Shown here piece after piece: positions 1 through 64,000 of a stretch of DNA of 64,000 bases; the stretch's first letter is position 1, and each line of letters starts with the position of its first letter. A model generated the notes under the pieces. It ran no database searches. It had not been told where the DNA came from and saw only the letters and a program-made list of their open reading frames with translations. Origin of the DNA: an uncultured archaeon (lineage in GTDB: Archaea > Asgardarchaeota > Thorarchaeia > Thorarchaeales > Thorarchaeaceae); assembly GCA_964590575.1 (NCBI GenBank), contig CAZPWM010000004.1, forward strand, positions 275 to 64,274, in the 5' to 3' direction. The translations under genes were made by a program, and so were the position numbers.

Positions 1-1
1 T

Positions 2-283
2 ATGAATGGTGATGTGATTCAAGAAATTGGTCCAGTGAGATCTGCCCCATGCGGCTGCACTTGGTACGTCAGCCAGAAGGTTAGAGGTAAGTCAATCGCT
101 GACACATACACATTGTTCGATGAAATTGCAAAGGCACACCATTCCTACCCCTGTACAGCCTCAATGACTAAAGACCGAGAATACGGCGATGCCCTCCTTC
201 ATATTGCAGGTTACAATGCAAGACATGCTGTGTGTAATGCTACAGGGATTACAGACTGCGAGTTCTCCACCGACAAATATTGA
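2..283 (+). CDS. Hypothetical protein, C-terminal fragment; the ORF is probably open at the window edge
   Basis: ORF track only; Cys-containing, no recognisable motif. Confidence 0.3.
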   Translation: MNGDVIQEIGPVRSAPCGCTWYVSQKVRGKSIADTYTLFDEIAKAHHSYPCTASMTKDREYGDALLHIAGYNARHAVCNATGITDCEFSTDKY

Positions 284-437
284 TGGCGACGAAGGTCGGA
301 AATGTAATTCTTCATCTTGCAGAACAAACAGCTTGTTATGCAGTTTACGAAGCAGTAGGAATCAATAATTGCTGTATAAAAAAAGGGGCCTTGAGAAACA
401 CTCAAAATAGTCCACAGGCATCACTAACTGAACTGCA

Positions 438-1082
438 ATGGTTGACGCGATTATTGAATATTGGGCGAGTCTTGCACGAGAACTAGCAGCTCGTTTCAAT
501 ATACATGACGATTTCGATAAGAGTTCGGAATTCTGGAATTGGGAGAATTTCAGCCAAGAAATTCGTACTCTGAGGAATAAATTTGGTATTGGGAATGACT
601 ATGTAGATATCATGGGGCTTCGGGTTGATTTTGAAACAGGTGAAACCACAGATTTACTAACAAACACCAAGACCAATACTAGTCGTGTAATTCCCCATCT
701 TTACTATCACTCAAAATCACAGGACAAGGGTATCGCAAATGAGTGGGTCAAATATAACGCACTGAGTGGATCTTGGGCGTGCCGGTACAGTTTCGATGAG
801 AAAGACGTGAATATACTGGCAGCTGCTTTCGTGAACAACAAGGAGAAACTCTTCGATGCATTGAAGAAATTCGGAGCGAAGGAAGCAGATTACGGAGATG
901 CCGCCTTCGAGATACCATTCCTTCCAATGATCAAGGTTCTCCTTGTGTTTGAGGACGCTGATGAGGAGTTTCCAGCCAGTGTCAGACTTCTCTATGATAA
1001 GAATTCCATCTATTATATGCCACATGAGCAACTTGGAGATATCAGCTGGTTCATCGCAGGACGAGTTATGAAAGCTATGTAA
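438..1082 (+). CDS. Hypothetical protein
   Basis: 214-aa ORF with coding-like composition; no motif recognised. Confidence 0.35.
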   Translation: MVDAIIEYWASLARELAARFNIHDDFDKSSEFWNWENFSQEIRTLRNKFGIGNDYVDIMGLRVDFETGETTDLLTNTKTNTSRVIPHLYYHSKSQDKGIANEWVKYNALSGSWACRYSFDEKDVNILAAAFVNNKEKLFDALKKFGAKEADYGDAAFEIPFLPMIKVLLVFEDADEEFPASVRLLYDKNSIYYMPHEQLGDISWFIAGRVMKAM

Positions 1083-1277
1083 AACGTTGGAAAAAGTGCA
1101 TTTTGTATCGCATATCCGTTTGAAAACGAAATATGAATTTTCAAATTCGCCCTAGTGCTTTTAAGGTGGATGTTGTTCAATTTACAGTGCTAAGTAAACC
1201 AGAGTCATGTTTCTGTTAGTCATTCTTCAGACACATCATTCTGGTGAGCGTGGAAAGTTACAGAGGCGAGGAACAAA

Positions 1278-2336
1278 ATGACTGAAAAAGTTTTGAAGAC
1301 TGTCTGTGCTGGAGTAGGTTTTGTCGGAGGCGCAGCTCACGTTCCATCATTCCGCAAGGTACCCAACTCTCAATTATATGGTCTATTGGCCAGAAAGGGT
1401 AGGGAAAGTGAGAAGTATGCCCTGAAATTAAAGGAAAAAATGGCGAAGAAAGATAATTTCGATCTCAAAATCTACTATGACTGGAGTGACGTCTGTAAAG
1501 ACCCTGAAGTTGATGCTGTGTGTGTAGCTACACCTACACCATTCCATTATCCAATGGGTAAAGAAGCACTTGAGGGTGGTAAGCATGTCTACTTGGAGAT
1601 GCCAATAGCACCAAAACTCAAGGATGCTGAAGAATTGGGTAAAATTGCTGAGAAGAAGGGTGTGGTTCTCATGCCTATTCTGAACTTCAGACGCTGTCCT
1701 GGTTATGTGAAGGCAAAGGAACTCGTTGATACTGGTGCGATTGGAAAACCTATTGCAATCACATTTAGAGAGTTTATTGCTGCAGAGGATTTAGCCGACC
1801 AGTGGCCCCTAAGTGGATGGGCTTGGAATATTGAAAAAGCTGGAGGGTATCCAGATTATACGTTATCAGTATGGAGTCTTGATATGCTTCAGTGGTTCTT
1901 TAACAACCCCATCGAAAACGTCGAGTGGACTGCAAACTACAAGCCTATAGAGGGTATTGATGATTTCATGGGTTACCAAACTGTAGGAATAATGAAGTTC
2001 GCTAATGGCATAGTTGGTACGACAATGCTTGGATCATCTGTTGCAAAGGGCCTAGATCTCAGTAGGTTTGAGATTTTTGGTAACAATGGTAAGACCATTC
2101 TCGTAGACTGGATCCCAAGCAAAAACCGAGAGGTCTTTGATGTGACCCTATTTGGAAAAGATGGCGATGATAAGAATTGGCAGGTAGAAGGACCTGGTCC
2201 AGAAATTTGGGGGCACAAACAGATGATAGCCCACTTCGTTCAAGCATGTCTCGGTAATGAGAAACCCACGTGTGACTACAAATCAGCCATTGCAGCACAG
2301 AAGTGGTCAAACAAGATTGTAACCGATCTAATGTAG
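1278..2336 (+). CDS. Gfo/Idh/MocA-family NAD(P)-dependent oxidoreductase
   Basis: N-terminal Rossmann motif CAGVGFVGGAAH; length 352 aa typical of the family. Confidence 0.7.
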   Translation: MTEKVLKTVCAGVGFVGGAAHVPSFRKVPNSQLYGLLARKGRESEKYALKLKEKMAKKDNFDLKIYYDWSDVCKDPEVDAVCVATPTPFHYPMGKEALEGGKHVYLEMPIAPKLKDAEELGKIAEKKGVVLMPILNFRRCPGYVKAKELVDTGAIGKPIAITFREFIAAEDLADQWPLSGWAWNIEKAGGYPDYTLSVWSLDMLQWFFNNPIENVEWTANYKPIEGIDDFMGYQTVGIMKFANGIVGTTMLGSSVAKGLDLSRFEIFGNNGKTILVDWIPSKNREVFDVTLFGKDGDDKNWQVEGPGPEIWGHKQMIAHFVQACLGNEKPTCDYKSAIAAQKWSNKIVTDLM

Positions 2337-2388
2337 TTTTTAATGAAGTCGTCTGGTGCTGTGAGAAACAGCACCAGGCGCTCATGCT

Positions 2389-3039
2389 TTATTCATTTTC
2401 AATATCTTGGTACCATTCATATGAATATCTGGTCCAATCATCGATTTCTAGAACAAATGATTCGCCGCAATTCTGGCAAACAACCATTCCATTTTCTTGA
2501 ATTTGTTTCTCCTTGTAGATGTATGCGGCGTTGCAATAGGGGCAAGGTGTTCGTCTAAATCTAATATCTCCTCGATCATCTTCAGTTTCAAGTGGTACAT
2601 CTGTACCAAACTCCTTTCCACAATTCTGGCAGATTCTAATGTGTTGTCCTGGTTCGTCTTTGTATTTGTATGTAGCTTTGCAGTGCGGACACGTATTACC
2701 TCCATACCTCGTCGGAATCCGTTCAAATTTCCACTTATTGCTCATTGCTATTTTACCGATACCTCGAATTATCTCTTTCATGGTTCTATCAGGTGCAACG
2801 ATGCCCGTACCAAAGGGCTCAATCCAAATCTGACAGTATTTCTCGTTCTGGTCATGGTCGATTACAACGTTGATTAGTGCTGAATCTGCTGAAAGCGTAA
2901 TGGGAAAAACTTCCAAAAAATAAACTGCTATTGTCTTCCCATTGATATTCCACACTTTTTTCCATCTGATGGTCTTTTGGTTTTCTAGTAGCAAGATGAA
3001 CTCATCAACGACCGGTGTGAAGATATGGAATTTGACCAT
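2389..3039 (-). CDS. Zinc-ribbon-containing hypothetical protein
   Basis: C-terminal half carries two C4 motifs (CPHC...CQNCG and CPYC...CQNCG). Confidence 0.45.
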   Translation of the reverse strand: MVKFHIFTPVVDEFILLLENQKTIRWKKVWNINGKTIAVYFLEVFPITLSADSALINVVIDHDQNEKYCQIWIEPFGTGIVAPDRTMKEIIRGIGKIAMSNKWKFERIPTRYGGNTCPHCKATYKYKDEPGQHIRICQNCGKEFGTDVPLETEDDRGDIRFRRTPCPYCNAAYIYKEKQIQENGMVVCQNCGESFVLEIDDWTRYSYEWYQDIENE

Positions 3040-3110
3040 TGAAACTCTCCCTGTGATTGCATCGTATTGAAAGCTTATTAGTTTAAGTTCTCATCGTGCG
3101 ACCTTTGGAC

Positions 3111-4130
3111 TCACCATCGATGAACCGTAACTTGACCATCCAAAATCTTGAGATATGACCCAGCTTCTCCAAGCCAGCATCCAGCATCAGCAACTTTGGT
3201 TTCCTGGCTGACATACGGAGTATGGCCATGACCTCTAATCAAAAATTCTTCAGAGCGTAGACCCACAGTGAGCGCAGCGGCCTCTCTTTTCTTCTGATGT
3301 ACTTCTCTTGCTAGATGTGGTGGAATAGCGCTTCTCTCAGTGTAATGGTCAAGTTTTCTAATGATTTGTTCCCACTCTGTGGCAAACTGCTCGATTTCAG
3401 TCAATAGCCTTGAACATCTAATGGCAACATCCTCGAAAACACTAACTTGTCTAAGCAACTCCCATTCGTAATGCAGACCTGTCTTTTCTCTCTCCATGTT
3501 CCCATCAAGAGGTCCTGCTAGCTTATGTTCTAGCTTGCTCTGGATATCATGAGGTAACTCTCTCACTAGACAACTTGTCTTCATAGGAAGGGTCTCTGCA
3601 AATCGATAGATGATATTCCAAACATCTGATAGATCTTCATCCTCTGTATCAACAAAACACATCGCCTGACTGAAGACTTCGTAGAAACTTAATGCAAGCC
3701 AGTAGTCTACCTGATGACCATGAATGAACTTCAACTTCAGTCCATCATCTGTCAACTCCAATGTTTCTGAAACTTGATCTAGAACACCTGATGATTCTGG
3801 AGGGCCCGATGATTCAATCTGTGATAATAGACTGAAGATTCCATAGTCATGATTTCCAACCAAGTAGTTCTTCTTCATCTCTAAACGACCAATTTCGGTG
3901 AGAATATCCAGGTTTTGCGACAGAACCTGTGAGTTCGTATTTCTCCACAAATCAAGAATATCTCCAAGCAGAACAATGTGAGAAATATCATCTTGATTTG
4001 GTTCCAAGTATTCGCTGATGAAATCTGAAAATCCCGATTTGTTCGCCATCTGACTTCCCAAGTGTAAATCTGCAACCGCGATTATCATACTTGATTCCTC
4101 AGTGGCTGTGACCATGTCCTGTTTCATCAT
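3111..4130 (-). CDS. Calcineurin-like metallophosphoesterase
   Basis: Motifs DLHLG, GDILD and GNHD in the canonical order; the start may be the MVTAT Met at 4115. Confidence 0.65.
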   Translation of the reverse strand: MMKQDMVTATEESSMIIAVADLHLGSQMANKSGFSDFISEYLEPNQDDISHIVLLGDILDLWRNTNSQVLSQNLDILTEIGRLEMKKNYLVGNHDYGIFSLLSQIESSGPPESSGVLDQVSETLELTDDGLKLKFIHGHQVDYWLALSFYEVFSQAMCFVDTEDEDLSDVWNIIYRFAETLPMKTSCLVRELPHDIQSKLEHKLAGPLDGNMEREKTGLHYEWELLRQVSVFEDVAIRCSRLLTEIEQFATEWEQIIRKLDHYTERSAIPPHLAREVHQKKREAAALTVGLRSEEFLIRGHGHTPYVSQETKVADAGCWLGEAGSYLKILDGQVTVHRW

Positions 4131-4539
4131 TCTCAGGCAAATAGAATGTGAATAATCTTACATATTCTATGCCCTTGAGTCCTGAAATCTTGTTAGCGAG
4201 TGCTTCGATAGACTTTCGGGTTCCCTTTAATGTGATGACTTCCAAACAATGACTGTGGGTGGCGTGGACATGAACAGTTGAAACCACCTGAGCTTGAGCG
4301 TCATGTTGAATCCTCGTGAGATCCGACATCAATCTCGGTTTGTGCTGATAGACAATGTTTAGACTGGCCATTGTATTCTCTTGATCTGATTCCGCACTCC
4401 ATTCAAACTGGGAGATATACTCTCGCATAGCATCACGGATAGCCTCAGACCTGCCAATGTATTCCTTCTTCTCAACCAGCTTATCGAACTTCTCCAGTAG
4501 GTCCTCTGGAACAGATACACCGAATCTCTTTAAAGCCAT
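4099..4539 (-). CDS. nikR: Nickel-responsive transcriptional regulator NikR
   Basis: N-terminal ribbon-helix-helix (MALKRFGVSVPEDLLEKFD...GRSEAIRDAMREYI) plus a C-terminal His/Cys-rich metal-binding domain (HVHATHSHCLE); start chosen at the MALKRF Met rather than the longer ORF. Confidence 0.75.
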   Translation of the reverse strand: MALKRFGVSVPEDLLEKFDKLVEKKEYIGRSEAIRDAMREYISQFEWSAESDQENTMASLNIVYQHKPRLMSDLTRIQHDAQAQVVSTVHVHATHSHCLEVITLKGTRKSIEALANKISGLKGIEYVRLFTFYLPENDETGHGHSH

Positions 4540-4635
4540 GACACGAACCACCATTAATAGTAACACGATTTCACCAGAAGTAACACACTTAAGTAAATAT
4601 TGTTGAATCCGATAAAGCGGTATGGTGTGAAAAAA
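4540..4635. promoter_or_regulatory. Divergent nikR / nikM intergenic region with two direct AGTAACAC repeats at 4559-4566 and 4579-4586; candidate NikR operator
   Basis: Repeats read directly in sequence, about 20 bp apart centre to centre; location between the regulator and its likely target operon. Confidence 0.3.
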
Positions 4636-5343
4636 ATGCATGTTCCGGATGGTGTGCTACCCCTTTGGGTCTATATCCTCTTCTTGGCCATTAGTCTGCC
4701 GATACTTGGCATAGCAATTCGAAAAGTCAACAAACGTTTTGATGATCGACTTACTCCCTATATGGGTGTACTAGCCGCTGTAATATTTGCCGCGCAATTC
4801 GTGAACTTTCCAGTTCCTCCCTCAAGTGGACATCTTGTAGGTACAACGCTTCTCGCAGTGATGCTAGGACCTTGGGCAGCAATGGTAATAATTGCACTTG
4901 TTCTCTTTGTTCAAGCTCTATATGGTGATGGAGGACTACTTGCGTTTGGTCTTAATTTCTTCAATATGGGTGTCTTAGGTGCAATTCTCGGATGGGGGAT
5001 TGCATTCATCCTTTTCAAAGGAATAACCAAGTTTCTAGACGAGAAAGCTTCTGTTCTTATTGCCGCATCAGTTTCTGCATTTATCACTGTTGTAGGAGCT
5101 GCATTCGTGCTTGGTCTTGAGTTACTGACAATTCCTGGATTAGGTTTTGAGTTTGTGTACATCATTACTGGCATTCATGCAGTCATTGCTCTCGGAGAAG
5201 CTGTTCTCACATTTGTGATTCTTCTTTATTTCGTCAAAGCCAAACCAAAGATGATTGCATTCCTAAAGGACAGTGATACTGGTAGAGCCCTCAATAGAGA
5301 TAGAACACAAGAGATTACACCAACATTGGAGGAGGCCAGATAA
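4636..5343 (+). CDS. cbiM: ECF-type Ni/Co transporter substrate-capture component CbiM/NikM
   Basis: N-terminus MHVPDG, the metal-binding Met1-His2 terminus of CbiM/NikM; seven TM helices; the track ORF from 4600 would destroy the conserved N-terminus. Confidence 0.8.
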   Translation: MHVPDGVLPLWVYILFLAISLPILGIAIRKVNKRFDDRLTPYMGVLAAVIFAAQFVNFPVPPSSGHLVGTTLLAVMLGPWAAMVIIALVLFVQALYGDGGLLAFGLNFFNMGVLGAILGWGIAFILFKGITKFLDEKASVLIAASVSAFITVVGAAFVLGLELLTIPGLGFEFVYIITGIHAVIALGEAVLTFVILLYFVKAKPKMIAFLKDSDTGRALNRDRTQEITPTLEEAR

Positions 5344-5630
5344 TGGACAGAAACACATTTGTGAGGGTAATAATCCCAGTCATAGTTTTGCTGACTGTAG
5401 TCATATCCGTTCTGATTTTTACGGGTCTGGCCTCTGAAAATCCTGATGGGTTTGAATGGGCTTTATTTGATTGGGCTGGGATTACAGAACCTGAAGGTGG
5501 GTTCGAAGGCATATTCGCCTTTCTTGGATCGGGTCCTTTAGTGGATGCGGTAACGGGCGGTATTGGCATCATTGTGATATTGATACTTGCTTACCTTTTC
5601 TTCAAGTTCACCTCTCGTAGAACAGAATGA
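5343..5630 (+). CDS. Small membrane component CbiN/NikN-like
   Basis: 95 aa with two TM segments, immediately after cbiM, 1-nt coupling. Confidence 0.5.
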   Translation: MDRNTFVRVIIPVIVLLTVVISVLIFTGLASENPDGFEWALFDWAGITEPEGGFEGIFAFLGSGPLVDAVTGGIGIIVILILAYLFFKFTSRRTE

Positions 5631-5680
5631 TTATTGCAAAATTAATTTGCAAATAGAAAGAATATCGGAGAACTAGAATA

Positions 5681-6466
5681 ATGGCCACATTCCTACTGCC
5701 CTTTGTCGAGGGCAGAGCAAATCTGCAGCGGTTTTCACCAACAGCTGTCTTGCTATCTGCAGTTGGTCTAGGCATATTCATCGCTCTACAATCAAATCCC
5801 TTTGCCGTTCTCTTTATTCTGTTGATGATATTTTCAGGTGGAATTATTACCAGAACACGATGGAGGGTAGTCCTCAGACTTGCCGCCAAGTTTGAAATCC
5901 TTATCCTATTCTGGATGTTCTTAATGCCTTTCATATACGGAGAAACGGTCATTCTCTCAATCATGCTTCCTTGGGGAATCTTGAATGCTTATAGTGAAGG
6001 TCTGACTTTCGGAATTCTAATTGCCCTCCGAATGATGACAATGTTAGTGCTATTTGTTACGACTCTATCGCATATGTCATTGACTGAGTTTATAGGTGCA
6101 TTACGAACGTTACGTGTTCCTAGTACCATTCTCGGTTCTCTTCTGATAATGCTTCGATATATCCCGTTATTTATGACCGAAAGGAAACGCATGCAAGAGG
6201 CTCAACTTTTGCGTGGCTACAATCGCGGCAAACGTGTCGAACGAATAAAATCTCTTGGATATCTGGTTGGAACAACCATCAGTCGCTCATTTGATAGAAG
6301 TGCAGCAGTATATGATGCAATGAGCCTTCGCGGATTTGGAAAAGGAACAATGGTATTGGGAACTGGATTTAGACGTTCGGACGCTCTTCTCCCAGTCATC
6401 TTACTTGTTCTTATTCTTAGTCTTCCTTTTCTAGTTACAATAATTTTTGGGGTCCTAATGATATGA
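5681..6466 (+). CDS. cbiQ: ECF transporter transmembrane (T) component CbiQ
   Basis: Polytopic 261-aa membrane protein with LRGYNRG-type C-terminal motifs; operon position. Confidence 0.7.
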   Translation: MATFLLPFVEGRANLQRFSPTAVLLSAVGLGIFIALQSNPFAVLFILLMIFSGGIITRTRWRVVLRLAAKFEILILFWMFLMPFIYGETVILSIMLPWGILNAYSEGLTFGILIALRMMTMLVLFVTTLSHMSLTEFIGALRTLRVPSTILGSLLIMLRYIPLFMTERKRMQEAQLLRGYNRGKRVERIKSLGYLVGTTISRSFDRSAAVYDAMSLRGFGKGTMVLGTGFRRSDALLPVILLVLILSLPFLVTIIFGVLMI

Positions 6467-7221
6467 CCTGTGCAATCGATATGAATCATGTCTTCTTTAG
6501 ATATGACGAATTCAAAATCGAAGATGTGAAACTCCAACTCCATATTGGAGAACAGAAAGCTCTTGCTGGATTGAATGGATCTGGAAAGACTACATTATTC
6601 AAACTCCTTCTAGGACTTCTTGAACCTGACTCTGGTGATATCTACATCTTTGATAAGAAATTAACAAAGGACACACTTTGGGAAATCAGGCAGGATGTTG
6701 GTTTCCTCTTTCAGAATCCCGATGACCAGCTCTTTGCACCTACTGTGTGGGAGGATGTTGCATTTGGCCCTCGAAACTTAGGCCTTTCTAATGAAGAGAT
6801 TGAGGACAGAGTTGAGTGGGCACTTGATAGAGTTGGAATGTCCAAATTTGTAACTCGACCTGTGAACCAGATGAGCCACGGAGAAGCAAAAAGGATCGCT
6901 TTAGCTGGTATCATAGCGATGCGTCCCAGCATCTTAGTTCTAGACGAACCTTTCTCCGGACTTGATTTTAAAATGGTCACGACCATGATAGACATCATTC
7001 AGAGACTACGTCAGGATGGTGCAAGCATACTCTTCACAACCCACAACAGTTTCTTCATTGAGAACTGGTCAGACTCTGTGGCTGTTATAAAGGAGGGTAG
7101 GATTGTTTATGATGGCCCCACAAAAGAGGCTATGAGGAGTAGAGTGGTCACTGAGAACATTGGCGACTGGAGCGGTTTAAGAAAAAAGATTGTGTCCTCT
7201 CGAAGCTCACTTCTCGATTAA
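6463..7221 (+). CDS. cbiO: ECF transporter ATPase component CbiO
   Basis: Walker A GLNGSGKTT, signature-like MSHGEAKR, Walker B ILVLDEP. Confidence 0.8.
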   Translation: MTCAIDMNHVFFRYDEFKIEDVKLQLHIGEQKALAGLNGSGKTTLFKLLLGLLEPDSGDIYIFDKKLTKDTLWEIRQDVGFLFQNPDDQLFAPTVWEDVAFGPRNLGLSNEEIEDRVEWALDRVGMSKFVTRPVNQMSHGEAKRIALAGIIAMRPSILVLDEPFSGLDFKMVTTMIDIIQRLRQDGASILFTTHNSFFIENWSDSVAVIKEGRIVYDGPTKEAMRSRVVTENIGDWSGLRKKIVSSRSSLLD

Positions 7222-7266
7222 GTTCGATATTGTTAAAAGGTACTTCCTAAGAATCCGTTTCTTAAT

Positions 7267-7385
7267 GCGGAGGTTGCCAAGCCAGGTTAAAGGCGCAGGG
7301 CTCAGATCCCTGTCTCGTAGGAGTACATGTGTAGGTTTTCCCTCACATGGCCGAATCGCGAGTTCGAATCTCGCCCTCCGCACCA
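7267..7385 (+). tRNA. tRNA-Leu (anticodon CAG) with about 30 nt extra sequence, either an intron or an unusually long variable region
   Basis: Acceptor stem GCGGAGG/CCTCCGC with discriminator A and encoded CCA; anticodon stem CAGGG/CCCTG with loop CTCAGAT; T arm GCGAG-TTCGAAT-CTCGC; total 119 nt against about 88 expected. Confidence 0.75.
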
Positions 7386-7386
7386 T
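7367..7386. repeat. Copy 1 of a 20-bp direct repeat AATCTCGCCCTCCGCACCAT, the 3' end of tRNA-Leu
   Basis: Exact match with 8146-8165. Confidence 0.55.
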
Positions 7387-7535
7387 TAATTCTCCATTTC
7401 ATGTGTAGGAAACTATTGAGCAGTGTTATTGGTTATGCGATTTGTCTTTCTGTACAGATATATGATGAGTAGGTTGCCAATGATAGAGAAAACAAAACTA
7501 TCGAAAGAAGCGTTTCCGCCATCTCCGCACCACCA

Positions 7536-8087
7536 TCAGTCAATCACCCTAAATCCTGAATATCGTCTTTTGCAGGCTATCAGCCAAATAGTCACAGTGA
7601 ATAATAAGACCAAACCAACTCCGTAAACAGAAAACTGTATCCCTCGAGGATGCATGTTGGTGACAATTGTTGCTCCTAGAAGAAAGAGAATAATCTCTGC
7701 AATAAGCGCTCCTTTCAACAGCGAACATAAGATGGTCCTCTCAATCCGATAGGGCGAAAATGAATAGAGAACTCCAATAATGATCCAGAATATCCAAGTT
7801 ACACTGTGCATGAAGACAAGGTAGAATACCTGATCAACCAGTACTGCTGGAGTGATTACCGTCAAATGACCCGGTGGGCTTGGGACGGGGAAAAAACTTC
7901 CCGGTCCTCCACTAGACCATTCTAATCCTCGTTCAAAACTCCAACCCCAACTACCATACATCAACAATGCAGAGCATAGAATCCAAAGGTAGTATATTAG
8001 AAGTACCACAACTGGAAAACGATAGAGGACATTGTTTCGATTTAGAGGTTCCCTGACCCAAAACCTTGACTCCTGCGAATCAATCAT
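7536..8087 (-). CDS. Hypothetical polytopic membrane protein lying between the tRNA-derived direct repeats
   Basis: 183-aa ORF with several hydrophobic segments. Confidence 0.45.
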   Translation of the reverse strand: MIDSQESRFWVREPLNRNNVLYRFPVVVLLIYYLWILCSALLMYGSWGWSFERGLEWSSGGPGSFFPVPSPPGHLTVITPAVLVDQVFYLVFMHSVTWIFWIIIGVLYSFSPYRIERTILCSLLKGALIAEIILFLLGATIVTNMHPRGIQFSVYGVGLVLLFTVTIWLIACKRRYSGFRVID

Positions 8088-8145
8088 TCGTTACACCCTT
8101 ACTAGACATAACTCATCATATTCATATCATTCTTCTTCTATTTCA

Positions 8146-8165
8146 AATCTCGCCCTCCGCACCAT
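8146..8165. repeat. Copy 2 of the tRNA-Leu 3'-end direct repeat; att-like
   Basis: Exact 20/20 match to 7367-7386; neighbouring bases also similar (tcA vs tcG). Confidence 0.55.
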
Positions 8166-8176
8166 ATTATCTCATT

Positions 8177-8542
8177 TTAGAAGGCGGTGACTACTGCGTT
8201 GTATTCGATGCGAACCACTTCATCCATTCTAGCAATTCCAAAAATCTGCTCTGGTGTAAGGAATGCATGAAAACCACCTAGTAGCTCCCATACTTGCTCC
8301 ACAGACTCACTAGGTATTGTATCAATGACAGTATACGCATCATCAATCGATCTACAAGCAATGATGCAATCGTGTATAGTATCAAATGTTCCAGCTTGAA
8401 TTCTCTCAACCAAGTCTTGACTTAATTTGTTCTTAACATCGTCAGGAACAGACGCGCGAGTAGCTGCCCATAAGCTAAATCCAGAGAATACCAAAATTGA
8501 AGCTACAAACACTAGGAGGATGTATTTTCTCAATCTGTTCAT
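8177..8542 (-). CDS. Small secreted or anchored hypothetical protein
   Basis: N-terminal signal/TM segment ILLVFVASILVFSGFSLWA. Confidence 0.4.
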   Translation of the reverse strand: MNRLRKYILLVFVASILVFSGFSLWAATRASVPDDVKNKLSQDLVERIQAGTFDTIHDCIIACRSIDDAYTVIDTIPSESVEQVWELLGGFHAFLTPEQIFGIARMDEVVRIEYNAVVTAF

Positions 8543-8621
8543 TCGTTAAGCCCCTCATTTGAGGTATGGGCTCAAATTCATATCAACCTTTTTCCAAACT
8601 GGATATTGCAGAAATCATTCA

Positions 8622-8638
8622 GATCTCGCCTTTCGCCA
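8622..8638. repeat. Degenerate third copy of the tRNA 3'-end repeat (GATCTCGCCTTTCGCCA)
   Basis: About 14 of 17 positions match ATCTCGCCCTCCGCACCA; weak. Confidence 0.2.
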
Positions 8639-8651
8639 ATCTGTTCGAAGT

Positions 8652-9086
8652 TCATTCATCTTGAGGGAGAATGAAGATAGTTTCGATTCTTTCTACACCC
8701 TGAAGTTTCTCAAGTTCATTAGTGATGAACTTTGCAAGTTTGGAAATATCCTTGACCTGCGCCATGCAAATGAAATTAGCTGACCCAGATGTCCTGAGCA
8801 CCTTCGATATTTCGTTATATGTTGAGAGCGTTCGGTACAGAGAGTCTGACTCTCCAGGTTTTGAGGTTATCATGACAACTACCTGAACCTCATATCCGAG
8901 CTTTCTGTGGTCTAGTTCGAGAGTATACCTCTTGATGACTCCGAGATTAACCAAGCGTTCCATTCTATTTCGGATAGAACTGGGACTAAGGTCCACTACC
9001 GCTGCAATCTCTCTCAGAGAAATACGCGCATTCTTTATGAGCATCTCAATAATTGCAAGATCGCTTTCATCAATCTTTTCTGTCAT
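8652..9086 (-). CDS. Lrp/AsnC-family transcriptional regulator
   Basis: HTH region DLAIIEMLIKNARISLREIAAVVDLSPSSIRNRMERL followed by a RAM-like C-terminal domain. Confidence 0.75.
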   Translation of the reverse strand: MTEKIDESDLAIIEMLIKNARISLREIAAVVDLSPSSIRNRMERLVNLGVIKRYTLELDHRKLGYEVQVVVMITSKPGESDSLYRTLSTYNEISKVLRTSGSANFICMAQVKDISKLAKFITNELEKLQGVERIETIFILPQDE

Positions 9087-9134
9087 ACCCATGTAGAACA
9101 TCCCTTTTTTGAAGGCAATTCCTGAAAGAATGCT

Positions 9135-9533
9135 CTAGGTCTTGACCCTTACAATTATCTTTGTATCCATGACATGCCAGACTTCTACGGCTACATTCAG
9201 TTCAATCTTCGAAGCGACCTCCGGATCAGCAGGTTTAGGTACCTCATAGGTCTCAAATGTTTCACTGTCCATGAGACTGTATGTTTCACCCATATCCGCA
9301 ATGACTGTCGCGCTCAGCTTGTCAATTAGTGGGACATCAACCATCCTGTCTGCAGGCATAATGACATTGCGTTTTCGATTGTCAAAGAATCCAACAGCAA
9401 CAATGTTTGCCTTGGCTGCGCCATGCTTACCAGGTTTTGATTTATCCATTGATATAACCCTGCATGGTTCTCCATCTATCAGGAAGTAGGCACCAGGCTT
9501 CAGGCTTTTGGCTTCAGACTTCTTAATGCTCAT
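9135..9533 (-). CDS. eif5a: Translation initiation factor 5A (aIF5A)
   Basis: Hypusine loop SKPGKHGAAKA and the overall SH3-like plus OB pattern; 132 aa. Confidence 0.85.
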   Translation of the reverse strand: MSIKKSEAKSLKPGAYFLIDGEPCRVISMDKSKPGKHGAAKANIVAVGFFDNRKRNVIMPADRMVDVPLIDKLSATVIADMGETYSLMDSETFETYEVPKPADPEVASKIELNVAVEVWHVMDTKIIVRVKT

Positions 9534-9679
9534 TCTAATTCACCAACTTAATCGTGCAGACCTATGTTACTCCACAGCTGTAGTTTCATCTATATATATT
9601 TGAGGGCAACACAGGTTTCTTTCTCTGACAATAACTGTAAAAAGGATTAGATAAAGGGCAAGCTTGGGAGTGTTTCCCA

Positions 9680-10549
9680 GTGATTGAAGAAAACCCACAG
9701 ATTCTCACAGACAAACGGACGGTGGGACTTGTATGTAGACCTGACCGTCCTGAGATTGATCAGATTGCTAATCAAGTAGCTGATTTTCTCATTTCAAACA
9801 ATCTGGATGTACAAGTGGATCCTGGGTCATGCAACATTTCCAGTACCAAAATCCACCCAACTCCAATCGAAGACATGGATGCTGATTTTGTCGTGACAAT
9901 AGGTGGTGATGGGACCATCCTATATACACTATCAACACTGAAGGACCGCGAAACTCCTCTTTTCTGTATTAACAAAGGTACTGTTGGATTTCTTACAGAG
10001 AGTGACATTGAGTCGTCGATATTGGCTCTAGAGAAGGTTCTGCAAGATGAATGCATCCTCGAGCACAATGTGAATATCAGTTCTGGCGTAGGTGATAGAG
10101 TATTCGAGGATGCTCTGAACGAGGTCTATGTTGTATCCAAAATGCCTGGTCGATTACTCACTTTCCACGTATTCCTGGATGGTGTTGAAGTAGACTACGG
10201 CCGAGCTGATGGTGCGATGCTCGCAACTCCTGTTGGATCTTCAGCCTACGCTCTTGCCGCTGGCGGGTCTATTCTAGCGCCTAGTGTCAATGGTCTGATC
10301 TTTGTACCAGTATGTCCTCCTAGGTTTGAATTGAAGTCAATTGTTATTCCAGATAGATCCACATTAGAGCTTGAGTTGGTCAAACCTAGTGCATATGGTC
10401 TAGCAATCATCGATGGTCAGACTAGGTGGGATGTAGAACCTCTAGAAACTGTTTGGATGAAGAGATCTGAAGTTGTAACAAGATTCATCCGATTGTATGA
10501 CAACTACTATGACCGACTCAACACACGTCTTGTACCGAGGAAACTCTAG
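9680..10549 (+). CDS. nadK: NAD kinase
   Basis: GGDGT motif (TIGGDGTILY) and NE/D region; 289 aa. Confidence 0.8.
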   Translation: MIEENPQILTDKRTVGLVCRPDRPEIDQIANQVADFLISNNLDVQVDPGSCNISSTKIHPTPIEDMDADFVVTIGGDGTILYTLSTLKDRETPLFCINKGTVGFLTESDIESSILALEKVLQDECILEHNVNISSGVGDRVFEDALNEVYVVSKMPGRLLTFHVFLDGVEVDYGRADGAMLATPVGSSAYALAAGGSILAPSVNGLIFVPVCPPRFELKSIVIPDRSTLELELVKPSAYGLAIIDGQTRWDVEPLETVWMKRSEVVTRFIRLYDNYYDRLNTRLVPRKL

Positions 10550-10557
10550 GTGATGTG

Positions 10558-11073
10558 ATGCCCACAATCTATGTTCTAGACACGGGAGTTTTGGTTTCAA
10601 CATGGACCGACAAGAAAATGGATTCGACTTTCGTAACAACTCCTAGCATAGTTGAAGAAGTACGAAACCGCTTGAGTCGTTTTCGAGCTGAAACCTTGTT
10701 GCTTATTGAAAAGATGGATGAACGCACACCAAGTGATGAGGACATCAGACATGTGGAATCTGCTTCGATTTCTTCTGGAGACAAGTCTGTATTATCACAA
10801 AGTGATATTGAGTTAGTTGCCCTCGCGCTCACATTATCTCGTGAGGGTGCCGACATCACTCTTGTTTCTACTGACTTTGCAGTCCTGAACACTGCGAGTC
10901 ATCTGGGCATCAAGATATTGGATCCGAATAGAAAGTTTGGAAAAGAGATTACTTGGGGGATGAGATGCCCTGCTTGTCGGTACAAGTCAACGACCTCAAC
11001 GCGCGATTCTGAATGTCCAGTATGTGGAACAGCAATGCGTAGAACGCCTTTGAAAACACGTAAGAAATCTTGA
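10558..11073 (+). CDS. nob1: Nob1-like PIN-domain endonuclease with a C-terminal zinc ribbon
   Basis: N-terminal PIN (IYVLDTGVL...) and C-terminal CPACRY...CPVCG ribbon; size matches archaeal Nob1. Confidence 0.6.
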   Translation: MPTIYVLDTGVLVSTWTDKKMDSTFVTTPSIVEEVRNRLSRFRAETLLLIEKMDERTPSDEDIRHVESASISSGDKSVLSQSDIELVALALTLSREGADITLVSTDFAVLNTASHLGIKILDPNRKFGKEITWGMRCPACRYKSTTSTRDSECPVCGTAMRRTPLKTRKKS

Positions 11074-11417
11074 AACCAGTAATACTCCGGTCTTACATCA
11101 TGTAATATGGCTATCTTGGTAGGATGAGTGTTGGAGAGTTGTCTTGATTGACAGATACACCCGGACTTACAATACAACGAGACCTCGACGATATCAAGAT
11201 TCAAGTCAAAAAAGAGCTAGACACCATCAGAGACCTGATGGACTCCTTTGGATATCGTAATCCTGCACCCAATTGGAACGCTCCTTTTCAAATACATCGA
11301 CTTCGCAGAGCCTTGAGAATTCATTATCTCGCCATGAAAATCAGAGATTCTACTCCCCAGAGTCCCAGTATGAGGAATCTTGCCTGGGATCTGGGAAACG
11401 ATCATGATCTACCTTGA

Positions 11418-11849
11418 TCAATCTCCTATGAGCACGACCTCAAGTTTTCTATTTCGTGGTCGATTGTCAAAATCCACAAAAACAATTTGCTGCCAAGTAC
11501 CTAATGTCAGCCTTCCATTAACGAATGGTACTGTGAGACTTGGTCCAAGAACTGATGCCCTGATGTGAGAATGTCCATTACCATCATGCCATCTCAAATG
11601 ATGCTCATAGACTGCATCTGATGGTGCAAGTCTTTCCATTGCTGCTGGAAAATCTTGCAGGAGCCCCTCTTCATACTCAATCGTTGTTACAGAACCAGTA
11701 GAGCCCTCACAAAACACCGTACAGATACCTGTGTTCAACTTGCTCTTAACTACAGTATCTTCAACAGATTGAGTGATATCTATCATGTCACAATCGCCCC
11801 TAGTTTTAATAGAAATCGTTTCATGATATGCGCTCAACTTGTGTATCAC
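11418..11849 (-). CDS. YjbQ/UPF0047-family protein (secondary thiamine-phosphate synthase-like)
   Basis: Family-typical segments GICTVFCEGSTGSVTTIEYE and HHLRWHDGNGHSHIRASVLG. Confidence 0.7.
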   Translation of the reverse strand: MIHKLSAYHETISIKTRGDCDMIDITQSVEDTVVKSKLNTGICTVFCEGSTGSVTTIEYEEGLLQDFPAAMERLAPSDAVYEHHLRWHDGNGHSHIRASVLGPSLTVPFVNGRLTLGTWQQIVFVDFDNRPRNRKLEVVLIGD

Positions 11850-11905
11850 CTGTCTAATATCAGATACACCCGAGTAGCGACCTCACTTCTATCTTCCGAC
11901 TATTT

Positions 11906-13711
11906 CTACTTCATAGGTCTTACTTTTTTAGAATGTTGAATAAGCCTGCGAATTCTATAAGCTTTATCGAGCATATCTTCTTCGTTCTCTTGAAGAATGA
12001 GCAACGCTCCAATATGATTACCAGCATTCAAAGCTCTAACCAAAGCTACAATGGCGATTAGAACTTCATCCTGAGTCGTGGCTGCTACCTCATTCATTAT
12101 ATTGATGGTGCTCTTGATTGGTTTTTTACTATCTGCATAGTGCAGAAAGCGTGTTTCAAAAACCGTGAATAGATCTTCGAATGCCTCCCTAAGCTCATTA
12201 GCTTCTCTGAAACCCTCTGCTGATTTTGATAGCAGCTCAATAGATTTCTCTATCATTTCTGATGAATCAGTTAGAAGGGCCTCCAATCCCGCTGTACGCA
12301 GCCATATTGTTGCTAATTCAGGAACACCGAGCTCTTGGTAATACTCTGCTGCATTCTCAGCCTTCTCACTTGCCATCCAATGAAATGAATCGTGTCTTTC
12401 CTTATCATCAAGCTTTATTGCACACTCTGCAGCTTTGGTATATAATCTGGAGCCGCTTTCTGGATCTCCCGAAGTCGATGCCTCATCAGCAAGTTGAATG
12501 TATAATTCTAAAGCATGCTCAAGATGACCCATCGCTTCTGTCACCCTGCCTGATTCTCGAAGAACCTCTGCAGCTTCTTCTAGAGTAATTGCCTGTCGTT
12601 CCTTGTTGCCATCTTTCTCTTCTGTCTTGGCTTCATTTAGATAATGAGATATGACTTTGACATATATCTCGCTGGCAACATCATCTTGCCCCCAATTCAG
12701 CAGACACATTGCTTGAAATCGCAAGTATTTCATTTCAGATTCAGTGTCATTTTGGGTCTTTGCCTTTTTCGCTAGTTCCCCAAATAGCTCATTTGCATTA
12801 AGGAACGCCCACTTGGCTTTCATGGGGCGGCTTATTTCCTTGAACATGTTTCCTGCTTTGACGAGCAAAGGCGCAACTGCTTCGGGTGCTCCTTGAGCTT
12901 TGAGATATGCTTCGGCCGCTTTCGATATAGCTTGGTTTCTTGCAGAAGTGAGTCTTTGAAGTTTGTAGGCTTCTTGAGCTGCATCATAGATATTACCCGC
13001 CTTTTCAAAAAGCTCAGCTGCTTCGTAAAACTCTCCTGCCTCCATCATGGTGCGTGTTGCTTCAGGAGACTCCCCTTTTGTTTCCATAATCTGTGCTGCT
13101 TCTGCTAGTGCATTGCCTGCCGAAATGTAATCTCCACTTCCTTTCGATAGATTCGCCCAGCGTCGTGCAACCTTCACAGTTCTATCACTGATTCTATTTC
13201 CTAACTCATCATCCCCTGCTGTATAGTATAATCTGCTTACTTTTCGTAGCAGGCCAATAGTTTCAGCAAAGTCTTTTTCTTCCTCTCTAGCATCCGCTAA
13301 TATTTCCAGAGCATCCGCTGTTTTGATACTTAGCTCTGCCTTCTCTTTATCATCAACAGCAAAGTCTTGTGCTCTGAGGTAGTAGTCTGCAGCTTTCTTG
13401 TATTCAGTCGCTTCTTCAGCAATCTTTGCCGCTGTCTTATTGATCCGCACAATTTCTTTGTATATTTCAGGTCCTTGTGGCAGACGAATCAACATCAGTG
13501 TCGCATTATCAAGAGACTTGAAACATTCATCCGCCTCGTATAAATCTCTGTAAATGAGTGCTCCTTCTTCGTAAATCTTAGCTGCTTTTTCGTATTCCAT
13601 CTTTGTCGCAAGACGACTGGCAGCAGCGAGAAATAGTTTCGCTCCTACCTCTCTGTTACCTTCCTCTAGTGCATTTCTTGCCTCTTTTAGGATATCCTCG
13701 TCCGAAGCCAA
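11906..13711 (-). CDS. Large all-helical TPR-like repeat protein
   Basis: 601 aa of repeated Ala/Glu/Lys/Tyr-rich helical hairpins (AxxYY, EAxxxYxxA patterns). Confidence 0.5.
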   Translation of the reverse strand: MASDEDILKEARNALEEGNREVGAKLFLAAASRLATKMEYEKAAKIYEEGALIYRDLYEADECFKSLDNATLMLIRLPQGPEIYKEIVRINKTAAKIAEEATEYKKAADYYLRAQDFAVDDKEKAELSIKTADALEILADAREEEKDFAETIGLLRKVSRLYYTAGDDELGNRISDRTVKVARRWANLSKGSGDYISAGNALAEAAQIMETKGESPEATRTMMEAGEFYEAAELFEKAGNIYDAAQEAYKLQRLTSARNQAISKAAEAYLKAQGAPEAVAPLLVKAGNMFKEISRPMKAKWAFLNANELFGELAKKAKTQNDTESEMKYLRFQAMCLLNWGQDDVASEIYVKVISHYLNEAKTEEKDGNKERQAITLEEAAEVLRESGRVTEAMGHLEHALELYIQLADEASTSGDPESGSRLYTKAAECAIKLDDKERHDSFHWMASEKAENAAEYYQELGVPELATIWLRTAGLEALLTDSSEMIEKSIELLSKSAEGFREANELREAFEDLFTVFETRFLHYADSKKPIKSTINIMNEVAATTQDEVLIAIVALVRALNAGNHIGALLILQENEEDMLDKAYRIRRLIQHSKKVRPMK

Positions 13712-13872
13712 AGTGGAGCGACCTCAATTCTACTTAGTTCATGCTTTTCTTTGAACGTTATTGGACTCAAATGCTTCATAACAGTTGTCGTTATGGTTCA
13801 CTTAGTTTCATATTATTCTCAGAACACTCAAATATCGAGAATCCTTTTAGAAGAACTGGTAGATGAAACCCA

Positions 13873-14979
13873 TTGAGTAGTAAAGCAGAATTGCGGCTTG
13901 GCCTCATCGGGGTTGGGAAATCTGGACGGACACATCTTGCGGCATTGAAATCTTTGAAAGATGCAGGTTTTTTGAACATCAAAATCAATGCAATAAGTGA
14001 TATCGACAAAGACAAGCTAAAAAATACTGCGAAGGAATTTAATGTCCCCGCAGCTTATGATGATCCTGTTGCTCTGATTAACGATGAGAATGTAGATGTT
14101 GTCTATATCTGCGCCCCCATTGGTACACATGCTGATATGGTGAAACGAACAGCTCAAGCAAATAAGGCAGTTTATTGTGAAAAACCACTGGCTCATAGTT
14201 GTCCACAAGTTCGAGAACTGAATGCCGTAGCAATGGACTCGTCCGTGCAAACTAGTGCTGGTTTTTTGTTAAGGTATGACCCCTTTCTCCTATATGCAAA
14301 GCACCTCATCAATAAACATGATTTTGGGAAACCCCTCCTCGCTCATATTCACGATGACCAACAATTTCCTTTGAATGAAGTGGATTATGCACAATGGCGA
14401 GGAAACATGCAACTTCCTGGAGGTGGAATTCTCCTGCATCAGAGTATCCAAGATATTGATGTTCTCAATTGGTTCTTTGGTGATATAGCAAGCGTATATG
14501 CTCAAGTTGGTTTCCACGGTGAACGGGGGATTGAAGACCAAGCATCTCTTATGATGATGCATGAAGATGGAACAACAAGCACACTTGACTCACTATGGCA
14601 TTGGCTTGATCGCCCGGAAGAAAGGAAAGTTGAGTTGTTCTTTGAGAATGGATTCATAGGAATAACACTCGAATCAGGGAATACGCATTTAGATTATCAT
14701 CTTAGAGGCGAAGGACCAATCCGAGTATACTCTGAAAATACTACAAAAATTCTTCTTGAACATCTTAACATACCCTCGAACAATCTTGCACTAAACATTC
14801 ACGATCCTCTCTCAGATCCTAGGATTAACAAACACTTGGCATTAAGCTACTCCTTCCTGAAATCTCTTTTATCAGGAGAATCCACATCACCCAACTTTTT
14901 GGAGGCCACTTCTGCGCATAGAATTGTGGACGCTGCTTACGAGTCCGCTAGCACGAAGACTCCCATTGATATTCTTTAG
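13873..14979 (+). CDS. Gfo/Idh/MocA-family oxidoreductase
   Basis: N-terminal RLGLIGVGKSGRTH Rossmann motif; probable TTG start. Confidence 0.65.
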   Translation: MSSKAELRLGLIGVGKSGRTHLAALKSLKDAGFLNIKINAISDIDKDKLKNTAKEFNVPAAYDDPVALINDENVDVVYICAPIGTHADMVKRTAQANKAVYCEKPLAHSCPQVRELNAVAMDSSVQTSAGFLLRYDPFLLYAKHLINKHDFGKPLLAHIHDDQQFPLNEVDYAQWRGNMQLPGGGILLHQSIQDIDVLNWFFGDIASVYAQVGFHGERGIEDQASLMMMHEDGTTSTLDSLWHWLDRPEERKVELFFENGFIGITLESGNTHLDYHLRGEGPIRVYSENTTKILLEHLNIPSNNLALNIHDPLSDPRINKHLALSYSFLKSLLSGESTSPNFLEATSAHRIVDAAYESASTKTPIDIL

Positions 14980-15017
14980 AGATCTATTGGACATCCTTAA
15001 GTAGCGCTGGAATACCC

Positions 15018-16406
15018 ATGAGGATGAGTTCAGCAATGCAAGAGATAGCTCTCAATCAGGTGGATACATCCAACTATGATGTGATCATTGCAGGTGGTGG
15101 TGCTGGTGGTCTTCTTACCGCATTAGCATTGACAGCTGAGGGTAAACGCGTTTTAGTTCTTGAGAAGGCTGACCGTTTAGGCGGTGTTTGGTATAGCTAT
15201 TGGGTGGATGGGTACCGTGTTGACCAAGGATTACATGTCATCACACGGGTCACACGTGGTGCATTTGTTAGATTCCTCAAGACCTTCTTATCGCCGCCCC
15301 CTGTCTTTGTGCTTCACGAGGGATGGCAGTTCCGTGTTTATGACAAAGTTGGTACAATTCCATCTAGCATTGGAGAAACCCTCCGTTGGCCATTGACTGG
15401 GTGGAGAGGCCGTTTAGGACTCATGCGTATCGGTGCGAAAATAAAGACAATGAAACTGGAAGAGATGCGGAAATACAAAGATATCTCGTTTCTAGAGTTC
15501 ATGCAGTCGAATGGTGCAACGAACCAGGTCATGCTTGATGTGATGCAAAGTGCAATCTACATGGCTGCAGGTGTTCCAATCACGGAGGCTTCAGCCTATG
15601 AGTCTCTCAGAACTCTTAAGGATACAGACAAGGAATCATCTAAACTTGTATCAGCAAAGAGACTCTTGTTAGGGTCTGGGGAATATGATGAGGGTTATGT
15701 CATTGGTGGAATGGAGGAGATAATTAAGAGAGTGGTTGAAACCATCAATGGTGACTATGTGCTAAACGCAGCTGTAGAACAGATCCATGAGCAGGCGGGT
15801 AGTGTCACTGGCTGTTCAGTCGCTGGAAAGATATTGTCACACAATTACATTGTGAGCAACATCCCTCTATGGGCGATGCCTGAGATAGTCAGGTCTGAGA
15901 ATGTCGAAACTCAAGAGTTCTTCAAACGCTGGAGTAACATGAAACCAACTCATGGCATAACACTCTGGCTTGGTCTCAACAAGACTGTGATTGGGGATCG
16001 GAAGAACCGAGTGCTTGTTCACCCTAACCCCAACCGGTGGATTGTTTCCATCTCGAGTTTTGACCCAAGTTGTGCTCCTGAAGGCAAGGAGTTAGTAGCT
16101 ATCGCCATGATGACAATCCCAGGAAAAAGCAAGGATGAAATGGTCGAAATCATGAAGGGTAATGGGCTCGAGAAATATCATCCTGGAATCTTAGAACATA
16201 CGGAGATGGAACATGTGCAGATGTCCTATGCAACACGAGCTGCACTCATCCCTGGTCAAACAGACCTGGACAGACCTGGGCCACGAACTCCTATCAAAGG
16301 TCTATACATCGTTGGAACAGATACTGCAGGCTCTGGTGTAGGTCTCCAACAAGCTGCACAGTCAGCTGATGGAGTTGTTAAAGCTCTCTGTGAAGATATT
16401 AGTTAA
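15018..16406 (+). CDS. FAD/NAD(P)-binding oxidoreductase (phytoene-desaturase/amine-oxidase-like)
   Basis: Dinucleotide-binding motif DVIIAGGGAGGLLTALAL...VLVLEKADRLGG. Confidence 0.65.
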   Translation: MRMSSAMQEIALNQVDTSNYDVIIAGGGAGGLLTALALTAEGKRVLVLEKADRLGGVWYSYWVDGYRVDQGLHVITRVTRGAFVRFLKTFLSPPPVFVLHEGWQFRVYDKVGTIPSSIGETLRWPLTGWRGRLGLMRIGAKIKTMKLEEMRKYKDISFLEFMQSNGATNQVMLDVMQSAIYMAAGVPITEASAYESLRTLKDTDKESSKLVSAKRLLLGSGEYDEGYVIGGMEEIIKRVVETINGDYVLNAAVEQIHEQAGSVTGCSVAGKILSHNYIVSNIPLWAMPEIVRSENVETQEFFKRWSNMKPTHGITLWLGLNKTVIGDRKNRVLVHPNPNRWIVSISSFDPSCAPEGKELVAIAMMTIPGKSKDEMVEIMKGNGLEKYHPGILEHTEMEHVQMSYATRAALIPGQTDLDRPGPRTPIKGLYIVGTDTAGSGVGLQQAAQSADGVVKALCEDIS

Positions 16407-17215
16407 TCCTTTTTAGTTGCCTTCAAGGAAAACATGAGTGGTATCTTGTCCTCATTGTCAGGGAGGATCCATCTCCCAGGTTCTTTCTTAATCATGAACG
16501 GTAGTGCCTTGTAGGTTACTACTGGGAACTCGTGGAAGAAATCAATTGTCAATCCTGCGTCTATCAGGACATTGATTATTCTTGAGATTGGATGATTCCA
16601 TTCAAAGGATGGCATCTTTCCAGTCTTAGCGTCTTCATCTGCGTATGATCCTTCATCCTCATAACTCAGAGGGTCTTTACCTTGGAAGTACGGATACCTC
16701 ACTTTCAGGTCATTAACATCTTTTTCATCATCAAAGACATAACAAAAGGGATGAAACTCACGGATATAGAAGAAGCCACCAGGTTTGAGGAAATACGCAA
16801 TTATTCTCGCCCACTCTTCTAAATCAGGGAGCCACATGATGACACCACCTGATGTGAATACAATGTCGAATTTCTCATCAAGGTTATCAGGAAGGTCATA
16901 GACGTTTGAGCAAACGAAGTTCGCATCTATCTTTGCAGTTTTACTCAATTCTCTTGCTAGTTCTATTGCCTCCGATGAAAAATCAACGCCAGTAACCTTT
17001 GCACCCAGTTTCGCTAATGATAGTGTATCCAGTCCAAAGTGACACATGATATGCAGAATTTTCTTCCCTGACAGGTTTGGAAGTTCCTTTATCTCAATTG
17101 GGTCAAGTGTCTGATTTCCCTTGAGAAATCCTTCAACATCATAGAACTCTGATTTATGGTGGATTTTCGCTAGCTTATCCCAAAGTTCCTTGTTGGCATT
17201 CATGTATTCATCCAT
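16403..17215 (-). CDS. Class I SAM-dependent methyltransferase
   Basis: Motif I-like ILHIMCHFGLDTLSLAKLGAKVTGVDFS; start chosen at MDEYM rather than the Pro/Cys-rich upstream extension. Confidence 0.65.
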   Translation of the reverse strand: MDEYMNANKELWDKLAKIHHKSEFYDVEGFLKGNQTLDPIEIKELPNLSGKKILHIMCHFGLDTLSLAKLGAKVTGVDFSSEAIELARELSKTAKIDANFVCSNVYDLPDNLDEKFDIVFTSGGVIMWLPDLEEWARIIAYFLKPGGFFYIREFHPFCYVFDDEKDVNDLKVRYPYFQGKDPLSYEDEGSYADEDAKTGKMPSFEWNHPISRIINVLIDAGLTIDFFHEFPVVTYKALPFMIKKEPGRWILPDNEDKIPLMFSLKATKKD

Positions 17216-17315
17216 ATTGGTCACATGTTCAAGACAAGTAGTGATAACGTAAAGGTTATGTTTGACCGATGTCGAGCAGGGTTTGACGAAACGTCGGTCC
17301 TCAGGAGTATTTCCT

Positions 17316-17873
17316 ATGAAGATGATAGAAATTCGTTGGCATGGTCGAGGTGGACAGGGTGGTGTCACCTCTGCAGAACTTCTTGCAAAGGCTGCTTACA
17401 TTGATGGATACAAGGGTGTCCAAGCGTTTCCTTACTTTGGTGCTGAACGTCGAGGTGCTCCGGTCAAAGCATTCACGCGGATTGCTAATCAGGAGATTAA
17501 TGTGAGAAGCCAGATTTACACTCCTGATATTGTAGCAGTCCTTGATTCCTCGATTCTTGACCTCATTGATGTCACTGAGGGTCTTGTAGAGAATGGGAAG
17601 GTCATAATCAATACACCCAAGAAACCAGGTGAGATTGATTTGCCCCTGGGTCATATCTACACGTATGATGGAACTGGTATTGCCTTGAAGAATGGGCTAC
17701 TTGTTGGAGGATTACCAGTCATTAACACTACAATGCTCGGTGCTTTTGCAAAAGCTACAGGTCTAGTTAAACTAGAAACTGTCCAGAAAATCATCTGTGA
17801 GAAGTGGTCTGGAAAGGTGGGCGAACGAAATGCGCAAGGCGCTAAGGAAGCCTATGATACATGCACAGACTGA
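17316..17873 (+). CDS. Stand-alone 2-oxoacid:ferredoxin oxidoreductase gamma-subunit-like protein
   Basis: N-terminus IEIRWHGRGGQGGVTSAELLAKA and FGAERRGAPV typical of PorG/KorC. Confidence 0.6.
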   Translation: MKMIEIRWHGRGGQGGVTSAELLAKAAYIDGYKGVQAFPYFGAERRGAPVKAFTRIANQEINVRSQIYTPDIVAVLDSSILDLIDVTEGLVENGKVIINTPKKPGEIDLPLGHIYTYDGTGIALKNGLLVGGLPVINTTMLGAFAKATGLVKLETVQKIICEKWSGKVGERNAQGAKEAYDTCTD

Positions 17874-17876
17874 ATA

Positions 17877-18584
17877 TTATGCATACATTCTCTCATACCT
17901 TGATCGATCGGTACCCGGTTGTTGTCTACGCATTCCATCGACCTGCTGTGCCATCTCTTCCATTTTCTTTCGTATCTCTGTTGCACTTTCCTGTAATTCT
18001 GTGACATCCACATTAACGTTGTAGAGTCTGTTGAGAGCCTGCAGTAGTTGCACAGCTCCATCTGGATCTGGAATCATGGCTATGGCGGGTGTGAGAAGTG
18101 CAAATCCCACCATATCCCTACAGAGGGTTTCTGAGAGAATTGATCCTGCAATTCCTGTGATAATCCCCTTTGTAAGAATCTCCATGGTTTCGTCTTTTTT
18201 CAAATCACGAAGCTTCTCTTCTTCGGCTGCATACAATACTTTGCGATCTGAAGGCAATCCCTGAACCGGGATTCCATCAAGTATAACGGTTTCCTTTACA
18301 CCAACAGTTGTTCCCCAATCTAGAAGAGCTGAGCTTACAGGATAGAGTCCCTCCTCAGCAACTGGTAGTTCTGCAGTCACAACAAGTAGATTCTTTTCCT
18401 TCTTTCCATAGATTCTGAAGGGATGACGAAGACGTCCATCCAAGAAGACTGCCGCTGATGGCATATATCTTGACCTGACATGAGCAACTTCTTCCATCTC
18501 AAACTGCTCAATCAAAGTGTTCGCTGCTATTGTCCCTACAACTCCTGCTGAGGGGAAACAACAAACGAGTAATGGTTGTTTCAT
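17877..18584 (-). CDS. PAC2-family (proteasome assembly chaperone-like) protein
   Basis: Pattern LLVCCFPSAGVVGTIAANTLIEQF...LLVVTAELP typical of archaeal PAC2; start at MKQPLL. Confidence 0.6.
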   Translation of the reverse strand: MKQPLLVCCFPSAGVVGTIAANTLIEQFEMEEVAHVRSRYMPSAAVFLDGRLRHPFRIYGKKEKNLLVVTAELPVAEEGLYPVSSALLDWGTTVGVKETVILDGIPVQGLPSDRKVLYAAEEEKLRDLKKDETMEILTKGIITGIAGSILSETLCRDMVGFALLTPAIAMIPDPDGAVQLLQALNRLYNVNVDVTELQESATEIRKKMEEMAQQVDGMRRQQPGTDRSRYERMYA

Positions 18585-18707
18585 CTCAAACTCTTTTGTC
18601 TGTATAACCTGAGCCTCTGGGGACCCAAGTATTTTACCTGCACATTCTTCGTTCATCTTTCCAGAACCTCTACTATCCTTCAATCGTGGCTGAATATTAA
18701 GCTTAGG

Positions 18708-20102
18708 TCACGCTGGTTCAAAGTGAATAAACACTGAATTGACTGCGTCTAAACGCTCAAGTATCTTCTTTTCAATTGCTTCAGCAATCTCATGACTTTC
18801 AGTAAGTGTCATCTGACCTGGAATAGTACAGTCTAATAATACAAAAACTCCCACTCGTTCTTCACGAATCTTTGCTTCTCGATAGTTCACAGGCGGTGAA
18901 AATTCAGCAATGATTTCCTTTACTGACTTGATGATATCTGAAGATACCGATGTAATATCCTGTGCTTTGTCCTTTGTCATTGTTGTTTCCAGGTGAAGGG
19001 TCACCGAATTTATGTTTGCGATAATTCCTCTCAATTGCTTTTCAAACAACTCGGACACAGTATGAGCTTCTTCCAAGGTGAGATCTGCTGACATCTCAAG
19101 ATCTGCTGCCACATCGATATTATCTGAAATCTCGAACACTCGAATATTGTGGACACTCTGTATATCTGATATTCTACGGGCAATGATTTGCATCTGGTCA
19201 TAGATATCCATCTCCGAATATTGTGATATATCTCCTTCAACAGGCTCAATATGTACAACGACATCTACTCTATGAGCCAAGTCTTTTAGTTTCTCTTCGA
19301 TGGATTCGGCAATACTGTGTGCTTCAAGGGTGGAAACATTCTCATCAATTGTGATTACAATATCTGCGAATAATTCAGGTCCCACGTGTCGAGCACGTAC
19401 GCGTTTGCATTCTACAACTCCTGGTATCTCCATGCATAGCCCGATGATTTTTTCCCTAGTACCCTCTGGTGCATGATCGACTAGTGCGTCAAAGGCTCTT
19501 CTTGCGAGATTGAATGAGACAAAGAGAATCACAACGGAAACTCCAAGTGCTCCAATCGGATCCCCTATTGGAAATCCAATCCACACAAATGAAAGTCCAA
19601 TTAATACTACAACAGAGCTCAACATATCTGTCCTGAAATGAAGCGCATCTGCTTCTAGAGCTTGGCTACTGTGTTTTCTTGCGTTCTTGTATAGCATTTG
19701 GCTTCTTTCATAATCCACAAAAATACTGAACAACATGACAGCTATACCCCAAAATGTGGCTTCTGCGAATTCTTCGAAAACAATTCTTCTGATTGCTTCG
19801 TAGATAATCCACCCTGACGTTATCCAAAGGATTAAAGTTTCAGCAAGAGCCGCAAAATTCTCAATCTTACCATGACCATATTGATGTTCAGAATCTGGTG
19901 CTTGTGAAGCCCTTCTCACTGCTAACAATGTTATTCCTGCGGCTAAAAGGTCAAGACCACTATGTAGAGCTTCAGAAAGAACACCAATTGAATTGGTGAC
20001 CAGTCCGGTGATTAGTTTGATGAGCGTTAATAATGCGGCAGCGGCCACTGACCATGCTGCTGCTCTCTGTACTTCCTTCCTACCTTCTGCCAACAAATCC
20101 AT
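18708..20102 (-). CDS. Cation diffusion facilitator transporter with three tandem C-terminal cytoplasmic domains
   Basis: TM region with HSGLDLLAAG and HQYGHGKIE motifs; three repeats of an approximately 60-aa segment ending in the motif H[I/L]EP. Confidence 0.7.
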   Translation of the reverse strand: MDLLAEGRKEVQRAAAWSVAAAALLTLIKLITGLVTNSIGVLSEALHSGLDLLAAGITLLAVRRASQAPDSEHQYGHGKIENFAALAETLILWITSGWIIYEAIRRIVFEEFAEATFWGIAVMLFSIFVDYERSQMLYKNARKHSSQALEADALHFRTDMLSSVVVLIGLSFVWIGFPIGDPIGALGVSVVILFVSFNLARRAFDALVDHAPEGTREKIIGLCMEIPGVVECKRVRARHVGPELFADIVITIDENVSTLEAHSIAESIEEKLKDLAHRVDVVVHIEPVEGDISQYSEMDIYDQMQIIARRISDIQSVHNIRVFEISDNIDVAADLEMSADLTLEEAHTVSELFEKQLRGIIANINSVTLHLETTMTKDKAQDITSVSSDIIKSVKEIIAEFSPPVNYREAKIREERVGVFVLLDCTIPGQMTLTESHEIAEAIEKKILERLDAVNSVFIHFEPA

Positions 20103-20225
20103 TTTGGTCACTGCCGAGCGCCATATCAAACCCCGATATAATGCTTATCAATCTGGTCCCTTTTTTTGGTTATAGTTATACCATACGCTCATATCCGTGA
20201 TAGCGCTTGTTATCTGGTGCATCTC

Positions 20226-21383
20226 ATGAAGTATCGTACCGAAGACATCATGTCACCTCCCATTGCAAAATTAGCCGAAGCAGCAAAGAGATTCATCAAG
20301 TCACCTAGTTTCCTGAATCTAGGTCAGGGACTACCCGGTCACATTCCTCCCGATACTGTACTAACCGTTTTGAAAGACCGAATCTCTCATCCCTCTACAC
20401 ATGTCTACACACCTGATGAGGGTCTACTAGAGTTACGTGAGGAACTTGCTCTCTATTTACGTCAGAAATCCGGAATTGATGTTAATCCCCAAGATGAGAT
20501 AGTAATTACTGCAGGAGCAAATAATGCATTCGCTGGCATAATTCTGACACTTGTAGCGCAAGGCCAGAATGTCATCATGCCCTCTCCTTACTACTTCAAC
20601 TCAGTAATGACAGTCAAGCTCGCTGGAGCTGAAGTAAAAGCGGTCCCTGTAGACGAAATGTTTCAACCCCGTGTGGAAGACATTGAGGCGGCTATAGACA
20701 AAGACACAAGTGCAATTTTCATGATAACGCCCAACAATCCGACAGGTGCAGTATATGAAAAGAAAATGCTTGATGACATTGTTGATCTTTGTATACAAAA
20801 TGATATCATGTTGATTTCGGATGAATCATATTCTCGCATGGTCTTTGATGATGCTTCCCATTACAGTCCGAGGTCACGTCGAGATGCAGGTAATCATGTG
20901 GTGACTCTTGGTAGTTTCTCGAAGGATTTTGGAATGAGTGGATGGCGAGTCGGGTTTACTATTGGTCATCCTGAATTCATCAAAGAGTTTCTCAAGGTTC
21001 AGGATACAATGACTATCTGTGCTCCCACAGCTGGGCAGATTCTAGCATTAGAGGTATTGAAGAAAGGTCTAGATTACGTTGAAAACGAACTACAACGGTT
21101 GAACCTACTTCGTGACCTGGCATATCTTCGTATGCGAGAGATTGATGCTTTTGAGGAAATCTATACAAAGGGGACCTTCTATCTATTCCCTCGAGTGAAA
21201 GGCTGCACAGATTCACGAAAACTTGTGATGGATATTCTTCAATCTACTGGAACGCTGGTTCTTCCTGGCATAATCTTTGGGGATGCTGGCGAAGGTCATG
21301 TACGAATCTCGATTGGTCCATTGACCCCAGAAGCTGTGGACGAAGCCTTTGAGAGGTTCTCGAAGTTCTTCAGGGATGACTAG
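20226..21383 (+). CDS. Class I/II PLP-dependent aminotransferase (aspartate/aromatic type)
   Basis: SFSKDFGMSGWRVGF lysine motif region; NNPTG; length about 385 aa. Confidence 0.75.
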   Translation: MKYRTEDIMSPPIAKLAEAAKRFIKSPSFLNLGQGLPGHIPPDTVLTVLKDRISHPSTHVYTPDEGLLELREELALYLRQKSGIDVNPQDEIVITAGANNAFAGIILTLVAQGQNVIMPSPYYFNSVMTVKLAGAEVKAVPVDEMFQPRVEDIEAAIDKDTSAIFMITPNNPTGAVYEKKMLDDIVDLCIQNDIMLISDESYSRMVFDDASHYSPRSRRDAGNHVVTLGSFSKDFGMSGWRVGFTIGHPEFIKEFLKVQDTMTICAPTAGQILALEVLKKGLDYVENELQRLNLLRDLAYLRMREIDAFEEIYTKGTFYLFPRVKGCTDSRKLVMDILQSTGTLVLPGIIFGDAGEGHVRISIGPLTPEAVDEAFERFSKFFRDD

Positions 21384-22687
21384 TTATCTTCGTACATTTC
21401 CCATTCCCAATCAGTCACAATATGGCTAGTATATTCCCGCCACTCTTTTCGTTTGAGTTTCACAAAGGATTCCAGAATATCTTTTCCTAGCGCTTCACAA
21501 ATCACACTATCCGCTTCTAAGGCATCGAGTGCTGTTTCTAATGTAGTTGGGAGCATCTTAATCCCGAGCTTCTCCCGTTCATCGTCGCTCAGGTTGAAGA
21601 TATCCTCACTTCTTGGGTCTGGTGGCGTGAGTTTTCGATTTACACCATCCATTCCCGCAGCAATGATTGCTGTGAAAAGGAGATACGGATTTGTCATTGG
21701 GTCTGGTGATCGTAATTCTATTGCCGCTTTATCACCAGTAGCAAACATTGGAACCCGGATTAGAACAGTCCTGTTCTTTATTCCCCAGGTGATATACACT
21801 GGCGCTTCGTGGTGTGGAACAATTCGTTTGTAGGAGTTGATGCTTGGGTTAGCTATTGCTGTAATAGCTGGAGCATGTTCTAAAAGTCCCGCAATAAACA
21901 TCTTTGCAGTTTCTGATAAATCTGAACCACTGCCAACACCAAACAGGTTTTTTCCATCTTCCCAGAGTTGCAGGTGACAATGAAGACCATTACCCGCTTC
22001 TCCTTCGAAGGGTTTTGGCATAAAGGTCACATCTACTCCCTGACCTCTACAGATTTTTCTGGCTAGATTTTTGAATAACAAGATATTATCTGCCATTTTT
22101 GTTGCATCATCAAAATCTAATTCAATCTCTTGTTGTGATTCACCAACCTCATGATGAATCACTCTCGGTTTGATTCCGAGAGTCCGTAGTGTGGATGCTA
22201 ATTCAAGTAGCATATCCATCCCTGGATTAGTGGGATATGTGTCCGCATAACCCGCTTCATCAAAGGGTTCACCATCTGGTGTTATGAAATGGAACTCAGG
22301 CTCAACCTTGACTTTCATCTGCATCTTACCCGTGAGCAGCTCCTCACTTATTCTGTGCAGTCTCCCTCGGCTATCCAGTGAAAAGAATTCTGAACTTTTC
22401 CCATCAGCAATTTTCTCTCTGATGTAACACATCGCGGCTGCAGTCCTATGCGACGTAAAGGGTAGTTCAATGAGAGATGTCGGATCTGGTTCTAGTCGGA
22501 GATCCGATGATTCAACTTTTGCTAAACCAGTAACTGAGCTTCCATCACAACTGGTCCCGTTTTTCATGGCTGGGTCTTTAGCTACTTCTTCAATTGTTTC
22601 TGATGCCTTACATGGTACAACCATTGCCTTCAATCTGCCAAGAAGGTCTGTGAACCTTAACTCTATGAATTCAATCTTCTCAGACAT
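21380..22687 (-). CDS. glnA: Glutamine synthetase
   Basis: N-terminal beta-grasp (FIELRFTDLLGRLK) and catalytic-domain motifs (GLHCHLQLW, NPYL); start set at MSEKIEF, as the upstream Pro/Arg-rich extension looks non-coding. Confidence 0.8.
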   Translation of the reverse strand: MSEKIEFIELRFTDLLGRLKAMVVPCKASETIEEVAKDPAMKNGTSCDGSSVTGLAKVESSDLRLEPDPTSLIELPFTSHRTAAAMCYIREKIADGKSSEFFSLDSRGRLHRISEELLTGKMQMKVKVEPEFHFITPDGEPFDEAGYADTYPTNPGMDMLLELASTLRTLGIKPRVIHHEVGESQQEIELDFDDATKMADNILLFKNLARKICRGQGVDVTFMPKPFEGEAGNGLHCHLQLWEDGKNLFGVGSGSDLSETAKMFIAGLLEHAPAITAIANPSINSYKRIVPHHEAPVYITWGIKNRTVLIRVPMFATGDKAAIELRSPDPMTNPYLLFTAIIAAGMDGVNRKLTPPDPRSEDIFNLSDDEREKLGIKMLPTTLETALDALEADSVICEALGKDILESFVKLKRKEWREYTSHIVTDWEWEMYEDN

Positions 22688-22748
22688 TTCAAAACCCCCA
22701 GGTACTTGCTCTTTCCGTTCGGGTTTGCTTCCGTTTAAAGGTCTTGGT

Positions 22749-23084
22749 CTATCCCCAAAGCTCTTTATACCACGTTTCTGCGGTGTCACCAATCTCAAGT
22801 CTGATGGAACCGCTGGCGACACTCACCTCATCGCCCTCTCTAATCTCGAAGTTCAGTCCTGCAATCCTGATTGCCTTCTTCTCTAGATGAACATTTCCGA
22901 TGTTTCGAGCGTGCATGGTGGCTACTCTCTTGCCCCCATCCATTACCAGTAACTGGTCATGAAACGTTATTTTGCACTTGAGCTTGAATTTATTCTCCTT
23001 GAAAGAACCCATGTGTATCTCAAGATTGTTGAACTCTGCTTTCACATCTTCTGCATGCATCGGTTTCACAACATACCGGTTCAA
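22749..23084 (-). CDS. Hypothetical small protein, possibly with a TOBE-like OB fold
   Basis: MHARN...GDEV segments loosely resemble TOBE domains; weak. Confidence 0.3.
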   Translation of the reverse strand: MNRYVVKPMHAEDVKAEFNNLEIHMGSFKENKFKLKCKITFHDQLLVMDGGKRVATMHARNIGNVHLEKKAIRIAGLNFEIREGDEVSVASGSIRLEIGDTAETWYKELWG

Positions 23085-23138
23085 CGAGCCTTCTTATGAA
23101 CTTCATCATCGGGATAATTGAATCCGGAAGACAGATAG

Positions 23139-23981
23139 TTGTTCCTGACAACTAGAAGTATGAGAGTGATGAGGAAAGGTCTACATATTGGCACAAGTGG
23201 ATGGTCATACGATAAGGACTGGAAGGGAACTTTCTATACATCTGGAGGATCTATGCTAAACCAATACCTCAAATATTTCAAGACTGCTGAGATTAACTCA
23301 ACCTTCTATGCTCTTCCAAAACCAAACTTCATCAAGCATCTTTCCACCTTGGATGAGAGTGTCTTCTTCACTGCTAAACTTCCGAAAAAAGTCACACATG
23401 ACAATCGGCTCAATCTTCAAGGAGAAGGTGGCGTAACTCTTACTGAGTACTTCAGACTGCTTGAACCAATCAGTAATCGGATTCCGGTTCTATTGATTCA
23501 GCTACCACCATGGGACATATCAACTATGGGTGATTTAGAAACCTTTCTTTCGATGTTGGACTCGCAATATAGGTATGCTATTGAATTTAGAGATCAGTCT
23601 TGGTTAATCAATGCAGTTTGGAATCTGTTGGAAGACTATGGAATCGCCTATGCCATTGTTGATGAACCTAAGATCCCCATAGATCTTCGAATCACGACTG
23701 ATTTCTCCTACATCCGCTGGCATGGCCATGGTGAGAACCCATGGTTCAACTATCGTTTCTCTATCAAAGAACTAGAAGCTTGGGTTCCTCGTATTGAGCA
23801 AGTTACCGATAGTGTCGAAACAACATTTGGTTACTTCAACAACCACTTTGCAGGAAATGCGCCTCTCAATGCGTTTCAAATGCTATCGCTACTTGAGATG
23901 ATTAACCCCAAACAACAAGTAAAACTTGAGCGAATGTTGAAGGTAAGTGAAACAGCTCAAGCCACTCTAGATGAGTTCTGA
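23139..23981 (+). CDS. DUF72-family protein
   Basis: N-terminal HIGTSGWSYDKDWKGTFY signature of DUF72; the start may be 23161 or 23170. Confidence 0.65.
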   Translation: MFLTTRSMRVMRKGLHIGTSGWSYDKDWKGTFYTSGGSMLNQYLKYFKTAEINSTFYALPKPNFIKHLSTLDESVFFTAKLPKKVTHDNRLNLQGEGGVTLTEYFRLLEPISNRIPVLLIQLPPWDISTMGDLETFLSMLDSQYRYAIEFRDQSWLINAVWNLLEDYGIAYAIVDEPKIPIDLRITTDFSYIRWHGHGENPWFNYRFSIKELEAWVPRIEQVTDSVETTFGYFNNHFAGNAPLNAFQMLSLLEMINPKQQVKLERMLKVSETAQATLDEF

Positions 23982-24198
23982 TTCTTCGCTGTTTTAGCAG
24001 ATTCTCCAACCGAAATGCCCAAGCTTATAAGCAATCCCAGGGTTGTTATCATGCATAAAGTGAGAAAAGAAGAGCCAGGTTAACAAATAACCAAAATAAG
24101 ACCAGAACCTTCACTCTGGTATTTGATGTATCTGCTTTTCAGCAATCGCAGAATTAGTCTGATTGATATACTATACTCACAAGAGCAGGATATAACCA

Positions 24199-24348
24199 AT
24201 GGAAAAATTGAAACTCAATTCTAAGAGAGGCTATACTAGAAGTCGTGTAATAAGCGGACATGGGCCTCACAGATTATTGGAAATGAAACAGAAAGAAATG
24301 CTAGATAGACTTGCTAGTGAAGAAAACGCTGAAGCAGAGGTGAGCTAA
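24199..24348 (+). CDS. Small basic hypothetical protein (49 aa)
   Basis: Clean ORF read by hand; TAATG overlap with the next small ORF; AT-rich promoter-like sequence upstream. Confidence 0.25.
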   Translation: MEKLKLNSKRGYTRSRVISGHGPHRLLEMKQKEMLDRLASEENAEAEVS

Positions 24349-24467
24349 TGAGTACGAGAAATTATGACCACTGTACCTGTGGCCACATACGTGAGAAACA
24401 TGAAGACTTCAAGGATGAATGCACCAAATGCACCTGTGAAGTGTTTCATAGAGGCATGAAGCTATAG
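24348..24467 (+). CDS. Cys/His-rich microprotein (39 aa), putative zinc binder
   Basis: CTCGH...CTKCTC spacing; translationally coupled to 24199-24348. Confidence 0.25.
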   Translation: MSTRNYDHCTCGHIREKHEDFKDECTKCTCEVFHRGMKL

Positions 24468-24566
24468 TATAGCACTTACTCCCTAGTAATTAACTCGTAA
24501 TCGATGTCCATCTCGAAAGCCTAATAAGTAGACCAACGGCTCGATGCCGAGTCAGGTGAATAACCG

Positions 24567-25016
24567 ATGAGCTTTGATATTATTGCTGAGCCAAGAGTAA
24601 AATCGCCACGAGATGGTCGCCCAAAGAGGGGCCGTGGTTTTAGTAGTGAAGAGACTACTCAAGCAGGTCTCACCATAGATGAAGCTCGACGAATGGGGCT
24701 CATCGTGGATATTCGAAGAACGACTATCCATCCTGAAAATGTTGCAGCTTTGAAGCAGTACATGAAGGATCTCGAGGAGTTGGTTTCCGCTCTAACTGAA
24801 GAAGAGCAACCTATGAAAACACAGGTTGATGTTGCAGCTGATGACTTAGCATCCCTTCGGGCGGTCAAGGCGTCTGAGGTTCCCCTGCTTGTAAAAGCTG
24901 GCATTAAATCATTCGAAGACTTGGCCTACTGTGATATTTCTAAGGTCGCGAAGAAGACCGGAATTGATGAAGACCGGATTACAGCCATGGTCAAAGCTGC
25001 TCTTAGAAAGGTCTAG
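24567..25016 (+). CDS. rpl13e: Ribosomal protein L13e-like with a C-terminal HhH-like extension
   Basis: RVKSPRDGRPKRGRGFS...AGL...ARRMGL pattern of L13e. Confidence 0.55.
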   Translation: MSFDIIAEPRVKSPRDGRPKRGRGFSSEETTQAGLTIDEARRMGLIVDIRRTTIHPENVAALKQYMKDLEELVSALTEEEQPMKTQVDVAADDLASLRAVKASEVPLLVKAGIKSFEDLAYCDISKVAKKTGIDEDRITAMVKAALRKV

Positions 25017-25051
25017 AGATGTACCTGATTATACCTTAGGGGAAGAGTGAG

Positions 25052-26152
25052 TTGGACTATAATCAGCTCATTTCAGTCTTGAAAAATCCTCCAAAGGTGA
25101 ATTACCCAGTAGTGCTTCCTGACTTTTTTGTAGACCATTTTGTAAAGGTGGAAACACTAGATTGTCTATTGGATGGCTTAATACAACTTGCAGAACAAGG
25201 TGGTGGCAATCTTCTCAACAACGAGCAGTTCATTCGAAGAGGTGGGAATGCTGTTAATACTGCCTCTGCACTTCTATCTCTAGGACTTAATCCACGATTA
25301 ATAGTTACGACTGATGAGCACGGAGCATCACTGCTTCAAGCACTTGCTGACCCTCAACTGGATTTGAGTCATATACACACAGATGGTCGCCTCTCTTCTA
25401 CAGTTTCTATTGAAACAACGCATTCTGAGAGAAAGGTCAACTTGATGTTGAGTGACAGTGGTTCCGCCTCACAATTTGCGTTCTCTGATTTAACTAAGGG
25501 TGATATTGAACTCATTAACAGTAGTGGGATTGTTGCTCTTGTTAACCTGAATCATAATAGAAAAGGTTCCGAGCTAGCTCATGATCTATTCAAGATGGTG
25601 AAGGAGTCTTCTACAGCTAAGACATTCATTGATATAGGTGACCCGTCTGGAAATCCTACGAACGTTACTCAACTTGTTAAACACGTTATCAAAGCTGGTT
25701 TAGTTGATATAATCGGTCTGAATGAAAACGAAGTGGGTTGGATAGTTCAATCATTAGCTGGCGACCAAGAACGTTGGAAAAATCTGCCATTAAAGCCCGA
25801 ACTTTGGCTTGAAGGCGCCCAATTGATTGCTACCGAATCAGGGTCTCGAGTTGATCTTCATACACCTCAATATTCTGCAACCATTATCAATGATGAAATA
25901 ACTGCGATTCCAACATTCATGGTTGAGAGCAATGTGGTCTGTGGCGCTGGCGATGCATGGAATGCTGGTGATATCTATGGCACTCTTCTTAGTCTTCCCT
26001 CAATGGACCGATTGATTCTTGCTAATGCAGTCGCATCTCTCTACGTATCATCAATATCTGCATCTCATCCTTCACTGCCTGATATAGTGAGTTTCTTACA
26101 GTCTGCCCCCATCCTTTCAGGAGATGGTAAAAAGCTACTTATGGCTCAATAA
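25052..26152 (+). CDS. PfkB/ribokinase-superfamily carbohydrate kinase-like protein
   Basis: C-terminal VVCGAGDAWNAGDIYG matches the PfkB GAGD signature. Confidence 0.5.
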   Translation: MDYNQLISVLKNPPKVNYPVVLPDFFVDHFVKVETLDCLLDGLIQLAEQGGGNLLNNEQFIRRGGNAVNTASALLSLGLNPRLIVTTDEHGASLLQALADPQLDLSHIHTDGRLSSTVSIETTHSERKVNLMLSDSGSASQFAFSDLTKGDIELINSSGIVALVNLNHNRKGSELAHDLFKMVKESSTAKTFIDIGDPSGNPTNVTQLVKHVIKAGLVDIIGLNENEVGWIVQSLAGDQERWKNLPLKPELWLEGAQLIATESGSRVDLHTPQYSATIINDEITAIPTFMVESNVVCGAGDAWNAGDIYGTLLSLPSMDRLILANAVASLYVSSISASHPSLPDIVSFLQSAPILSGDGKKLLMAQ

Positions 26153-26198
26153 CTCTTGTACCAATTGTATTTGCAACGCTAAGTTAGGTGTATGACAT

Positions 26199-27194
26199 TT
26201 GGAACTGGAACGTGTTCTTACTAAACTGAAGTTTGATGAATCAGTTAGTGGGTATGCTCTTATCACCAGTGATGGTCAACCCTTCTTGTCGTTTTCATTG
26301 CCAGATGAGGTACTACCTCAAATCAGAGGGACCCTACGAATCCATGGAAAGGATATGAAACTCGTTAACACCATGACCAGTAAAGGAACTGTTATCCTGG
26401 CAAGAGTTGACCCACGATGGGTACTCGCTGTTCTATTCGAGCCTGAGTTCCAGCTTGGTGGTGCTCTCTCAAGGACTAAGGCTGTTGTTGATCTTCTTGT
26501 GCAGGTCGACCTACCTCCTCCCCCAGCTACCATAGCATTGGAAGATGAGGTGACTTCTTTGGTTGAGGATGAACCGATATCTGAACTAGAGTCCAGTATT
26601 CCTGATGAGTCTGAAGATGTCATCGTGGAAGAAACTGCATCTTCTCAACCAACAGAACCATTGTCAATGGAGATAATGTCCACCGACTCTATTGATGAAT
26701 CTCTTAAAGAACAAGTCCAAGTAAGACATGGTTGTGTAGTGCATCGAGGCGAGAACTACAATGACTCCATGACCTTGGACTCGAAGCTCAATGTTACGCT
26801 AAAGAGGGAGTTTGCCAATATTGGCATTGATATCCTTCTAGTTGTCGACGAGAAGATGACCGTCTACAAACTTGCTGAACACTTAGCTAGACCTGTAGAG
26901 AAAGTCATTATGATTGTGGCTTGGTGTGTTTCGCATGATATTCTTTGGATTGAATGTCCTGAGGAACAAGAACCTAGCCAAAAGGCGATTATAGAGCTGC
27001 CTTTGTTTGAGGGGGACCTCAACAAGGCTAAGAAACAACATCGGGCTATACTCGAGTTGTGCAACGGAAAGAGGACATTGCAGGAAATTGCTACTGAACT
27101 TGGAATACTCTATTTCGATGCGTTGCAATGCATAATTCCATACCGCGGAAAAACGGTTAAGTTCATACGCACAGATAAATTGTCAAGATATTGA
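26199..27194 (+). CDS. Roadblock/LC7-domain fusion protein, paralog A: N-terminal Roadblock, PPPP plus acidic linker, C-terminal domain with a CPxFEGD / GxRTxxEIA motif
   Basis: N-terminus LERVLTKLKFDESVSGYALITSDGQPFLSF is a Roadblock/MglB-like start; same architecture as 29058-30065; TTG start. Confidence 0.6.
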   Translation: MELERVLTKLKFDESVSGYALITSDGQPFLSFSLPDEVLPQIRGTLRIHGKDMKLVNTMTSKGTVILARVDPRWVLAVLFEPEFQLGGALSRTKAVVDLLVQVDLPPPPATIALEDEVTSLVEDEPISELESSIPDESEDVIVEETASSQPTEPLSMEIMSTDSIDESLKEQVQVRHGCVVHRGENYNDSMTLDSKLNVTLKREFANIGIDILLVVDEKMTVYKLAEHLARPVEKVIMIVAWCVSHDILWIECPEEQEPSQKAIIELPLFEGDLNKAKKQHRAILELCNGKRTLQEIATELGILYFDALQCIIPYRGKTVKFIRTDKLSRY

Positions 27195-27213
27195 TACTGG
27201 AGGAATAATAACA

Positions 27214-27717
27214 ATGGGTGTAAAGGGAAAAATAGCTTGGAATTTTATGACACCGAAAGTTTCCAAAGTCTTGTTTCAAGCAAGCTACAGAGAACTGATG
27301 AATCTTCTAATGAGCACCAGCATGAGTGTTGATGAAATAAATAGGAAGATGAAAGACATAGGCTTCAGGGTCGGAGAAACCCTGCTTATGGACTATGCTG
27401 ATAGGATCAGAGAACATGCTGGACAATTCCATGAGTTCGCGAATACTTTACAACTTGCATACAAGGTGAATTCAGGACAAACATTCACTAACATCTCGAT
27501 AAGTGAAGATAAGAGAACAATCAAGTTCACAGATGCAGACTGTCCTATATGTGCTGGTGTTCACATCACAGATATGCCTGGTTTGCAGTACTGTGTTATT
27601 GTGAGTGGTGTATTTGATGCAGTCATGAAACTGCGCGGATTCCATGCTGAAAGTTTCCAAGAGTCCTGCAGAGCGTTAGGTGAAGAAGTCTGTACTTGGA
27701 CCCTCTCACTTCGATAA
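27214..27717 (+). CDS. V4R-domain (Bet3/TRAPP-like) protein, paralog A
   Basis: C-terminal DCPICAGV...GLQYCVIVSGVFDAVM...C..LGEEVCTW matches the V4R Cys pattern; paralogous to 30089-30562. Confidence 0.6.
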   Translation: MGVKGKIAWNFMTPKVSKVLFQASYRELMNLLMSTSMSVDEINRKMKDIGFRVGETLLMDYADRIREHAGQFHEFANTLQLAYKVNSGQTFTNISISEDKRTIKFTDADCPICAGVHITDMPGLQYCVIVSGVFDAVMKLRGFHAESFQESCRALGEEVCTWTLSLR

Positions 27718-27780
27718 GTACCCATCACCTAAGCTTTGGAATTCCAACTACTCATCTGGCATAGGTATAAAACATAATAA

Positions 27781-28344
27781 TTGAAAATAGATTATAGAAC
27801 CAACTATGGAGGACCTCGATTGGGTCAAGGATTAGGCACGCTATTAGGTCTGGTCACTGCATTTGCAATAACATTCATCGTGTTGACATTCGGAGATTTG
27901 ATGCCTAATGACCTCATTGCATCAACCGTTGTATCTGACTTCCTCGTCACTGGTGAACTTGAAATACGCTTAGCTGTAGCTGGTACTATCCTATACCCTG
28001 CTCCAGCTTTTCTTGGTTCTACCAGTTTAGGCTCTCTTGTGGGTTATGGTTCAGTAGGTGCGTCTGTTCTCATGTGGCTTGCCTGGGGTACTGGCGGTCT
28101 TGTAGCTGGATTGATGACCAAGGAAATATTTCCAGGAATTCTTTCAGCAGTCTTCTCAGCAATCATTGGAGCTTTTCTCACTTGGCTTCTCTTCTTCATC
28201 ATCTCTCCAGGATTTAATGTCGTAGCCATCTTTCAACAAGGATCTCTTATAATCATGCAAGCCGCACTTGAGGGAACAATCTACCCTGTGATTGCATGTG
28301 CGATTGGCGGACTCCTAGGTAGCGCAATTACCCGAGACCGATAA
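27781..28344 (+). CDS. Gly-rich polytopic membrane protein
   Basis: Several TM segments; TTG start. Confidence 0.4.
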   Translation: MKIDYRTNYGGPRLGQGLGTLLGLVTAFAITFIVLTFGDLMPNDLIASTVVSDFLVTGELEIRLAVAGTILYPAPAFLGSTSLGSLVGYGSVGASVLMWLAWGTGGLVAGLMTKEIFPGILSAVFSAIIGAFLTWLLFFIISPGFNVVAIFQQGSLIIMQAALEGTIYPVIACAIGGLLGSAITRDR

Positions 28345-28911
28345 CTAATCTCTGCTTGAATTCAGAGTTCTACCACACTCAGAGCATATCATAGGATTGG
28401 ACTTGAAGATAGCACCACACTCGCAAACTGTTTCAATCTTAGTTGGAATTGGAGGTTCTGCCTTGCGATTGATTCTGTCTACTATCATTGCTATAGGGAG
28501 CGCAGAGGGTAGCGTGAGGATGGACAAAATCAGAGATGTAAAGAATTGAACGAGTAGGTCAAAGTTCCTACTAGCACGAATCCAGAACTCCGAGTCCAGA
28601 AAAAGTAAGGATATGAGCGCAAATACAGCATGGATAAGACCAACCCAGATTGCAGATCTAACAGAGTTCCACCCCGGTTTGGAAAACACTCCAATCACTA
28701 ATCCGATGACGATCCATGATATAATATATAGAATGATACTCATAGATGAAACTGGGTTGAACAAAGTAGACTGAAGTGCACTACTTCCTGCTAGAAGAAA
28801 CCAAATGATGTTAAACGGTTCTGGATATGTTGGTTGCGCAAGTCCATACAACATAACGATGGTCATAGATCCTATGATGACTGCTAGTAAGCTACCAACG
28901 AAGTTCCTCAT
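28345..28911 (-). CDS. Membrane protein with a C-terminal zinc ribbon
   Basis: Five TM segments plus CECG...CSECG. Confidence 0.45.
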   Translation of the reverse strand: MRNFVGSLLAVIIGSMTIVMLYGLAQPTYPEPFNIIWFLLAGSSALQSTLFNPVSSMSIILYIISWIVIGLVIGVFSKPGWNSVRSAIWVGLIHAVFALISLLFLDSEFWIRASRNFDLLVQFFTSLILSILTLPSALPIAMIVDRINRKAEPPIPTKIETVCECGAIFKSNPMICSECGRTLNSSRD

Positions 28912-29057
28912 GGTGATTCCTCAACATATGCATGTCCCTCTTAACCGTTATTGACAGGATTCAACTTACTTCACGACCACAATCCTTTTCAGACGACTTC
29001 TGAAAATGCTACATGTAGGCCAGTATTTGTCAAACCAGTGCTCGTGAGGTAAATATT

Positions 29058-30065
29058 ATGTCCAAAGATTTAGAAAGAGCTCTATCTAAATTGAGATTCG
29101 ATGATCAAGTATTGGGTTATTCACTGATGACAAAGGTTGGAAGACCCTTTGTTAGTTTTGCATTTCCAGATGAACTATTTCCACGCGTTAAGGATAGCAT
29201 TAACCTATACAAATCTGAACTGCGTCTCATGACAATCGACACTGAACGAGGACTAGTTGTCCTATCACCTGTAGATAATAACTGGATTTTGACAGTTCTA
29301 TACGTCCCAGAGCTGCAGCTTGGATTGGCCATTGCTAAAACTAAGAATGTTTTGCGATTACTAGAAGGAATTGAACTTCCTCCTCCACCTGATGAATTCG
29401 AGGAATCCTCTGAATCAAATATTCAAGTATTGGAGAGCATTGCTATCAAAGCCGCCTCTGTTGAATCTGCAACCCCCGATGTAGGTTCGCTGACTCCAGA
29501 AGTCGATATTGCTACTTCGACTCCTGCTGTGGTAATACCAACACCCCCCGTTGAGGAGTTGCCACCCCCAGATGCTTTCAATGTTCAACCAATTACCGTG
29601 CCTGAAAGAGGACCTCGGTACTCGAACGCGCTAACCTTGGACTCTGCGCTTTATTTTGAGATGAAGAACTTATACCGCAACTTTGGGTTTGATGTTCTAA
29701 TGCTTGTCAACGGAACCATAAGTGTAGAGAAGATTGCGGACTCCATGTTTCAACCAAATGAAAGAGTAATTGACCTCCTAAAGTGGGGCGCCTCAAAGGG
29801 TATCATTAATGTTCCACAGCTTGCTGCAGGCGAAGAAGTTCCTTCTAAAACAAAAGGCACAATGGGTCGCTACGTAAAATGTCCTCGATTTGAGGGTGAT
29901 TTTGGCAAAGTTGAAAGCGGCGATCAAAGTATCATCAAAATGTGCGATGGAAATCGGACAACTGAACAGATTGCTGAGTCACTGAACCTTCCTTTGCCAA
30001 AGATTGTACAGACAGTCGCGAAATATAGAAAACATGGTCTAAAGCTAATTGGAAAGACCCTCTAA
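29058..30065 (+). CDS. Roadblock/LC7-domain fusion protein, paralog B
   Basis: LERALSKLRFDDQVLGYSLMTKVGRPFVSF N-terminus; LPPPP linker; C-terminal CPRFEGDFG...CDGNRTTEQIAESL aligned to paralog A. Confidence 0.6.
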   Translation: MSKDLERALSKLRFDDQVLGYSLMTKVGRPFVSFAFPDELFPRVKDSINLYKSELRLMTIDTERGLVVLSPVDNNWILTVLYVPELQLGLAIAKTKNVLRLLEGIELPPPPDEFEESSESNIQVLESIAIKAASVESATPDVGSLTPEVDIATSTPAVVIPTPPVEELPPPDAFNVQPITVPERGPRYSNALTLDSALYFEMKNLYRNFGFDVLMLVNGTISVEKIADSMFQPNERVIDLLKWGASKGIINVPQLAAGEEVPSKTKGTMGRYVKCPRFEGDFGKVESGDQSIIKMCDGNRTTEQIAESLNLPLPKIVQTVAKYRKHGLKLIGKTL

Positions 30066-30088
30066 ATTGCCACGTAGGTGTGACAAAA

Positions 30089-30562
30089 ATGCCTAAGATA
30101 GAAAATCCACTACTTGTTAGTCTCTATTCCTATTATGTCGAGAAGGTTCTTGAGGAAACTAGCAATATCGATGAAGCAAATCAAAGATTACGAACCCTTG
30201 GAAATGAAATTGGTCAGCAGGTTTACCTCAATACAGAGATTATAGAAAAGACAAAGGATAATGTTACGACGCGTGAGGATGTAGCAAAACTAATCGAGAT
30301 TGTCTACAGAGTTCTTTTTGATAAAAAACCAAAAGATATAGACATGAAAACAGCTCGTGGCTCTGTACGAATTACCGATGACCAATGTGTCTGGTGCCAA
30401 GAAGTCAATCTTGAAGGTATGCGTGGATTCGGATACTGCGAAGTCTTCAGTGGAATTCTTGAATCTGTACTCGAGTTCAAAGGTGTCGATGCAAAAGTCT
30501 TCCAAGAATTAAGTAAAGCTACAGGCGCTGATGCATGTGTCTGGAATGTCCGTTTAGTGTAA
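30089..30562 (+). CDS. V4R-domain (Bet3/TRAPP-like) protein, paralog B
   Basis: DDQCVWCQEV...GFGYCEVFSGILESV...ACVW parallels 27214-27717. Confidence 0.6.
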   Translation: MPKIENPLLVSLYSYYVEKVLEETSNIDEANQRLRTLGNEIGQQVYLNTEIIEKTKDNVTTREDVAKLIEIVYRVLFDKKPKDIDMKTARGSVRITDDQCVWCQEVNLEGMRGFGYCEVFSGILESVLEFKGVDAKVFQELSKATGADACVWNVRLV

Positions 30563-30631
30563 CTGTATCACATACACATAAATCACTTAACTATCAACTC
30601 ACCATCAATTAGTGAAATTGAGGCTCAAGAA

Positions 30632-31186
30632 ATGTCCAAGCAAGATGATATCATTCCATGGTGGCAAGGACGACTGAAAGAACGTGATCTTATGGTTGCA
30701 TTCTTTGCCAAGACCTGGAACAAGATTGGGAATCGGATAGCTGTAATGTTCCCCGATCGAGTAAAAGACCTATACTACTCAGCTGGGCGTCTTGCAGGAC
30801 TTGAAGCACAAAGAGAATACTTCAAAATTGGAAAGCAAAAGCCTCCCGGAGACTTCAAGGGTATCATAGAGTTCATCAAGATGGCTCTTGAAACTCTGAT
30901 TGTACCTTTTGGCGACATCAGGATAGCAAAACTCTACAAGCTTTGGCTGGATGAAGAAGCGATAATCGAGATTATTGATAATCCATACGCTTCAGGCTAT
31001 GACGCTGAAGAACCTTCGTGCTTCTTCTTGAAGGGATTCATTGAGGCTGTTCTCGAGTATCTAACCGACTTCAACCGAATTGAGTATGAGAAATTGATTG
31101 TAACTGAGGATACGTGCATATCGATTGGTGCCGAAACATGCACATTTAAGATTACAATGACTTATCCTGCACGTGGCACCCCCTAA
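30632..31186 (+). CDS. Third V4R-like protein
   Basis: C-terminal SCFFLKGFIEAVLEY...TCISIGAETCTF resembles the V4R core. Confidence 0.45.
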   Translation: MSKQDDIIPWWQGRLKERDLMVAFFAKTWNKIGNRIAVMFPDRVKDLYYSAGRLAGLEAQREYFKIGKQKPPGDFKGIIEFIKMALETLIVPFGDIRIAKLYKLWLDEEAIIEIIDNPYASGYDAEEPSCFFLKGFIEAVLEYLTDFNRIEYEKLIVTEDTCISIGAETCTFKITMTYPARGTP

Positions 31187-31257
31187 TAGTGCGAAATTTC
31201 AACAAACGTAGTTTTTAACTGCAAAACGCTATTAGGATTTGCTGTGGAAGTTAGAAC

Positions 31258-32073
31258 ATGAATAGACGTTTCACCAAACATATCCTAGTAGGACTTTCAC
31301 TGATCCTCCTTTCATGGGGCATTCTAGGTGTAGTTCTATCTGGTGTCAGTTTTGGTGGTGTTGAGCCTATGGCTCAGGATCTGTCGCCTTCTATTAATAG
31401 TGAAGATGGTTTTGTACACCTCAAGGCATTATCAATGTGGATTGGAAGTGCCACAAGTAATGAGAATCTAACAATGGATGCTGTACCATTCTCCTGGAAT
31501 TCGGGCGGCACAAACATAGCTTGGTCTGATGCGCTCTTCGCTGCGATTGATATTGGTTTCTTTGCATTTGCGATTGGAACAGTATCTATTGACAAGAGAG
31601 ACGACCGCAGACTGCAGAAGCTGCGAGATAGAATCCTTGACGAAGTCGCGGCCAACCCCGGCATCCATCTTCGCGAGCTTCATCGAATCATTGGATGTGC
31701 TATGGGTGCTCTCCAGTATCACCTTCGATTTCTAGAAGATGATGGGTCTGTCATTTCTCTCAGAAACGGTAACGTTAGACACATATTCTCACCGGACTAC
31801 TCATCTGATGAGAAGGTTATGTTGTTGACTGCACTAGCTAGGAACCCGACTGTTGGTTCCATTCTTGGAGAGTGTGCAGCTAACGGTCAAACAACTCAGG
31901 CAATCATCAGCAGGACATTAGATGTAGACAAGAGTCTCGTCTCCTATTACATCAGTAGTCTACTTGAGGCTGATATCCTCCGTTCAGTAAAGGTGTTTGG
32001 TAGAGAGAAGCCCGTCCTACTCACCGATTGGGCCCGTACAGCTATAGATTGTCAAGGCATTTTGATACAATAA
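31258..32073 (+). CDS. Membrane-anchored protein with two winged-helix DNA-binding-like domains
   Basis: N-terminal TM (ILVGLSLILLSWGILGVVL) plus two wHTH-like segments (IHLRELHRIIG..., SILGECAANGQTTQAIISRTL...). Confidence 0.5.
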   Translation: MNRRFTKHILVGLSLILLSWGILGVVLSGVSFGGVEPMAQDLSPSINSEDGFVHLKALSMWIGSATSNENLTMDAVPFSWNSGGTNIAWSDALFAAIDIGFFAFAIGTVSIDKRDDRRLQKLRDRILDEVAANPGIHLRELHRIIGCAMGALQYHLRFLEDDGSVISLRNGNVRHIFSPDYSSDEKVMLLTALARNPTVGSILGECAANGQTTQAIISRTLDVDKSLVSYYISSLLEADILRSVKVFGREKPVLLTDWARTAIDCQGILIQ

Positions 32074-32136
32074 TTGTTCGACCCTCATGCTTATCTTGGG
32101 TTGATATTCATTCGCCTTTATCCGAGGTAGTACAAT

Positions 32137-32889
32137 ATGGCTGATGACGATTACCTTGACGCAATTGATTATACGCGAGACGACTTAGATATAGACGATC
32201 TCGAAGAGGTTAAACATGCAGTTCGGCTCCAAGATGTCCATAGGACCTATAAACTGGATAAGAACGAGATTGGAGCTGTCATCGGAGTAAACCTCACTGT
32301 CGATACTGGTGAGTTTGTTGTCATCTCAGGTAAATCAGGCTCTGGAAAAACAACACTCCTGAATATAATCGGGGCAATTGATTTGGCAACTCGAGGACGT
32401 GTATTCCTAATGGATGTTCCAATCAATGATTATGACGAATCATTCAGAGCATCTTTCAGACTCAATAATACCGGCTTCATTTTTCAGAGTTACAACCTCG
32501 TTTCGACCTTAACTGCAATTGAGAATGTACTGTTTCCAATGCAACTCTCTGAAAAGAAGCAATCCGAATTGAGAGATGAAGCTATGAAGCTTCTCGAGAC
32601 TGTTAAAATGGATCATCGGGCTGATCATCTTCCTTGGCAACTCAGCTCTGGAGAACAACAACGAATTGCAATTGCTAGAGCAATGGCAAATGACCCTCCA
32701 ATCATACTCGCAGATGAGCCTACTGCAAACCTTGATGGAGATAGTGGACAGATGATACGTGATCTGCTAATTGATTTGAACAAACAGGGAAAAGTAGTGA
32801 TTGTGATGACCCACGATGAGGGCATAATTAACCAACCTAATATTCAGCATTATAAAATGGAGTCTGGAGTGCTAACGCGTTATGCCTGA
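32137..32889 (+). CDS. ABC transporter ATP-binding protein (MacB/LolD type)
   Basis: Walker A GKSGSGKTT, signature LSSGEQQR, Walker B ILADEPT. Confidence 0.8.
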   Translation: MADDDYLDAIDYTRDDLDIDDLEEVKHAVRLQDVHRTYKLDKNEIGAVIGVNLTVDTGEFVVISGKSGSGKTTLLNIIGAIDLATRGRVFLMDVPINDYDESFRASFRLNNTGFIFQSYNLVSTLTAIENVLFPMQLSEKKQSELRDEAMKLLETVKMDHRADHLPWQLSSGEQQRIAIARAMANDPPIILADEPTANLDGDSGQMIRDLLIDLNKQGKVVIVMTHDEGIINQPNIQHYKMESGVLTRYA

Positions 32890-34735
32890 CCATCAGATGT
32901 TTGCATCAAGGGACCTCAAGAGACGCCCATTCAGGACTACTCTCACACTGATTTCATTGACGAGTGTTGTCGCTGCTACTACATTCGTATTCCTATTTGG
33001 CAATGTTCTCCTTGATGTGTCATCCTTAGCTGTATCAAGCGCTTTGTCTTCATCTTTTGGTATGTTCTTCTCGACTTTCGTATGGACAATACTTCTATTG
33101 GTGTTTATACTTGGTATTGTTGTAGTTTCCACAACTATATCGCTAGAGATGGTGACCCGCCGTCGTGATATTGGTTTAATGAAATCAATTGGCACATTGC
33201 TGGACACAATCTTCGACTTTTTCATGGCACAGTCGGTAATCTTACTACTTGCAAGTATTATTCTTGGCCTAGCCGCTGGTACAATTATCTATATGATGGG
33301 TATGATATGGCTTAGTTCCATTATCCCAAATCTACAGTTTACAAATACCTTTCCTGTTCTTCAACTATCAGTCCTTGCAATAATCCTCACAATAGCTGGA
33401 TACCTGTCTGCTCAGAAACCAATATACGACACCGTTCAGGAGTTTCCCTCTCTTTCACTGAATCCTGATGTGGGCACGAAAGTCCGTGTTGCAGGCTTCC
33501 TAGATAGTTTTGGTCTATCCTTTCGTATTGCCACTAAAGGAACTGGTAGAAGACTAAAAGGGACCAGAAGAACTGTAATTTCTCTTTTTCTAAGTTTTAC
33601 TATCGCATCCATCCTCTGGATTGGAGGCGGTGTGGTTCATACCACCTCAAATGCTTATGTAACGCGCTCGATGGGGACAAACATAATCGCAGTAGGAACC
33701 CCCGATCTCTTGGATTCATACTATGACTCGTATTCACTCTATGGTTCTCCTCTCAATACCTCCTTTAATTTTCTAGATGTTGCAGATATGATTCCTGCTC
33801 CGTTAGTTGGAAATCTTACGAGTATTCTCGGAGTTACTAATGTCGAATCACGTCTGGTCATATATTCTGAAGTGCGGGAAGAACCGGGCATTATTTGGAA
33901 TGAGGAGTTTGAACATTACGAGTACATCGGTTTAGATCGCATATCTTCTGCTGTACTTGTCGGTGTAAACTGGGATAACACCATTTCTGACTGGTACTAT
34001 GAAGGTCGTATGATTGATAATATCAATCAGGTATGGATTGGTGGGAGGATGGCAAGTGACCTCTTCGAGGATCCATTCGTGCAGAAGCTGGGTGTACAAG
34101 GAGCAGTACTTGAGATCAAAGGGCAGGCTTTTGATATCTTGAATGGTGGGATGATGGCCATAATGGAGCTCTCCCAATTACAGAGCTACTACGGTGTTTC
34201 TGGAACTAATCTGGTTCTTGTTCAGCTCGATGAATACGACGACTCACTTATCTCGCAAATTGACACACTTGCAGAAAGTTATGGATTTGACACCTTCAGA
34301 CAACAAGATGTGTTAGAAAATAACATTGAAACAATCGATGCAATCTGGACCCTACTGAATCCAATAGTGATCGTGACACTCTTGAGTGCGTTTCTGAGTT
34401 TAATGAACTATCTACTTGTTTCTATATTTGGACGTTTGAATGACTATATCATCATGAGGTCTGTAGGAGCAAAACCCTCTTTCTTAGCAAAGGTAATGAT
34501 TGCTGAGGGGTTGGATGTGGGATTGAGAGCTGGCATTCCAGCAATAATAGTTGGTACTCTACTCAGTATTTATTCATTGATACCTGAAGCCGCTGTTTCC
34601 TCATTGGCATATCTTCCTGTATCAATTATAGCAATGTTGGTCGCTATGATTGTAGTCATAGTACTAGCATCGATACCTACGTACATCTTCTTTGCCACAA
34701 GGAATGATTTGAGAGTATCAGAGTTCTCATCTTGA
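32882..34735 (+). CDS. ABC transporter permease (FtsX/MacB-like, large extracytoplasmic domain)
   Basis: Two FtsX-like 4-TM modules separated by a roughly 230-aa soluble domain; 8-nt overlap with the ATPase gene. Confidence 0.7.
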   Translation: MPDHQMFASRDLKRRPFRTTLTLISLTSVVAATTFVFLFGNVLLDVSSLAVSSALSSSFGMFFSTFVWTILLLVFILGIVVVSTTISLEMVTRRRDIGLMKSIGTLLDTIFDFFMAQSVILLLASIILGLAAGTIIYMMGMIWLSSIIPNLQFTNTFPVLQLSVLAIILTIAGYLSAQKPIYDTVQEFPSLSLNPDVGTKVRVAGFLDSFGLSFRIATKGTGRRLKGTRRTVISLFLSFTIASILWIGGGVVHTTSNAYVTRSMGTNIIAVGTPDLLDSYYDSYSLYGSPLNTSFNFLDVADMIPAPLVGNLTSILGVTNVESRLVIYSEVREEPGIIWNEEFEHYEYIGLDRISSAVLVGVNWDNTISDWYYEGRMIDNINQVWIGGRMASDLFEDPFVQKLGVQGAVLEIKGQAFDILNGGMMAIMELSQLQSYYGVSGTNLVLVQLDEYDDSLISQIDTLAESYGFDTFRQQDVLENNIETIDAIWTLLNPIVIVTLLSAFLSLMNYLLVSIFGRLNDYIIMRSVGAKPSFLAKVMIAEGLDVGLRAGIPAIIVGTLLSIYSLIPEAAVSSLAYLPVSIIAMLVAMIVVIVLASIPTYIFFATRNDLRVSEFSS

Positions 34736-34784
34736 TAATAACGTTCTTTAGGTTCAGACCTTAGGGGTATCTGAGGAGTGTTAA

Positions 34785-36455
34785 ATGTCACCTGAGGATA
34801 TGCAGGACGAGGAGTTCTCAATACACTGGATAAGTGATATTGTTAACGAAGTATTGGAACGCGATGTTGATGAATATCTAATAGTGACAGGGAAGAGCAT
34901 GAGTGGTAGTGTTCATGCTGGGTTCATGAAAGAGATTATCATCGCAGATGTCATCAAACGGGAACTCCAGACATTGGGAAAGGATGCAAAGACTGTATTC
35001 ATCTCTGACGATTTTGATCCAATCCGGGCATTCCCTTCAAGTGTGACCCTCTCTCCTGAAGAATACATGGGTGTTCCATATTCTGATGCCCCTGATCCAC
35101 ATGGCTGTTGTGAAAGTCTAGGCGCACACTGGACAAATGAGTTGGTCGAAGCATTTCCAGAATTCGGGGCTGACCCTAAGGTCGTATCGCAATCAAAACT
35201 CTATGAAACAAAAGAGATGCTGGATGCTGTTCGTATCTGTCTGAACCAGACTGAAACAATCAGAGAGATACTAATCGAATATGTTGCTCGCGACTTTGAT
35301 GAGAAACAGAAGGCTGATTATATCGAATCCATGAAGACTTGGTATCCAGCTTCGGTTATTTGCCCAGAGTGTGGTAGGTTGCAGTCTGGTGGAAAGGGAT
35401 CAATTATACCCAACCGAGTGACAGGATATGATGCTGAGAGTGATGAGGTTTCCTACAAATGTGCACATTGCGGACATTCGGAAACTACTAAACTCGATAA
35501 ACTTAGGCTTAAGTTGTCATGGAGAGTTGATTGGCCAGCAAAATGGTACATAATGAAAACAACATGTGAACCTGCGGGAAAGGATCATGCAGTAAAAGGT
35601 GGTTCATATGATACTGGTCTAGAGATGTCTCGGCGAGTCTTTGGTTGGGAAGGTCCAGTTAAAGTCCCTTTCGAATGGGTTCGTCTTGGTGGACGAGATA
35701 TGGGCACATCGAGAGATGTGGTCTTTACCCCCCGAGCATGGTTGAATATTGCGCCTCCCGAGTTATTCAGGTACATGGTTCTGAGAACGGACCCCGAACG
35801 AGCTAATAACATCCAGACAGATCTCATTCCCGACTTGGTTGATATCTACGAAGCCTTCGAGCGAAACTACTATGGTTTTGATGATGCAGATAACGAAAAA
35901 CAGGACTTAGCAAAGGTTCTGTATCCTCTGACAGAGGTCCGTCCAGTTAGTGATGAATACATTCCAAAACTCTCCTTCAAATTTGCTGTAGTGACATCAC
36001 AGCTTCAGGGAATCCTAAGTGAAGAAACAATTTTGGAACGATGTTATGAAGTCTTGAAGAAACAACACAACCTTGCCACTATATCATCTGAGTCAAAATC
36101 ATTGATACCAACAAGACTCTCAAGAGCTTTGCATTGGGCCAAAGAATTTGGAAGTGCACAGGACCAAGTTGAGGTCCCTGATACAGTTTCCAAGGAAATT
36201 CGAGATACATTAACGGATGATGACCGAGCTTTCCTTAGGAAGTTTGTCGCGGTTCTGAAAGGTGACACTCTTGACGACGAGGAATTACAAGGAAAGGTAT
36301 TTGAAACTGCTCGAGAAGTGGGTCTGAAGGACAAGAGGGCGTTTATTGTTCTCTATAGGATTTTGATCTCTCGTAAATCCGGTCCCCGACTTGGAGGATT
36401 CCTGAATCTCTTAGGCAATGAATGGGTCCTCAATCGCATAATGAGTGTGTTATAA
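34785..36455 (+). CDS. lysK: Lysyl-tRNA synthetase, class I
   Basis: N-terminal TGKSMSGSVHAGFMKE (HIGH-class variant of LysRS-I), Zn-binding CPECG...CAHCGH, 556 aa. Confidence 0.7.
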   Translation: MSPEDMQDEEFSIHWISDIVNEVLERDVDEYLIVTGKSMSGSVHAGFMKEIIIADVIKRELQTLGKDAKTVFISDDFDPIRAFPSSVTLSPEEYMGVPYSDAPDPHGCCESLGAHWTNELVEAFPEFGADPKVVSQSKLYETKEMLDAVRICLNQTETIREILIEYVARDFDEKQKADYIESMKTWYPASVICPECGRLQSGGKGSIIPNRVTGYDAESDEVSYKCAHCGHSETTKLDKLRLKLSWRVDWPAKWYIMKTTCEPAGKDHAVKGGSYDTGLEMSRRVFGWEGPVKVPFEWVRLGGRDMGTSRDVVFTPRAWLNIAPPELFRYMVLRTDPERANNIQTDLIPDLVDIYEAFERNYYGFDDADNEKQDLAKVLYPLTEVRPVSDEYIPKLSFKFAVVTSQLQGILSEETILERCYEVLKKQHNLATISSESKSLIPTRLSRALHWAKEFGSAQDQVEVPDTVSKEIRDTLTDDDRAFLRKFVAVLKGDTLDDEELQGKVFETAREVGLKDKRAFIVLYRILISRKSGPRLGGFLNLLGNEWVLNRIMSVL

Positions 36456-36528
36456 GTCCCCTCAACACGTTTATTAACGCTATACAAGTCGGCGAAGCCC
36501 GGCCTATAGTCCTGGATTTGTGAAACCC

Positions 36529-37251
36529 ATGCTTGGATCTTTGAGAGAACGATACCAACGTGTGATGATGCCAGTTGGTAAAACAATCGCAAGAACTGGT
36601 ATCACTCCCAACATGATTACTGGATTGACCGTTCTTGTTGCACTTGTTAGTGCTTGGTTCTTCGTACTGGGTGAACTCTTTATCGGTTTCTTGTTTATGA
36701 TTCTCACAGTTGTCATGGACATGTTCGATGGTGCTGTTGCACGTGCTGCGGGGTTATCCTCAAAATTTGGAGCTACATTCGACCATACTCTTGATCGCTA
36801 TACAGAGTTCCTTTTCTTACTAGGACTCATGTTAGGACCTCTCGGTACAGTAGCAATTCCTTGGTGGAATGTTGGCGACACCTTCATTCCTTGGTTTTGG
36901 GGATACTTCACACTATTTGGTATGATAATGGCAAGTTTCACTCGTGCAAAAGCTGAATCTGTTGGTGGTATGGAGAGCTGTACAGTTGGTATTGCAGAAA
37001 GGCAGGAAAAGTTGACTCTTCAGTTTGCAGGAATTCTACTTCTGCTAATCCCTTCAACCAATATTTGGGAAGACTTGCTGATTCCAATCCCTGTCCTCTT
37101 AGACTTCTTCACAATGTTAGATATCACAAATATCCTAACTCTTTGTATTGTGATTGTTGGAATATTATCTCACATTACCGTGGCTCAAAGACTTGCATAC
37201 GCTCGTAAGATAATTACTGCCTCTGAACAGGGAGAATCTTCAGATGTATGA
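36529..37251 (+). CDS. CDP-alcohol phosphatidyltransferase (archaetidylinositol-phosphate synthase-like)
   Basis: MDMFDGAVARAAG...GATFDHTLDRYTE matches the D-G-x2-A-R...G-x3-D-x3-D motif; six TM segments. Confidence 0.7.
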   Translation: MLGSLRERYQRVMMPVGKTIARTGITPNMITGLTVLVALVSAWFFVLGELFIGFLFMILTVVMDMFDGAVARAAGLSSKFGATFDHTLDRYTEFLFLLGLMLGPLGTVAIPWWNVGDTFIPWFWGYFTLFGMIMASFTRAKAESVGGMESCTVGIAERQEKLTLQFAGILLLLIPSTNIWEDLLIPIPVLLDFFTMLDITNILTLCIVIVGILSHITVAQRLAYARKIITASEQGESSDV

Positions 37252-38122
37252 CATCGTCGTGTTTGGTAATCCCATATTCCACAATAGTGGATTAAATGGA
37301 CCATGTATTTACTCTGCAGCAACAGCTGCAAAAATTGGCTTCGAACAAATGGCTCTTGTGAGTTCAATTGGACCACAATTGGTTGACCGGTTCATCCAAG
37401 GAGTGGACGCGCTAGATATTCCGGAATACTTCATTATCGAAGCAAATGGTCCCGGTGCCGTGGAGTTACGAAACCCATCACTTAATGGTGAACATAGTAT
37501 TCTAGGGGTTCCAAATAAAATCACCATTCGTGATATTCCTGAGGAGTTTCTCAAGACACAAGCTATTCTGTTGAGTCCTTCCCTACAAGAAATCAGCGCG
37601 GAATTGGTTGAATGGATATGCAATTCAACGGATGCCCTAGTTTTTCTAGACCCGCAGCTTCGAGAGGTCAATTCAAAGGGTCAAGTAGAATTCATTCGTG
37701 AGTTCAGTGTAACTGAGAAAACCCAAAGTTACATTGATATCATTAAACCAAATCAGCTAGAATCAAAGATGATAACCGGAGAATCAGATCCATTCTTAGC
37801 TGCAGAGTTAATTGTTGAATGGGCATCAGAAACCTGTGTCATTACTCTCGGAGAAAATGGTTGTCTTGTTTATGATGGGACTGACTTCAGTAAAATCCCC
37901 TCCTATAGGACCAAGGAAGTGGATGCGATAGGTGCAGGAGATGTATTTTTAGCTGCCTTTGCCTCGCAATCGATTGCAGGAAAAGCACTTTCTGACTGTG
38001 GTATATATGCTTCATCTATTGCTAGTTTGAAAGTAGAAAATCAAGGTCTCGATTTTCAAATTAATGACCACGAAATCAGACTTCGATCTGATGCAATCCG
38101 AGATTCAGTAGAGGTTCGTTAG
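37244..38122 (+). CDS. PfkB-family kinase
   Basis: DAIGAGDVFLAAF (GAGD signature); 8-nt overlap with the preceding CDP-alcohol phosphatidyltransferase. Confidence 0.55.
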   Translation: MYDIVVFGNPIFHNSGLNGPCIYSAATAAKIGFEQMALVSSIGPQLVDRFIQGVDALDIPEYFIIEANGPGAVELRNPSLNGEHSILGVPNKITIRDIPEEFLKTQAILLSPSLQEISAELVEWICNSTDALVFLDPQLREVNSKGQVEFIREFSVTEKTQSYIDIIKPNQLESKMITGESDPFLAAELIVEWASETCVITLGENGCLVYDGTDFSKIPSYRTKEVDAIGAGDVFLAAFASQSIAGKALSDCGIYASSIASLKVENQGLDFQINDHEIRLRSDAIRDSVEVR

Positions 38123-38140
38123 TGACTTTCGTCAAGCTTT

Positions 38141-38497
38141 CTATGATGTCTGATCAAATACCAGATTCATTGTTTTTGTAAGGAAAGATTTTGCTTCCGA
38201 CATGGCCTTTCCACCTTTCTCTGTTATCGCATAGTATTTCCTAGGAGAATCGTCTTTTCTCTGTTCTTCAATGAGCCCGTCTTTTATTAGACGATATATA
38301 ATCGCATATCCACTAACGGTAGCTGGTGAAAATCCGAAGCGTTTGTTGATTAGTTCTTTAATTTCATATCCATAGTGAGGTCGCTCTTGTAAAAGCCTGA
38401 GAATGTACATCCAGAGCATCTCTTTAGTCAGTTTGTTTGCAAGTCTTGTCATTGCTTTGGGTTGTTGGCTTTGATTGGATATGTCATCATCTAGCAT
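38141..38497 (-). CDS. PadR-family transcriptional regulator
   Basis: MYILRLLQERPHYGYEIKELINKRFGFSPATVSGYAIIYRLIKDGLI wHTH. Confidence 0.7.
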   Translation of the reverse strand: MLDDDISNQSQQPKAMTRLANKLTKEMLWMYILRLLQERPHYGYEIKELINKRFGFSPATVSGYAIIYRLIKDGLIEEQRKDDSPRKYYAITEKGGKAMSEAKSFLTKTMNLVFDQTS

Positions 38498-39072
38498 TAT
38501 CTGACCATCCCTTCGAACTCGGAGATTATTGCTGCAAGACAGTGGCTACTAAGATAACTCTTTTTCCCCAGTGATATTCGTGGAAGATTATACTGAGATA
38601 TTGTACCCTCTGACTGAGAATCGAAGCCGCGATGGTCTCCAAGCATAAAACTGTTCTGAGTATCAAGACGAACAGTCTGAGCTTCAAACAAATTAATATC
38701 CTCTTCATCTAAGACCCAGAGTCTGGAATCATCTTCCTGGTTCAATCTATTGATGACATCATCCAGAGTTCCATCAGAAACATCAATATAGTTGGGCGGG
38801 TTTTCCCTCAATGAATATCGAATCACTGATGCCCATTCCACTTCTCCACTAGGAATTATATCCTGCGGATTACTGAATGTGAGAATCTTAGTGTTCGCAA
38901 TCACAGCAATCATTTCGAGATTCGACTTTGGCCAAGATTTCGGTCCCCATGAGAAGCAAGCTGCGAGATCCCTACAGAGTACATCTATTCGTTTCCCGGA
39001 ACCGGGTAGATCTTTAAGAAGGAAATCTCCTGTAGGTGACACTTGTGGTAGAATCTGCACGAATCTTAGCAT
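38497..39072 (-). CDS. trmY: tRNA (pseudouridine54-N1)-methyltransferase TrmY-like (SPOUT)
   Basis: LKDLPGSGKRIDVLCRDLAACF parallels the DLPGSxGRxDxLCR region of archaeal TrmY. Confidence 0.6.
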   Translation of the reverse strand: MLRFVQILPQVSPTGDFLLKDLPGSGKRIDVLCRDLAACFSWGPKSWPKSNLEMIAVIANTKILTFSNPQDIIPSGEVEWASVIRYSLRENPPNYIDVSDGTLDDVINRLNQEDDSRLWVLDEEDINLFEAQTVRLDTQNSFMLGDHRGFDSQSEGTISQYNLPRISLGKKSYLSSHCLAAIISEFEGMVR

Positions 39073-39158
39073 GGTGGATTCTGGCATGCGGCATACCAGC
39101 TAATAGTTATTTTTCAAGTGAGAGTTTGGTTTTAGCATTAAAAGCGTTCATGATGCGT

Positions 39159-39455
39159 TTAAAAGCTACGACCTCGACTTGGTACTGTCTTCCGCTCTGA
39201 GGCTTGTCTAATATGTACCCTGCCCGCATGTACTGCGCAACTCACGCAGTAATATGACGTCACTCTTTTGGTTTGAATATAGCTTCCCTGTTGTCTGAGT
39301 TCGCGAGCGAGCTGAGGTTCAACAGATGACACACTCTTTGTGTATTTCTTTGCTTTGTCAGATGGCACAATGCGTCCACATCGGGTGCATTGAACAGTTC
39401 CACTCTTACCCGAACTGCCTTTGTTTCTGCCGCCAGATTTTCTTTTCTTACCCAA
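39159..39455 (-). CDS. rps26e: Ribosomal protein S26e
   Basis: MGKKRKSGGRNKG...VQCTRCGRIVPSDKA...YYCVSCAVHA C4 pattern. Confidence 0.75.
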   Translation of the reverse strand: MGKKRKSGGRNKGSSGKSGTVQCTRCGRIVPSDKAKKYTKSVSSVEPQLARELRQQGSYIQTKRVTSYYCVSCAVHAGRVHIRQASERKTVPSRGRSF

Positions 39456-39540
39456 TTTTCAGTTCCACCATGGCTGATTGTGCCCCCGGCAACTCGGCTA
39501 TACTTAAAATCTTGTTCATATTGCTACAGAAAATACTGTA

Positions 39541-40614
39541 TCACCAATGAGGTTCGATTGTTTCAAGCACCTTGTCCACGACCTCATTGTTTGCATCAAT
39601 GATGTGTTGATATACTTCTCTCTCTATTTGGTCATCAAGAATTGGAGAAATCCTTCCAGCAAGACCCTCCAAACTTGCTCTAACTGAAGGACCAAGCGCG
39701 AAGGGGTTATATCCCCCTTCTAGAGCCCAGACTGAACCTTTTGCACCTAATTCATGCACCATCTTCTTAACGAAACTACCGAACCTCCAAAAGATTCGTG
39801 AATCAACATCCATATTTCCAACAGGATCTGCATAATGTGCATCATAACCCGCTGATACCATAATTATGTCAGGGCTGAACCTCATGAGGGCTGGTTCTAT
39901 CACTTTGTCGATTGCTGTTTCGTACGAAACATTTGGGGAAGTTTCAACAAGAGGAATATTGATGTTTGTTCCTTTTGCTACACCGTGTCCCAATTCAGCA
40001 TAGTGCCCTAAACCAAAATTTTCGTAGTCATATTCATGAACTGAAATCAGCTGCACATTGGCATCTGTGTAAAATATCTCTGAAGTGCCATTTCCAAAAT
40101 GGTTGTCAAAATCTATAATGGACACCTTGTTTACATCTTTATTCTTTAACACATGACGAGCTGCAATAGCTACATTATTGAAGTAGCAGAGTCCCATTGG
40201 ATTTGATGTACTGGCATGGTGCCCTGGTGGGCGCATAAATGAAAATACATGGTTGGCTTCCCCTGAGGTTACCATCTCAGTCCCTTTCATTGCTCCACCA
40301 ACTGAGAGAAGAGCGGTTCTGAGTAAGTCTGGACTAGCGTATGATGCCTCACCAAGTTGTCCTGTTCCAATGTCTGACATTAGTTCGACAACTTCAACCA
40401 AATACGCCGAATGAACAAGACGCACATCATCAAGCTTTGCCTTTGGGGCTTTCACTCTGATAGTAGTTCCAAGTATACCCTCTTGATCAAGATATCTCTC
40501 CACAATTTGAGTTCTGAGGGGGCTCTCAAAAGCCTCTAAGTGGGGTTTGGGAAAAGGCATTCTATGTAGGTTTGATTTCGGATGTGAGATGAACGCAATC
40601 TTGTCCTTTGGCAC
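39541..40614 (-). CDS. Histone deacetylase/acetoin-utilisation (AcuC/HDAC)-family deacetylase
   Basis: HHASTSNPMGLCYFNNVAIAA and IIDFDNHFGNGT motifs. Confidence 0.75.
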   Translation of the reverse strand: MPKDKIAFISHPKSNLHRMPFPKPHLEAFESPLRTQIVERYLDQEGILGTTIRVKAPKAKLDDVRLVHSAYLVEVVELMSDIGTGQLGEASYASPDLLRTALLSVGGAMKGTEMVTSGEANHVFSFMRPPGHHASTSNPMGLCYFNNVAIAARHVLKNKDVNKVSIIDFDNHFGNGTSEIFYTDANVQLISVHEYDYENFGLGHYAELGHGVAKGTNINIPLVETSPNVSYETAIDKVIEPALMRFSPDIIMVSAGYDAHYADPVGNMDVDSRIFWRFGSFVKKMVHELGAKGSVWALEGGYNPFALGPSVRASLEGLAGRISPILDDQIEREVYQHIIDANNEVVDKVLETIEPHW

Positions 40615-40620
40615 AGTGAT

Positions 40621-42108
40621 TCACTGAGGAATCTTAATATTTCCATCCTTAACTCTTGTCATTTTCTCAAGGAATGAGGATTCGATCGGAAGGATATACC
40701 TGTAGAGAACATTGAGAACTTTTTGTGAAACTTGGCTTGTTTTGGTAACTCGTTCCAATCCTTGAATCGGATTTTCTTTTAGAATTACGTCAGCTAATTT
40801 CTGTGGATCGCGCCACTGCCTTTCTTCACTTGTCCACAGAAATCCCTCCCTTTCCTCAGCTTTCGGGTGAGTTCGCTTGAATTCTTCTCCTGCTTCAACA
40901 AGATCAATTGGAGGACCTCTCCGAACATAATGTTCTGAAGGCTCGGGATTTTCAATGAAAAATCCCATTGAAAAGACGTCTTCTTCAAAATACACCTCCC
41001 ATAGGGTCTCTCCGAACCTAGGTTCTCCAGTTCTTTCAGCAGTGAGACTGACCTGCACTTTGTTGGCGATTCGATACAACTTATCCCGAAGGATCGTGTA
41101 GTGCCTTGTACCATCAGACTTGAACTCCCGTGTGAATGCATGTTTGGACAACCACTCAGGCAGCGCCTCGGTTGGAATTGAGGATTCAAGCAACATCTCC
41201 AGCATCGCATTTTCGTTACTTCTTTGAGAAGCCTCTTGTAGTCTGTTTATGCGATATTTCACCCACTCATAAGCCCTAGGGGCAAAACTGGAAGCAATAT
41301 TCCTTTGATTATCTGTTGGGTCTATCAAAATGATGTAATCATCCCTAAAAGCTGGGATTTTTCGCAACTCCGTCATAGATCGTTTCAACGGGTCGATTGG
41401 CTTGTTGGTTAGTTGCTCCAATGAATCAAAAACATCGTCAAGAGTTACTGAGAGTGTTGCTAGTACTTCAAGAGAAACTCCAGTGATACCCATTCTCCCG
41501 ACTGCACATTGGTCTCCGTATGCATGACTTGCTCTAACAAATGACTTCAGTATTCTCACATTATCTCTCTTTTCATCAGTTAATAAGTCTGCAACATATC
41601 TGGTATGATGGACTGTTCTATCCACGGCTGTTATAGGTCCGCATTCCGAGAGTGTTGTAGAGTCAATGTCAAAACAACCAAGTATGTCAATCTCCAACCC
41701 CTTTATTTTCAATGACAAATACGGGTGCTGTGAAAAAGCTCGTTGCACCTTGGTTGTTTCCATTCCAGATACTGCAGGCTCAAACCAACCGTTGACCATG
41801 TTGTTCATCAGACGATCTAGTTCTTTGTGTCTTTGTTGGCGAGGTTTGTCTAGGATAGCTGTGTAGGCATCCGGATTGAGTCCTACGAACATGTCTATAT
41901 CTGCTGCGTTTCGAAGTTGTGTTTGTTTTTTTCCTGTGGACCCCTGTGCTTCGATGAAGGAGAATGAATATTTCTTTGAACTTGGATGGTCTGATAATGC
42001 ATATTTGAGTGACTCGATGACTTTCTTCTGTAGATCTAATTCCTTCTGTGTAGGTGTTACCTCTGCCAGAATACGTCTTCTAACGTTATCCGAGAGTAAC
42101 GATTCCAA
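40621..42108 (-). CDS. cca: Class I nucleotidyltransferase, probably the archaeal CCA-adding enzyme
   Basis: QGSTGKKQTQLRNAADIDMFVGL resembles the GS...G....DIDxFV catalytic motif; the assignment is uncertain. Confidence 0.45.
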   Translation of the reverse strand: MESLLSDNVRRRILAEVTPTQKELDLQKKVIESLKYALSDHPSSKKYSFSFIEAQGSTGKKQTQLRNAADIDMFVGLNPDAYTAILDKPRQQRHKELDRLMNNMVNGWFEPAVSGMETTKVQRAFSQHPYLSLKIKGLEIDILGCFDIDSTTLSECGPITAVDRTVHHTRYVADLLTDEKRDNVRILKSFVRASHAYGDQCAVGRMGITGVSLEVLATLSVTLDDVFDSLEQLTNKPIDPLKRSMTELRKIPAFRDDYIILIDPTDNQRNIASSFAPRAYEWVKYRINRLQEASQRSNENAMLEMLLESSIPTEALPEWLSKHAFTREFKSDGTRHYTILRDKLYRIANKVQVSLTAERTGEPRFGETLWEVYFEEDVFSMGFFIENPEPSEHYVRRGPPIDLVEAGEEFKRTHPKAEEREGFLWTSEERQWRDPQKLADVILKENPIQGLERVTKTSQVSQKVLNVLYRYILPIESSFLEKMTRVKDGNIKIPQ

Positions 42109-42225
42109 GTTTCAGACCTGATTACCTAGGGCTAATTGTTTGCTATGAATGTTATCTTCTTAGGAAATGGCACAGCCTCTATCTTTAAAGCAGTAGTTTC
42201 ATGTAATCCCTTATTGGTGGACTGA

Positions 42226-42729
42226 ATGGCAAAGATGGTGCCAATTGCTATTACCATACTCCGATGTGGTGAAAGCTATTTGTTTCTTCAGCGGCGAAAT
42301 CCCCCTTACGAGAATCTCTGGAGTATGGTTGGTGGGAAAGTGGCTCTAGGTGAGCATATACAGAGTGCCGCTATAAGAGAGGTTATGGAAGAAACTCGTA
42401 CACCCACAGTCATTAATTATCAGTATCGTGGTTTGGTTTCCGAGCGATTGGTCGAATTCGATGGTTCTCTTTCCGCTCACTTTCTAATTTTTGTAAGCTA
42501 TGCTGAGATTCCCTCATTCAGTGAGAATCATCGAGAAGGAAACCTTGCATTATTCACTGAAGATGAGATTGAATCTGCCAAAGAACAGTTCCTACCTTCT
42601 GATTATCAGATGTTCAAATCCTTCAAAGAAAAGACGTTATCTCAAACGATTTACGAAGCAGAACTACTACATGATGATACTGGGTACAATCTAATCTATT
42701 ACAGGGAGTCTGATGATGAAACTCGGTGA
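42226..42729 (+). CDS. NUDIX hydrolase
   Basis: Nudix box GGKVALGEHIQSAAIREVMEETR. Confidence 0.7.
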   Translation: MAKMVPIAITILRCGESYLFLQRRNPPYENLWSMVGGKVALGEHIQSAAIREVMEETRTPTVINYQYRGLVSERLVEFDGSLSAHFLIFVSYAEIPSFSENHREGNLALFTEDEIESAKEQFLPSDYQMFKSFKEKTLSQTIYEAELLHDDTGYNLIYYRESDDETR

Positions 42730-43705
42730 TATTGAAGTCACTCCCTTGGCAGCAGAGAGTCTTGGAACCCGCTCATTGTGCACTCAGATTAAAACACCCG
42801 ATATCAGCATTCTATTTGACCCATCTGCGGCTCTAGCAAAACGATACAATTTGGAACCTCATCCATCTGAATACTTGGCTCTACAGAACTCACTTAGCAC
42901 AATTATGAAAACAGCAGATGAATCTGATATATTGTCAATCTCTCATTATCATTACGACCATGTTAGACCTGGCTTTGAAAATCAACTCTACAATATGAGT
43001 ACTAAGAATGAGCGTCGTGATATGTTCTCTGGAAAAATAGTACTTGCAAAGGACAACCGGGAGAATATCAACCCATCACAAAGACGACGCGGATTCTATT
43101 TTGAAAAGGATATCAAAGAGGTAGCTACGAAGATTGAATGGGCCGATGATAGACTCTTTAAATTTAATGATACGAAAGTAACGTATTCTCCCCCGCTTCC
43201 TCACGGGTCGACTAACTCTCGTCTTGGATATGTTTTAGCAACCCTTGTTGAATATTCTGGAAATCGCATAATGTTTGCACCTGATGTCCAGGGTCCAATC
43301 GCACAAGGCACATTGCAATACATTTTACTAGCATCTCCCGATGTTCTAATAATTGGTGGTCCACCTATCTATCACTTCAAATTTTCAGACAAGGAACGAG
43401 AGATTGCCCATAATTCTCTAATTGTTCTTGCTTCAACAATTCCAACACTAGTTGTAGATCATCATTTGATGAGGGATAGAACCTGGAAGGAATGGATACT
43501 TCCAGTCTTGAATGCTACTGAAAAAGCTGGAAACCGAGTACTGACTATGGCGGAACTTTCAGGTAAAAAGAATACACTTCTTGAGGCGGAACGTGAGGAT
43601 ATCTATAGAACCGACCCTCCTAGTGAGGATTTCATGAATTGGGCTGATTCTACAGAAGAGTTCAAATTAAAACATCCAGCACCAATCTCTGACCTCTATG
43701 AGTAG
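42713..43705 (+). CDS. UPF0282-family metallo-beta-lactamase-fold protein
   Basis: N-terminus IEVTPLAAESLGTRSLCTQIKTPDISILFDPSAAL follows the UPF0282 pattern; HYHYDH. Confidence 0.55.
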   Translation: MMKLGDIEVTPLAAESLGTRSLCTQIKTPDISILFDPSAALAKRYNLEPHPSEYLALQNSLSTIMKTADESDILSISHYHYDHVRPGFENQLYNMSTKNERRDMFSGKIVLAKDNRENINPSQRRRGFYFEKDIKEVATKIEWADDRLFKFNDTKVTYSPPLPHGSTNSRLGYVLATLVEYSGNRIMFAPDVQGPIAQGTLQYILLASPDVLIIGGPPIYHFKFSDKEREIAHNSLIVLASTIPTLVVDHHLMRDRTWKEWILPVLNATEKAGNRVLTMAELSGKKNTLLEAEREDIYRTDPPSEDFMNWADSTEEFKLKHPAPISDLYE

Positions 43706-43829
43706 AGACAGCAAAACATCTTATTGGGATAGTCTGAAATCTTTTCTATGGTCTAGATTAAGAAGACCCGCCGTGACTATGATATTCATGGTAACACAGG
43801 ACCGGTATAATGTAAAGGTGAACTTTTAG

Positions 43830-44369
43830 TTGGAAGATATTGAAGGCGCATCCACAAAGGCACTGCTTGATCGTTTCAAGCACTCGGTAGGACGCGCTGA
43901 CGAATGTCTCACAAATGAAGAGTATCAACAAGCAATGGCGCTCTATTATGATGCAAGTCAATCTGCAGATGAGATGACTCAACGTTTTCTCAGCTTACTT
44001 ATCAAGACAGCTCCAAGCACAGCGCATAAGACATTGCTTATCGAAGTTCTAAGCTGGCGACTACGGTATTTCACAGCACAATATGACTATCATCTTGCAG
44101 TTGCGCAGACTTTATCCGGTCTGCCCAGAGAGGAGTGGATTGCCAGACTAGAAACTATTCTTGTTCTCTCACAGAGTTTAGTTGACATGATTCTTCCAGT
44201 CTATCATCAAAAAGATGAGGACCCAATGATTCAACAGAGAATAAAGGATCTCTTCGACGATTGGATAGCTGGAATCAGAAACTTGATTCTCAACCTCCGT
44301 TCTTGGGGTATGGCAAGTGCTCAAGCTGCACGAGTTCTTGAATGGGCTATGGACAATGGGATTGAATAA
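43830..44369 (+). CDS. Hypothetical helical protein
   Basis: ORF with TTG start; no motif. Confidence 0.35.
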   Translation: MEDIEGASTKALLDRFKHSVGRADECLTNEEYQQAMALYYDASQSADEMTQRFLSLLIKTAPSTAHKTLLIEVLSWRLRYFTAQYDYHLAVAQTLSGLPREEWIARLETILVLSQSLVDMILPVYHQKDEDPMIQQRIKDLFDDWIAGIRNLILNLRSWGMASAQAARVLEWAMDNGIE

Positions 44370-44396
44370 TTGGATATAACAAAAAGGTATGAGCGC

Positions 44397-44624
44397 TTAT
44401 TTCTCTACTTTACCCTCGACACTTGTTAGTGCAACCTCAGTATCAGCAAGTTGATGATGACTATCCAAATAGCAGATAAGATGGTGGTCCTTGTGCTTCA
44501 CAATGACAGGGACTGGAAACCGTTTGACTTTCTTCAATTCCTCTGTTGGAATCTCCCAATAGATTGATTCCTTACAGACGGGACATTGCATCCATTTCAG
44601 CCCTTCAGCCATTTGTAGTTCCAC
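44397..44624 (-). CDS. Small zinc-finger hypothetical protein
   Basis: CPVC...H..H...C arrangement in 75 aa. Confidence 0.35.
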   Translation of the reverse strand: MELQMAEGLKWMQCPVCKESIYWEIPTEELKKVKRFPVPVIVKHKDHHLICYLDSHHQLADTEVALTSVEGKVEK

Positions 44625-44718
44625 CTATCTATGAGTGGGCGGTGCAGGTGTCAGAATCAGCAATGGTACTAAAAAGCGTTTTCTAGAGGCCCTACCAGAA
44701 GTAGGTTCTATAGTTAAA

Positions 44719-45552
44719 TCATTCTTCATCGAGATTAATATCCCACGCCCCTGGGTCCTCGAGATCTCTGCTAAGAATGGGTCTTCTACGAGCTTCAAGA
44801 GAGTCCAAGTCAAAACGATCAGTGTCTACAACCAATTCATTCGACACTTCATCCAAATATGCGGGGATGAATCCGTTTTCAATCAACCTAACTATCAATC
44901 TTTTCAGTTGGTTTTGCTCTAATCCTGTACTCTCTTCAAGACTAGAAAGTGTTACAGCTGCTTCTGATTCGAGAGATGATCGAATAAATCCCCCCAGAAC
45001 TAATTCAAAGGAGGACCTCAATTTCTCAAGTTCATGTCGATCGATTTCACCTGCCAAGACAGTTTCCATCATCTTATTGGCATCTCCAAAGCGGTATTCG
45101 GCTAGCATCAGAGCTAGATCAATATGACCCGTGACTTCTCCCCTAGTACTTTGGATGGCAGCATCAATCAATTGTCTTGATAGGTCAAGGTCACCTCCAG
45201 TTATCGCGCAGAATGCCCCATCTAGCAATAAGTGTGGGTCCTTCTTCTCTCTAGCCGCAGACACGTATGCTTGAGCTGCAATCTGGCAGTCAACCTCGAA
45301 CTTCTCATGTTCGCCATGCTTAACCCACGCCGCACCAGCTTTAGTCATTATCACTGCGGCCTCAGCATATTCTTGCGCCAACATACCATGTTCATACGCT
45401 CGCTCATACGCTTCAGCAGCCTTTGAATAAGACTCCCAATTCTTCCAACAATCTCCTGTCTTTTGGAAGAGCATCATAGCTTCACTATTTTTTCCACTGT
45501 CTGCTATCTCTTCAGCTAGTTTTTCCAGTTTCTGGCATTCCGCCTGAGGCAT
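44719..45552 (-). CDS. Helical-repeat plus C-terminal winged-helix protein (PCI-domain-like architecture)
   Basis: N-terminal TPR-like helices and a C-terminal LKRLIVRLIENGFIPAYLDEV wH-like segment; assignment tentative. Confidence 0.4.
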   Translation of the reverse strand: MPQAECQKLEKLAEEIADSGKNSEAMMLFQKTGDCWKNWESYSKAAEAYERAYEHGMLAQEYAEAAVIMTKAGAAWVKHGEHEKFEVDCQIAAQAYVSAAREKKDPHLLLDGAFCAITGGDLDLSRQLIDAAIQSTRGEVTGHIDLALMLAEYRFGDANKMMETVLAGEIDRHELEKLRSSFELVLGGFIRSSLESEAAVTLSSLEESTGLEQNQLKRLIVRLIENGFIPAYLDEVSNELVVDTDRFDLDSLEARRRPILSRDLEDPGAWDINLDEE

Positions 45553-45585
45553 GAATATCCGGACTCCATGGAGGAACTGTGTGTA

Positions 45586-46263
45586 CTATCTAAGGACCCC
45601 ATCTTTCATGTTAAGAGTTCGTTTGGCAAATTTCGCAATCTCTTGGTTGTGCGTGACAAGAACAACGGTCATCTTTTTCTCTCTATTCAGCTGAGCTATG
45701 ATTTTGAGAATATTCTCCCCGGTTTTTGAATCGAGATTTCCTGTTGGCTCATCACAAAATAGGATTGGTGGGTCATTCACAAGCGCTCTTCCAATGGCGA
45801 CTCTCTGCTGCTCTCCACCAGATAGCTGCTTTGGAAAGTGGTCTCTTCTCTCTAGCATATCAACCTCACGGAGAACTGCAAGTGTACGATTCTCTTGCTC
45901 TTGTTTAGTAATGTCATTTCTAGGCCAAAGAACAGACTCGATATTCTCGTAAGCAGTAAGATTTTCAATGAGCAGGAATGATTGAAACACAAACCCGATT
46001 TTTTGAGCTCGCACCTTTGGGAGGTCTCTCTCACTAATCAGAGTGACATCTACAGCATCTACAAGAACTCGGCCAGATGATGGTGCCTCGAGTCCGGACA
46101 TGACATGGAGTAGGGTTGATTTTCCACAACCACTTGGTCCTAGGACAGCTACGAAGTCACCTGCGTCAATGTTAAGATTGACATCTTTCATTGCAGCTAC
46201 GGTATTCTTCCCTTTACCATATTCCTTATTGACTCCTTCAAGTTGAATTATCGGTCCTGCCAT
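45586..46263 (-). CDS. ABC transporter ATP-binding protein (MacB/FtsE type)
   Basis: GPSGCGKST, LSGGEQQR, ILFCDEPTGNLD. Confidence 0.8.
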   Translation of the reverse strand: MAGPIIQLEGVNKEYGKGKNTVAAMKDVNLNIDAGDFVAVLGPSGCGKSTLLHVMSGLEAPSSGRVLVDAVDVTLISERDLPKVRAQKIGFVFQSFLLIENLTAYENIESVLWPRNDITKQEQENRTLAVLREVDMLERRDHFPKQLSGGEQQRVAIGRALVNDPPILFCDEPTGNLDSKTGENILKIIAQLNREKKMTVVLVTHNQEIAKFAKRTLNMKDGVLR

Positions 46264-46266
46264 ATC

Positions 46267-46782
46267 TTATTCCTCCCTTAATGCTCTCATTGGTGGGACT
46301 TGAGTTGCTCTCCACATAGATAGTACCAAACCTGGAAGCTGTGCAAGAATGATCCAGAATAGCGTAACAAACATGGAGATGATATCAACATAGAGTATTG
46401 ACAATATTCCTGTAACACTTGCGACTCCTGTTATGTATGCAGCTAATCCAAGAAGTTCAACACTGATTTGGAACACCAGAAGAAACGCTGTGAATGAAAC
46501 TAACACAACCTCTCCCATGACAAGAATCATTACATTTGAGTTGTCCCATCCAATACATTTGAAAATGGAAATATCCCGTCGTCGAAATTGCGAAACTAAT
46601 ATAGCGTAAATTGTAGCGACAATGAACGCTAGCCCAACATAAGATAACCAATCTCCTGGATAGTTGGTAAGCCCTCTTGCTACAATTATGTATAATATTG
46701 CATAGATTAGGATAAATGCCAACACTCGGATTTTTGCTCGATATGCGAATTTGACACTCTTGAAGAATACTCTGAAGTTCAA
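46267..46782 (-). CDS. FtsX-like 4-TM permease module (short form)
   Basis: 171 aa with four TM segments; partner of the ATPase 4 nt downstream. Confidence 0.55.
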   Translation of the reverse strand: MNFRVFFKSVKFAYRAKIRVLAFILIYAILYIIVARGLTNYPGDWLSYVGLAFIVATIYAILVSQFRRRDISIFKCIGWDNSNVMILVMGEVVLVSFTAFLLVFQISVELLGLAAYITGVASVTGILSILYVDIISMFVTLFWIILAQLPGLVLSMWRATQVPPMRALREE

Positions 46783-46866
46783 ACAGTTGTCCTCCTTGCA
46801 ATAGACGCAGTTGTTGACTCTTTCAAATCATTTTGCTTAATGTGTCTTGTGGGCACAAAACTCGAG

Positions 46867-47043
46867 TTACTTCTCAATATCCATTTGTATTGGGCTCCCT
46901 TCAGCAGGCCATAATTCCCGTCGCAGGAGGTCTCTAATAGCAACTCTGATTGCTTCACTTCTTGACGGATACATACCTATTTCCACAAGTTTGTCAAGTC
47001 CCTTGACGTAAATATCGCTCATTTTCACAGTAACAAGCTGCAT
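46867..47043 (-). CDS. Ribbon-helix-helix (CopG-like) regulator
   Basis: MQLVTVKMSDIYVKGLDKLV...RSEAIRVAIRDLL. Confidence 0.5.
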   Translation of the reverse strand: MQLVTVKMSDIYVKGLDKLVEIGMYPSRSEAIRVAIRDLLRRELWPAEGSPIQMDIEK

Positions 47044-47301
47044 AGATAATCCCTCACGGCAGGTGTTAACCGGGTAATACCGAATATAAGTCGATACCAC
47101 GTTTCATTGGGTCGGCGCCAACGTCTCTGGATATGTTGAACGCGACTTTCACTCTAGGGCATTCGGCCCATAAAAGGCTAAATATGCTGAAACCATCTTC
47201 GAATAAGGAAACATACGGGTGGAAGCAAATTTGCATCCCCTATGTGATTCTCTATTACCGAGCAGAAAGGTGAGTACTTGAGTAGCGGTGGCTTTGACTA
47301 C

Positions 47302-47820
47302 ATGCGTAAGGTCGTCATGATTGGCGCAGGTGGCAGTGGAAAGACTGCCTTAGTCAACCGTTTTCTCACCCACAAGTTCTCTGAAGAATATATAGTAACA
47401 ATCGGATCACAATTTGCTGTCAAAACTGTAGAACTAGAAACTGCAAATGGTCGCAATGTGGTTGTGAAGCTTCTTGTGTGGGACCTAGCTGGTCAACAAC
47501 GGTTCGATTTTATTCGTGGAAGCTATTATCGCGGTTCCAAAGGTGCACTGCTTGTTTTTGACACGACGCGAAAGAGCACATGGTTGGAATTGCCAAAATG
47601 GATCAAGGAAACCGAAGATGCGCTAGGAGAGCGAATTCCTATTATTCTCCTTGCAAACAAGGTAGACCTAGCTGAACACAGAGTGATCACTCGTGAGATG
47701 GGCGAACAATTCGTTCGCGATAATAATCTCACAGGTTATCTTGAAACGAGTGCATTGTCAGGCCAGAACGTCGAAGAAGCATTCAGGGTGCTTGCCAAGA
47801 GTTCGATGGCAAATTCCTAA
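47302..47820 (+). CDS. Rab-like small GTPase (Ras superfamily)
   Basis: G1 GAGGSGKT, switch I T, G3 WDLAGQQRF, G4 NKVD, G5 ETSAL; no CAAX. Confidence 0.75.
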   Translation: MRKVVMIGAGGSGKTALVNRFLTHKFSEEYIVTIGSQFAVKTVELETANGRNVVVKLLVWDLAGQQRFDFIRGSYYRGSKGALLVFDTTRKSTWLELPKWIKETEDALGERIPIILLANKVDLAEHRVITREMGEQFVRDNNLTGYLETSALSGQNVEEAFRVLAKSSMANS

Positions 47821-47908
47821 TCTTTTTCTTTCTACTGCTCTAACCAAAACCACTAAAGAGAGTAGTGTAACGGAAGGAAAGTACTCCATAGAAAATGAAG
47901 TGAATCCC

Positions 47909-49048
47909 ATGACAGATTCAGATCTTAATTTGAAATTCCTAGAGCAACTCTGCGATGCCTTTGGCCCAAGTGGACATGAGGAAGACGCGCAGAAAGTTGC
48001 TCATAATTATGGTAAAAAATATGCAGACGAGATTCTTCAAGATGGACTAGGATCACTGATATTCAAGAAAGGAAACAGTGGTCCCAAAATAATGCTTGCT
48101 GGACATGTTGATGAGATTGGTTTCGTCATCACCAACATCAAGAAGGATGGTTATCTTCAGTTTCATCAACTTGGAGGTTGGTGGGACCAGACTCTCTTAA
48201 CGCAAGAGGTTGTGATTCAACCGTTCAAAGGAGAAAAAATCGTCGGTGTAATTGGCGCTCCCCCACCACATGTTCTTACTCCCGAGATGCGTAACAAGGT
48301 CGTTACGAAGGACAAGATGTACATCGATATTGGTTGTTCATCTGCTGAAGAGGTCAAGAAACTCGGTATCCGTGTTGGAGATCCTGCTGTTCCTGTTTCT
48401 TATTTCCGAACGATGAAGAGAACACGGAAGGAAAAGAAGGATGAGGATAACAAGGATGCAAAAGAAGAAACGCGGGAGGTCACTCTTGCTGTGGCAAAAG
48501 CATTCGATGATCGAATTGGTGTGTTTATTGCACTTGAAGCGCTTCGTCGAATCTCTGAAAAAAACATTGAACTTCCGAATACAGTCTACTTCTGTTCAAC
48601 AGTGCAAGAGGAAATAGGTCTCAGAGGTGCCAAGACAACAGCTCAGATGATTAAACCAGATATTGGTTTCGCGCTAGATGTTGACATCTCTGGCGATTCA
48701 CCAGGAGCTGAAGGATTGGTCCAGAAGATGGGCAAAGGTGTTTCAATCTCCGCAGGTGATGGATCAATGATACCAAATCCGAGATTCCGCAAATTCGTCA
48801 TGGAAATAGCTGAGGAGAAAGATATCCGACATCAACCAGCATTCTTGAAAGCTGGTGGGACTGATGCTGGTCAAATTCACCTTGCAGGCATGGGTGCTCC
48901 ATCACTATTCTTAGGTATTCCGACCCGTTATATTCACTCTCACCATGGAATGCTTGACATTAGCGATGTTGAGGCTGCAGTCCAACTTCTTATCGAAGTT
49001 CTGCAGAAACTTGATGAAAAGACAGTTAAGAGTTTTACAAAACTTTAG
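47909..49048 (+). CDS. M42-family (TET/FrvX) aminopeptidase
   Basis: FGPSGHEE and GHVDEIGFVI motifs; start at MTDSD, as the upstream track extension looks non-coding. Confidence 0.7.
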   Translation: MTDSDLNLKFLEQLCDAFGPSGHEEDAQKVAHNYGKKYADEILQDGLGSLIFKKGNSGPKIMLAGHVDEIGFVITNIKKDGYLQFHQLGGWWDQTLLTQEVVIQPFKGEKIVGVIGAPPPHVLTPEMRNKVVTKDKMYIDIGCSSAEEVKKLGIRVGDPAVPVSYFRTMKRTRKEKKDEDNKDAKEETREVTLAVAKAFDDRIGVFIALEALRRISEKNIELPNTVYFCSTVQEEIGLRGAKTTAQMIKPDIGFALDVDISGDSPGAEGLVQKMGKGVSISAGDGSMIPNPRFRKFVMEIAEEKDIRHQPAFLKAGGTDAGQIHLAGMGAPSLFLGIPTRYIHSHHGMLDISDVEAAVQLLIEVLQKLDEKTVKSFTKL

Positions 49049-49059
49049 AGAAAGAAGAA

Positions 49060-49095
49060 CAGCCTAGCAAACCACTAGGCTGTATCTCTTTTTCT
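49060..49095. terminator. Bidirectional terminator-like hairpin CAGCCTAG-(7)-CTAGGCTG followed by a T tract, between convergent genes
   Basis: Perfect 8-bp inverted repeat plus CTCTTTTTCTCC. Confidence 0.4.
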
Positions 49096-49102
49096 CCTTA
49101 TA

Positions 49103-50191
49103 CTAGCGCTCGCGTTTGCCCTCAATATACTCATCGACACGTTTTCTTGCTTCGAAGTCGTCTATCTGAAAGCGTGGATGTTTAAAGCTATAAGAGCTGA
49201 TGCTTGAGAGCTCTCCTCCTATTCCTCTATCCAGTGCGATTTTTACAGCACGTGCAACATCGATGATAACTCCACCACTATTAGGCGAGTCCTGAACTGA
49301 TAATTTCAAGTCCAGATCAATTGGTAGGTCTCCAAAAGATTTCGACCTCATGCTGATGTAGCATACTTTGTTGTCTTGTAGGAACGGTACATAGTCACTC
49401 GGACCTATTTTAGTAGGTAGTTCATAATCAACACAGCTTGTGACTGCTTCAGTCTTGCTAATCCTCTTTGAGCTCAGTCTGTTTTCAACCTGCATATTTT
49501 CAAAATCGGTATTTCCACCTATGTTGAGCTGGTAAGTGTTCTGAAGAATCAGACCCCTCTTGTCAAACAGTTGAGCAAGAACACGATGAAGGATTGTTGC
49601 GCCAAGTTGACTCTTGATATCATCTCCTGCACATGGAATTCCTGCTTTTTCAAAAGCTTGTGCAAGAGGAGATTTAGGATCTGATACAATAAATTCAGGA
49701 ATTGCGTTGATGTAGCCTATTCCCGCATCCAGGGCAGCTTTAGCATAAATCCTTGAACTTTCTGCACTACCCACGGGGAGGTAGGATACGAGCAAATCTG
49801 CTTTGGACTTCTTCAATTCTTCAACAATATCAACAGGTTCTATCTCCTTCTCATCATAAGCAAAGAAGGACTCTCTCATGTGTGGTGCGACGCCATCTGA
49901 TATTGGGCCTGGTAGTACCTTAACGCCCATCTTTGGAACATCAGGGGCAAATGCAACACAACAGTTTGGTTCCGCCCACATAGCCTCTGCTATATCAAGA
50001 CCAATCTTCTTTTTGTTTGCTTCAAATGCCGCAACAAACTTGAGATCTTTTGGAAAGTAGCCGCCAAAATCAACATGCATTAGACCTGGGACTTCCTCAT
50101 CTGCCTTAGAGTTTCTATAGTAGTGTGTACCTTGAATCAACGCAGACGCACAATTACCAAGTCCAGCGATTGCTATTCGGACATCTCCCAT
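49103..50191 (-). CDS. myo-Inositol-1-phosphate synthase (archaeal short type)
   Basis: N-terminal VRIAIAGLGNCAS Rossmann motif and NAIPEF, AGDD, YQLNIGGNTDF segments resembling archaeal inositol-3-phosphate synthase. Confidence 0.55.
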   Translation of the reverse strand: MGDVRIAIAGLGNCASALIQGTHYYRNSKADEEVPGLMHVDFGGYFPKDLKFVAAFEANKKKIGLDIAEAMWAEPNCCVAFAPDVPKMGVKVLPGPISDGVAPHMRESFFAYDEKEIEPVDIVEELKKSKADLLVSYLPVGSAESSRIYAKAALDAGIGYINAIPEFIVSDPKSPLAQAFEKAGIPCAGDDIKSQLGATILHRVLAQLFDKRGLILQNTYQLNIGGNTDFENMQVENRLSSKRISKTEAVTSCVDYELPTKIGPSDYVPFLQDNKVCYISMRSKSFGDLPIDLDLKLSVQDSPNSGGVIIDVARAVKIALDRGIGGELSSISSYSFKHPRFQIDDFEARKRVDEYIEGKRER

Positions 50192-50265
50192 TTTTGATTC
50201 ACCTTACCCAAGTATTCTATAGCCATAGAATAGTTATTTCTTTTAAAACTTGTGAGCTGGCAATC

Positions 50266-51102
50266 TCAGGAATCTGAAGATTCCATGTCGTTTTCAGATG
50301 TTTCTGATTCACTGACCTCGTAATCTGAGAATAGCAACTTCTTAGCAGAGGCAATGGTCTTGGAACCAATCCCTGGTATCTTTCCCCAGTCGTCAATCTG
50401 AAGGATGGCTTCTTGAGGTGAACCGAATCGTTCCAGTAGATTCCTTGCTCGAACCACATTGACTCCAGGGAAACCTGCGATGAAGAATTCCTGTTCATCG
50501 TTCATCGAATCAAGACCTTTCCTCGTTCGAATCACAGGGAGTTTCTGCCCCGTTTGCTTTCTCTTTTCAGGATCTCCAACAAGAATCCCATATAGGAGCC
50601 CAGCTGAGTGCAATGCATTGAATCCTTTGATTACTTGAATGCCTCTCTCACTGATACTCTCAATCAATGCATCCAATGAGCTCGGATGGATATAGCTTGC
50701 TCGTTCCATTGTCACGAAGAACGGTTTTCCCTTTGTTTGTTTAGTGGAAAATGGGATGTAGACACATCCTTTCATTGGGTCTCTTCTGATGGCGAGGATA
50801 TTTTCTATTAGGACATAGGGCTTCTCGTACTCAAGCAGCGCATCCAACTGTTTGGTGAGTCGTGGTACACCTGCAGCACTGCCCTTGAGCGTGTTCACGA
50901 GATCATTTACGGTCTTTCTTTCAATCGCAATCCCATCGACTCCAAGAACATCTCCGATTGGGATTTTCTGAACAGAATAGGTGATCTCCTCTTTTTCTAA
51001 CATTGACATAAGATGCTTAACAGCATTCTTGCCTTTTCCACCAGTTTCATGTATATCGATAACTATCTCCGGTACGTTTCCAAAAAGGTCTGATTGCATC
51101 AT
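50266..51102 (-). CDS. Short XPF/ERCC4-family nuclease with a C-terminal (HhH)2
   Basis: ERCC4 catalytic motif IERKTVNDL; C-terminal GFPGVNVVRARNLLERFGS...IPGIGSKTIASAKKLL. Confidence 0.7.
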   Translation of the reverse strand: MMQSDLFGNVPEIVIDIHETGGKGKNAVKHLMSMLEKEEITYSVQKIPIGDVLGVDGIAIERKTVNDLVNTLKGSAAGVPRLTKQLDALLEYEKPYVLIENILAIRRDPMKGCVYIPFSTKQTKGKPFFVTMERASYIHPSSLDALIESISERGIQVIKGFNALHSAGLLYGILVGDPEKRKQTGQKLPVIRTRKGLDSMNDEQEFFIAGFPGVNVVRARNLLERFGSPQEAILQIDDWGKIPGIGSKTIASAKKLLFSDYEVSESETSENDMESSDS

Positions 51103-51749
51103 TAAACCCCATCAAAGAGCGTCATGACAGCAGCCATTGAAACCTCCCTTGCCAAATTTGGGTCATCGGCAGAACCTATGACTACAACATCATTGTTCTC
51201 AGGCCGCAGGCTCTCTATAATTAGTAGTGTTTCAGATTCATATGCTAGTAGAATGTGGAAATCATCTGGTGGCATGACCAATCGAACGTTTTTTTGAATG
51301 AGAGTTGATGCTCCTGCTTTCCCATATCCTCCCTGGATAATCGCTTCATCTCGCTGTCGAACACCATCAGTCACTTTTGATGCTTTGTCTTTTACAAGAT
51401 TCGCAAAGGCATATTCATACATCACAAGGCGCCTAACATCTAGCATTAGTCCAATGGGTACGTCGCGTATAATTTCGTCAAATAATCGTTGACCGCTAGA
51501 AGTCAGTTTCTGACCCTGTTTTCTCTCGGGTTCAATATAATCTGCTTCAGTAAGCCGTTTCAGTAGTGTTCTAGCGCTTCCCTCTCCTATTGACATTTTA
51601 TCACAGAGTTCATACCTTCCAAGGGGTTGCTCTCTGCCAATCATAATCAACGCCACCGCAGCCTGATGCGGTTTGAATGCCGGAGCCACACGGCCATCTG
51701 CGGGCTCAGAGAGTCTGATGAAGTCATCCTTCCATGTCAAACTATACAC
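51102..51749 (-). CDS. Winged-helix-containing hypothetical protein
   Basis: LGRYELCDKMSIGEGSARTLLKRLTEADYIE wH-like. Confidence 0.4.
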   Translation of the reverse strand: MYSLTWKDDFIRLSEPADGRVAPAFKPHQAAVALIMIGREQPLGRYELCDKMSIGEGSARTLLKRLTEADYIEPERKQGQKLTSSGQRLFDEIIRDVPIGLMLDVRRLVMYEYAFANLVKDKASKVTDGVRQRDEAIIQGGYGKAGASTLIQKNVRLVMPPDDFHILLAYESETLLIIESLRPENNDVVVIGSADDPNLAREVSMAAVMTLFDGV

Positions 51750-52344
51750 TCTCCAACATCTGGACTTTTACTTCTGAATCAGTACTCCAGATAAGGTCTT
51801 TGAGCTGTTTTGTTAATGCAGTATTTAACATGGGTACAGCCTGTGAGAATATCACAGCATTAGAAACAATATGAAGTAATGTGAATGGAATCGCAGCAGT
51901 AACCGCTATGAAGAATGGTACTCCAAAAGTCGCTGAATACCCCAGGTTTGTGATTTGTTCGAAAATGAAGGTGACAAAGGCGCCTGTAGTGGCAAGTTCC
52001 CATTTTCTAGGTTCTAGTTGCTTCCCATTAGTTCCACGTCTTCCCATTATTGATCCGATTGTTACAATATAGAACCACCCGATGATCTGCGACACCCAAA
52101 TCTGAGGAATAAAGCCCCCCCAAGGGTTAATCAATCCAAATAGCAAAGACATAATGAGAGTCGACCAGATGGCCATCTGAGCGCCGAAGATGTAAGCTGT
52201 TACAAACAAAACAGTAGAACCTAGCTCCAAATTTGGTATAGCAACCAATGCATAATTGCCAACTAATGCAAGAGCAGTCATAATAGCGGTTATAGAAACC
52301 CATCTACTTCCTCTCTTTTCTTTTCGAGATTCGTAGGTTTCCAT
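51742..52344 (-). CDS. Polytopic membrane protein, possibly an ECF-type S component
   Basis: Five or six TM segments; operon with a DUF4430-like protein. Confidence 0.4.
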   Translation of the reverse strand: METYESRKEKRGSRWVSITAIMTALALVGNYALVAIPNLELGSTVLFVTAYIFGAQMAIWSTLIMSLLFGLINPWGGFIPQIWVSQIIGWFYIVTIGSIMGRRGTNGKQLEPRKWELATTGAFVTFIFEQITNLGYSATFGVPFFIAVTAAIPFTLLHIVSNAVIFSQAVPMLNTALTKQLKDLIWSTDSEVKVQMLESV

Positions 52345-52363
52345 GACTACATACCTTCATGAT

Positions 52364-53113
52364 TTAATTGCGCCGACTCAATATGACATAAGATATGAAT
52401 ACCGCCCCAAGAACTGCACCACCAATTATCAGTAGATATAGTCCTTGTTGAGGTTCTACTAGGGGAGTACCGGACCCTTCAAGACTGATTTCTAGATTGT
52501 ATGGAACACCAAAAGAGTAACTTGTGCTTGCTTCCACAAGCACACCGGTCGCTAGACAATAGGCCAAGTGAGTTCTTTGTGGGTCGCCAAACCCTGATGG
52601 ATCCTGCTCATAATCAAATACTATGCATTCTAATTGGACATTACCAACAGAGATATTCTCGTAGTGAGAAGTCATCGTTCCATTAAGGAAGTTACCAGAC
52701 ACCCGTTCTGCTGATGCAAAAGCTGTCGCATTCAAACTTTCGATGTTACTCTCTCCAACCCCCACTATGAGTCCTGGCCACCACTCAGTAGGTGTGCCCC
52801 ATACACCGAGAGTCAGATCTTTAGCGATTTCTGTATCATTTGCGACCACAGACACATTTCCTATTGTGAGTTGGCCAACGACATCATCACTAACACTTTG
52901 AATACTAAATCTCATTAGACTCCCATTTTCTGCAAGCCAGTTTCCACCATTAGTATAATACAGGTTGAAAGCAGATGTTGGGGTTGCTTCTACACGCCAT
53001 TCTAGGATTTTACCATTCTCGATTTCTGAACTATACCCATCTGTTTGTGGTGTCATTGTCATAGAAAACATAAGCAGTGCAACTATTAGTGAAAGGATTA
53101 TTTTTCTTCTCAT
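52364..53113 (-). CDS. Surface (glyco)protein with a signal peptide and a C-terminal TM anchor
   Basis: MRRKIILSLIVALLMFSMT signal; many N-x-S/T sequons; C-terminal LYLLIIGGAVLGAVFISYVIL. Confidence 0.45.
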   Translation of the reverse strand: MRRKIILSLIVALLMFSMTMTPQTDGYSSEIENGKILEWRVEATPTSAFNLYYTNGGNWLAENGSLMRFSIQSVSDDVVGQLTIGNVSVVANDTEIAKDLTLGVWGTPTEWWPGLIVGVGESNIESLNATAFASAERVSGNFLNGTMTSHYENISVGNVQLECIVFDYEQDPSGFGDPQRTHLAYCLATGVLVEASTSYSFGVPYNLEISLEGSGTPLVEPQQGLYLLIIGGAVLGAVFISYVILSRRN

Positions 53114-53114
53114 T

Positions 53115-53564
53115 CTATCGGATTCTCCTTGTAGTCTGAATATAGGCCAAGGCCATGAAACCGAAACCAGACGCCGAAATGATAACCACTCCGGGAATGA
53201 ATGTGGGGTCTTGCTGAGTTCCTGGAGCTGGAGATGAGAATGCCCACAAGATTGTGTCACCATTTTCAAGTGAATAGAGATTGACTGCTATCGATGCAAA
53301 CTCATCATTTACCCAATATTGCCATCCATATTCTCCTTCACCTATTAATCCTTCAATGCCTTTGATATATGCAAGAGTACCAAACCACCGCACCTCAACA
53401 TCAAGCACCGAGGACGTTACTTCAAGGACATTAGACCCGTTAAGACCGCTGAATTCTCTGATGGTTCCATTTCCAAAGTCTACAGTGAGTGTAATTCCCT
53501 CTGCTGCAATAATAACCTCCGAGTCGCTCTGGGCATGAGAACTGGTGACCAAACTCATCATCAC
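53115..53564 (-). CDS. DUF4430-like (transcobalamin-like) secreted protein; true start uncertain
   Basis: LTVDFGNGTIREF...GWQYWVNDEF resembles DUF4430; the in-frame upstream sequence continues as a signal peptide but has no ATG. Confidence 0.4.
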   Translation of the reverse strand: MMMSLVTSSHAQSDSEVIIAAEGITLTVDFGNGTIREFSGLNGSNVLEVTSSVLDVEVRWFGTLAYIKGIEGLIGEGEYGWQYWVNDEFASIAVNLYSLENGDTILWAFSSPAPGTQQDPTFIPGVVIISASGFGFMALAYIQTTRRIR

Positions 53565-53746
53565 TATCAGAACGAGTATCAGAGGAATGCTATATTTTCG
53601 TAGGGTCAGATTTTACACACTCTAGGATAGGTTAACCTATCCTACGATTTCCATCATATAAGCTTTCCTTCTCTCAACCTAACCGAAGCATCTAATACGA
53701 GCTCGAGTTTGAGAACTGTTGTTCGTGCATCTAGGAGAAATCTCTC

Positions 53747-54394
53747 TTGTCTGATACGACTCACATTAAAACCAAAGGGTTCCTCTTTGTCCTTGAAGGG
53801 ATAGATGGCTCAGGTAAAACCTGTGCTTGCGAGGAATTAGTTAAGAGATTGCAATCTGATGGGTACTATGTAGAGTATCTTAGAGAGCCCACAAATGAGA
53901 GTCCGTGGGGAAAAGAGATGCGCGAAAGGTCCCCCCGTGGGGAACTCACCCCCGAAGAGGAACTTGAGCTTTTCATCAAAGACCGTGAGTGGCACATAGC
54001 AAATAAGATTCGACCTGCTCTTGAGAAAGGGAAGGTCGTTCTGATGGACCGCTACTTCTTTGCTACTGGAGCGTATCAGTCAACAGTGATGGACCTTCAT
54101 TGGAAAGAAATCCTTCGAAGAAATCGTGAGGAGATTTCAGCTCCAGAACCTGATATTGCATTCATACTTGATGTTCCTGCTGAGATAGGCCTCGAACGAG
54201 CCACTGGACGAACTGGGAAGGCAAATCTACAGTTCGAAAAGCTTGACCGTTTAGTAAAGGTTCGTCAGGCCTATCTTGAGATAGCTGAGAATGATTGTGG
54301 AACGTTTAAAGTGATTAATGCCAAGAATCCACTAGATCAAGTTGTGGATGAGATTTATGACATCATCACGGATACAATAATACTGAACGACTAG
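53747..54394 (+). CDS. tmk: Thymidylate kinase
   Basis: P-loop LEGIDGSGKT, DRY and lid regions. Confidence 0.75.
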   Translation: MSDTTHIKTKGFLFVLEGIDGSGKTCACEELVKRLQSDGYYVEYLREPTNESPWGKEMRERSPRGELTPEEELELFIKDREWHIANKIRPALEKGKVVLMDRYFFATGAYQSTVMDLHWKEILRRNREEISAPEPDIAFILDVPAEIGLERATGRTGKANLQFEKLDRLVKVRQAYLEIAENDCGTFKVINAKNPLDQVVDEIYDIITDTIILND

Positions 54395-54558
54395 TGTTTT
54401 TCCCTTATATAAGGGGCCAGTTTCTAAAAAGCGCTGAAGAAGTCGATATTTCTTATAGTCGGGTCCAAATAAGACAAGGTTTTTTAGGATGGCTCCATGC
54501 ATCGTAAATCAATCTAGCTTTACAATCACCATGCTCCAGGGACTGGGAGAGAAGTAAA

Positions 54559-55698
54559 ATGCCCGTCGCGATGTTACTCATAGATTGGGACTCAAAGATA
54601 GGCGCTGTCCTAAAGGCTAAGGTTCCTGCGGACTTTGCGGACTATTATAGGGAAGATCTCAATACAGAGATTATGCGTATCTTCACGTCACACGCAATGG
54701 GTGACGCAACCGCTGGATTCTCGTCATTGAGTGTTAGAATTGGAGGAGAAGAATATGGTGTAGCCTCCTACTACACAGGAGTTGTTAGAGAGGAGGAACA
54801 GTACTGTGTATCACTCTTACTAACACCCTCAGAGGATCCGAAGACTTACGAGGCTGCAATTACCTCCATAGTCACACCCCTCACTAACGCGGTCGTTGCC
54901 ATGACTGACGCTGAACTGCGGACTGAAATCGACAATACCTACCGTCGGATTATCAGACTTGCGGGAATGACTGACGAGTCACGTCTTGCGAGATTATTTT
55001 CAGATGAGGTTTCGCGAGCTGTGTTTCCGAAGCTCTGGAAAGGAGGCATTTCCAAGGAGGAGCTCGAGGAATGGCTCAAAATGGTCACAGGATTACCTAG
55101 TGTGAGTGTGGACTCCGTCATTGCACCATTTGAAGAATTAGGTCTTGTAAAGACTGAGTGGGTTGATGAGATTGGTCGAACCTGCGTCTTCATGATCAAA
55201 GACCTTGAAGTTTTCAGAGCACCACCACTCATAGCAATGGAGTCAGCTAGTAGTGTTTTAGACCCCGAGCTTGCTGCTGAATACAAGACTGAAGTTTTGG
55301 AGTTCCTAACTGAATGGCAAAAGACTCCTGAAGACACAGTTTCTGTTGCACAGGTATTGGCTGATCCCGACTGTTATGATACGCTTAGTGAGCTGAGAAG
55401 ACGACCCGTCAACATTTCAGAACTGGAAGCGACTCTTGCTATTCCCCCAAAGGAGTTGAAGTCTGCGATTCAGACTCTCAAGAAATTCCGAATTATATCT
55501 GAAAAGAGAAGAAAGGGCGCCTCTGGTGAGTATGACAAATGGTTATTCTTGCTTAACGATATACGCGTGAGACTGTTCTTCCCAGAGTATTTCCTTCAGA
55601 CACTTGTCACAGATCTTGAGAAAACTCCGGATGATCCAAAGCAGATGGAGATGGTCCATCATCACCTGCGTTTGCTACGGGACAACTTCCCACGATAA
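54559..55698 (+). CDS. Hypothetical protein with a longin/roadblock-like N-terminal fold, upstream of an Arf-like GTPase
   Basis: Alternating beta/alpha pattern AMLLIDWDSKIGAVLKAKVP...YCVSLLLTP; inference only. Confidence 0.35.
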   Translation: MPVAMLLIDWDSKIGAVLKAKVPADFADYYREDLNTEIMRIFTSHAMGDATAGFSSLSVRIGGEEYGVASYYTGVVREEEQYCVSLLLTPSEDPKTYEAAITSIVTPLTNAVVAMTDAELRTEIDNTYRRIIRLAGMTDESRLARLFSDEVSRAVFPKLWKGGISKEELEEWLKMVTGLPSVSVDSVIAPFEELGLVKTEWVDEIGRTCVFMIKDLEVFRAPPLIAMESASSVLDPELAAEYKTEVLEFLTEWQKTPEDTVSVAQVLADPDCYDTLSELRRRPVNISELEATLAIPPKELKSAIQTLKKFRIISEKRRKGASGEYDKWLFLLNDIRVRLFFPEYFLQTLVTDLEKTPDDPKQMEMVHHHLRLLRDNFPR

Positions 55699-55904
55699 GT
55701 GAAGTTACTTCCATGTGTGATTGAAATCATACGCATTTAGCGGAATTACAATTGGGATTTCTGGTTCTTTCGATTGCGATTCTTCAACCTGATTCAATCA
55801 ATCCGTGATAATTTCATTGAACTTGGCACAAGACGAGTTCCGTATAAACCTAGAAAGCTTCATATGGTATTTTACCTTCTCGCTTAGTGAATCTTCGTAA
55901 CAGG

Positions 55905-56200
55905 GTCGCATGGTTTCCCCCGTCAAGGAACTCGCGTGTTAACACGGTCCCAAAGTGAGTTCTGGTCCCTATTGCCTGTTACTAGGCAAATCTTGCGCAT
56001 GTAATTTTTAACCATGCATCCTGTTAGGAAGAGCTCCACGGATGCGGAAGGTTCGCCTTGGCGGACCAGCCGCTCCAACCTTATTCACGCTGAGGGCATT
56101 AATAGACACACGGAATATCAAAATATACACACAGAACATCTTAATCTACAACCAAAAAATAACTTGCAGACTAAGAGGCTTCAAAAAACCAGGCCTCTCG
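55905..56200 (+). ncRNA. Candidate structured RNA (unassigned) in a GC-rich segment upstream of, or overlapping, the annotated GTPase 5' end
   Basis: Long-range pairing GCATGGTT (55908-15) with AACCATGC (56010-17); local hairpins CGTGTTAACACG (55935-46), GCCTGTTACTAGGC, CGCCTTGGCG (56055-64), AGAGGC-(13)-GCCTCT (56174-98); the region is GC-rich against AT-rich flanks and its translation is Arg/Ser/Pro-rich. Confidence 0.25.
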
Positions 56201-56202
56201 GT

Positions 56203-58014
56203 TTGATTGAACCTGGTGATATCGAAGTGATTCACAACACCTTCCTTGTTCGCATATCCAACCGGCAAATAATTGCATCTACCCAGTATTGGCCAGTTGA
56301 GGTGAGAAACGAAGCACTGAATGAATTCATCTCCACAAGAGAGGATCTCAGAACAGAACATGGCCAGGTGTCAGAACTACCTCTGATTATTGGGGATCAC
56401 AAATTCCTAGGAAAAGACTGGATTGAGGATTCAGTTCTTGTTTTCGTTACCGACAAGGGTGAGGATGAAAGCAATACCTATGAAAAGATAGACTTGGCTT
56501 TGAAAGCTCTTAGAACGACTTTCAAAAAGAAAGGGATTGAAGGAGCAATCAAGAATTATAGCAATCTTATCGAACCTTCTATTACAACTAGACTCAAGAT
56601 TGCTCTGGTCGGAGAAGGTGGTGTTGGGAAAACAACTACCTTGCATCTCCTCTTAGGTGATACGCCACCTCTACAGTATGTTCCAACAATAGCGTTGAAT
56701 TTAGAAACAGTTGAGAACATTCGCTTTGGCAACTACTCTCTGGTTCTATGGGACTTTGCTGGACAGGAACGGTTTCGAACTTTGTGGCGGTTCTACTTCC
56801 ATGGTGCAGATGTTATTTTCCTCGTGTGTGACTCCACTTTAAGGAACGTCATCATAAGCAAAGATATTCTCAAACTAATCAAACGAGATGCACCAAAGGT
56901 GCCTATATTTGCATTAGCAAATAAGCAGGATAAACCAAATGCTATGAAACCTGAAGTTGTTCAGAAGATTCTAGGGATTCCTACATATTCTATGGTGGCT
57001 ATCGACAAAGACCGTCGCGACGAAATGTTACGTATTCTTATGACTGCAGCTGCGCAGTACGTTGGCGTGGCTCTCCCAGACCTTCCTGCCGCAGAGCTAC
57101 TGAAATTCACAGACGCAGCCACTAAAGAAGCAATTGCAGAAGCAGATGCCATAGAGGTTAAGGCAATCGAAGAGGAAGAGATCGAGGAAGAAGAAGAGAT
57201 TGAAGAAGAACTTGAGGATGAAGAGTACGAAGAAGTAATTGAAGAAATCTTTGTTGATGAAGAAGGTCACGTGATTGAAAATCTCGATGAGTATGAGATT
57301 GTTGAAGAAGATGCAGATGAATCCATAGCGGTACCTACTGCAGCGGATGAAGTTGAGATAGAGGTTGAATCTCCGGAAGCGTTTGATATCCCTACAGTGG
57401 ATGATGCAGAGATTATAGAAGAGGTAGAAATTGAAATAGAGTCAGAACCTGAGCCAATTGAAGAATTCATTGAAGATGTTGTAAAGGAACCTATTGAGGC
57501 TTTTGAGGCGATTGCAGAAGAAGGTCCTGTGATCGAAGTGGTTACTAAAGATGAGCCAGAATCTGAACCTGTTGGAGCAGAGACTGAGACAGCTGAAGCG
57601 ACATATTTCGATTCTGGACCTGTATTAATAATAGAAGAGAATACTGACGCAATGAAGATGGCTAAGGATATCATCTTTGAGGCTCTTGAAACAGATGATA
57701 TTGATGATATTATTGCAACTGAGATTGAACAAGCCTCTGACGAAGAGATAGATACTGCTCTTCAGGCGATTGGGAGCGACGAAACAATCCCACTTGAAAA
57801 TGAACTTGTAGAGACTGAAGAGATTGATGCTGAATCGCTAATCGAACTTGAAAAATTTCTAGGTCCCTTGGATCGGCCCATTGGTGGTACTGGAATTGTA
57901 AAAACAGATGAAGATGATGAAGAAAACGACTCTTATCTCCCACTCAACGGTGAAACCCTTGCTGAGCTTGACCGTCTGTTCGATGCAAGTCAGGAAGACG
58001 GCGATTCAGACTGA
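56203..58014 (+). CDS. Arf/Arl-like small GTPase with an N-terminal Roadblock-like domain and a roughly 330-aa acidic low-complexity tail
   Basis: G1 GEGGVGKTT, Arf-type WDFAGQERFRTLWRFYF, NKQD; the C-terminus is made of E/D/I-rich repeats; start uncertain (the TTG at 56203 is chosen, the track ATG at 56014 is probably non-coding). Confidence 0.6.
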   Translation: MIEPGDIEVIHNTFLVRISNRQIIASTQYWPVEVRNEALNEFISTREDLRTEHGQVSELPLIIGDHKFLGKDWIEDSVLVFVTDKGEDESNTYEKIDLALKALRTTFKKKGIEGAIKNYSNLIEPSITTRLKIALVGEGGVGKTTTLHLLLGDTPPLQYVPTIALNLETVENIRFGNYSLVLWDFAGQERFRTLWRFYFHGADVIFLVCDSTLRNVIISKDILKLIKRDAPKVPIFALANKQDKPNAMKPEVVQKILGIPTYSMVAIDKDRRDEMLRILMTAAAQYVGVALPDLPAAELLKFTDAATKEAIAEADAIEVKAIEEEEIEEEEEIEEELEDEEYEEVIEEIFVDEEGHVIENLDEYEIVEEDADESIAVPTAADEVEIEVESPEAFDIPTVDDAEIIEEVEIEIESEPEPIEEFIEDVVKEPIEAFEAIAEEGPVIEVVTKDEPESEPVGAETETAEATYFDSGPVLIIEENTDAMKMAKDIIFEALETDDIDDIIATEIEQASDEEIDTALQAIGSDETIPLENELVETEEIDAESLIELEKFLGPLDRPIGGTGIVKTDEDDEENDSYLPLNGETLAELDRLFDASQEDGDSD

Positions 58015-58037
58015 TTCTGACAAGCGGAAAGACTGAT

Positions 58038-58430
58038 TTGCTAGTATGCTTCAACAAACCAGAGGAAAATTGCTTGAAATTATCTGAAGTTGAAGCAGGA
58101 AAGAATGTCATAGAATTGATTGTCCGCATTGTTTCCGTAGCACCGCCCAAGATGGTTAGCACTCGAGCAGGACGGAAGACCCAACTAACAGAAGTTCTTA
58201 TTGCTGACGAAACAGGATCCACTATTCTCTCACTATGGGGATTTGGGGAGGGTTCAGACCTTTCTGCAGGCAAAGTGATACGAATCGATGATGGCTGGGC
58301 AAAAGACTGGAGAGGGAAGGTTCAGCTCTCACTAGGCCGCTCCGGAAAATATGAGGTTCTTGTAGATGATGGGTCCGTTCCATCAATCACTGAAATTGGT
58401 GCAGCAACAGAATCTACTGGACCTGAGTAA
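58038..58430 (+). CDS. ssb: Single-OB-fold ssDNA-binding protein (SSB/RPA-like)
   Basis: IADETGSTILSLWG...GKVIRIDDGWAKDWRGKVQLSLG parallels the crenarchaeal SSB OB core. Confidence 0.65.
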   Translation: MLVCFNKPEENCLKLSEVEAGKNVIELIVRIVSVAPPKMVSTRAGRKTQLTEVLIADETGSTILSLWGFGEGSDLSAGKVIRIDDGWAKDWRGKVQLSLGRSGKYEVLVDDGSVPSITEIGAATESTGPE

Positions 58431-58441
58431 TAGTCGTAAGT

Positions 58442-58963
58442 GTGGTTACAAGGGGTTTCATTATGGTTCTTGTTTATCTTTCAGCTCCAATAATCAAGAA
58501 ATCATCGCGAAAGGATGATTTTTGCAGCAATGTTATAAAAATCCTCGAAGATCTTGGGCTCAATGTGTTCGCTCCTCAATTCCTTGGTCCTGCAGAACCA
58601 GAGGAGATTTTCAGACGAGATGTGTACAATATTAGAATGAGTGATTTTATTATCACCGAAGTATCGAACCCCTCATTAGGCGTTGGAATGGAAATTATGT
58701 TAGCAATTGAGCTTGTGAAACCAATCTTAATGTTTTTTGAGGGTGACATTGAATCTTTGTCAAAGATGGTCCGAGGCGCTGATGGTAAGGTACTCATCGA
58801 ATATCGCACACTTGAGGATGTTGAGAAAACACTCCTTACCCACAATCTAGAGAATCTGATTGTTCAAAAATGTCCTATCTGCGGTGCTCAAGTTGCTGAG
58901 GTAGTCGAAGACAGTCTGAAATGTCTTGGATGTGGCTCCGGTGGTCACCAGGTAAGGGTGTAG
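58442..58963 (+). CDS. Rossmann-like (nucleoside 2-deoxyribosyltransferase-like) domain protein with a C-terminal zinc ribbon
   Basis: VYLSAPI start and CPICG...CLGCG. Confidence 0.35.
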   Translation: MVTRGFIMVLVYLSAPIIKKSSRKDDFCSNVIKILEDLGLNVFAPQFLGPAEPEEIFRRDVYNIRMSDFIITEVSNPSLGVGMEIMLAIELVKPILMFFEGDIESLSKMVRGADGKVLIEYRTLEDVEKTLLTHNLENLIVQKCPICGAQVAEVVEDSLKCLGCGSGGHQVRV

Positions 58964-58967
58964 AACG

Positions 58968-59915
58968 GTGGCTGTTTCGCTCATCGATGAATCGACAAGT
59001 AAGAAACAGATTATTCCCCTCTTGCTTCTTTCCGTTTCAATGGTTTCAAGTGCCAGTATTTTGATTCTCTTCAGTTCTTCCCATCCTTTTGTAATCGTTT
59101 TTTGGAGGACCCTTTACGGAGCAATTTTCATGGCTTCGATTGGTGCAGTTAGAGGTGACCTTTCATCTCTGAAAAAACCAGTTGTACGTAATAATTTGCA
59201 TTGGCTTCTTGCCATAGGAGTAACATTGTCTCTTCACTTTTGCACATGGTTTCAATCTCTGTTTATGACAACCGTTGCTGCTAGTGTGGTTCTTGTTGAT
59301 TCATCTCCTATTTTCACTGCAATTCTTTCAACTCTGTTTCTTGGCGAAGCCTTACGAAGAAGATCTTGGTTTGGAATCCTGATAGCTTTGATTGGCGCTG
59401 TTTTCTTAGCCTGGGGTGATTTTGGAGGAAGTGGTATCATAGCTCTGGGAGGGGATCTCCTTGCACTTGCAGGAGCTGTCTTTCTCGCACTCTATTTCAT
59501 AGGTGGCCGGCGAATTGCTAAGGAGATGCCAATTACGGTTTACACTACAGTGATTTACCTGTTCGCAGCGATTAGTACCTTAGTAATCTGTATCGTTTTC
59601 AACCTGAATGTTCTTGTTTTCGAACCAACCGAGGTTGCAATTTTCATTGCTCTAGCAATATTTCCAACTGTACTTGGTCATTCTGTTAATAATTACTTAC
59701 TTACAAAGGTGCCAGCCTATGTTGTTTCTTCAGCTGTTCTGGGAGAACCAATAGGTGCAGCCCTCTTAGCTGCTTTCATTTTCGCACAGATTCCAGGACC
59801 AACAGCTATTATCGGATTCTTTGTGATTCTGGCTGGCATAGCAGTAGTGTTGGTGGATATTGCTGCACGTGAAAGAGATAGAATCTCAACCCTTGATAAC
59901 ACCGATAGGTCGTAA
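58968..59915 (+). CDS. DMT-superfamily (EamA-like) transporter
   Basis: Ten TM segments arranged as two EamA halves. Confidence 0.7.
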   Translation: MAVSLIDESTSKKQIIPLLLLSVSMVSSASILILFSSSHPFVIVFWRTLYGAIFMASIGAVRGDLSSLKKPVVRNNLHWLLAIGVTLSLHFCTWFQSLFMTTVAASVVLVDSSPIFTAILSTLFLGEALRRRSWFGILIALIGAVFLAWGDFGGSGIIALGGDLLALAGAVFLALYFIGGRRIAKEMPITVYTTVIYLFAAISTLVICIVFNLNVLVFEPTEVAIFIALAIFPTVLGHSVNNYLLTKVPAYVVSSAVLGEPIGAALLAAFIFAQIPGPTAIIGFFVILAGIAVVLVDIAARERDRISTLDNTDRS

Positions 59916-61331
59916 CCGTACCGCCTTTGTGGCGATACCCACTGCATCAGAAACTTTCACAACTTCATCAACATCTTTGTACGCTCCAGGTGCTTCCTCT
60001 GCAATCACAATACCCTTGGTTGCTCTTACGAGGATTCCTTCTGAAGCGAGTTTCTGTTGTACTTCTTTCCCGAAGAACTGTTTCTTTGCTTTCGACCGAC
60101 TCATGAACCGCCCTGCTCCATGAGCTGTTGAACCCCATGTCAATTCCATTCCTTTCTGGTTACCAATCAGAATGTATGATGCAGTACCCATTGTCCCTGG
60201 AATAATCACTGGCTGTCCCACCTCTCGATATTTTACTGGCACTTCAGGATGACCTGGCGGAAATGCACGAGTCGCACCCTTTCTATGAACGACGACTTTA
60301 GTCTTCTTTCCATCTATATTATGTTCTTCAACCTTGCCCATATTATGAGCGACATCGTAGATGAGACCCATGTCTAAATCCTCCGCTGAGCTCCGCATCA
60401 CCTTTGCAAATGCTTCTCTTGTCCAGTGCATCATCACTTGTCTATTTGCGAAGGCATAATTCGCTGCTGCACTCATTGCTCCCAGATATGCTTGTCCTTC
60501 AGGTGAGGTTGTAGGTGCACAACAAAGTTCTCGATCTGGAACTTCAATGTTGTATTTTCTCATTGCATGTGTCATTATCTTAATGTATTCAGAGCACACT
60601 TGATGTCCGAGACCACGAGAACCACTATGTATCATCACCATGACCTGTTTCTTTCTGGTGATGCCCATTATCTTAGCTGCTTCTTCGTCATAGATATCAT
60701 CGACCACTTGAATCTCTAGAAAGTGATTCCCTGATCCAAGTGTACCACTCTGTTTGAGACCTCGACTCTTAGCAGTGTCCTGAACATCAGAAGGATTCGC
60801 AATATCGAGTTTTCCATTGGCTTCTTGATGATTTAGATCCTCTTCCCAACCATATCCTTGTTCTATAGCCCACTCTGAACCATTTGCAAGGACCTCATCT
60901 ACTCCTCTATAGTTTCGCAAATCGATTTTGCCTTGCTTTCCTACACCAGTAGGCACATCATCAAATAACTGATCGATTAAGTCTCTAATCTTTGGCTGAA
61001 CGTCACTCTCATCAAGATTTGTTCTTAGAATCCGAACCCCACAATTGATATCATAGCCGACCCCACCTGGAGAAATCACGCCCGATTCATAATCCGTTGC
61101 AGCAACTCCACCTATTGGAAATCCATACCCTTGATGACCATCTGGTAGTACTATGCTGTGTTTGTATATCCCTGGCAGACATGCTGCATTCGTTGCTTGT
61201 GTGAAGGTTGCATCTTGCCTCATCTTCTTTACAAGACTATCAGAGGCAAATATTGTGACCGGAACCTTCATGCATGATTGGGTGCCCTTGGGGATTTCAT
61301 GGATGTATTCAGAGACCTTCTTGATATCCAC
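59886..61331 (-). CDS. rtcB: RNA-splicing ligase RtcB
   Basis: LPGIYKHSIVLPDGHQGYGFPIGGVAA, GYDINCGVR, GSGNHF, HGAGR motifs; 481 aa, no intein. Confidence 0.85.
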   Translation of the reverse strand: MDIKKVSEYIHEIPKGTQSCMKVPVTIFASDSLVKKMRQDATFTQATNAACLPGIYKHSIVLPDGHQGYGFPIGGVAATDYESGVISPGGVGYDINCGVRILRTNLDESDVQPKIRDLIDQLFDDVPTGVGKQGKIDLRNYRGVDEVLANGSEWAIEQGYGWEEDLNHQEANGKLDIANPSDVQDTAKSRGLKQSGTLGSGNHFLEIQVVDDIYDEEAAKIMGITRKKQVMVMIHSGSRGLGHQVCSEYIKIMTHAMRKYNIEVPDRELCCAPTTSPEGQAYLGAMSAAANYAFANRQVMMHWTREAFAKVMRSSAEDLDMGLIYDVAHNMGKVEEHNIDGKKTKVVVHRKGATRAFPPGHPEVPVKYREVGQPVIIPGTMGTASYILIGNQKGMELTWGSTAHGAGRFMSRSKAKKQFFGKEVQQKLASEGILVRATKGIVIAEEAPGAYKDVDEVVKVSDAVGIATKAVRLRPIGVIKG

Positions 61332-61505
61332 TTCGAATCACACTCTTAGAATGGCGCATCGCTTCGTAACTCTGGCTATAAGGCTTGTGAAGTGAGCTTG
61401 ACCCAGAATCTTATTACTCCCTACCCCCAGAAGTGAGCTGGGTAGGATTACCCTAAATTGCAAAGGAGGATGAGTCACCAAGTGCCTGAAGTACGACTGA
61501 CTGCA

Positions 61506-62516
61506 ATGGTAACTTCTCACGGCTGAAGCTGCAAGGTCCAACAGAATGATCTTACTCGCCTTTTACAAACTGCAAACTTGCTTCCTTCTGGGTCTAGTAC
61601 CGCAGAGGAAATCGGTGATGACGCAGTGGTCCGTGTCATCAGTGACGACATAGCAGTTGTAGAAAACGTGGATATCTTCACACCCATCCATGATGACCCT
61701 AACCTACAGGGCGAGATTGTCGCATGCAATGCTACTAACGATATCTTTGCTATGGGTGTCACTGACATTCTCTCATTTCAAGCATTCCTTGCTTATCCCA
61801 AGGATTTGCCAGAAGAGATTGTTGTGGGAGTTCTCAAAGGAATGAAGAGTTTCATGGAACGCCATAGGGCAAAGATTTCTGGTGGCCAGACAATCACGAA
61901 TCCTGTTCCGGTCTTCGGGGGGATTGCACTTGGCACTGCGCACCCGCGTGATATTGTATATTCACGTGGTGCTAAGGCTGGCGATGTAGTCCTTCTGACA
62001 AAGCCACTGGGTATACAACCAGCGATGAGATCATACAGAGACCTTAGAGATGAGAAACGCGATGCGCTTTTGTCTGAATTCAAGGAGTCTGACCTCAAAC
62101 GAATGCAGGATGTTGCTGTTCGGCTGATGACCTTCAGCAATCTTGAGGTTGCTCAAGCAATGCGAAGTGTTGGAGTGCATGCTGCAACAGATATCACAGG
62201 ATTCGGTCTACTCGGTCATGCTGGAAACGTCAGTTCTCTAAGTGGAGTTGATGTGGTTATCGATCAAGTCCCTGTGATTCGTGGGACTCTTCAACTGGCT
62301 GAGTTCTTTGGTCATAAACTCTCAACTGGATTCGGTGCCGAGACCGCAGGTGGAATGCTTGTGTTCTTGGAACCAAGTAAGGAAGAAGAGTTTCGAAGAT
62401 TCCTCAAAGAAAAGAAGCTGCCCTGTTGGCCTGTTGGCAAAGCTGTGAAACCTATAGGATCACCTTGTGCATGTCTTGCACAGGATGCACAGTTTATCGA
62501 GACCGAATTCCCATGA
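61506..62516 (+). CDS. selD: Selenophosphate synthetase SelD with an in-frame UGA (selenocysteine) at 61524-61526
   Basis: Reading from the ATG at 61506 gives MVTSHG-U-SCKVQQNDLTRLL...GDDAVV, which aligns with the SHGAGCGCK...GDDAAV region of SelD/SPS2 and puts U where the catalytic Cys/Sec sits; downstream AIR-synthase-like fold (NDIFAMG, GGQT). Confidence 0.75.
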
Positions 62517-62545
62517 TTACAATGGAAAACCCTCTGGGCCCATGT

Positions 62546-62583
62546 ATGAGGACCGCTGCTGCGAGCAGCCGGTCTCCAATCAT
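62546..62583 (+). other. Stable imperfect hairpin 30 nt 3' of the selD stop; candidate SECIS-like element
   Basis: AUGA GGA CC GCUGC (UGCGA) GCAGC c GG uc UCC aa UCAU, about 16 bp with 3'-side bulges. Confidence 0.25.
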
Positions 62584-62739
62584 TCTCTCAATTTGTCGGT
62601 TTGCGCAATTCAAAGTCACTAGTGTGGTTTACCCTACAGGTGGCGCCTGAAGTTGTCAGACCGACGATAGCACTACAAACCTTATAATGAGCATCAGAAT
62701 ATTGGAAATACGCTAATTCGAAGTCAGAATGGTGGTTGC

Positions 62740-63573
62740 ATGAAGATTGTCGTTACTGGTCCCTATGAATCTGGTAAGAGCCTGATGATTCATCATATCA
62801 CAAACGGTGCATGCATCAATGTTGAACGTAGGGGAACTACAATTGCGATGGACCATGGCTTAGCTAATGTAGATGGAATGAGCGTCTTCATGTTCGGAAC
62901 TCCTGGACTCCTTCGCTTTCGTACGATGCGGAAGATTCTCAGTGAAGGCGCAGATGGAATCGTCTTTGTCGTTGATTCAGTTGATCCAGAATCTGACGCT
63001 CGTGCAAAGTTGTTTTTCAGAGAGATTGCATTCTTCTTACCTGGAGTGCCCTGTGTAGTTGCAGCGAATAAACAGGACCTTCCGGAAGCCCGACCCATCG
63101 ATCATCTTCGGAAGAATCTTAGATTTCTAGCTGGTCTCCCAGTGTTTCCTGTTTCAGCCAAAACTGGAGAAAATGTTGACAGTATGCTCCGGACACTTCT
63201 GTATCTTGTTATGATGCAATGGAGTTCTGTCTTTAGAAAATTTGCTGAGCATAGTGGAGATAAGAAAGGGCTTAGTAAAATGATGAAAGACCTGAATATT
63301 GAACGCGAACAAGCAGTAGGTTATCTGCGCCGGTTTGAGCTGAGGAAGCTACTAGAAGTCCAAGTGGGCGACGAGCAGTTCGTCGTCAAAGACTCTGTGC
63401 AACCGCTTCTCGAGAATCCCGTCTTACTTATGCGTCGGTTGTTTGAATTTCATCTTTATTTCATCAACGCGCTCTTTCTAGATGTTTTAATATCGCATCC
63501 AATGTCGTTCAGAAAGAATCAAAAGCGATATAGCCCGCCAACGTTGATGTTTTCAGGTGAGTCAAATGAGTGA
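62740..63573 (+). CDS. MglA-like small GTPase with a roughly 110-aa C-terminal extension
   Basis: GPYESGKS (compare MglA GPGLCGKT), FGTPG (compare TVPGQ), GADGIVFVVDS, NKQDLP. Confidence 0.65.
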   Translation: MKIVVTGPYESGKSLMIHHITNGACINVERRGTTIAMDHGLANVDGMSVFMFGTPGLLRFRTMRKILSEGADGIVFVVDSVDPESDARAKLFFREIAFFLPGVPCVVAANKQDLPEARPIDHLRKNLRFLAGLPVFPVSAKTGENVDSMLRTLLYLVMMQWSSVFRKFAEHSGDKKGLSKMMKDLNIEREQAVGYLRRFELRKLLEVQVGDEQFVVKDSVQPLLENPVLLMRRLFEFHLYFINALFLDVLISHPMSFRKNQKRYSPPTLMFSGESNE

Positions 63574-64000
63574 TGAAATAGAAGACATGGACCCTGCAGA
63601 AATCTTGGAACAGGCTGCTGAAGCTTTGGAAGCTGGAGAGAAGGATACAGCCGCAAAGATGTTCAATGCAGTTGGTAATTTCTATATGTCTCTTGCAGAA
63701 TTTGAAGAGGCTCACAAATGCTTCGAAGACTCTCTGAAAATCTATCAAGATATGAAAGATGAAACCGGTATTTGCGATACAATGTACAATCTTGGAGTGG
63801 CACAAATCAACCTTGAGCATTGGGATGAAGCAATTGCGACACTTGAATCTTCAAGAAAAATGTTTGAGAAGTCTTCTAACACTAGCGGTGCTGCTGATGC
63901 CACCTATGGTCTTGCTTTGGCAACCTTAGGTCAAGGGAACTTTGATACTGCCATGGCTCACTTCAAGAAAGCTCAACGTGCGTACACTACACTTGAGAAC
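63566..64000 (+). CDS. TPR-repeat protein (5' part; runs off the window end), translationally coupled to the MglA-like GTPase
   Basis: Repeated A..Y/F..LG..A TPR helices; 8-nt overlap with the upstream gene. Confidence 0.55.
   Translation, partial: MSDEIEDMDPAEILEQAAEALEAGEKDTAAKMFNAVGNFYMSLAEFEEAHKCFEDSLKIYQDMKDETGICDTMYNLGVAQINLEHWDEAIATLESSRKMFEKSSNTSGAADATYGLALATLGQGNFDTAMAHFKKAQRAYTTLEN

Follow-up and report, generated by a model that had tools for sequence, protein, structure and literature searches.

The 64-kb stretch of DNA analyzed here, which we call the window, very probably encodes a full-length selenophosphate synthetase (SelD) whose UGA at codon 15 is read as selenocysteine (Sec), under the direction of a SECIS element at positions 62499–62576 that holds the stop codon of the gene in its core. 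This reading draws on comparison with related archaeal loci and on RNA structure modeling. The positions of the features are collected in Table 1.

Table 1. Features of the selD gene and of the predicted SECIS element, in window coordinates.
Feature	Position	Strand	Basis or remark
Shine–Dalgarno-like box AAGGAGG	61463..61469	+	GGAGG box kept at the same position in Thorarchaeota loci
Predicted full-length selD coding sequence, 344 codons plus stop, Sec codon included	61482..62516	+	Conserved GTG start
Internal Met codon ATG, start in the initial annotation	61506..61508	+	TTG or CTT in some relatives
In-frame TGA, predicted Sec, residue 15 counted from the GTG	61524..61526	+	TGA in 52/52 sequences
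TTG, start in mechanical and public gene calls, giving a 312-aa product	61578..61580	+	ORF list and public protein collection
Whole predicted SECIS, type II, eukaryote-like, with extra side hairpin	62499..62576	+	Covariance model, covariation
Lower stem, 5′ strand GAGACCG (codons Glu-Thr-Glu)	62499..62505	+	Pairs with 62570–62576 CGGUCUC
Short stem UCC below the core	62509..62511	+	Pairs with GGA 62550–62552; 98.7% of cells paired, nearly invariant
5′ core AUGA; UGA 62514–62516 is the selD stop codon	62513..62516	+	UGA in 49/49 Thorarchaeota elements
Upper stem, AAAA, ministem and loop	62517..62547	+	Folding and covariation
3′ core GA, partner of UGA in the G.A/A.G tandem	62548..62549	+	G in 48/49, A in 49/49
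Side hairpin GCUGC-UGCGA-GCAGC, between core and lower stem	62555..62569	+	Compensatory changes in 5/5 pairs; 96.4% of cells paired
Lower stem, 3′ strand CGGUCUC	62570..62576	+	Pairs with GAGACCG; covariation

Reading frame, identity and conservation of selD

The initial annotation had placed an ATG at 61506–61508 and a TGA at 61524–61526 in the same frame as the listed open reading frame (ORF) at 61578–62516. Reading the sequence confirmed this arrangement, and the translation upstream of the TTG at 61578 is MVTSHG*SCKVQQNDLTRLLQTANLL, as quoted there. The open frame extends further, running through a GTG at 61482 to an ATG at 61470, with stops just 5′ of there. This outermost ATG directly abuts the AAGGAGG box, leaving no spacer; the conserved GTG lies ~12 nt 3′ of the GGAGG box. 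Among the Thorarchaeota loci with upstream sequence (n = 48), the codon at the start position was GTG in 46 and TTG in one. Because 11 loci carry a TAA, TAG or TGA between the Shine–Dalgarno region and the GTG, the family-wide start corresponds to GTG 61482; in one such locus (L005), the window's ATG position is occupied by CTG, and TAG is the codon preceding the GTG. The ATG at 61506, taken as the start in the initial annotation, corresponds to TTG in five loci and to CTT in another (L044), with conserved coding sequence 5′ of the position, and we read it as an internal Met codon. The selD gene is thus predicted to start at GTG 61482 and to yield a product of 344 residues with Sec at position 15; formally, the in-frame ATG at 61470 could still serve as an alternative start in the genome from which the window comes.

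Protein searches were run with Cys substituted for the TGA codon. The extended product scored above the cutoffs of both NCBIfam SelD equivalogs, NF010705 (294.4 bits against a cutoff of 291; residues 7–343, profile positions 5–343 of 345) and TIGR00476 (216.3 bits against a cutoff of 125), in agreement with the earlier assignment of the gene as selD. It also contains the Pfam domains AIRS (PF00586, 2e-14) and AIRS_C (PF02769, 6e-17) and matches solved structures of selenophosphate synthetases (SelD/SPS). The equivalog alignments begin at model position 1–5, and near end-to-end cover is reached only when the upstream codons are included. In the alignment with E. coli SelD (3u0o), which is ungapped at the N-terminus, IRLTQYSHGAGCGCK faces VRLTAMVTSHG[TGA]SCK. 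The TGA therefore falls on the catalytic Cys17 of the E. coli enzyme, and the Lys three residues on is conserved. The same place is taken by the Cys of KGCSCK in Leishmania SPS (5l16) and of SSGCAAK in an Aquifex chain (2yye). The initial annotation was accordingly right to put the TGA at the catalytic Cys/Sec position. Its motif, HG-[GA]-x-[C/U], was off by two in register: the HG of the window aligns with AG in E. coli, giving G-[U/C]-x-C-K, and the window's protein has the G-[C/U]-x-C-K form expected of the Cys/Sec loop.

On this basis, positions 61482–62516 of the forward strand are predicted to encode a complete selenophosphate synthetase (SelD; selenide, water dikinase). As the initial annotation had noted, the ORF track shortens the gene, and the exact 312-aa product of the shortened form is also present in a public protein collection. 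We rejected this product as the true SelD: it is without the catalytic loop, and the upstream codons are needed for that loop to align.

Conservation was assessed in 52 loci obtained by scanning species-representative genomes, 49 of them from Thorarchaeota-like metagenome-assembled genomes (MAGs) and three from Promethearchaeota. Amino-acid identity to the window's SelD was 63–87% in the former and about 40% in the latter, so that the window comes from a Thorarchaeote, in line with the Asgard setting proposed earlier; none of the retrieved species representatives exceeds 87% identity to the window's protein. In the 52 sequences formed by the window and the 51 loci with upstream sequence, the codon at the Sec site was invariably TGA (52/52), across a protein identity range of 39–87%. 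The peptide around it is conserved as RLTAMVT[ST]HG*SCKVKQ.DL, and the in-frame stop occurs at the same position in every locus with upstream sequence. The R, L, T, V, H and G residues 5′ of the TGA are invariant, each being encoded by two to six different codons. Over the 31 codons from the GTG to the TTG at 61578, synonymous differences outnumbered nonsynonymous ones (457 versus 240); in the 12 codons 5′ of the GTG, used as a control, the ratio was reversed (33 versus 381). These patterns indicate, at the level of codon comparison, that the codons on both sides of the TGA are under purifying selection and translated. A TGA that is invariant between flanks dominated by synonymous change is therefore incompatible with a pseudogene, a sequencing error or a start at 61578. 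The initial annotation had named sense codons in relatives, with the upstream codons unaligned, as the pattern that would speak against recoding; instead, TGA was found in every sequence and the upstream codons were conserved.

Predicted SECIS element at the end of selD

A SECIS search, which the initial annotation had suggested, was positive at 62499–62576, where the predicted recoding signal is a type II, eukaryote-like element that overlaps the last five sense codons and the stop codon of selD. Its lower stem shows compensatory changes in five of seven pairs, with 99.2% of cells paired. An AAU separates the 5′ strand of this stem from the UCC at 62509–62511, and a single C separates the UCC from the AUGA. 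In the modeled structure, the UCC/GGA stem would be the canonical stem of a kink-turn-like core, and a three-nucleotide bulge followed by the tandem G.A/A.G pairs is predicted to adopt kink-turn geometry. The nucleotide 5′ of the core UGA is A in 27, G in 21 and C in one of the 49 Thorarchaeota elements.

Above the core, the upper stem pairs UACA-A-UGG at 62518–62525 with CCA-UGUA at 62540–62546, leaving A62522 bulged, and is flanked by a U62517–U62547 mismatch; in the window it thus comprises seven Watson–Crick pairs and one bulged A, plus the U-U next to the core. Both-sided changes were found at all eight model pairs of this stem. It leads to the unpaired AAAA at 62526–62529, a ministem (CCC/GGG, 62530–62532 with 62536–62538) closed by a UCU loop, and a C on the 3′ side. 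Across the alignment, the A-rich bulge reads [A/G]AA, with A in 49/49 and 47/49 elements at the last two positions, and the ministem is weaker (64.5% paired). Between core and lower stem, a CC separates the GGA at 62550–62552 from the side hairpin. The loop of this hairpin follows Y-G-C-R-A (G in 49/49, C in 48/49 and A in 49/49), and an equivalent side hairpin is present in the Promethearchaeota locus L050. When compared with the type II model of Huang et al., the element shows the [A/G]UGA...[G/A]A core, an upper stem of 7–15 bp with few mismatches, a bulge of 4–12 nt with unpaired adenines, a ministem of 2–8 bp and an apical loop of 2–6 nt.

Comparative evidence for this structure was obtained in several ways. 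RNAalifold, applied to a plain MAFFT alignment, recovered the lower stem, the 3-bp stem, the upper stem and the side hairpin unguided, with compensatory changes in 12 of 18 predicted pairs. Folding each inner segment separately led nearly always to one common type II shape, with 45 of the 48 sequences being distinct from one another. In a structure-aware alignment, 87.9% of cells were paired, compared with 32–47% when partners were slid by one to three columns; both-sided changes occurred in 22 of the 26 SECIS pairs, the covariation score was 0.384 against ≤0.118 in controls, and none of 500 shuffles reached any observed measure. This model-guided alignment leans somewhat towards structure, a bias from which RNAalifold and the separate folding are free. 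Furthermore, a covariance model built from the alignment (R1) found a single match in the 64-kb window, at 62496–62582 (90.9 bits, E 6e-23), and matched each Thorarchaeota locus once, at the end of selD; this also holds for L007, a locus outside the training set. On two untrained Promethearchaeota loci, it gave weak matches after the stop (E 0.043 and 0.52).

General-purpose searches were less informative. The Rfam SECIS families had no match in 61300–62800, even at E up to 10, which is expected because Asgard SECIS elements are, to our knowledge, absent from Rfam. Two sub-threshold snoRNA-like Rfam matches were dismissed as noise. A scan with a loose published eSECIS pattern matched about a quarter of the TGAs in the window and was not discriminating; it missed 62499–62576 because it allows no bulge or mismatch (here the U-U mismatch and the bulged A), and its only match in the untranslated region (UTR), at 62688, was rejected as a SECIS since just five of seven positions pair.

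Other hairpins near the gene end were also considered. The hairpin at 62593–62670 (dG −32.8, z −4.2) has no correctly oriented core motif and was rejected as a SECIS or second element; the 12 closest loci form no equivalent of it (z about 0). No euryarchaeal GAA_A bulge in the correct orientation was seen in the UTR, and the only GAA that falls in a hairpin, at 62649–62651, lies on the 3′ strand of what is a non-conserved structure. A hairpin at 62551–62575, which appears in the single-sequence minimum free energy fold and competes with the lower stem, was set aside, as covariation favors the lower stem together with the shorter side hairpin.

Selenocysteine decoding, rival explanations and the stop codon in the core

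No tRNA-Sec was found in the 64-kb window by ARAGORN or by Rfam at the gathering threshold. The one tRNA that Rfam detected at this threshold has a Leu-type anticodon loop; ARAGORN found none in the window, having missed this one, and none in the 52 loci, a negative that accordingly carries little weight. A Pfam scan of 40 ORFs in the window likewise revealed no EFSec/SelB, PSTK or SepSecS and no other selenoprotein. Two pairs of ORFs joined by a TGA on the reverse strand were rejected as selenoproteins because each consists of separate genes, cation efflux next to PAC2 (20129–17877) and a CCA-adding enzyme next to a deacetylase (42108–39541). A small GTPase encoded downstream of selD was considered as a Sec-related factor and rejected, since only Thorarchaeota show the synteny; the gene is absent beside selD in Promethearchaeota. 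According to published surveys, Sec-machinery genes usually lie on separate contigs (PMC4989117, PMC11227280), and a complete Sec trait is present in 77.4% of sequenced Thorarchaeia (PMC11227280). The remaining Sec machinery is likely to be encoded elsewhere in the genome.

Could the TGA be a true stop, with the real gene being the 312-aa ORF from TTG 61578 or a pseudogene, and the upstream peptide a chance product or decaying remnant? Mechanical ORF calling and the public collection agree on the 312-aa form, and the window search turned up no Sec machinery, as this explanation would have it. Nevertheless, it is vanishingly improbable: it leaves a product without the catalytic loop, it does not account for a conserved Shine–Dalgarno box and GTG upstream or for a covarying SECIS at the gene end, and the uniform TGA amid synonymous-dominated variation on both sides argues that the upstream codons are translated. 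The machinery result would also suit a UGA that is read through but not as Sec, whether by near-cognate decoding as Trp or Cys or through genome-wide reassignment of UGA. However, UGA ends selD itself in 48/48 Thorarchaeota sequences, the window included, as well as the neighboring cation-efflux and CCA-adding enzyme ORFs, and is therefore not reassigned. Near-cognate decoding, for its part, has to contend with the position of the codon, which is that of the Cys/Sec catalytic residue of SelD, with the defining SECIS features of the downstream element and with the reported frequency of the Sec trait in Thorarchaeia (77.4%; PMC11227280). We regard read-through of this kind as very unlikely and infer that the amino acid inserted at the UGA is Sec.

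A further concern is the nature of the RNA structure at the gene end, which might be a terminator, an mRNA-stability element or an artefact of C-terminal codon conservation instead of a SECIS. It lies where a terminator is expected, and its 5′ part is coding sequence, so some of its conservation comes free. Codon conservation does not, however, explain the upper stem, which is the most variable part, is non-coding and has double-sided changes at 8/8 pairs, nor the covariation of lower-stem pairs of which one strand encodes Glu-Thr-Glu. Moreover, the invariant single-stranded nucleotides are precisely the SECIS signature UGA...AA(A)...GA, and in Promethearchaeota the element sits wholly in the 3′ UTR after TAG or TAA. 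An identity other than SECIS is thus extremely improbable.

With a full-length SelD and a SECIS at its end, the UGA at codon 15 would be translated as Sec in the catalytic N-terminal loop G-U-S-C-K. The SECIS would act at a distance, the Sec UGA lying ~990 nt 5′ of its core; such action at a distance is also found in eukaryotes and in other archaea. The element would presumably be bound by the Sec-specific elongation factor (EFSec) or an adaptor. By the time a ribosome arrives at the second UGA, it would have unfolded both the core and the lower stem, and with the SECIS thereby melted, this second UGA would terminate translation and not be recoded. The same reasoning, a minimal-distance argument, was put forward for Lokiarchaeota in Mariotti et al. 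2016 (PMC4989117).

The coincidence of stop codon and SECIS core follows lineage. The window and the other Thorarchaeota sequences in which both the stop and the Sec-site motif were identifiable, 48 in total, all have TGA as the terminal selD stop, because the stop codon is the UGA of the SECIS core. In the three Promethearchaeota loci, by contrast, the stop was TAG or TAA (3/3), and the whole SECIS followed in the 3′ UTR at a distance of a few to about 30 nt. Read-through of the terminal TGA, in a frame that in the window is free of TAA and TAG until 62687, was considered and rejected: the region beyond it is of variable length and covaries as RNA, and in relatives other stops soon follow the terminal TGA position.

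That the fusion of stop codon and SECIS core is functional rather than incidental is a tentative idea that we consider unlikely. If it were functional, no ribosome could terminate without unwinding the SECIS. The second UGA would then be certain to act as a stop, and SECIS availability would be tied to ribosome traffic on the selD mRNA. The selD product is the enzyme that makes the selenium donor, so that such coupling would amount to autoregulation. In that case, an archaeal SECIS-binding factor could dock at the invariant YGCRA loop of the side hairpin.

Relation to known SECIS elements and significance

A Sec-containing SPS with a distinct type II-like SECIS was first shown in Lokiarchaeota by Mariotti et al. 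2016 (PMC4989117). Huang, Xiao and Zhang 2024, surveying >400 Asgard genomes, report SelD as the most widespread selenoprotein and describe Asgard selD genes as mostly equipped with type II SECIS elements (PMC11227280). For Thorarchaeial selD they give GUGA_GA cores, [U/A][A/G]AA purines and G[A/U]G_C[U/A]C lower stems, and they took 30 nt 5′ of gene ends into their search because UGA stops often overlap the AUGA (PMC11227280). The window agrees with the Sec-SelD genes catalogued from Asgard archaea in having one in-frame UGA at the homologous N-terminal site and a type II SECIS at the 3′ end, and the published Thorarchaeial features are all found in it, as far as that account describes them ([A/G]UGA_GA core, [U/A][A/G]AA purines, GAG_CUC lower stem). 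Nothing substantive sets it apart from them; the window's protein is another orthologue.

Mariotti et al. 2016 noted that lokiSECIS elements may extend into coding sequence and that in VhuU.1 the AUGA motif also serves as the stop codon (PMC4989117). The window's element resembles that of VhuU.1 in that translation ends at the core UGA and part of the element is coding sequence. It differs in that, according to the same source, the VhuU.1 element is type I and belongs to a hydrogenase subunit of Lokiarchaeota, whereas the window carries a type II selD element. A further contrast with VhuU.1 is that the fusion of the window's type is fixed in 48/48 Thorarchaeota selD sequences, with stop and SECIS apart in the three Promethearchaeota loci.

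Eukaryotic type II SECIS elements are SBP2-binding kink-turns, found in SEPHS2 and other selenoprotein mRNAs. The window's element shares with them the AUGA/GA core of tandem sheared pairs, the helix, the unpaired adenines, the ministem and distant action from the 3′ end. It differs from them in its shorter upper stem (8 bp), its extra side hairpin and the location of its lower stem in the coding region, and the Rfam eukaryotic SECIS model gave no match to the window (61300–62800, E up to 10). Euryarchaeal SECIS elements (Methanococcus/Methanopyrus) have a GAA_A bulge, and selD is a selenoprotein gene there as well. These, too, lie at the mRNA 3′ end and serve a distant UGA; unlike them, the window's element has an AUGA/GA core, with no GAA_A seen. 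SBP2 is reported to be absent from Asgard archaea (PMC11227280).

Sec-SelD, the type II SECIS and the overlap of stop codon and SECIS have thus all been published for Asgard archaea. We did not see two points stated in the published main text, and both may be contained in the supplementary figures: the fixed fusion of stop and core in Thorarchaeial selD as against their separation in Promethearchaeota, and the conserved YGCRA side hairpin common to both lineages. These are refinements and not a new kind of system.

The finding adds little biologically, as a Sec-SelD with a eukaryote-like SECIS is the most common Asgard selenoprotein. For annotation, it replaces a public 312-aa fragment without the catalytic loop by a gene at 61482–62516 with Sec predicted at codon 15. 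The comparative set amounts to a covariation-supported model of the Thorarchaeial selD SECIS, with a three-way architecture and the stop codon in its core. This model may be used for annotating further genomes or for designing reporters that address how a eukaryote-like SECIS is read without SBP2.

Gene order and 5′ region of selD

The genes at 58968-63573 are arranged in the order EamA transporter, RtcB (minus strand), selD (plus strand) and small Ras/Arf-like GTPase. This order is kept in at least 40 Thorarchaeota loci (L001-L048; L numbers denote related Asgard selD loci from species-representative genomes) and is absent beside selD in the three Promethearchaeota loci. The GTPase encoded 3′ of selD is 277 aa long and is extended at its C-terminus by ~110 aa.

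Upstream of selD, the spacing between the Shine-Dalgarno-like box and the conserved GTG is rather long, at ~11-13 nt. In-frame TAA, TAG or TGA codons lie between this box and the GTG in L005, L010, L023, L024, L025, L029, L033, L034, L041, L044 and L048; annotation of selD from an upstream ATG in these 11 loci would place the start wrongly. The selD 5′ region also carries two copies of a 10-nt direct repeat, GAAGTGAGCT, 41 nt apart (61389-61398 and 61430-61439). A small hairpin (CCUACCC ... GGGUAGG) contains the second copy in its loop and 3′ arm.

Even Thorarchaeota loci that are distant share the block GCTATAAGGCTTGTGAA with 100% identity. Reverse-complemented, the block reads AAGCCTTATAGC and is similar to AAACCTTATAAT. 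In several close relatives, the 36-42 nt that contain this latter motif show 100% conservation. Each of the two is probably a BRE/TATA promoter element, and the block most likely serves rtcB.

Features of the window discussed here, by position
Feature	Position	Strand	Description
tRNA gene	7267-7382	+	116 nt; Rfam match, 49.6 bits
601-aa protein	11906-13711	-	SNAP-like repeat region
666-aa multidomain protein	56014-58014	+	Roc/Arf-type small GTPase domain
17-nt block GCTATAAGGCTTGTGAA	61375-61391		rtcB-selD spacer
Hairpin	62593-62670	+	very stable, imperfect, ~33 bp; between SECIS and next gene
Motif AAACCTTATAAT	62676-62687		upstream of GTPase gene

Sequence downstream of the selD stop

With TAA and TAG taken as the sole stops, the selD frame runs unbroken over 413 codons (61446-62687, plus strand), past three TGA codons: that for Sec, the terminal one and another at 62547. 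Its continuation beyond 62516 is coincidental, because the tail 3′ of this position shows no conservation as coding sequence in relatives.

The hairpin that follows the SECIS has a predicted dG of -32.8 kcal/mol (z -4.2), and none of 200 shuffles was equally stable. No equivalent structure was found in the 12 closest loci; the sequence of its inner part (GCGCAAUUCAA ... GGCGCCUGAAGUUGU) is kept in several of them.

A Leu-type tRNA gene and candidate eukaryote-like proteins

The tRNA gene was not detected by ARAGORN, though Rfam finds it. Its anticodon loop reads CUCAGAU (CAG, Leu-type), and ~45 surplus nucleotides follow 3′ of the anticodon stem. Because this insert exceeds a normal Leu variable arm in length, the gene may contain an intron at a non-canonical position.

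Eukaryote-like signature proteins are typical of Asgard genomes, and the 666-aa and 601-aa proteins encoded in the window look like members of this group.

Follow-up and report, generated by a model that had tools for sequence, protein, structure and literature searches.

The GTPase gene and its lost stop codon

At the 3′ end of the window, which was the whole stretch of 64,000 nucleotides analysed from an uncultured member of the Thorarchaeaceae, an open reading frame (ORF) for a small GTPase of 277 aa (62740–63573, + strand) was followed by the 5′ part of a TPR gene. The window sequence does contain the features described in the earlier note, namely this ORF with its G motifs and an overlap of 8 nt between its stop codon (TGA, 63571–63573) and the start codon of the TPR gene (ATG, 63566), and it was the only sequence with the overlap. 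Judging from the 610 homologues retrieved at E ≤ 1e−3, the GTPase gene is real. Its conserved coding sequence, as delimited by the orthologue lengths and the AF2 model, comprised 233 aa (62740–63438, +), with a G domain (aa 1–160) and a winged helix (aa 161–233). At 82 orthologous loci, the product was 233 aa long in 76 cases, 234 aa in five and 277 aa in the window alone, and the close homologues all had 233 aa and the C-terminal end NPVLLMRR.

A TTG codon stood at positions 63439–63441 (+) in the place of the ancestral stop codon (TAG, TAA or TGA in the orthologues). When five orthologous contigs were aligned with this DNA, the exact same site was TAG or TAA in them, and one extra base was detected in the window near position 63498. 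Overall, the stop codons of the 82 loci were TAG (37), TGA (25) and TAA (20), a tally in which the window's own downstream TGA is also counted. Moreover, the 277-aa form appeared in only one NCBI contig within its 90%-identity cluster. As the orthologues stop where the window has TTG, the segment 63439–63573 (+; 44 codons plus TGA) and the overlap were taken, from the orthologue comparison, as read-through into spacer DNA and not as conserved coding sequence. On the evidence of the aligned contigs, the 8-nt overlap and the last 44 residues arose through a change from TAG to TTG that no other contig shares. Since the orthologues end at 233–234 aa, the genuine extension of the GTPase corresponds to aa 161–233. 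This part of the 110-aa C-terminal extension proposed in the earlier note was thus retained, while 44 of its approximately 110 residues fell to the orthologue stops.

A conserved element between the GTPase and TPR genes

In close relatives, the two genes were separated by a spacer of about 65–128 nt (median of 96 nt, with the TPR start set by a simple first-ATG rule). A Shine-Dalgarno-like sequence, AGGTGAG (63555–63561, +), appeared 4 nt before the TPR start codon and was conserved in the close orthologues. Furthermore, the orthologue spacers presented a conserved non-coding element, AGAAAGAATCAAAAGCGATATAG (63511–63533, +), whose 16-nt core, AGAAAGAATCAAAAGC (63511–63526, +), was kept down to 74% protein identity. 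The complete 23-mer was identical in about 26 loci (zero mismatches), and its 18-nt 3′ part was matched exactly in 23 loci. The spacer around the core became unalignable while the core stayed conserved, and the variation of the element was not three-periodic. It was located 33–60 nt upstream of the TPR start, occurring once in the window (0 expected) and once per locus. This single occurrence led to its rejection as a general promoter or regulon motif, the only other near-match in the window being inside a coding region. No match to the element was found in Rfam, and a sigma-70/terminator scan was uninformative, the host being an archaeon. The element showed no obvious repeat symmetry. Its presence hints at a separate regulation of the genes downstream of the GTPase, which are the second to fourth of the cassette described below.

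A four-gene cassette in Thorarchaeota

The GTPase gene heads a conserved cassette, encoding in this order the GTPase, the TPR protein, a surface protein and a Roadblock protein. The gene order was kept across about 75 Thorarchaeota species, and every Thorarchaeota locus of sufficient length had the cassette, complete in about 50 cases. The window itself covers the first gene and the 5′ part of the second, and the third and fourth genes are known from the orthologous loci. The first 145 codons of the TPR gene (63566–64000, +) were available before it ran off the window, and this fragment matched Pfam TPR_12 with E = 3e−18 (66.1 bits, cut-off of 30.1), while a full orthologue (L004:8824–9687) matched it with E = 3e−27 (94.9 bits). 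The TPR gene was located downstream of the GTPase in all Thorarchaeota loci, and its product, a cytosolic protein of TPR type, has an acidic tail and is 202–332 aa long in the called orthologues (287 aa in L004–L006).

The third gene encodes a type-I single-pass surface protein of ~1250 aa, which presented a signal peptide, an ectodomain with PPC and C25-like/Ig-like parts, a single transmembrane helix and a basic cytoplasmic tail of 40–60 aa ending in D-x-K-E-(F/Y)-F-G-V-COOH. The signal peptide, the transmembrane helix and the terminal motif were found in about 48 of the 51 orthologues, and none of the 3845 ORFs in 1.37 Mb of loci showed a KE(F/Y)FGV C-terminal end outside the surface-protein gene. 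This protein had no PDB or NCBIfam match, and its only Pfam matches, to PPC and Peptidase_C25, were both weak. Regarding the fourth gene, all orthologous loci that were complete had a Robl_LC7 gene (Pfam E = 1.5e−20) as the third gene after the GTPase. The cassette Roadblock protein of SMTZ1-45 was identical to PDB 7F8M (Thor-RB) at 119 of 120 positions, and at this level of sequence identity the product of the fourth gene is the crystallised Thor-RB (PDB 7F8M), a homodimer in the crystal (PMC10933270).

Roadblock fusions had also been reported elsewhere in the window; the ORF at 29058 did have an N-terminal Roadblock fold, while its 33%-identical paralogue at 26199 reached only E = 0.09 with a Roadblock HMM. 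In Odinarchaeum and an H2M lineage, the orthologous GTPase had a second, unrelated TPR protein directly upstream, and the cassette was absent in Helarchaeota, one other distant lineage (L089) and the second Thorarchaeota paralogue.

G domain, winged helix and family placement of the GTPase

The G motifs, all on the + strand, were the P-loop GPYESGKS (G1; aa 7–14; 62758–62781), GTTIAMDHG in switch I (G2; aa 32–40; 62833–62859), FGTPGL in switch II (G3; aa 52–57; 62893–62910), NKQD (G4; aa 110–113; 63067–63078; family alignment and motif table) and SAK (G5; aa 139–141; 63154–63162). The residues G7, G12 and K13 of G1, T34 and D38 of G2, F52, G53, P55 and G56 of G3, and S139 of G5 were invariant in the family alignment, and the window ORF also contained GADGIVFVVDS (aa 70–80) and NKQDLP (aa 110–115). 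The Ras-superfamily patterns of G1 (GxxxxGK[ST]), G4 ([NT]KxD) and G5 (SA[KL]) and the small-GTPase fold were all found, with Pfam Ras (E = 5e−10) and Arf both above threshold and TIGR00231 at 53.6 bits (cut-off of 42.5). In G2, a ‘TT’ pair (G32-T33-T34) appeared where MglA group 1 has its Arg finger, and G3 read G53-T-P-G56-L57, where the usual Asp is Gly and the catalytic Gln is Leu, not matching the DxxGQ of the Ras superfamily. The Gln position was occupied by L, M or K in all 15 tabulated Asgard members with a fused winged helix, and the Gln was kept in seven of seven KaiC-fusion relatives and, among the small stand-alone relatives, in 17 of 26. Without this catalytic residue, it is uncertain that the GTPase goes through a normal cycle.

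The AF2 model of the 233-aa protein presented two domains (pLDDT of 91, pTM of 0.89), the second being the winged helix (aa 161–233; 63220–63438, +), for which DSSP gave helices at 162–171, 177–185 and 189–201 and a beta hairpin at 205–216. Two of its residues, L196 and E200, were invariant in the family alignment. Weak but recurring Pfam matches to TrmB, TFIIE_alpha, HTH_45 and HVO_A0114 were obtained (14 members, E ≤ 10), and a DUF742/CvnC identity was rejected, as none of these 14 members matched DUF742 at that threshold. A PDB profile search with this domain returned nothing significant, and a kinship with the winged helix of the 29058 family was also discarded (hhalign probability of 2%, not significant).

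MglA groups 2–5 are defined by ‘TT’ in G2, GTPGQ in G3 and an MglB/Roadblock gene within four genes (Wuichet & Sogaard-Andersen 2014, PMC4316618). On sequence grounds, the placement of the GTPase in a broadly defined MglA family, GTPGQ type (groups 2–5), is supported, with the GTPG present and Leu as the last residue of the motif, and this group is already known from Asgard archaea. Such GTPGQ-type small GTPases are reportedly the ‘MglA2-5’ of Klinger in 2016 and Vargova in 2024/25. In a simple neighbour-joining tree of 60 sequences and 164 columns, which did not include Rup sequences, the GTPGQ-type GTPases and MglA split from Arf, Sar, Rab, Ras, Rho, Ran and Rag in 412 of 500 bootstraps, and the GTPG-type clade by itself appeared in 225 of 500. 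Moreover, the identity of the GTPase was 29–30% to MglA versus 16–28% to the eukaryote-type set. MglA proper (group 1) was discarded, the FGTPGL and GTT found here contrasting with the YTVPGQ and (D/E)RT of the M. xanthus and T. thermophilus proteins. The description as MglA-like in the earlier note therefore holds in the broad sense, through the GTT/GTPG signature and the 412/500 split, but neither as MglA proper nor with the catalytic Gln, here Leu.

The Arf/Sar family was also rejected, as the protein has GTPGL instead of DxGGQ/H and no N-terminal amphipathic helix, its initial MKIVVTGP entering strand 1 directly. The same applied to the Rag/Gtr family, given that the C-terminal domain is a winged helix and not a Roadblock domain, with 19% identity to the RagA G domain. 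Solved structures were discarded as a basis for classification, since the profile search and Foldseek returned generic small GTPases without separating MglA from Rab/Arf: Asgard Arf-like proteins and Rab1 scored as well as or better than MglA in the profile and fold comparisons, and the Foldseek matches to Rab, Arf and MglA all had a probability of 1.0. The nearest bacterial relative, Chloroflexi P0116, adjoins a PATAN-domain protein and a histidine kinase, and no Roadblock gene was found within 5 kb of it.

Discussion

The Thorarchaeota GTPase has several features of MglA groups 2–5, namely the GxxxxGK[ST] P-loop, the G2 sequence TT[VI]A[ML]D[HF]G, NKQD, GTPG in G3 (Gly where the Walker B motif has its Asp) and a Roadblock gene no more than four genes away, and, as in archaeal MglA members, it is free of the bacterial insertion between G1 and G2. 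Unlike those groups, it has Leu for the catalytic Gln and a fused C-terminal winged helix, and its gene belongs to a conserved cassette that also encodes a TPR protein and a giant surface protein; its canonical NKQD in G4 also differs from group 2. For archaeal MglA group 4, no conserved neighbours have been reported. The combination of a small GTPase with a Roadblock dimer resembles MglA–MglB of Myxococcus xanthus and Thermus thermophilus, and the cassette TPR protein is a plausible GTP-state-specific partner, similar to M. xanthus SgmX. However, the Thorarchaeota system is devoid of the TVPGQ, the intrinsic Arg finger and the RomR/RomX of the group 1 system, to which its GTPase has the 29–30% identity given above, and its output would be a single-pass surface protein instead of pili or gliding machinery.

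A GTPGQ-type (CvnD-like) GTPase together with a Roadblock protein is also found in the conservon CvnA–D, and the cassette Roadblock protein matched CvnB5 (3LEQ) with E = 7e−12, but the cassette has neither a histidine kinase (CvnA) nor a DUF742 gene (CvnC). The closest non-Asgard G domains (39–41% identity) were those of KaiC-like ATPase–GTPase fusions (e.g. Methanocellales P0114), and the methanogen-type fusions have the G1, G2 and G4 motifs in common with the Thorarchaeota GTPase; in contrast, the fusions keep the Gln, have an N-terminal KaiC/RecA-like ATPase and no winged helix, and adjoin another KaiC-like gene. TPR clamps for C-terminal peptides occur in the co-chaperones that bind the EEVD end of Hsp70/Hsp90 and in PEX5 with PTS1. 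Similarly, a soluble TPR protein is encoded here beside a protein whose extreme C-terminus carries a strictly conserved motif, although this candidate docking motif, KE(F/Y)FGV, bears no relation to EEVD or SKL.

Taking these elements together, we consider it reasonably probable, as an inferred mechanism, that the four-gene cassette encodes an MglA/MglB-like switch, in which the TPR protein acts as an adaptor linking the GTPase to the tail of the surface protein. The Roadblock dimer would act on the GTPase as MglB does on MglA, serving as a GAP/GEF-like platform, and the nucleotide state of the GTPase would control the binding of the TPR protein, as in the case of MglA-GTP with SgmX. There are precedents for both steps, as MglB is reported to regulate MglA (PMC3199381), and the TPR protein SgmX binds MglA-GTP (PMC7668184). 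The TPR protein would in turn clamp the surface protein by its conserved C-terminal peptide, so that the position or activity of the surface protein would be coupled to the switch, or an outside signal would be relayed inside. Given the missing catalytic Gln, it is proposed that GTP hydrolysis would either be very slow or need completion in trans. The winged helix plays no part in this switch model.

Other readings of the locus were weighed against this one. A deliberate translational coupling of the GTPase and TPR genes through the stop/start overlap, with a functional 110-aa extension, seems extremely improbable. The overlap and the 277-aa ORF exist in the window, and the gene call on the source contig gave the same 277-aa protein, but none of the 81 orthologous loci overlapped, all of them stopping at codon 234 or 235; the close relatives have the 65–128-nt spacer and a separate Shine-Dalgarno-like site, and the extension crosses the conserved non-coding element, with its variation that is not three-periodic. 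What persists of the coupling claimed in the earlier note is the conserved adjacency to the TPR gene. It is also highly improbable that the protein is a trafficking GTPase of Arf/Rab type, from the eukaryote-like set of Asgard archaea, and not an MglA relative, despite the best profile matches among solved structures being Asgard Arf-like proteins (8OUK, E = 9e−22) and Rab1, the top Foldseek matches being Rab1, and Pfam Ras and Arf exceeding their thresholds. Against it are the Gly at the first G3 position instead of Asp, as in all GTPGQ-type proteins, the lack of an Arf N-terminal helix and of a Rab C-terminal Cys, the higher identity to MglA with the 412/500 split, and the Roadblock linkage, which fits the definition of the MglA family. 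The possibility of a nucleotide-locked pseudo-GTPase, which would bind GTP without cycling and connect the Roadblock, TPR and surface proteins as a static adaptor, was judged fairly unlikely. The replacement of the Gln by L, M or K in all 15 winged-helix-fused members, while seven KaiC-fusion relatives and 17 of 26 stand-alone ones keep it, is in its favour, as is the fact that hydrolysis is blocked in Ras, Arf and Rab when this Gln is changed to Leu. Nevertheless, the strict conservation of G1, G2, G4 and G5 speaks for nucleotide binding and probably gamma-phosphate sensing, the cassette keeps a Roadblock regulator, and Rap and Sar1, which have no catalytic Gln, hydrolyse with help in trans.

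A nucleotide-gated transcription factor, with the winged helix binding DNA such as the 16–23-nt element downstream of its own gene, was deemed improbable, and so, to the same degree, was its corollary that the TPR, surface-protein and Roadblock genes would be turned on or off by the GTP/GDP state. An LxxLExxGLI-like pattern, as in the archaeal TrmB/MarR class, accompanies the weak Pfam matches of the winged helix to TrmB, TFIIE_alpha and HTH_45, the element is locus-specific and deeply conserved 33–60 nt upstream of the TPR start, and the published MglA group 3 genes, which adjoin a receiver and a winged-helix regulator, set a precedent. On the other hand, the winged helix is only mildly basic (about +3, from its sequence), Odinarchaeum, Helarchaeota and the second Thorarchaeota paralogue keep it while having neither the cassette nor the element, contacts between proteins are often made through winged helices, and the element has no obvious repeat symmetry. 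A longer chain, from the surface protein through its KE(F/Y)FGV-COOH tail, the TPR adaptor and the Gln-less GTPase to the winged helix on the 16-nt element, is decidedly doubtful; under such a surface-to-DNA pathway, the binding of the winged helix to this element may set the expression of its own operon.

Asgard archaea have dozens of small GTPases and Roadblock/longin proteins, and the genome layout is rarely of help in matching regulators to GTPases in MK-D1 (Tran et al. 2024). The cassette preferred here as a switch provides a concrete conserved set, made of an MglA-type GTPase, Thor-RB, a TPR adaptor and a surface protein that carries a candidate docking peptide, and all four proteins are testable in vitro. 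The locus also calls for caution, as both the overlap and much of the extension arose from one altered base in a single metagenome-assembled genome. Finally, an MglA-type GTPase that lost the catalytic Gln and acquired a winged helix bears on the diversification of such switches before eukaryotes, and the surface-to-DNA pathway, if true, would mean that, in the prokaryotes most closely related to eukaryotes, a Ras-superfamily switch connects the cell surface directly with DNA.

The GTPase reading frame and its stop codon

The GTPase frame at 62740-63573 (+ strand, 277 aa) carries the motifs GPYESGKS, FGTPGL, GADGIVFVVDS and NKQDLP, and a second ORF begins at the ATG at 63566, with AGGTGAG (63555-63561) and an in-frame stop just upstream. 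This second ORF, which leaves the window, encodes a TPR protein (TPR_12, E=3e-18), and its start overlaps the GTPase TGA (63571-63573) by 8 nt. Thus, the earlier note, which had reported such a GTPase overlapping a TPR gene, is correct as a literal description.

Searching 5.8 billion proteins yielded over 90 close homologues of the GTPase, those with a source name being from Thorarchaeota or related Asgard lineages, and essentially all were 233 aa long, with the C-terminus ...NPVLLMRR. The 277-aa form was found once, on one NCBI contig of 66,053 nt, and the remaining members of its 90% cluster were 233 aa, save one 85-aa fragment. DNA alignment showed that the TTG at 63439-63441 is TAG or TAA in five orthologous contigs, relative to which the window also has one additional base near 63498. 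A total of 80 further loci were fetched, one per species genome; the GTPase was 233 aa in 76 and 234 aa in five of the 82 orthologous loci including the window, which alone had 277 aa. Close relatives have the TPR start and its AGGTGAG 65-128 nt past the GTPase stop, and the median spacer was 96 nt (68 loci, by a simple first-ATG rule), with overlap in none. A few more distant loci presented an in-frame ATG 2-5 nt past the GTPase stop, where the true TPR starts are uncertain because the TPR homology begins about 85 nt later.

Since the orthologues stop after 233-234 aa, the last 44 codons of the window ORF are translated spacer. Of the 110-aa C-terminal extension previously proposed, the winged helix (aa 161-233) therefore stands and the tail does not. 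This tail and the TPR overlap are private to the window contig, and the proposed translational coupling, seen in none of the other orthologous loci, traces to one A-to-T change, which could be genuine strain variation or an error of the assembly. A designed overlap is contradicted by the orthologue data.

Family assignment of the GTPase

Pfam and NCBIfam identified the protein no more precisely than as a generic small GTPase, with matches to Ras, Arf, MMR_HSR1, ATP_bind_1 (weak) and TIGR00231. Invariant residues in a 26-member alignment were G7, G12, K13, T34, D38, F52, G53, P55, G56, D79, K111, D113 and S139, with GTT[IV]A[ML]DHG as the diagnostic motif of switch I and FGTPG as that of switch II. 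MglA groups 2-5 ('MglA2-5') were defined by Wuichet & Sogaard-Andersen by three features: GTPGQ as G3, a Thr where group 1 has its Arg finger, and an MglB/Roadblock gene no more than four genes away (PMC4316618). In a 60-sequence motif table, the G-motif signature was common to methanogen-type KaiC-ATPase-GTPase fusions and small bacterial 'ATP/GTP-binding proteins', whereas MglA proper presented RT.../TVPGQ instead of GTT/FGTPG, and eukaryote-type GTPases, including the window Arf-like protein at 56014, presented DxxGQ instead of GTPG.

The reference GTPase sequences were confirmed end-to-end against PDB chains, with the exception of HRas. In the NJ tree, the GTPG-type proteins and MglA split from Arf/Sar/Rab/Ras/Rho/Ran/Rag/Asgard Arf-like sequences in 412 of 500 bootstraps, placing the window GTPase on the MglA side. 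Its G domain shared 39% identity with the KaiC fusions, 38% with the bacterial group, 29-30% with MglA and 16-28% with the others. Comparisons with solved structures did not discriminate, as Asgard Arf-like 8OUK, Rab1 and Thermus MglA scored alike, so the 'MglA2-5' assignment draws its support from the signatures in G2 and G3, from the tree and from linkage to Roadblock. These uphold the MglA-type identity first read from the motifs, while an Arf/Rab-like reading is contradicted by the motif and tree data. MglA2-5 are already among the listed Asgard GTPases (bioRxiv 10.1101/2024.02.28.582541), and for MK-D1, MglA-like GTPases predicted by AF2 have been noted (PMC10933270).

The closest non-Asgard G-domain relatives were fusions of about 370-410 aa, comprising a KaiC/RecA-like ATPase and a GTPGQ GTPase, the named ones being from Methanocellales; one such gene (P0114, at 5001-6167 of locus L091) adjoins a second KaiC-like gene.

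Loss of the catalytic Gln and fusion to a winged helix

In all 15 tabulated winged-helix-fused Asgard members, Leu, or in a few of them Met or Lys, stands in place of the catalytic Gln, which was kept in 7/7 KaiC-fusion relatives and 17/26 small stand-alone relatives. The confident two-domain AF2 model (pLDDT 91, pTM 0.89) showed a winged helix at aa 161-233, with helices at 162-171, 177-185 and 189-201 and a hairpin at 205-216. Winged-helix Pfam matches were weak but recurring among members (TrmB, TFIIE_alpha, HTH_45, HVO_A0114), and no family member matched DUF742 in the Pfam scan. This architecture appeared in about 18 clusters at 50% identity, which, where named, came from Thor-, Odin-, Hel-, Hod- and 'Prometh'-archaeota.

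A conserved four-gene cassette

Three genes come after the GTPase in the same orientation: the TPR gene, a gene of about 1250 aa and a 120-aa Robl_LC7 gene (Pfam). This order was found in every Thorarchaeota locus of sufficient length (about 50), bearing out the association with Roadblock and TPR partners suggested beforehand, and was identical around a 56%-identical GTPase orthologue. Moreover, the cassette Roadblock of SMTZ1-45 (L016:14496-14855) is identical at 119 of 120 positions to 'Thor-RB', whose homodimer was solved as PDB 7F8M by Tran et al. (PMC10933270), a publication in which the cassette neighbourhood of the gene is unmentioned. The cassette Roadblock also matches Streptomyces CvnB5. 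The GTPase family is known; its Gln-less, winged-helix-fused form and the four-gene cassette appear undescribed in the literature searched.

In Odinarchaeum (L008:7807-8937) and an 'H2M' Asgard lineage (L088:798-1928), the orthologous GTPase is directly preceded by a different TPR-like protein of 376 aa. These two are 41% identical, with no detectable orthology to the Thor TPR protein, and make a TPR partner a recurring theme. No Roadblock or surface-protein gene was found near the GTPase in either locus, and the TPR partner was absent from the locus in Helarchaeota, from one further distant lineage (L089) and from a second Thor paralogue.

On the 5' side, an AIR-synthase-related gene (61578-62516, + strand; AIRS and AIRS_C; SelD/HypE/ThiL-like) immediately precedes the GTPase in most Thor loci, and is itself preceded by RtcB (59886-61331, minus strand). 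The Arf-like protein (56014-58014, + strand, 666 aa) has a central Arf/Roc-like G domain (aa 192-330, DFAGQ), and its acidic C-terminal region is very long. Orthologous loci keep this protein, at 584-587 aa, in the corresponding place upstream.

The surface protein, encoded after the TPR gene and beyond the window end (orthologue at L004:9839-13585), shows an N-terminal signal peptide once its start is extended, as the gene caller's start omits it. Pfam gave weak PPC and a weak Peptidase_C25-like region (at the gathering threshold), Ig-like matches were below threshold, and PDB and NCBIfam held no relatives. Furthermore, it presents about one N-glycosylation sequon per 100 residues, a single C-terminal transmembrane helix and a Lys/Arg-rich cytoplasmic tail of 40-60 aa. 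The tail closes with D-x-(K/R)-E-(F/Y)-F-G-V, at most two residues from the C-terminus, in about 48 of the 51 distinct orthologues; among 3845 ORFs (1.37 Mb of fetched loci), only the surface-protein gene had this ending.

Putative Roadblock fusions

The paralogous ORFs of about 333 aa at 26199-27194 and 29058-30065 (+ strand), which the earlier note took for Roadblock fusions, are followed 3' by TRAPP/V4R genes (27214-27717, 30080-30562 and 30632-31186). Pfam detected Roadblock in neither, and their homologues carry winged-helix annotation at most. The AF2 model of the 29058 ORF showed a Roadblock fold (aa 1-103), a disordered linker (aa 113-166) and two winged-helix-like modules. Foldseek matched its first domain to Thor-RB, MK-D1 roadblocks, LAMTOR/MP1-p14 and MglB (TM 0.6-0.7), and the full-length model, at low TM, to GATOR1/SEA chains of about 370 aa, which suggests, as a lead only, an NPRL2/3-like arrangement. 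An HMM of the cassette Roadblock proteins gave E=2.6e-4 for the 29058 ORF and E=0.09 for the 26199 ORF. The wider GTPase network also proposed receives some support from the 56%-identical lineage (L007/L082), where the triad of ORF and TRAPP/V4R genes lies divergently, directly upstream of the cassette.

A small protein at 24567-25016 (+ strand) has a ribosomal protein L13e match and a helix-hairpin-helix tail, in keeping with the Asgard origin to which the named GTPase homologues point.

A putative switch with an effector arm

The cassette parts match those of an MglA/MglB-type switch to which an effector arm has been added. The switch face of the GTPase would be the binding site of the Roadblock dimer, in the manner of 3T1Q/6IZW. 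With the catalytic Gln missing, GTP hydrolysis would either be very slow or be completed in trans. For its part, the TPR protein would partner the GTPase in one nucleotide state, as the Myxococcus TPR protein SgmX binds MglA-GTP and not MglA-GDP (PMC7668184). The acidic tail of the Thor TPR protein would complement the basic one of the surface protein. Peptides at the extreme C-terminus are often clamped by TPR domains, which makes KE(F/Y)FGV-COOH of the surface protein an obvious candidate ligand. As output, the switch would govern whether, or at which site, the surface protein is engaged, or it would serve outside-in signalling.

Alternatively, the GTPase may be a transcription factor whose winged helix binds a non-coding element in the GTPase-TPR spacer, AGAAAGAATCAAAAGCGATATAG (63511-63533, with a 16-nt core at 63511-63526). 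This 23-mer, present in one copy per locus, had zero mismatches in about 26 loci, and its 18-nt 3' part was exact in 23 loci. The core was kept down to 74% protein identity in nearly all Thorarchaeota loci amid unalignable flanks, which favours this alternative, and MglA group 3 genes, which adjoin a receiver and winged-helix regulator, are a partial precedent. Rfam gave no match for the element, which could be an operator, part of a promoter or an RNA site. The GTPase may also be a static pseudo-GTPase scaffold.

Returning to the MglA/MglB-type switch, GTPase genes in MK-D1 are generally outside operons with Roadblock genes (Tran et al., PMC10933270), so that partners are hard to predict there. 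The cassette provides one predicted GTPase-Roadblock pair.
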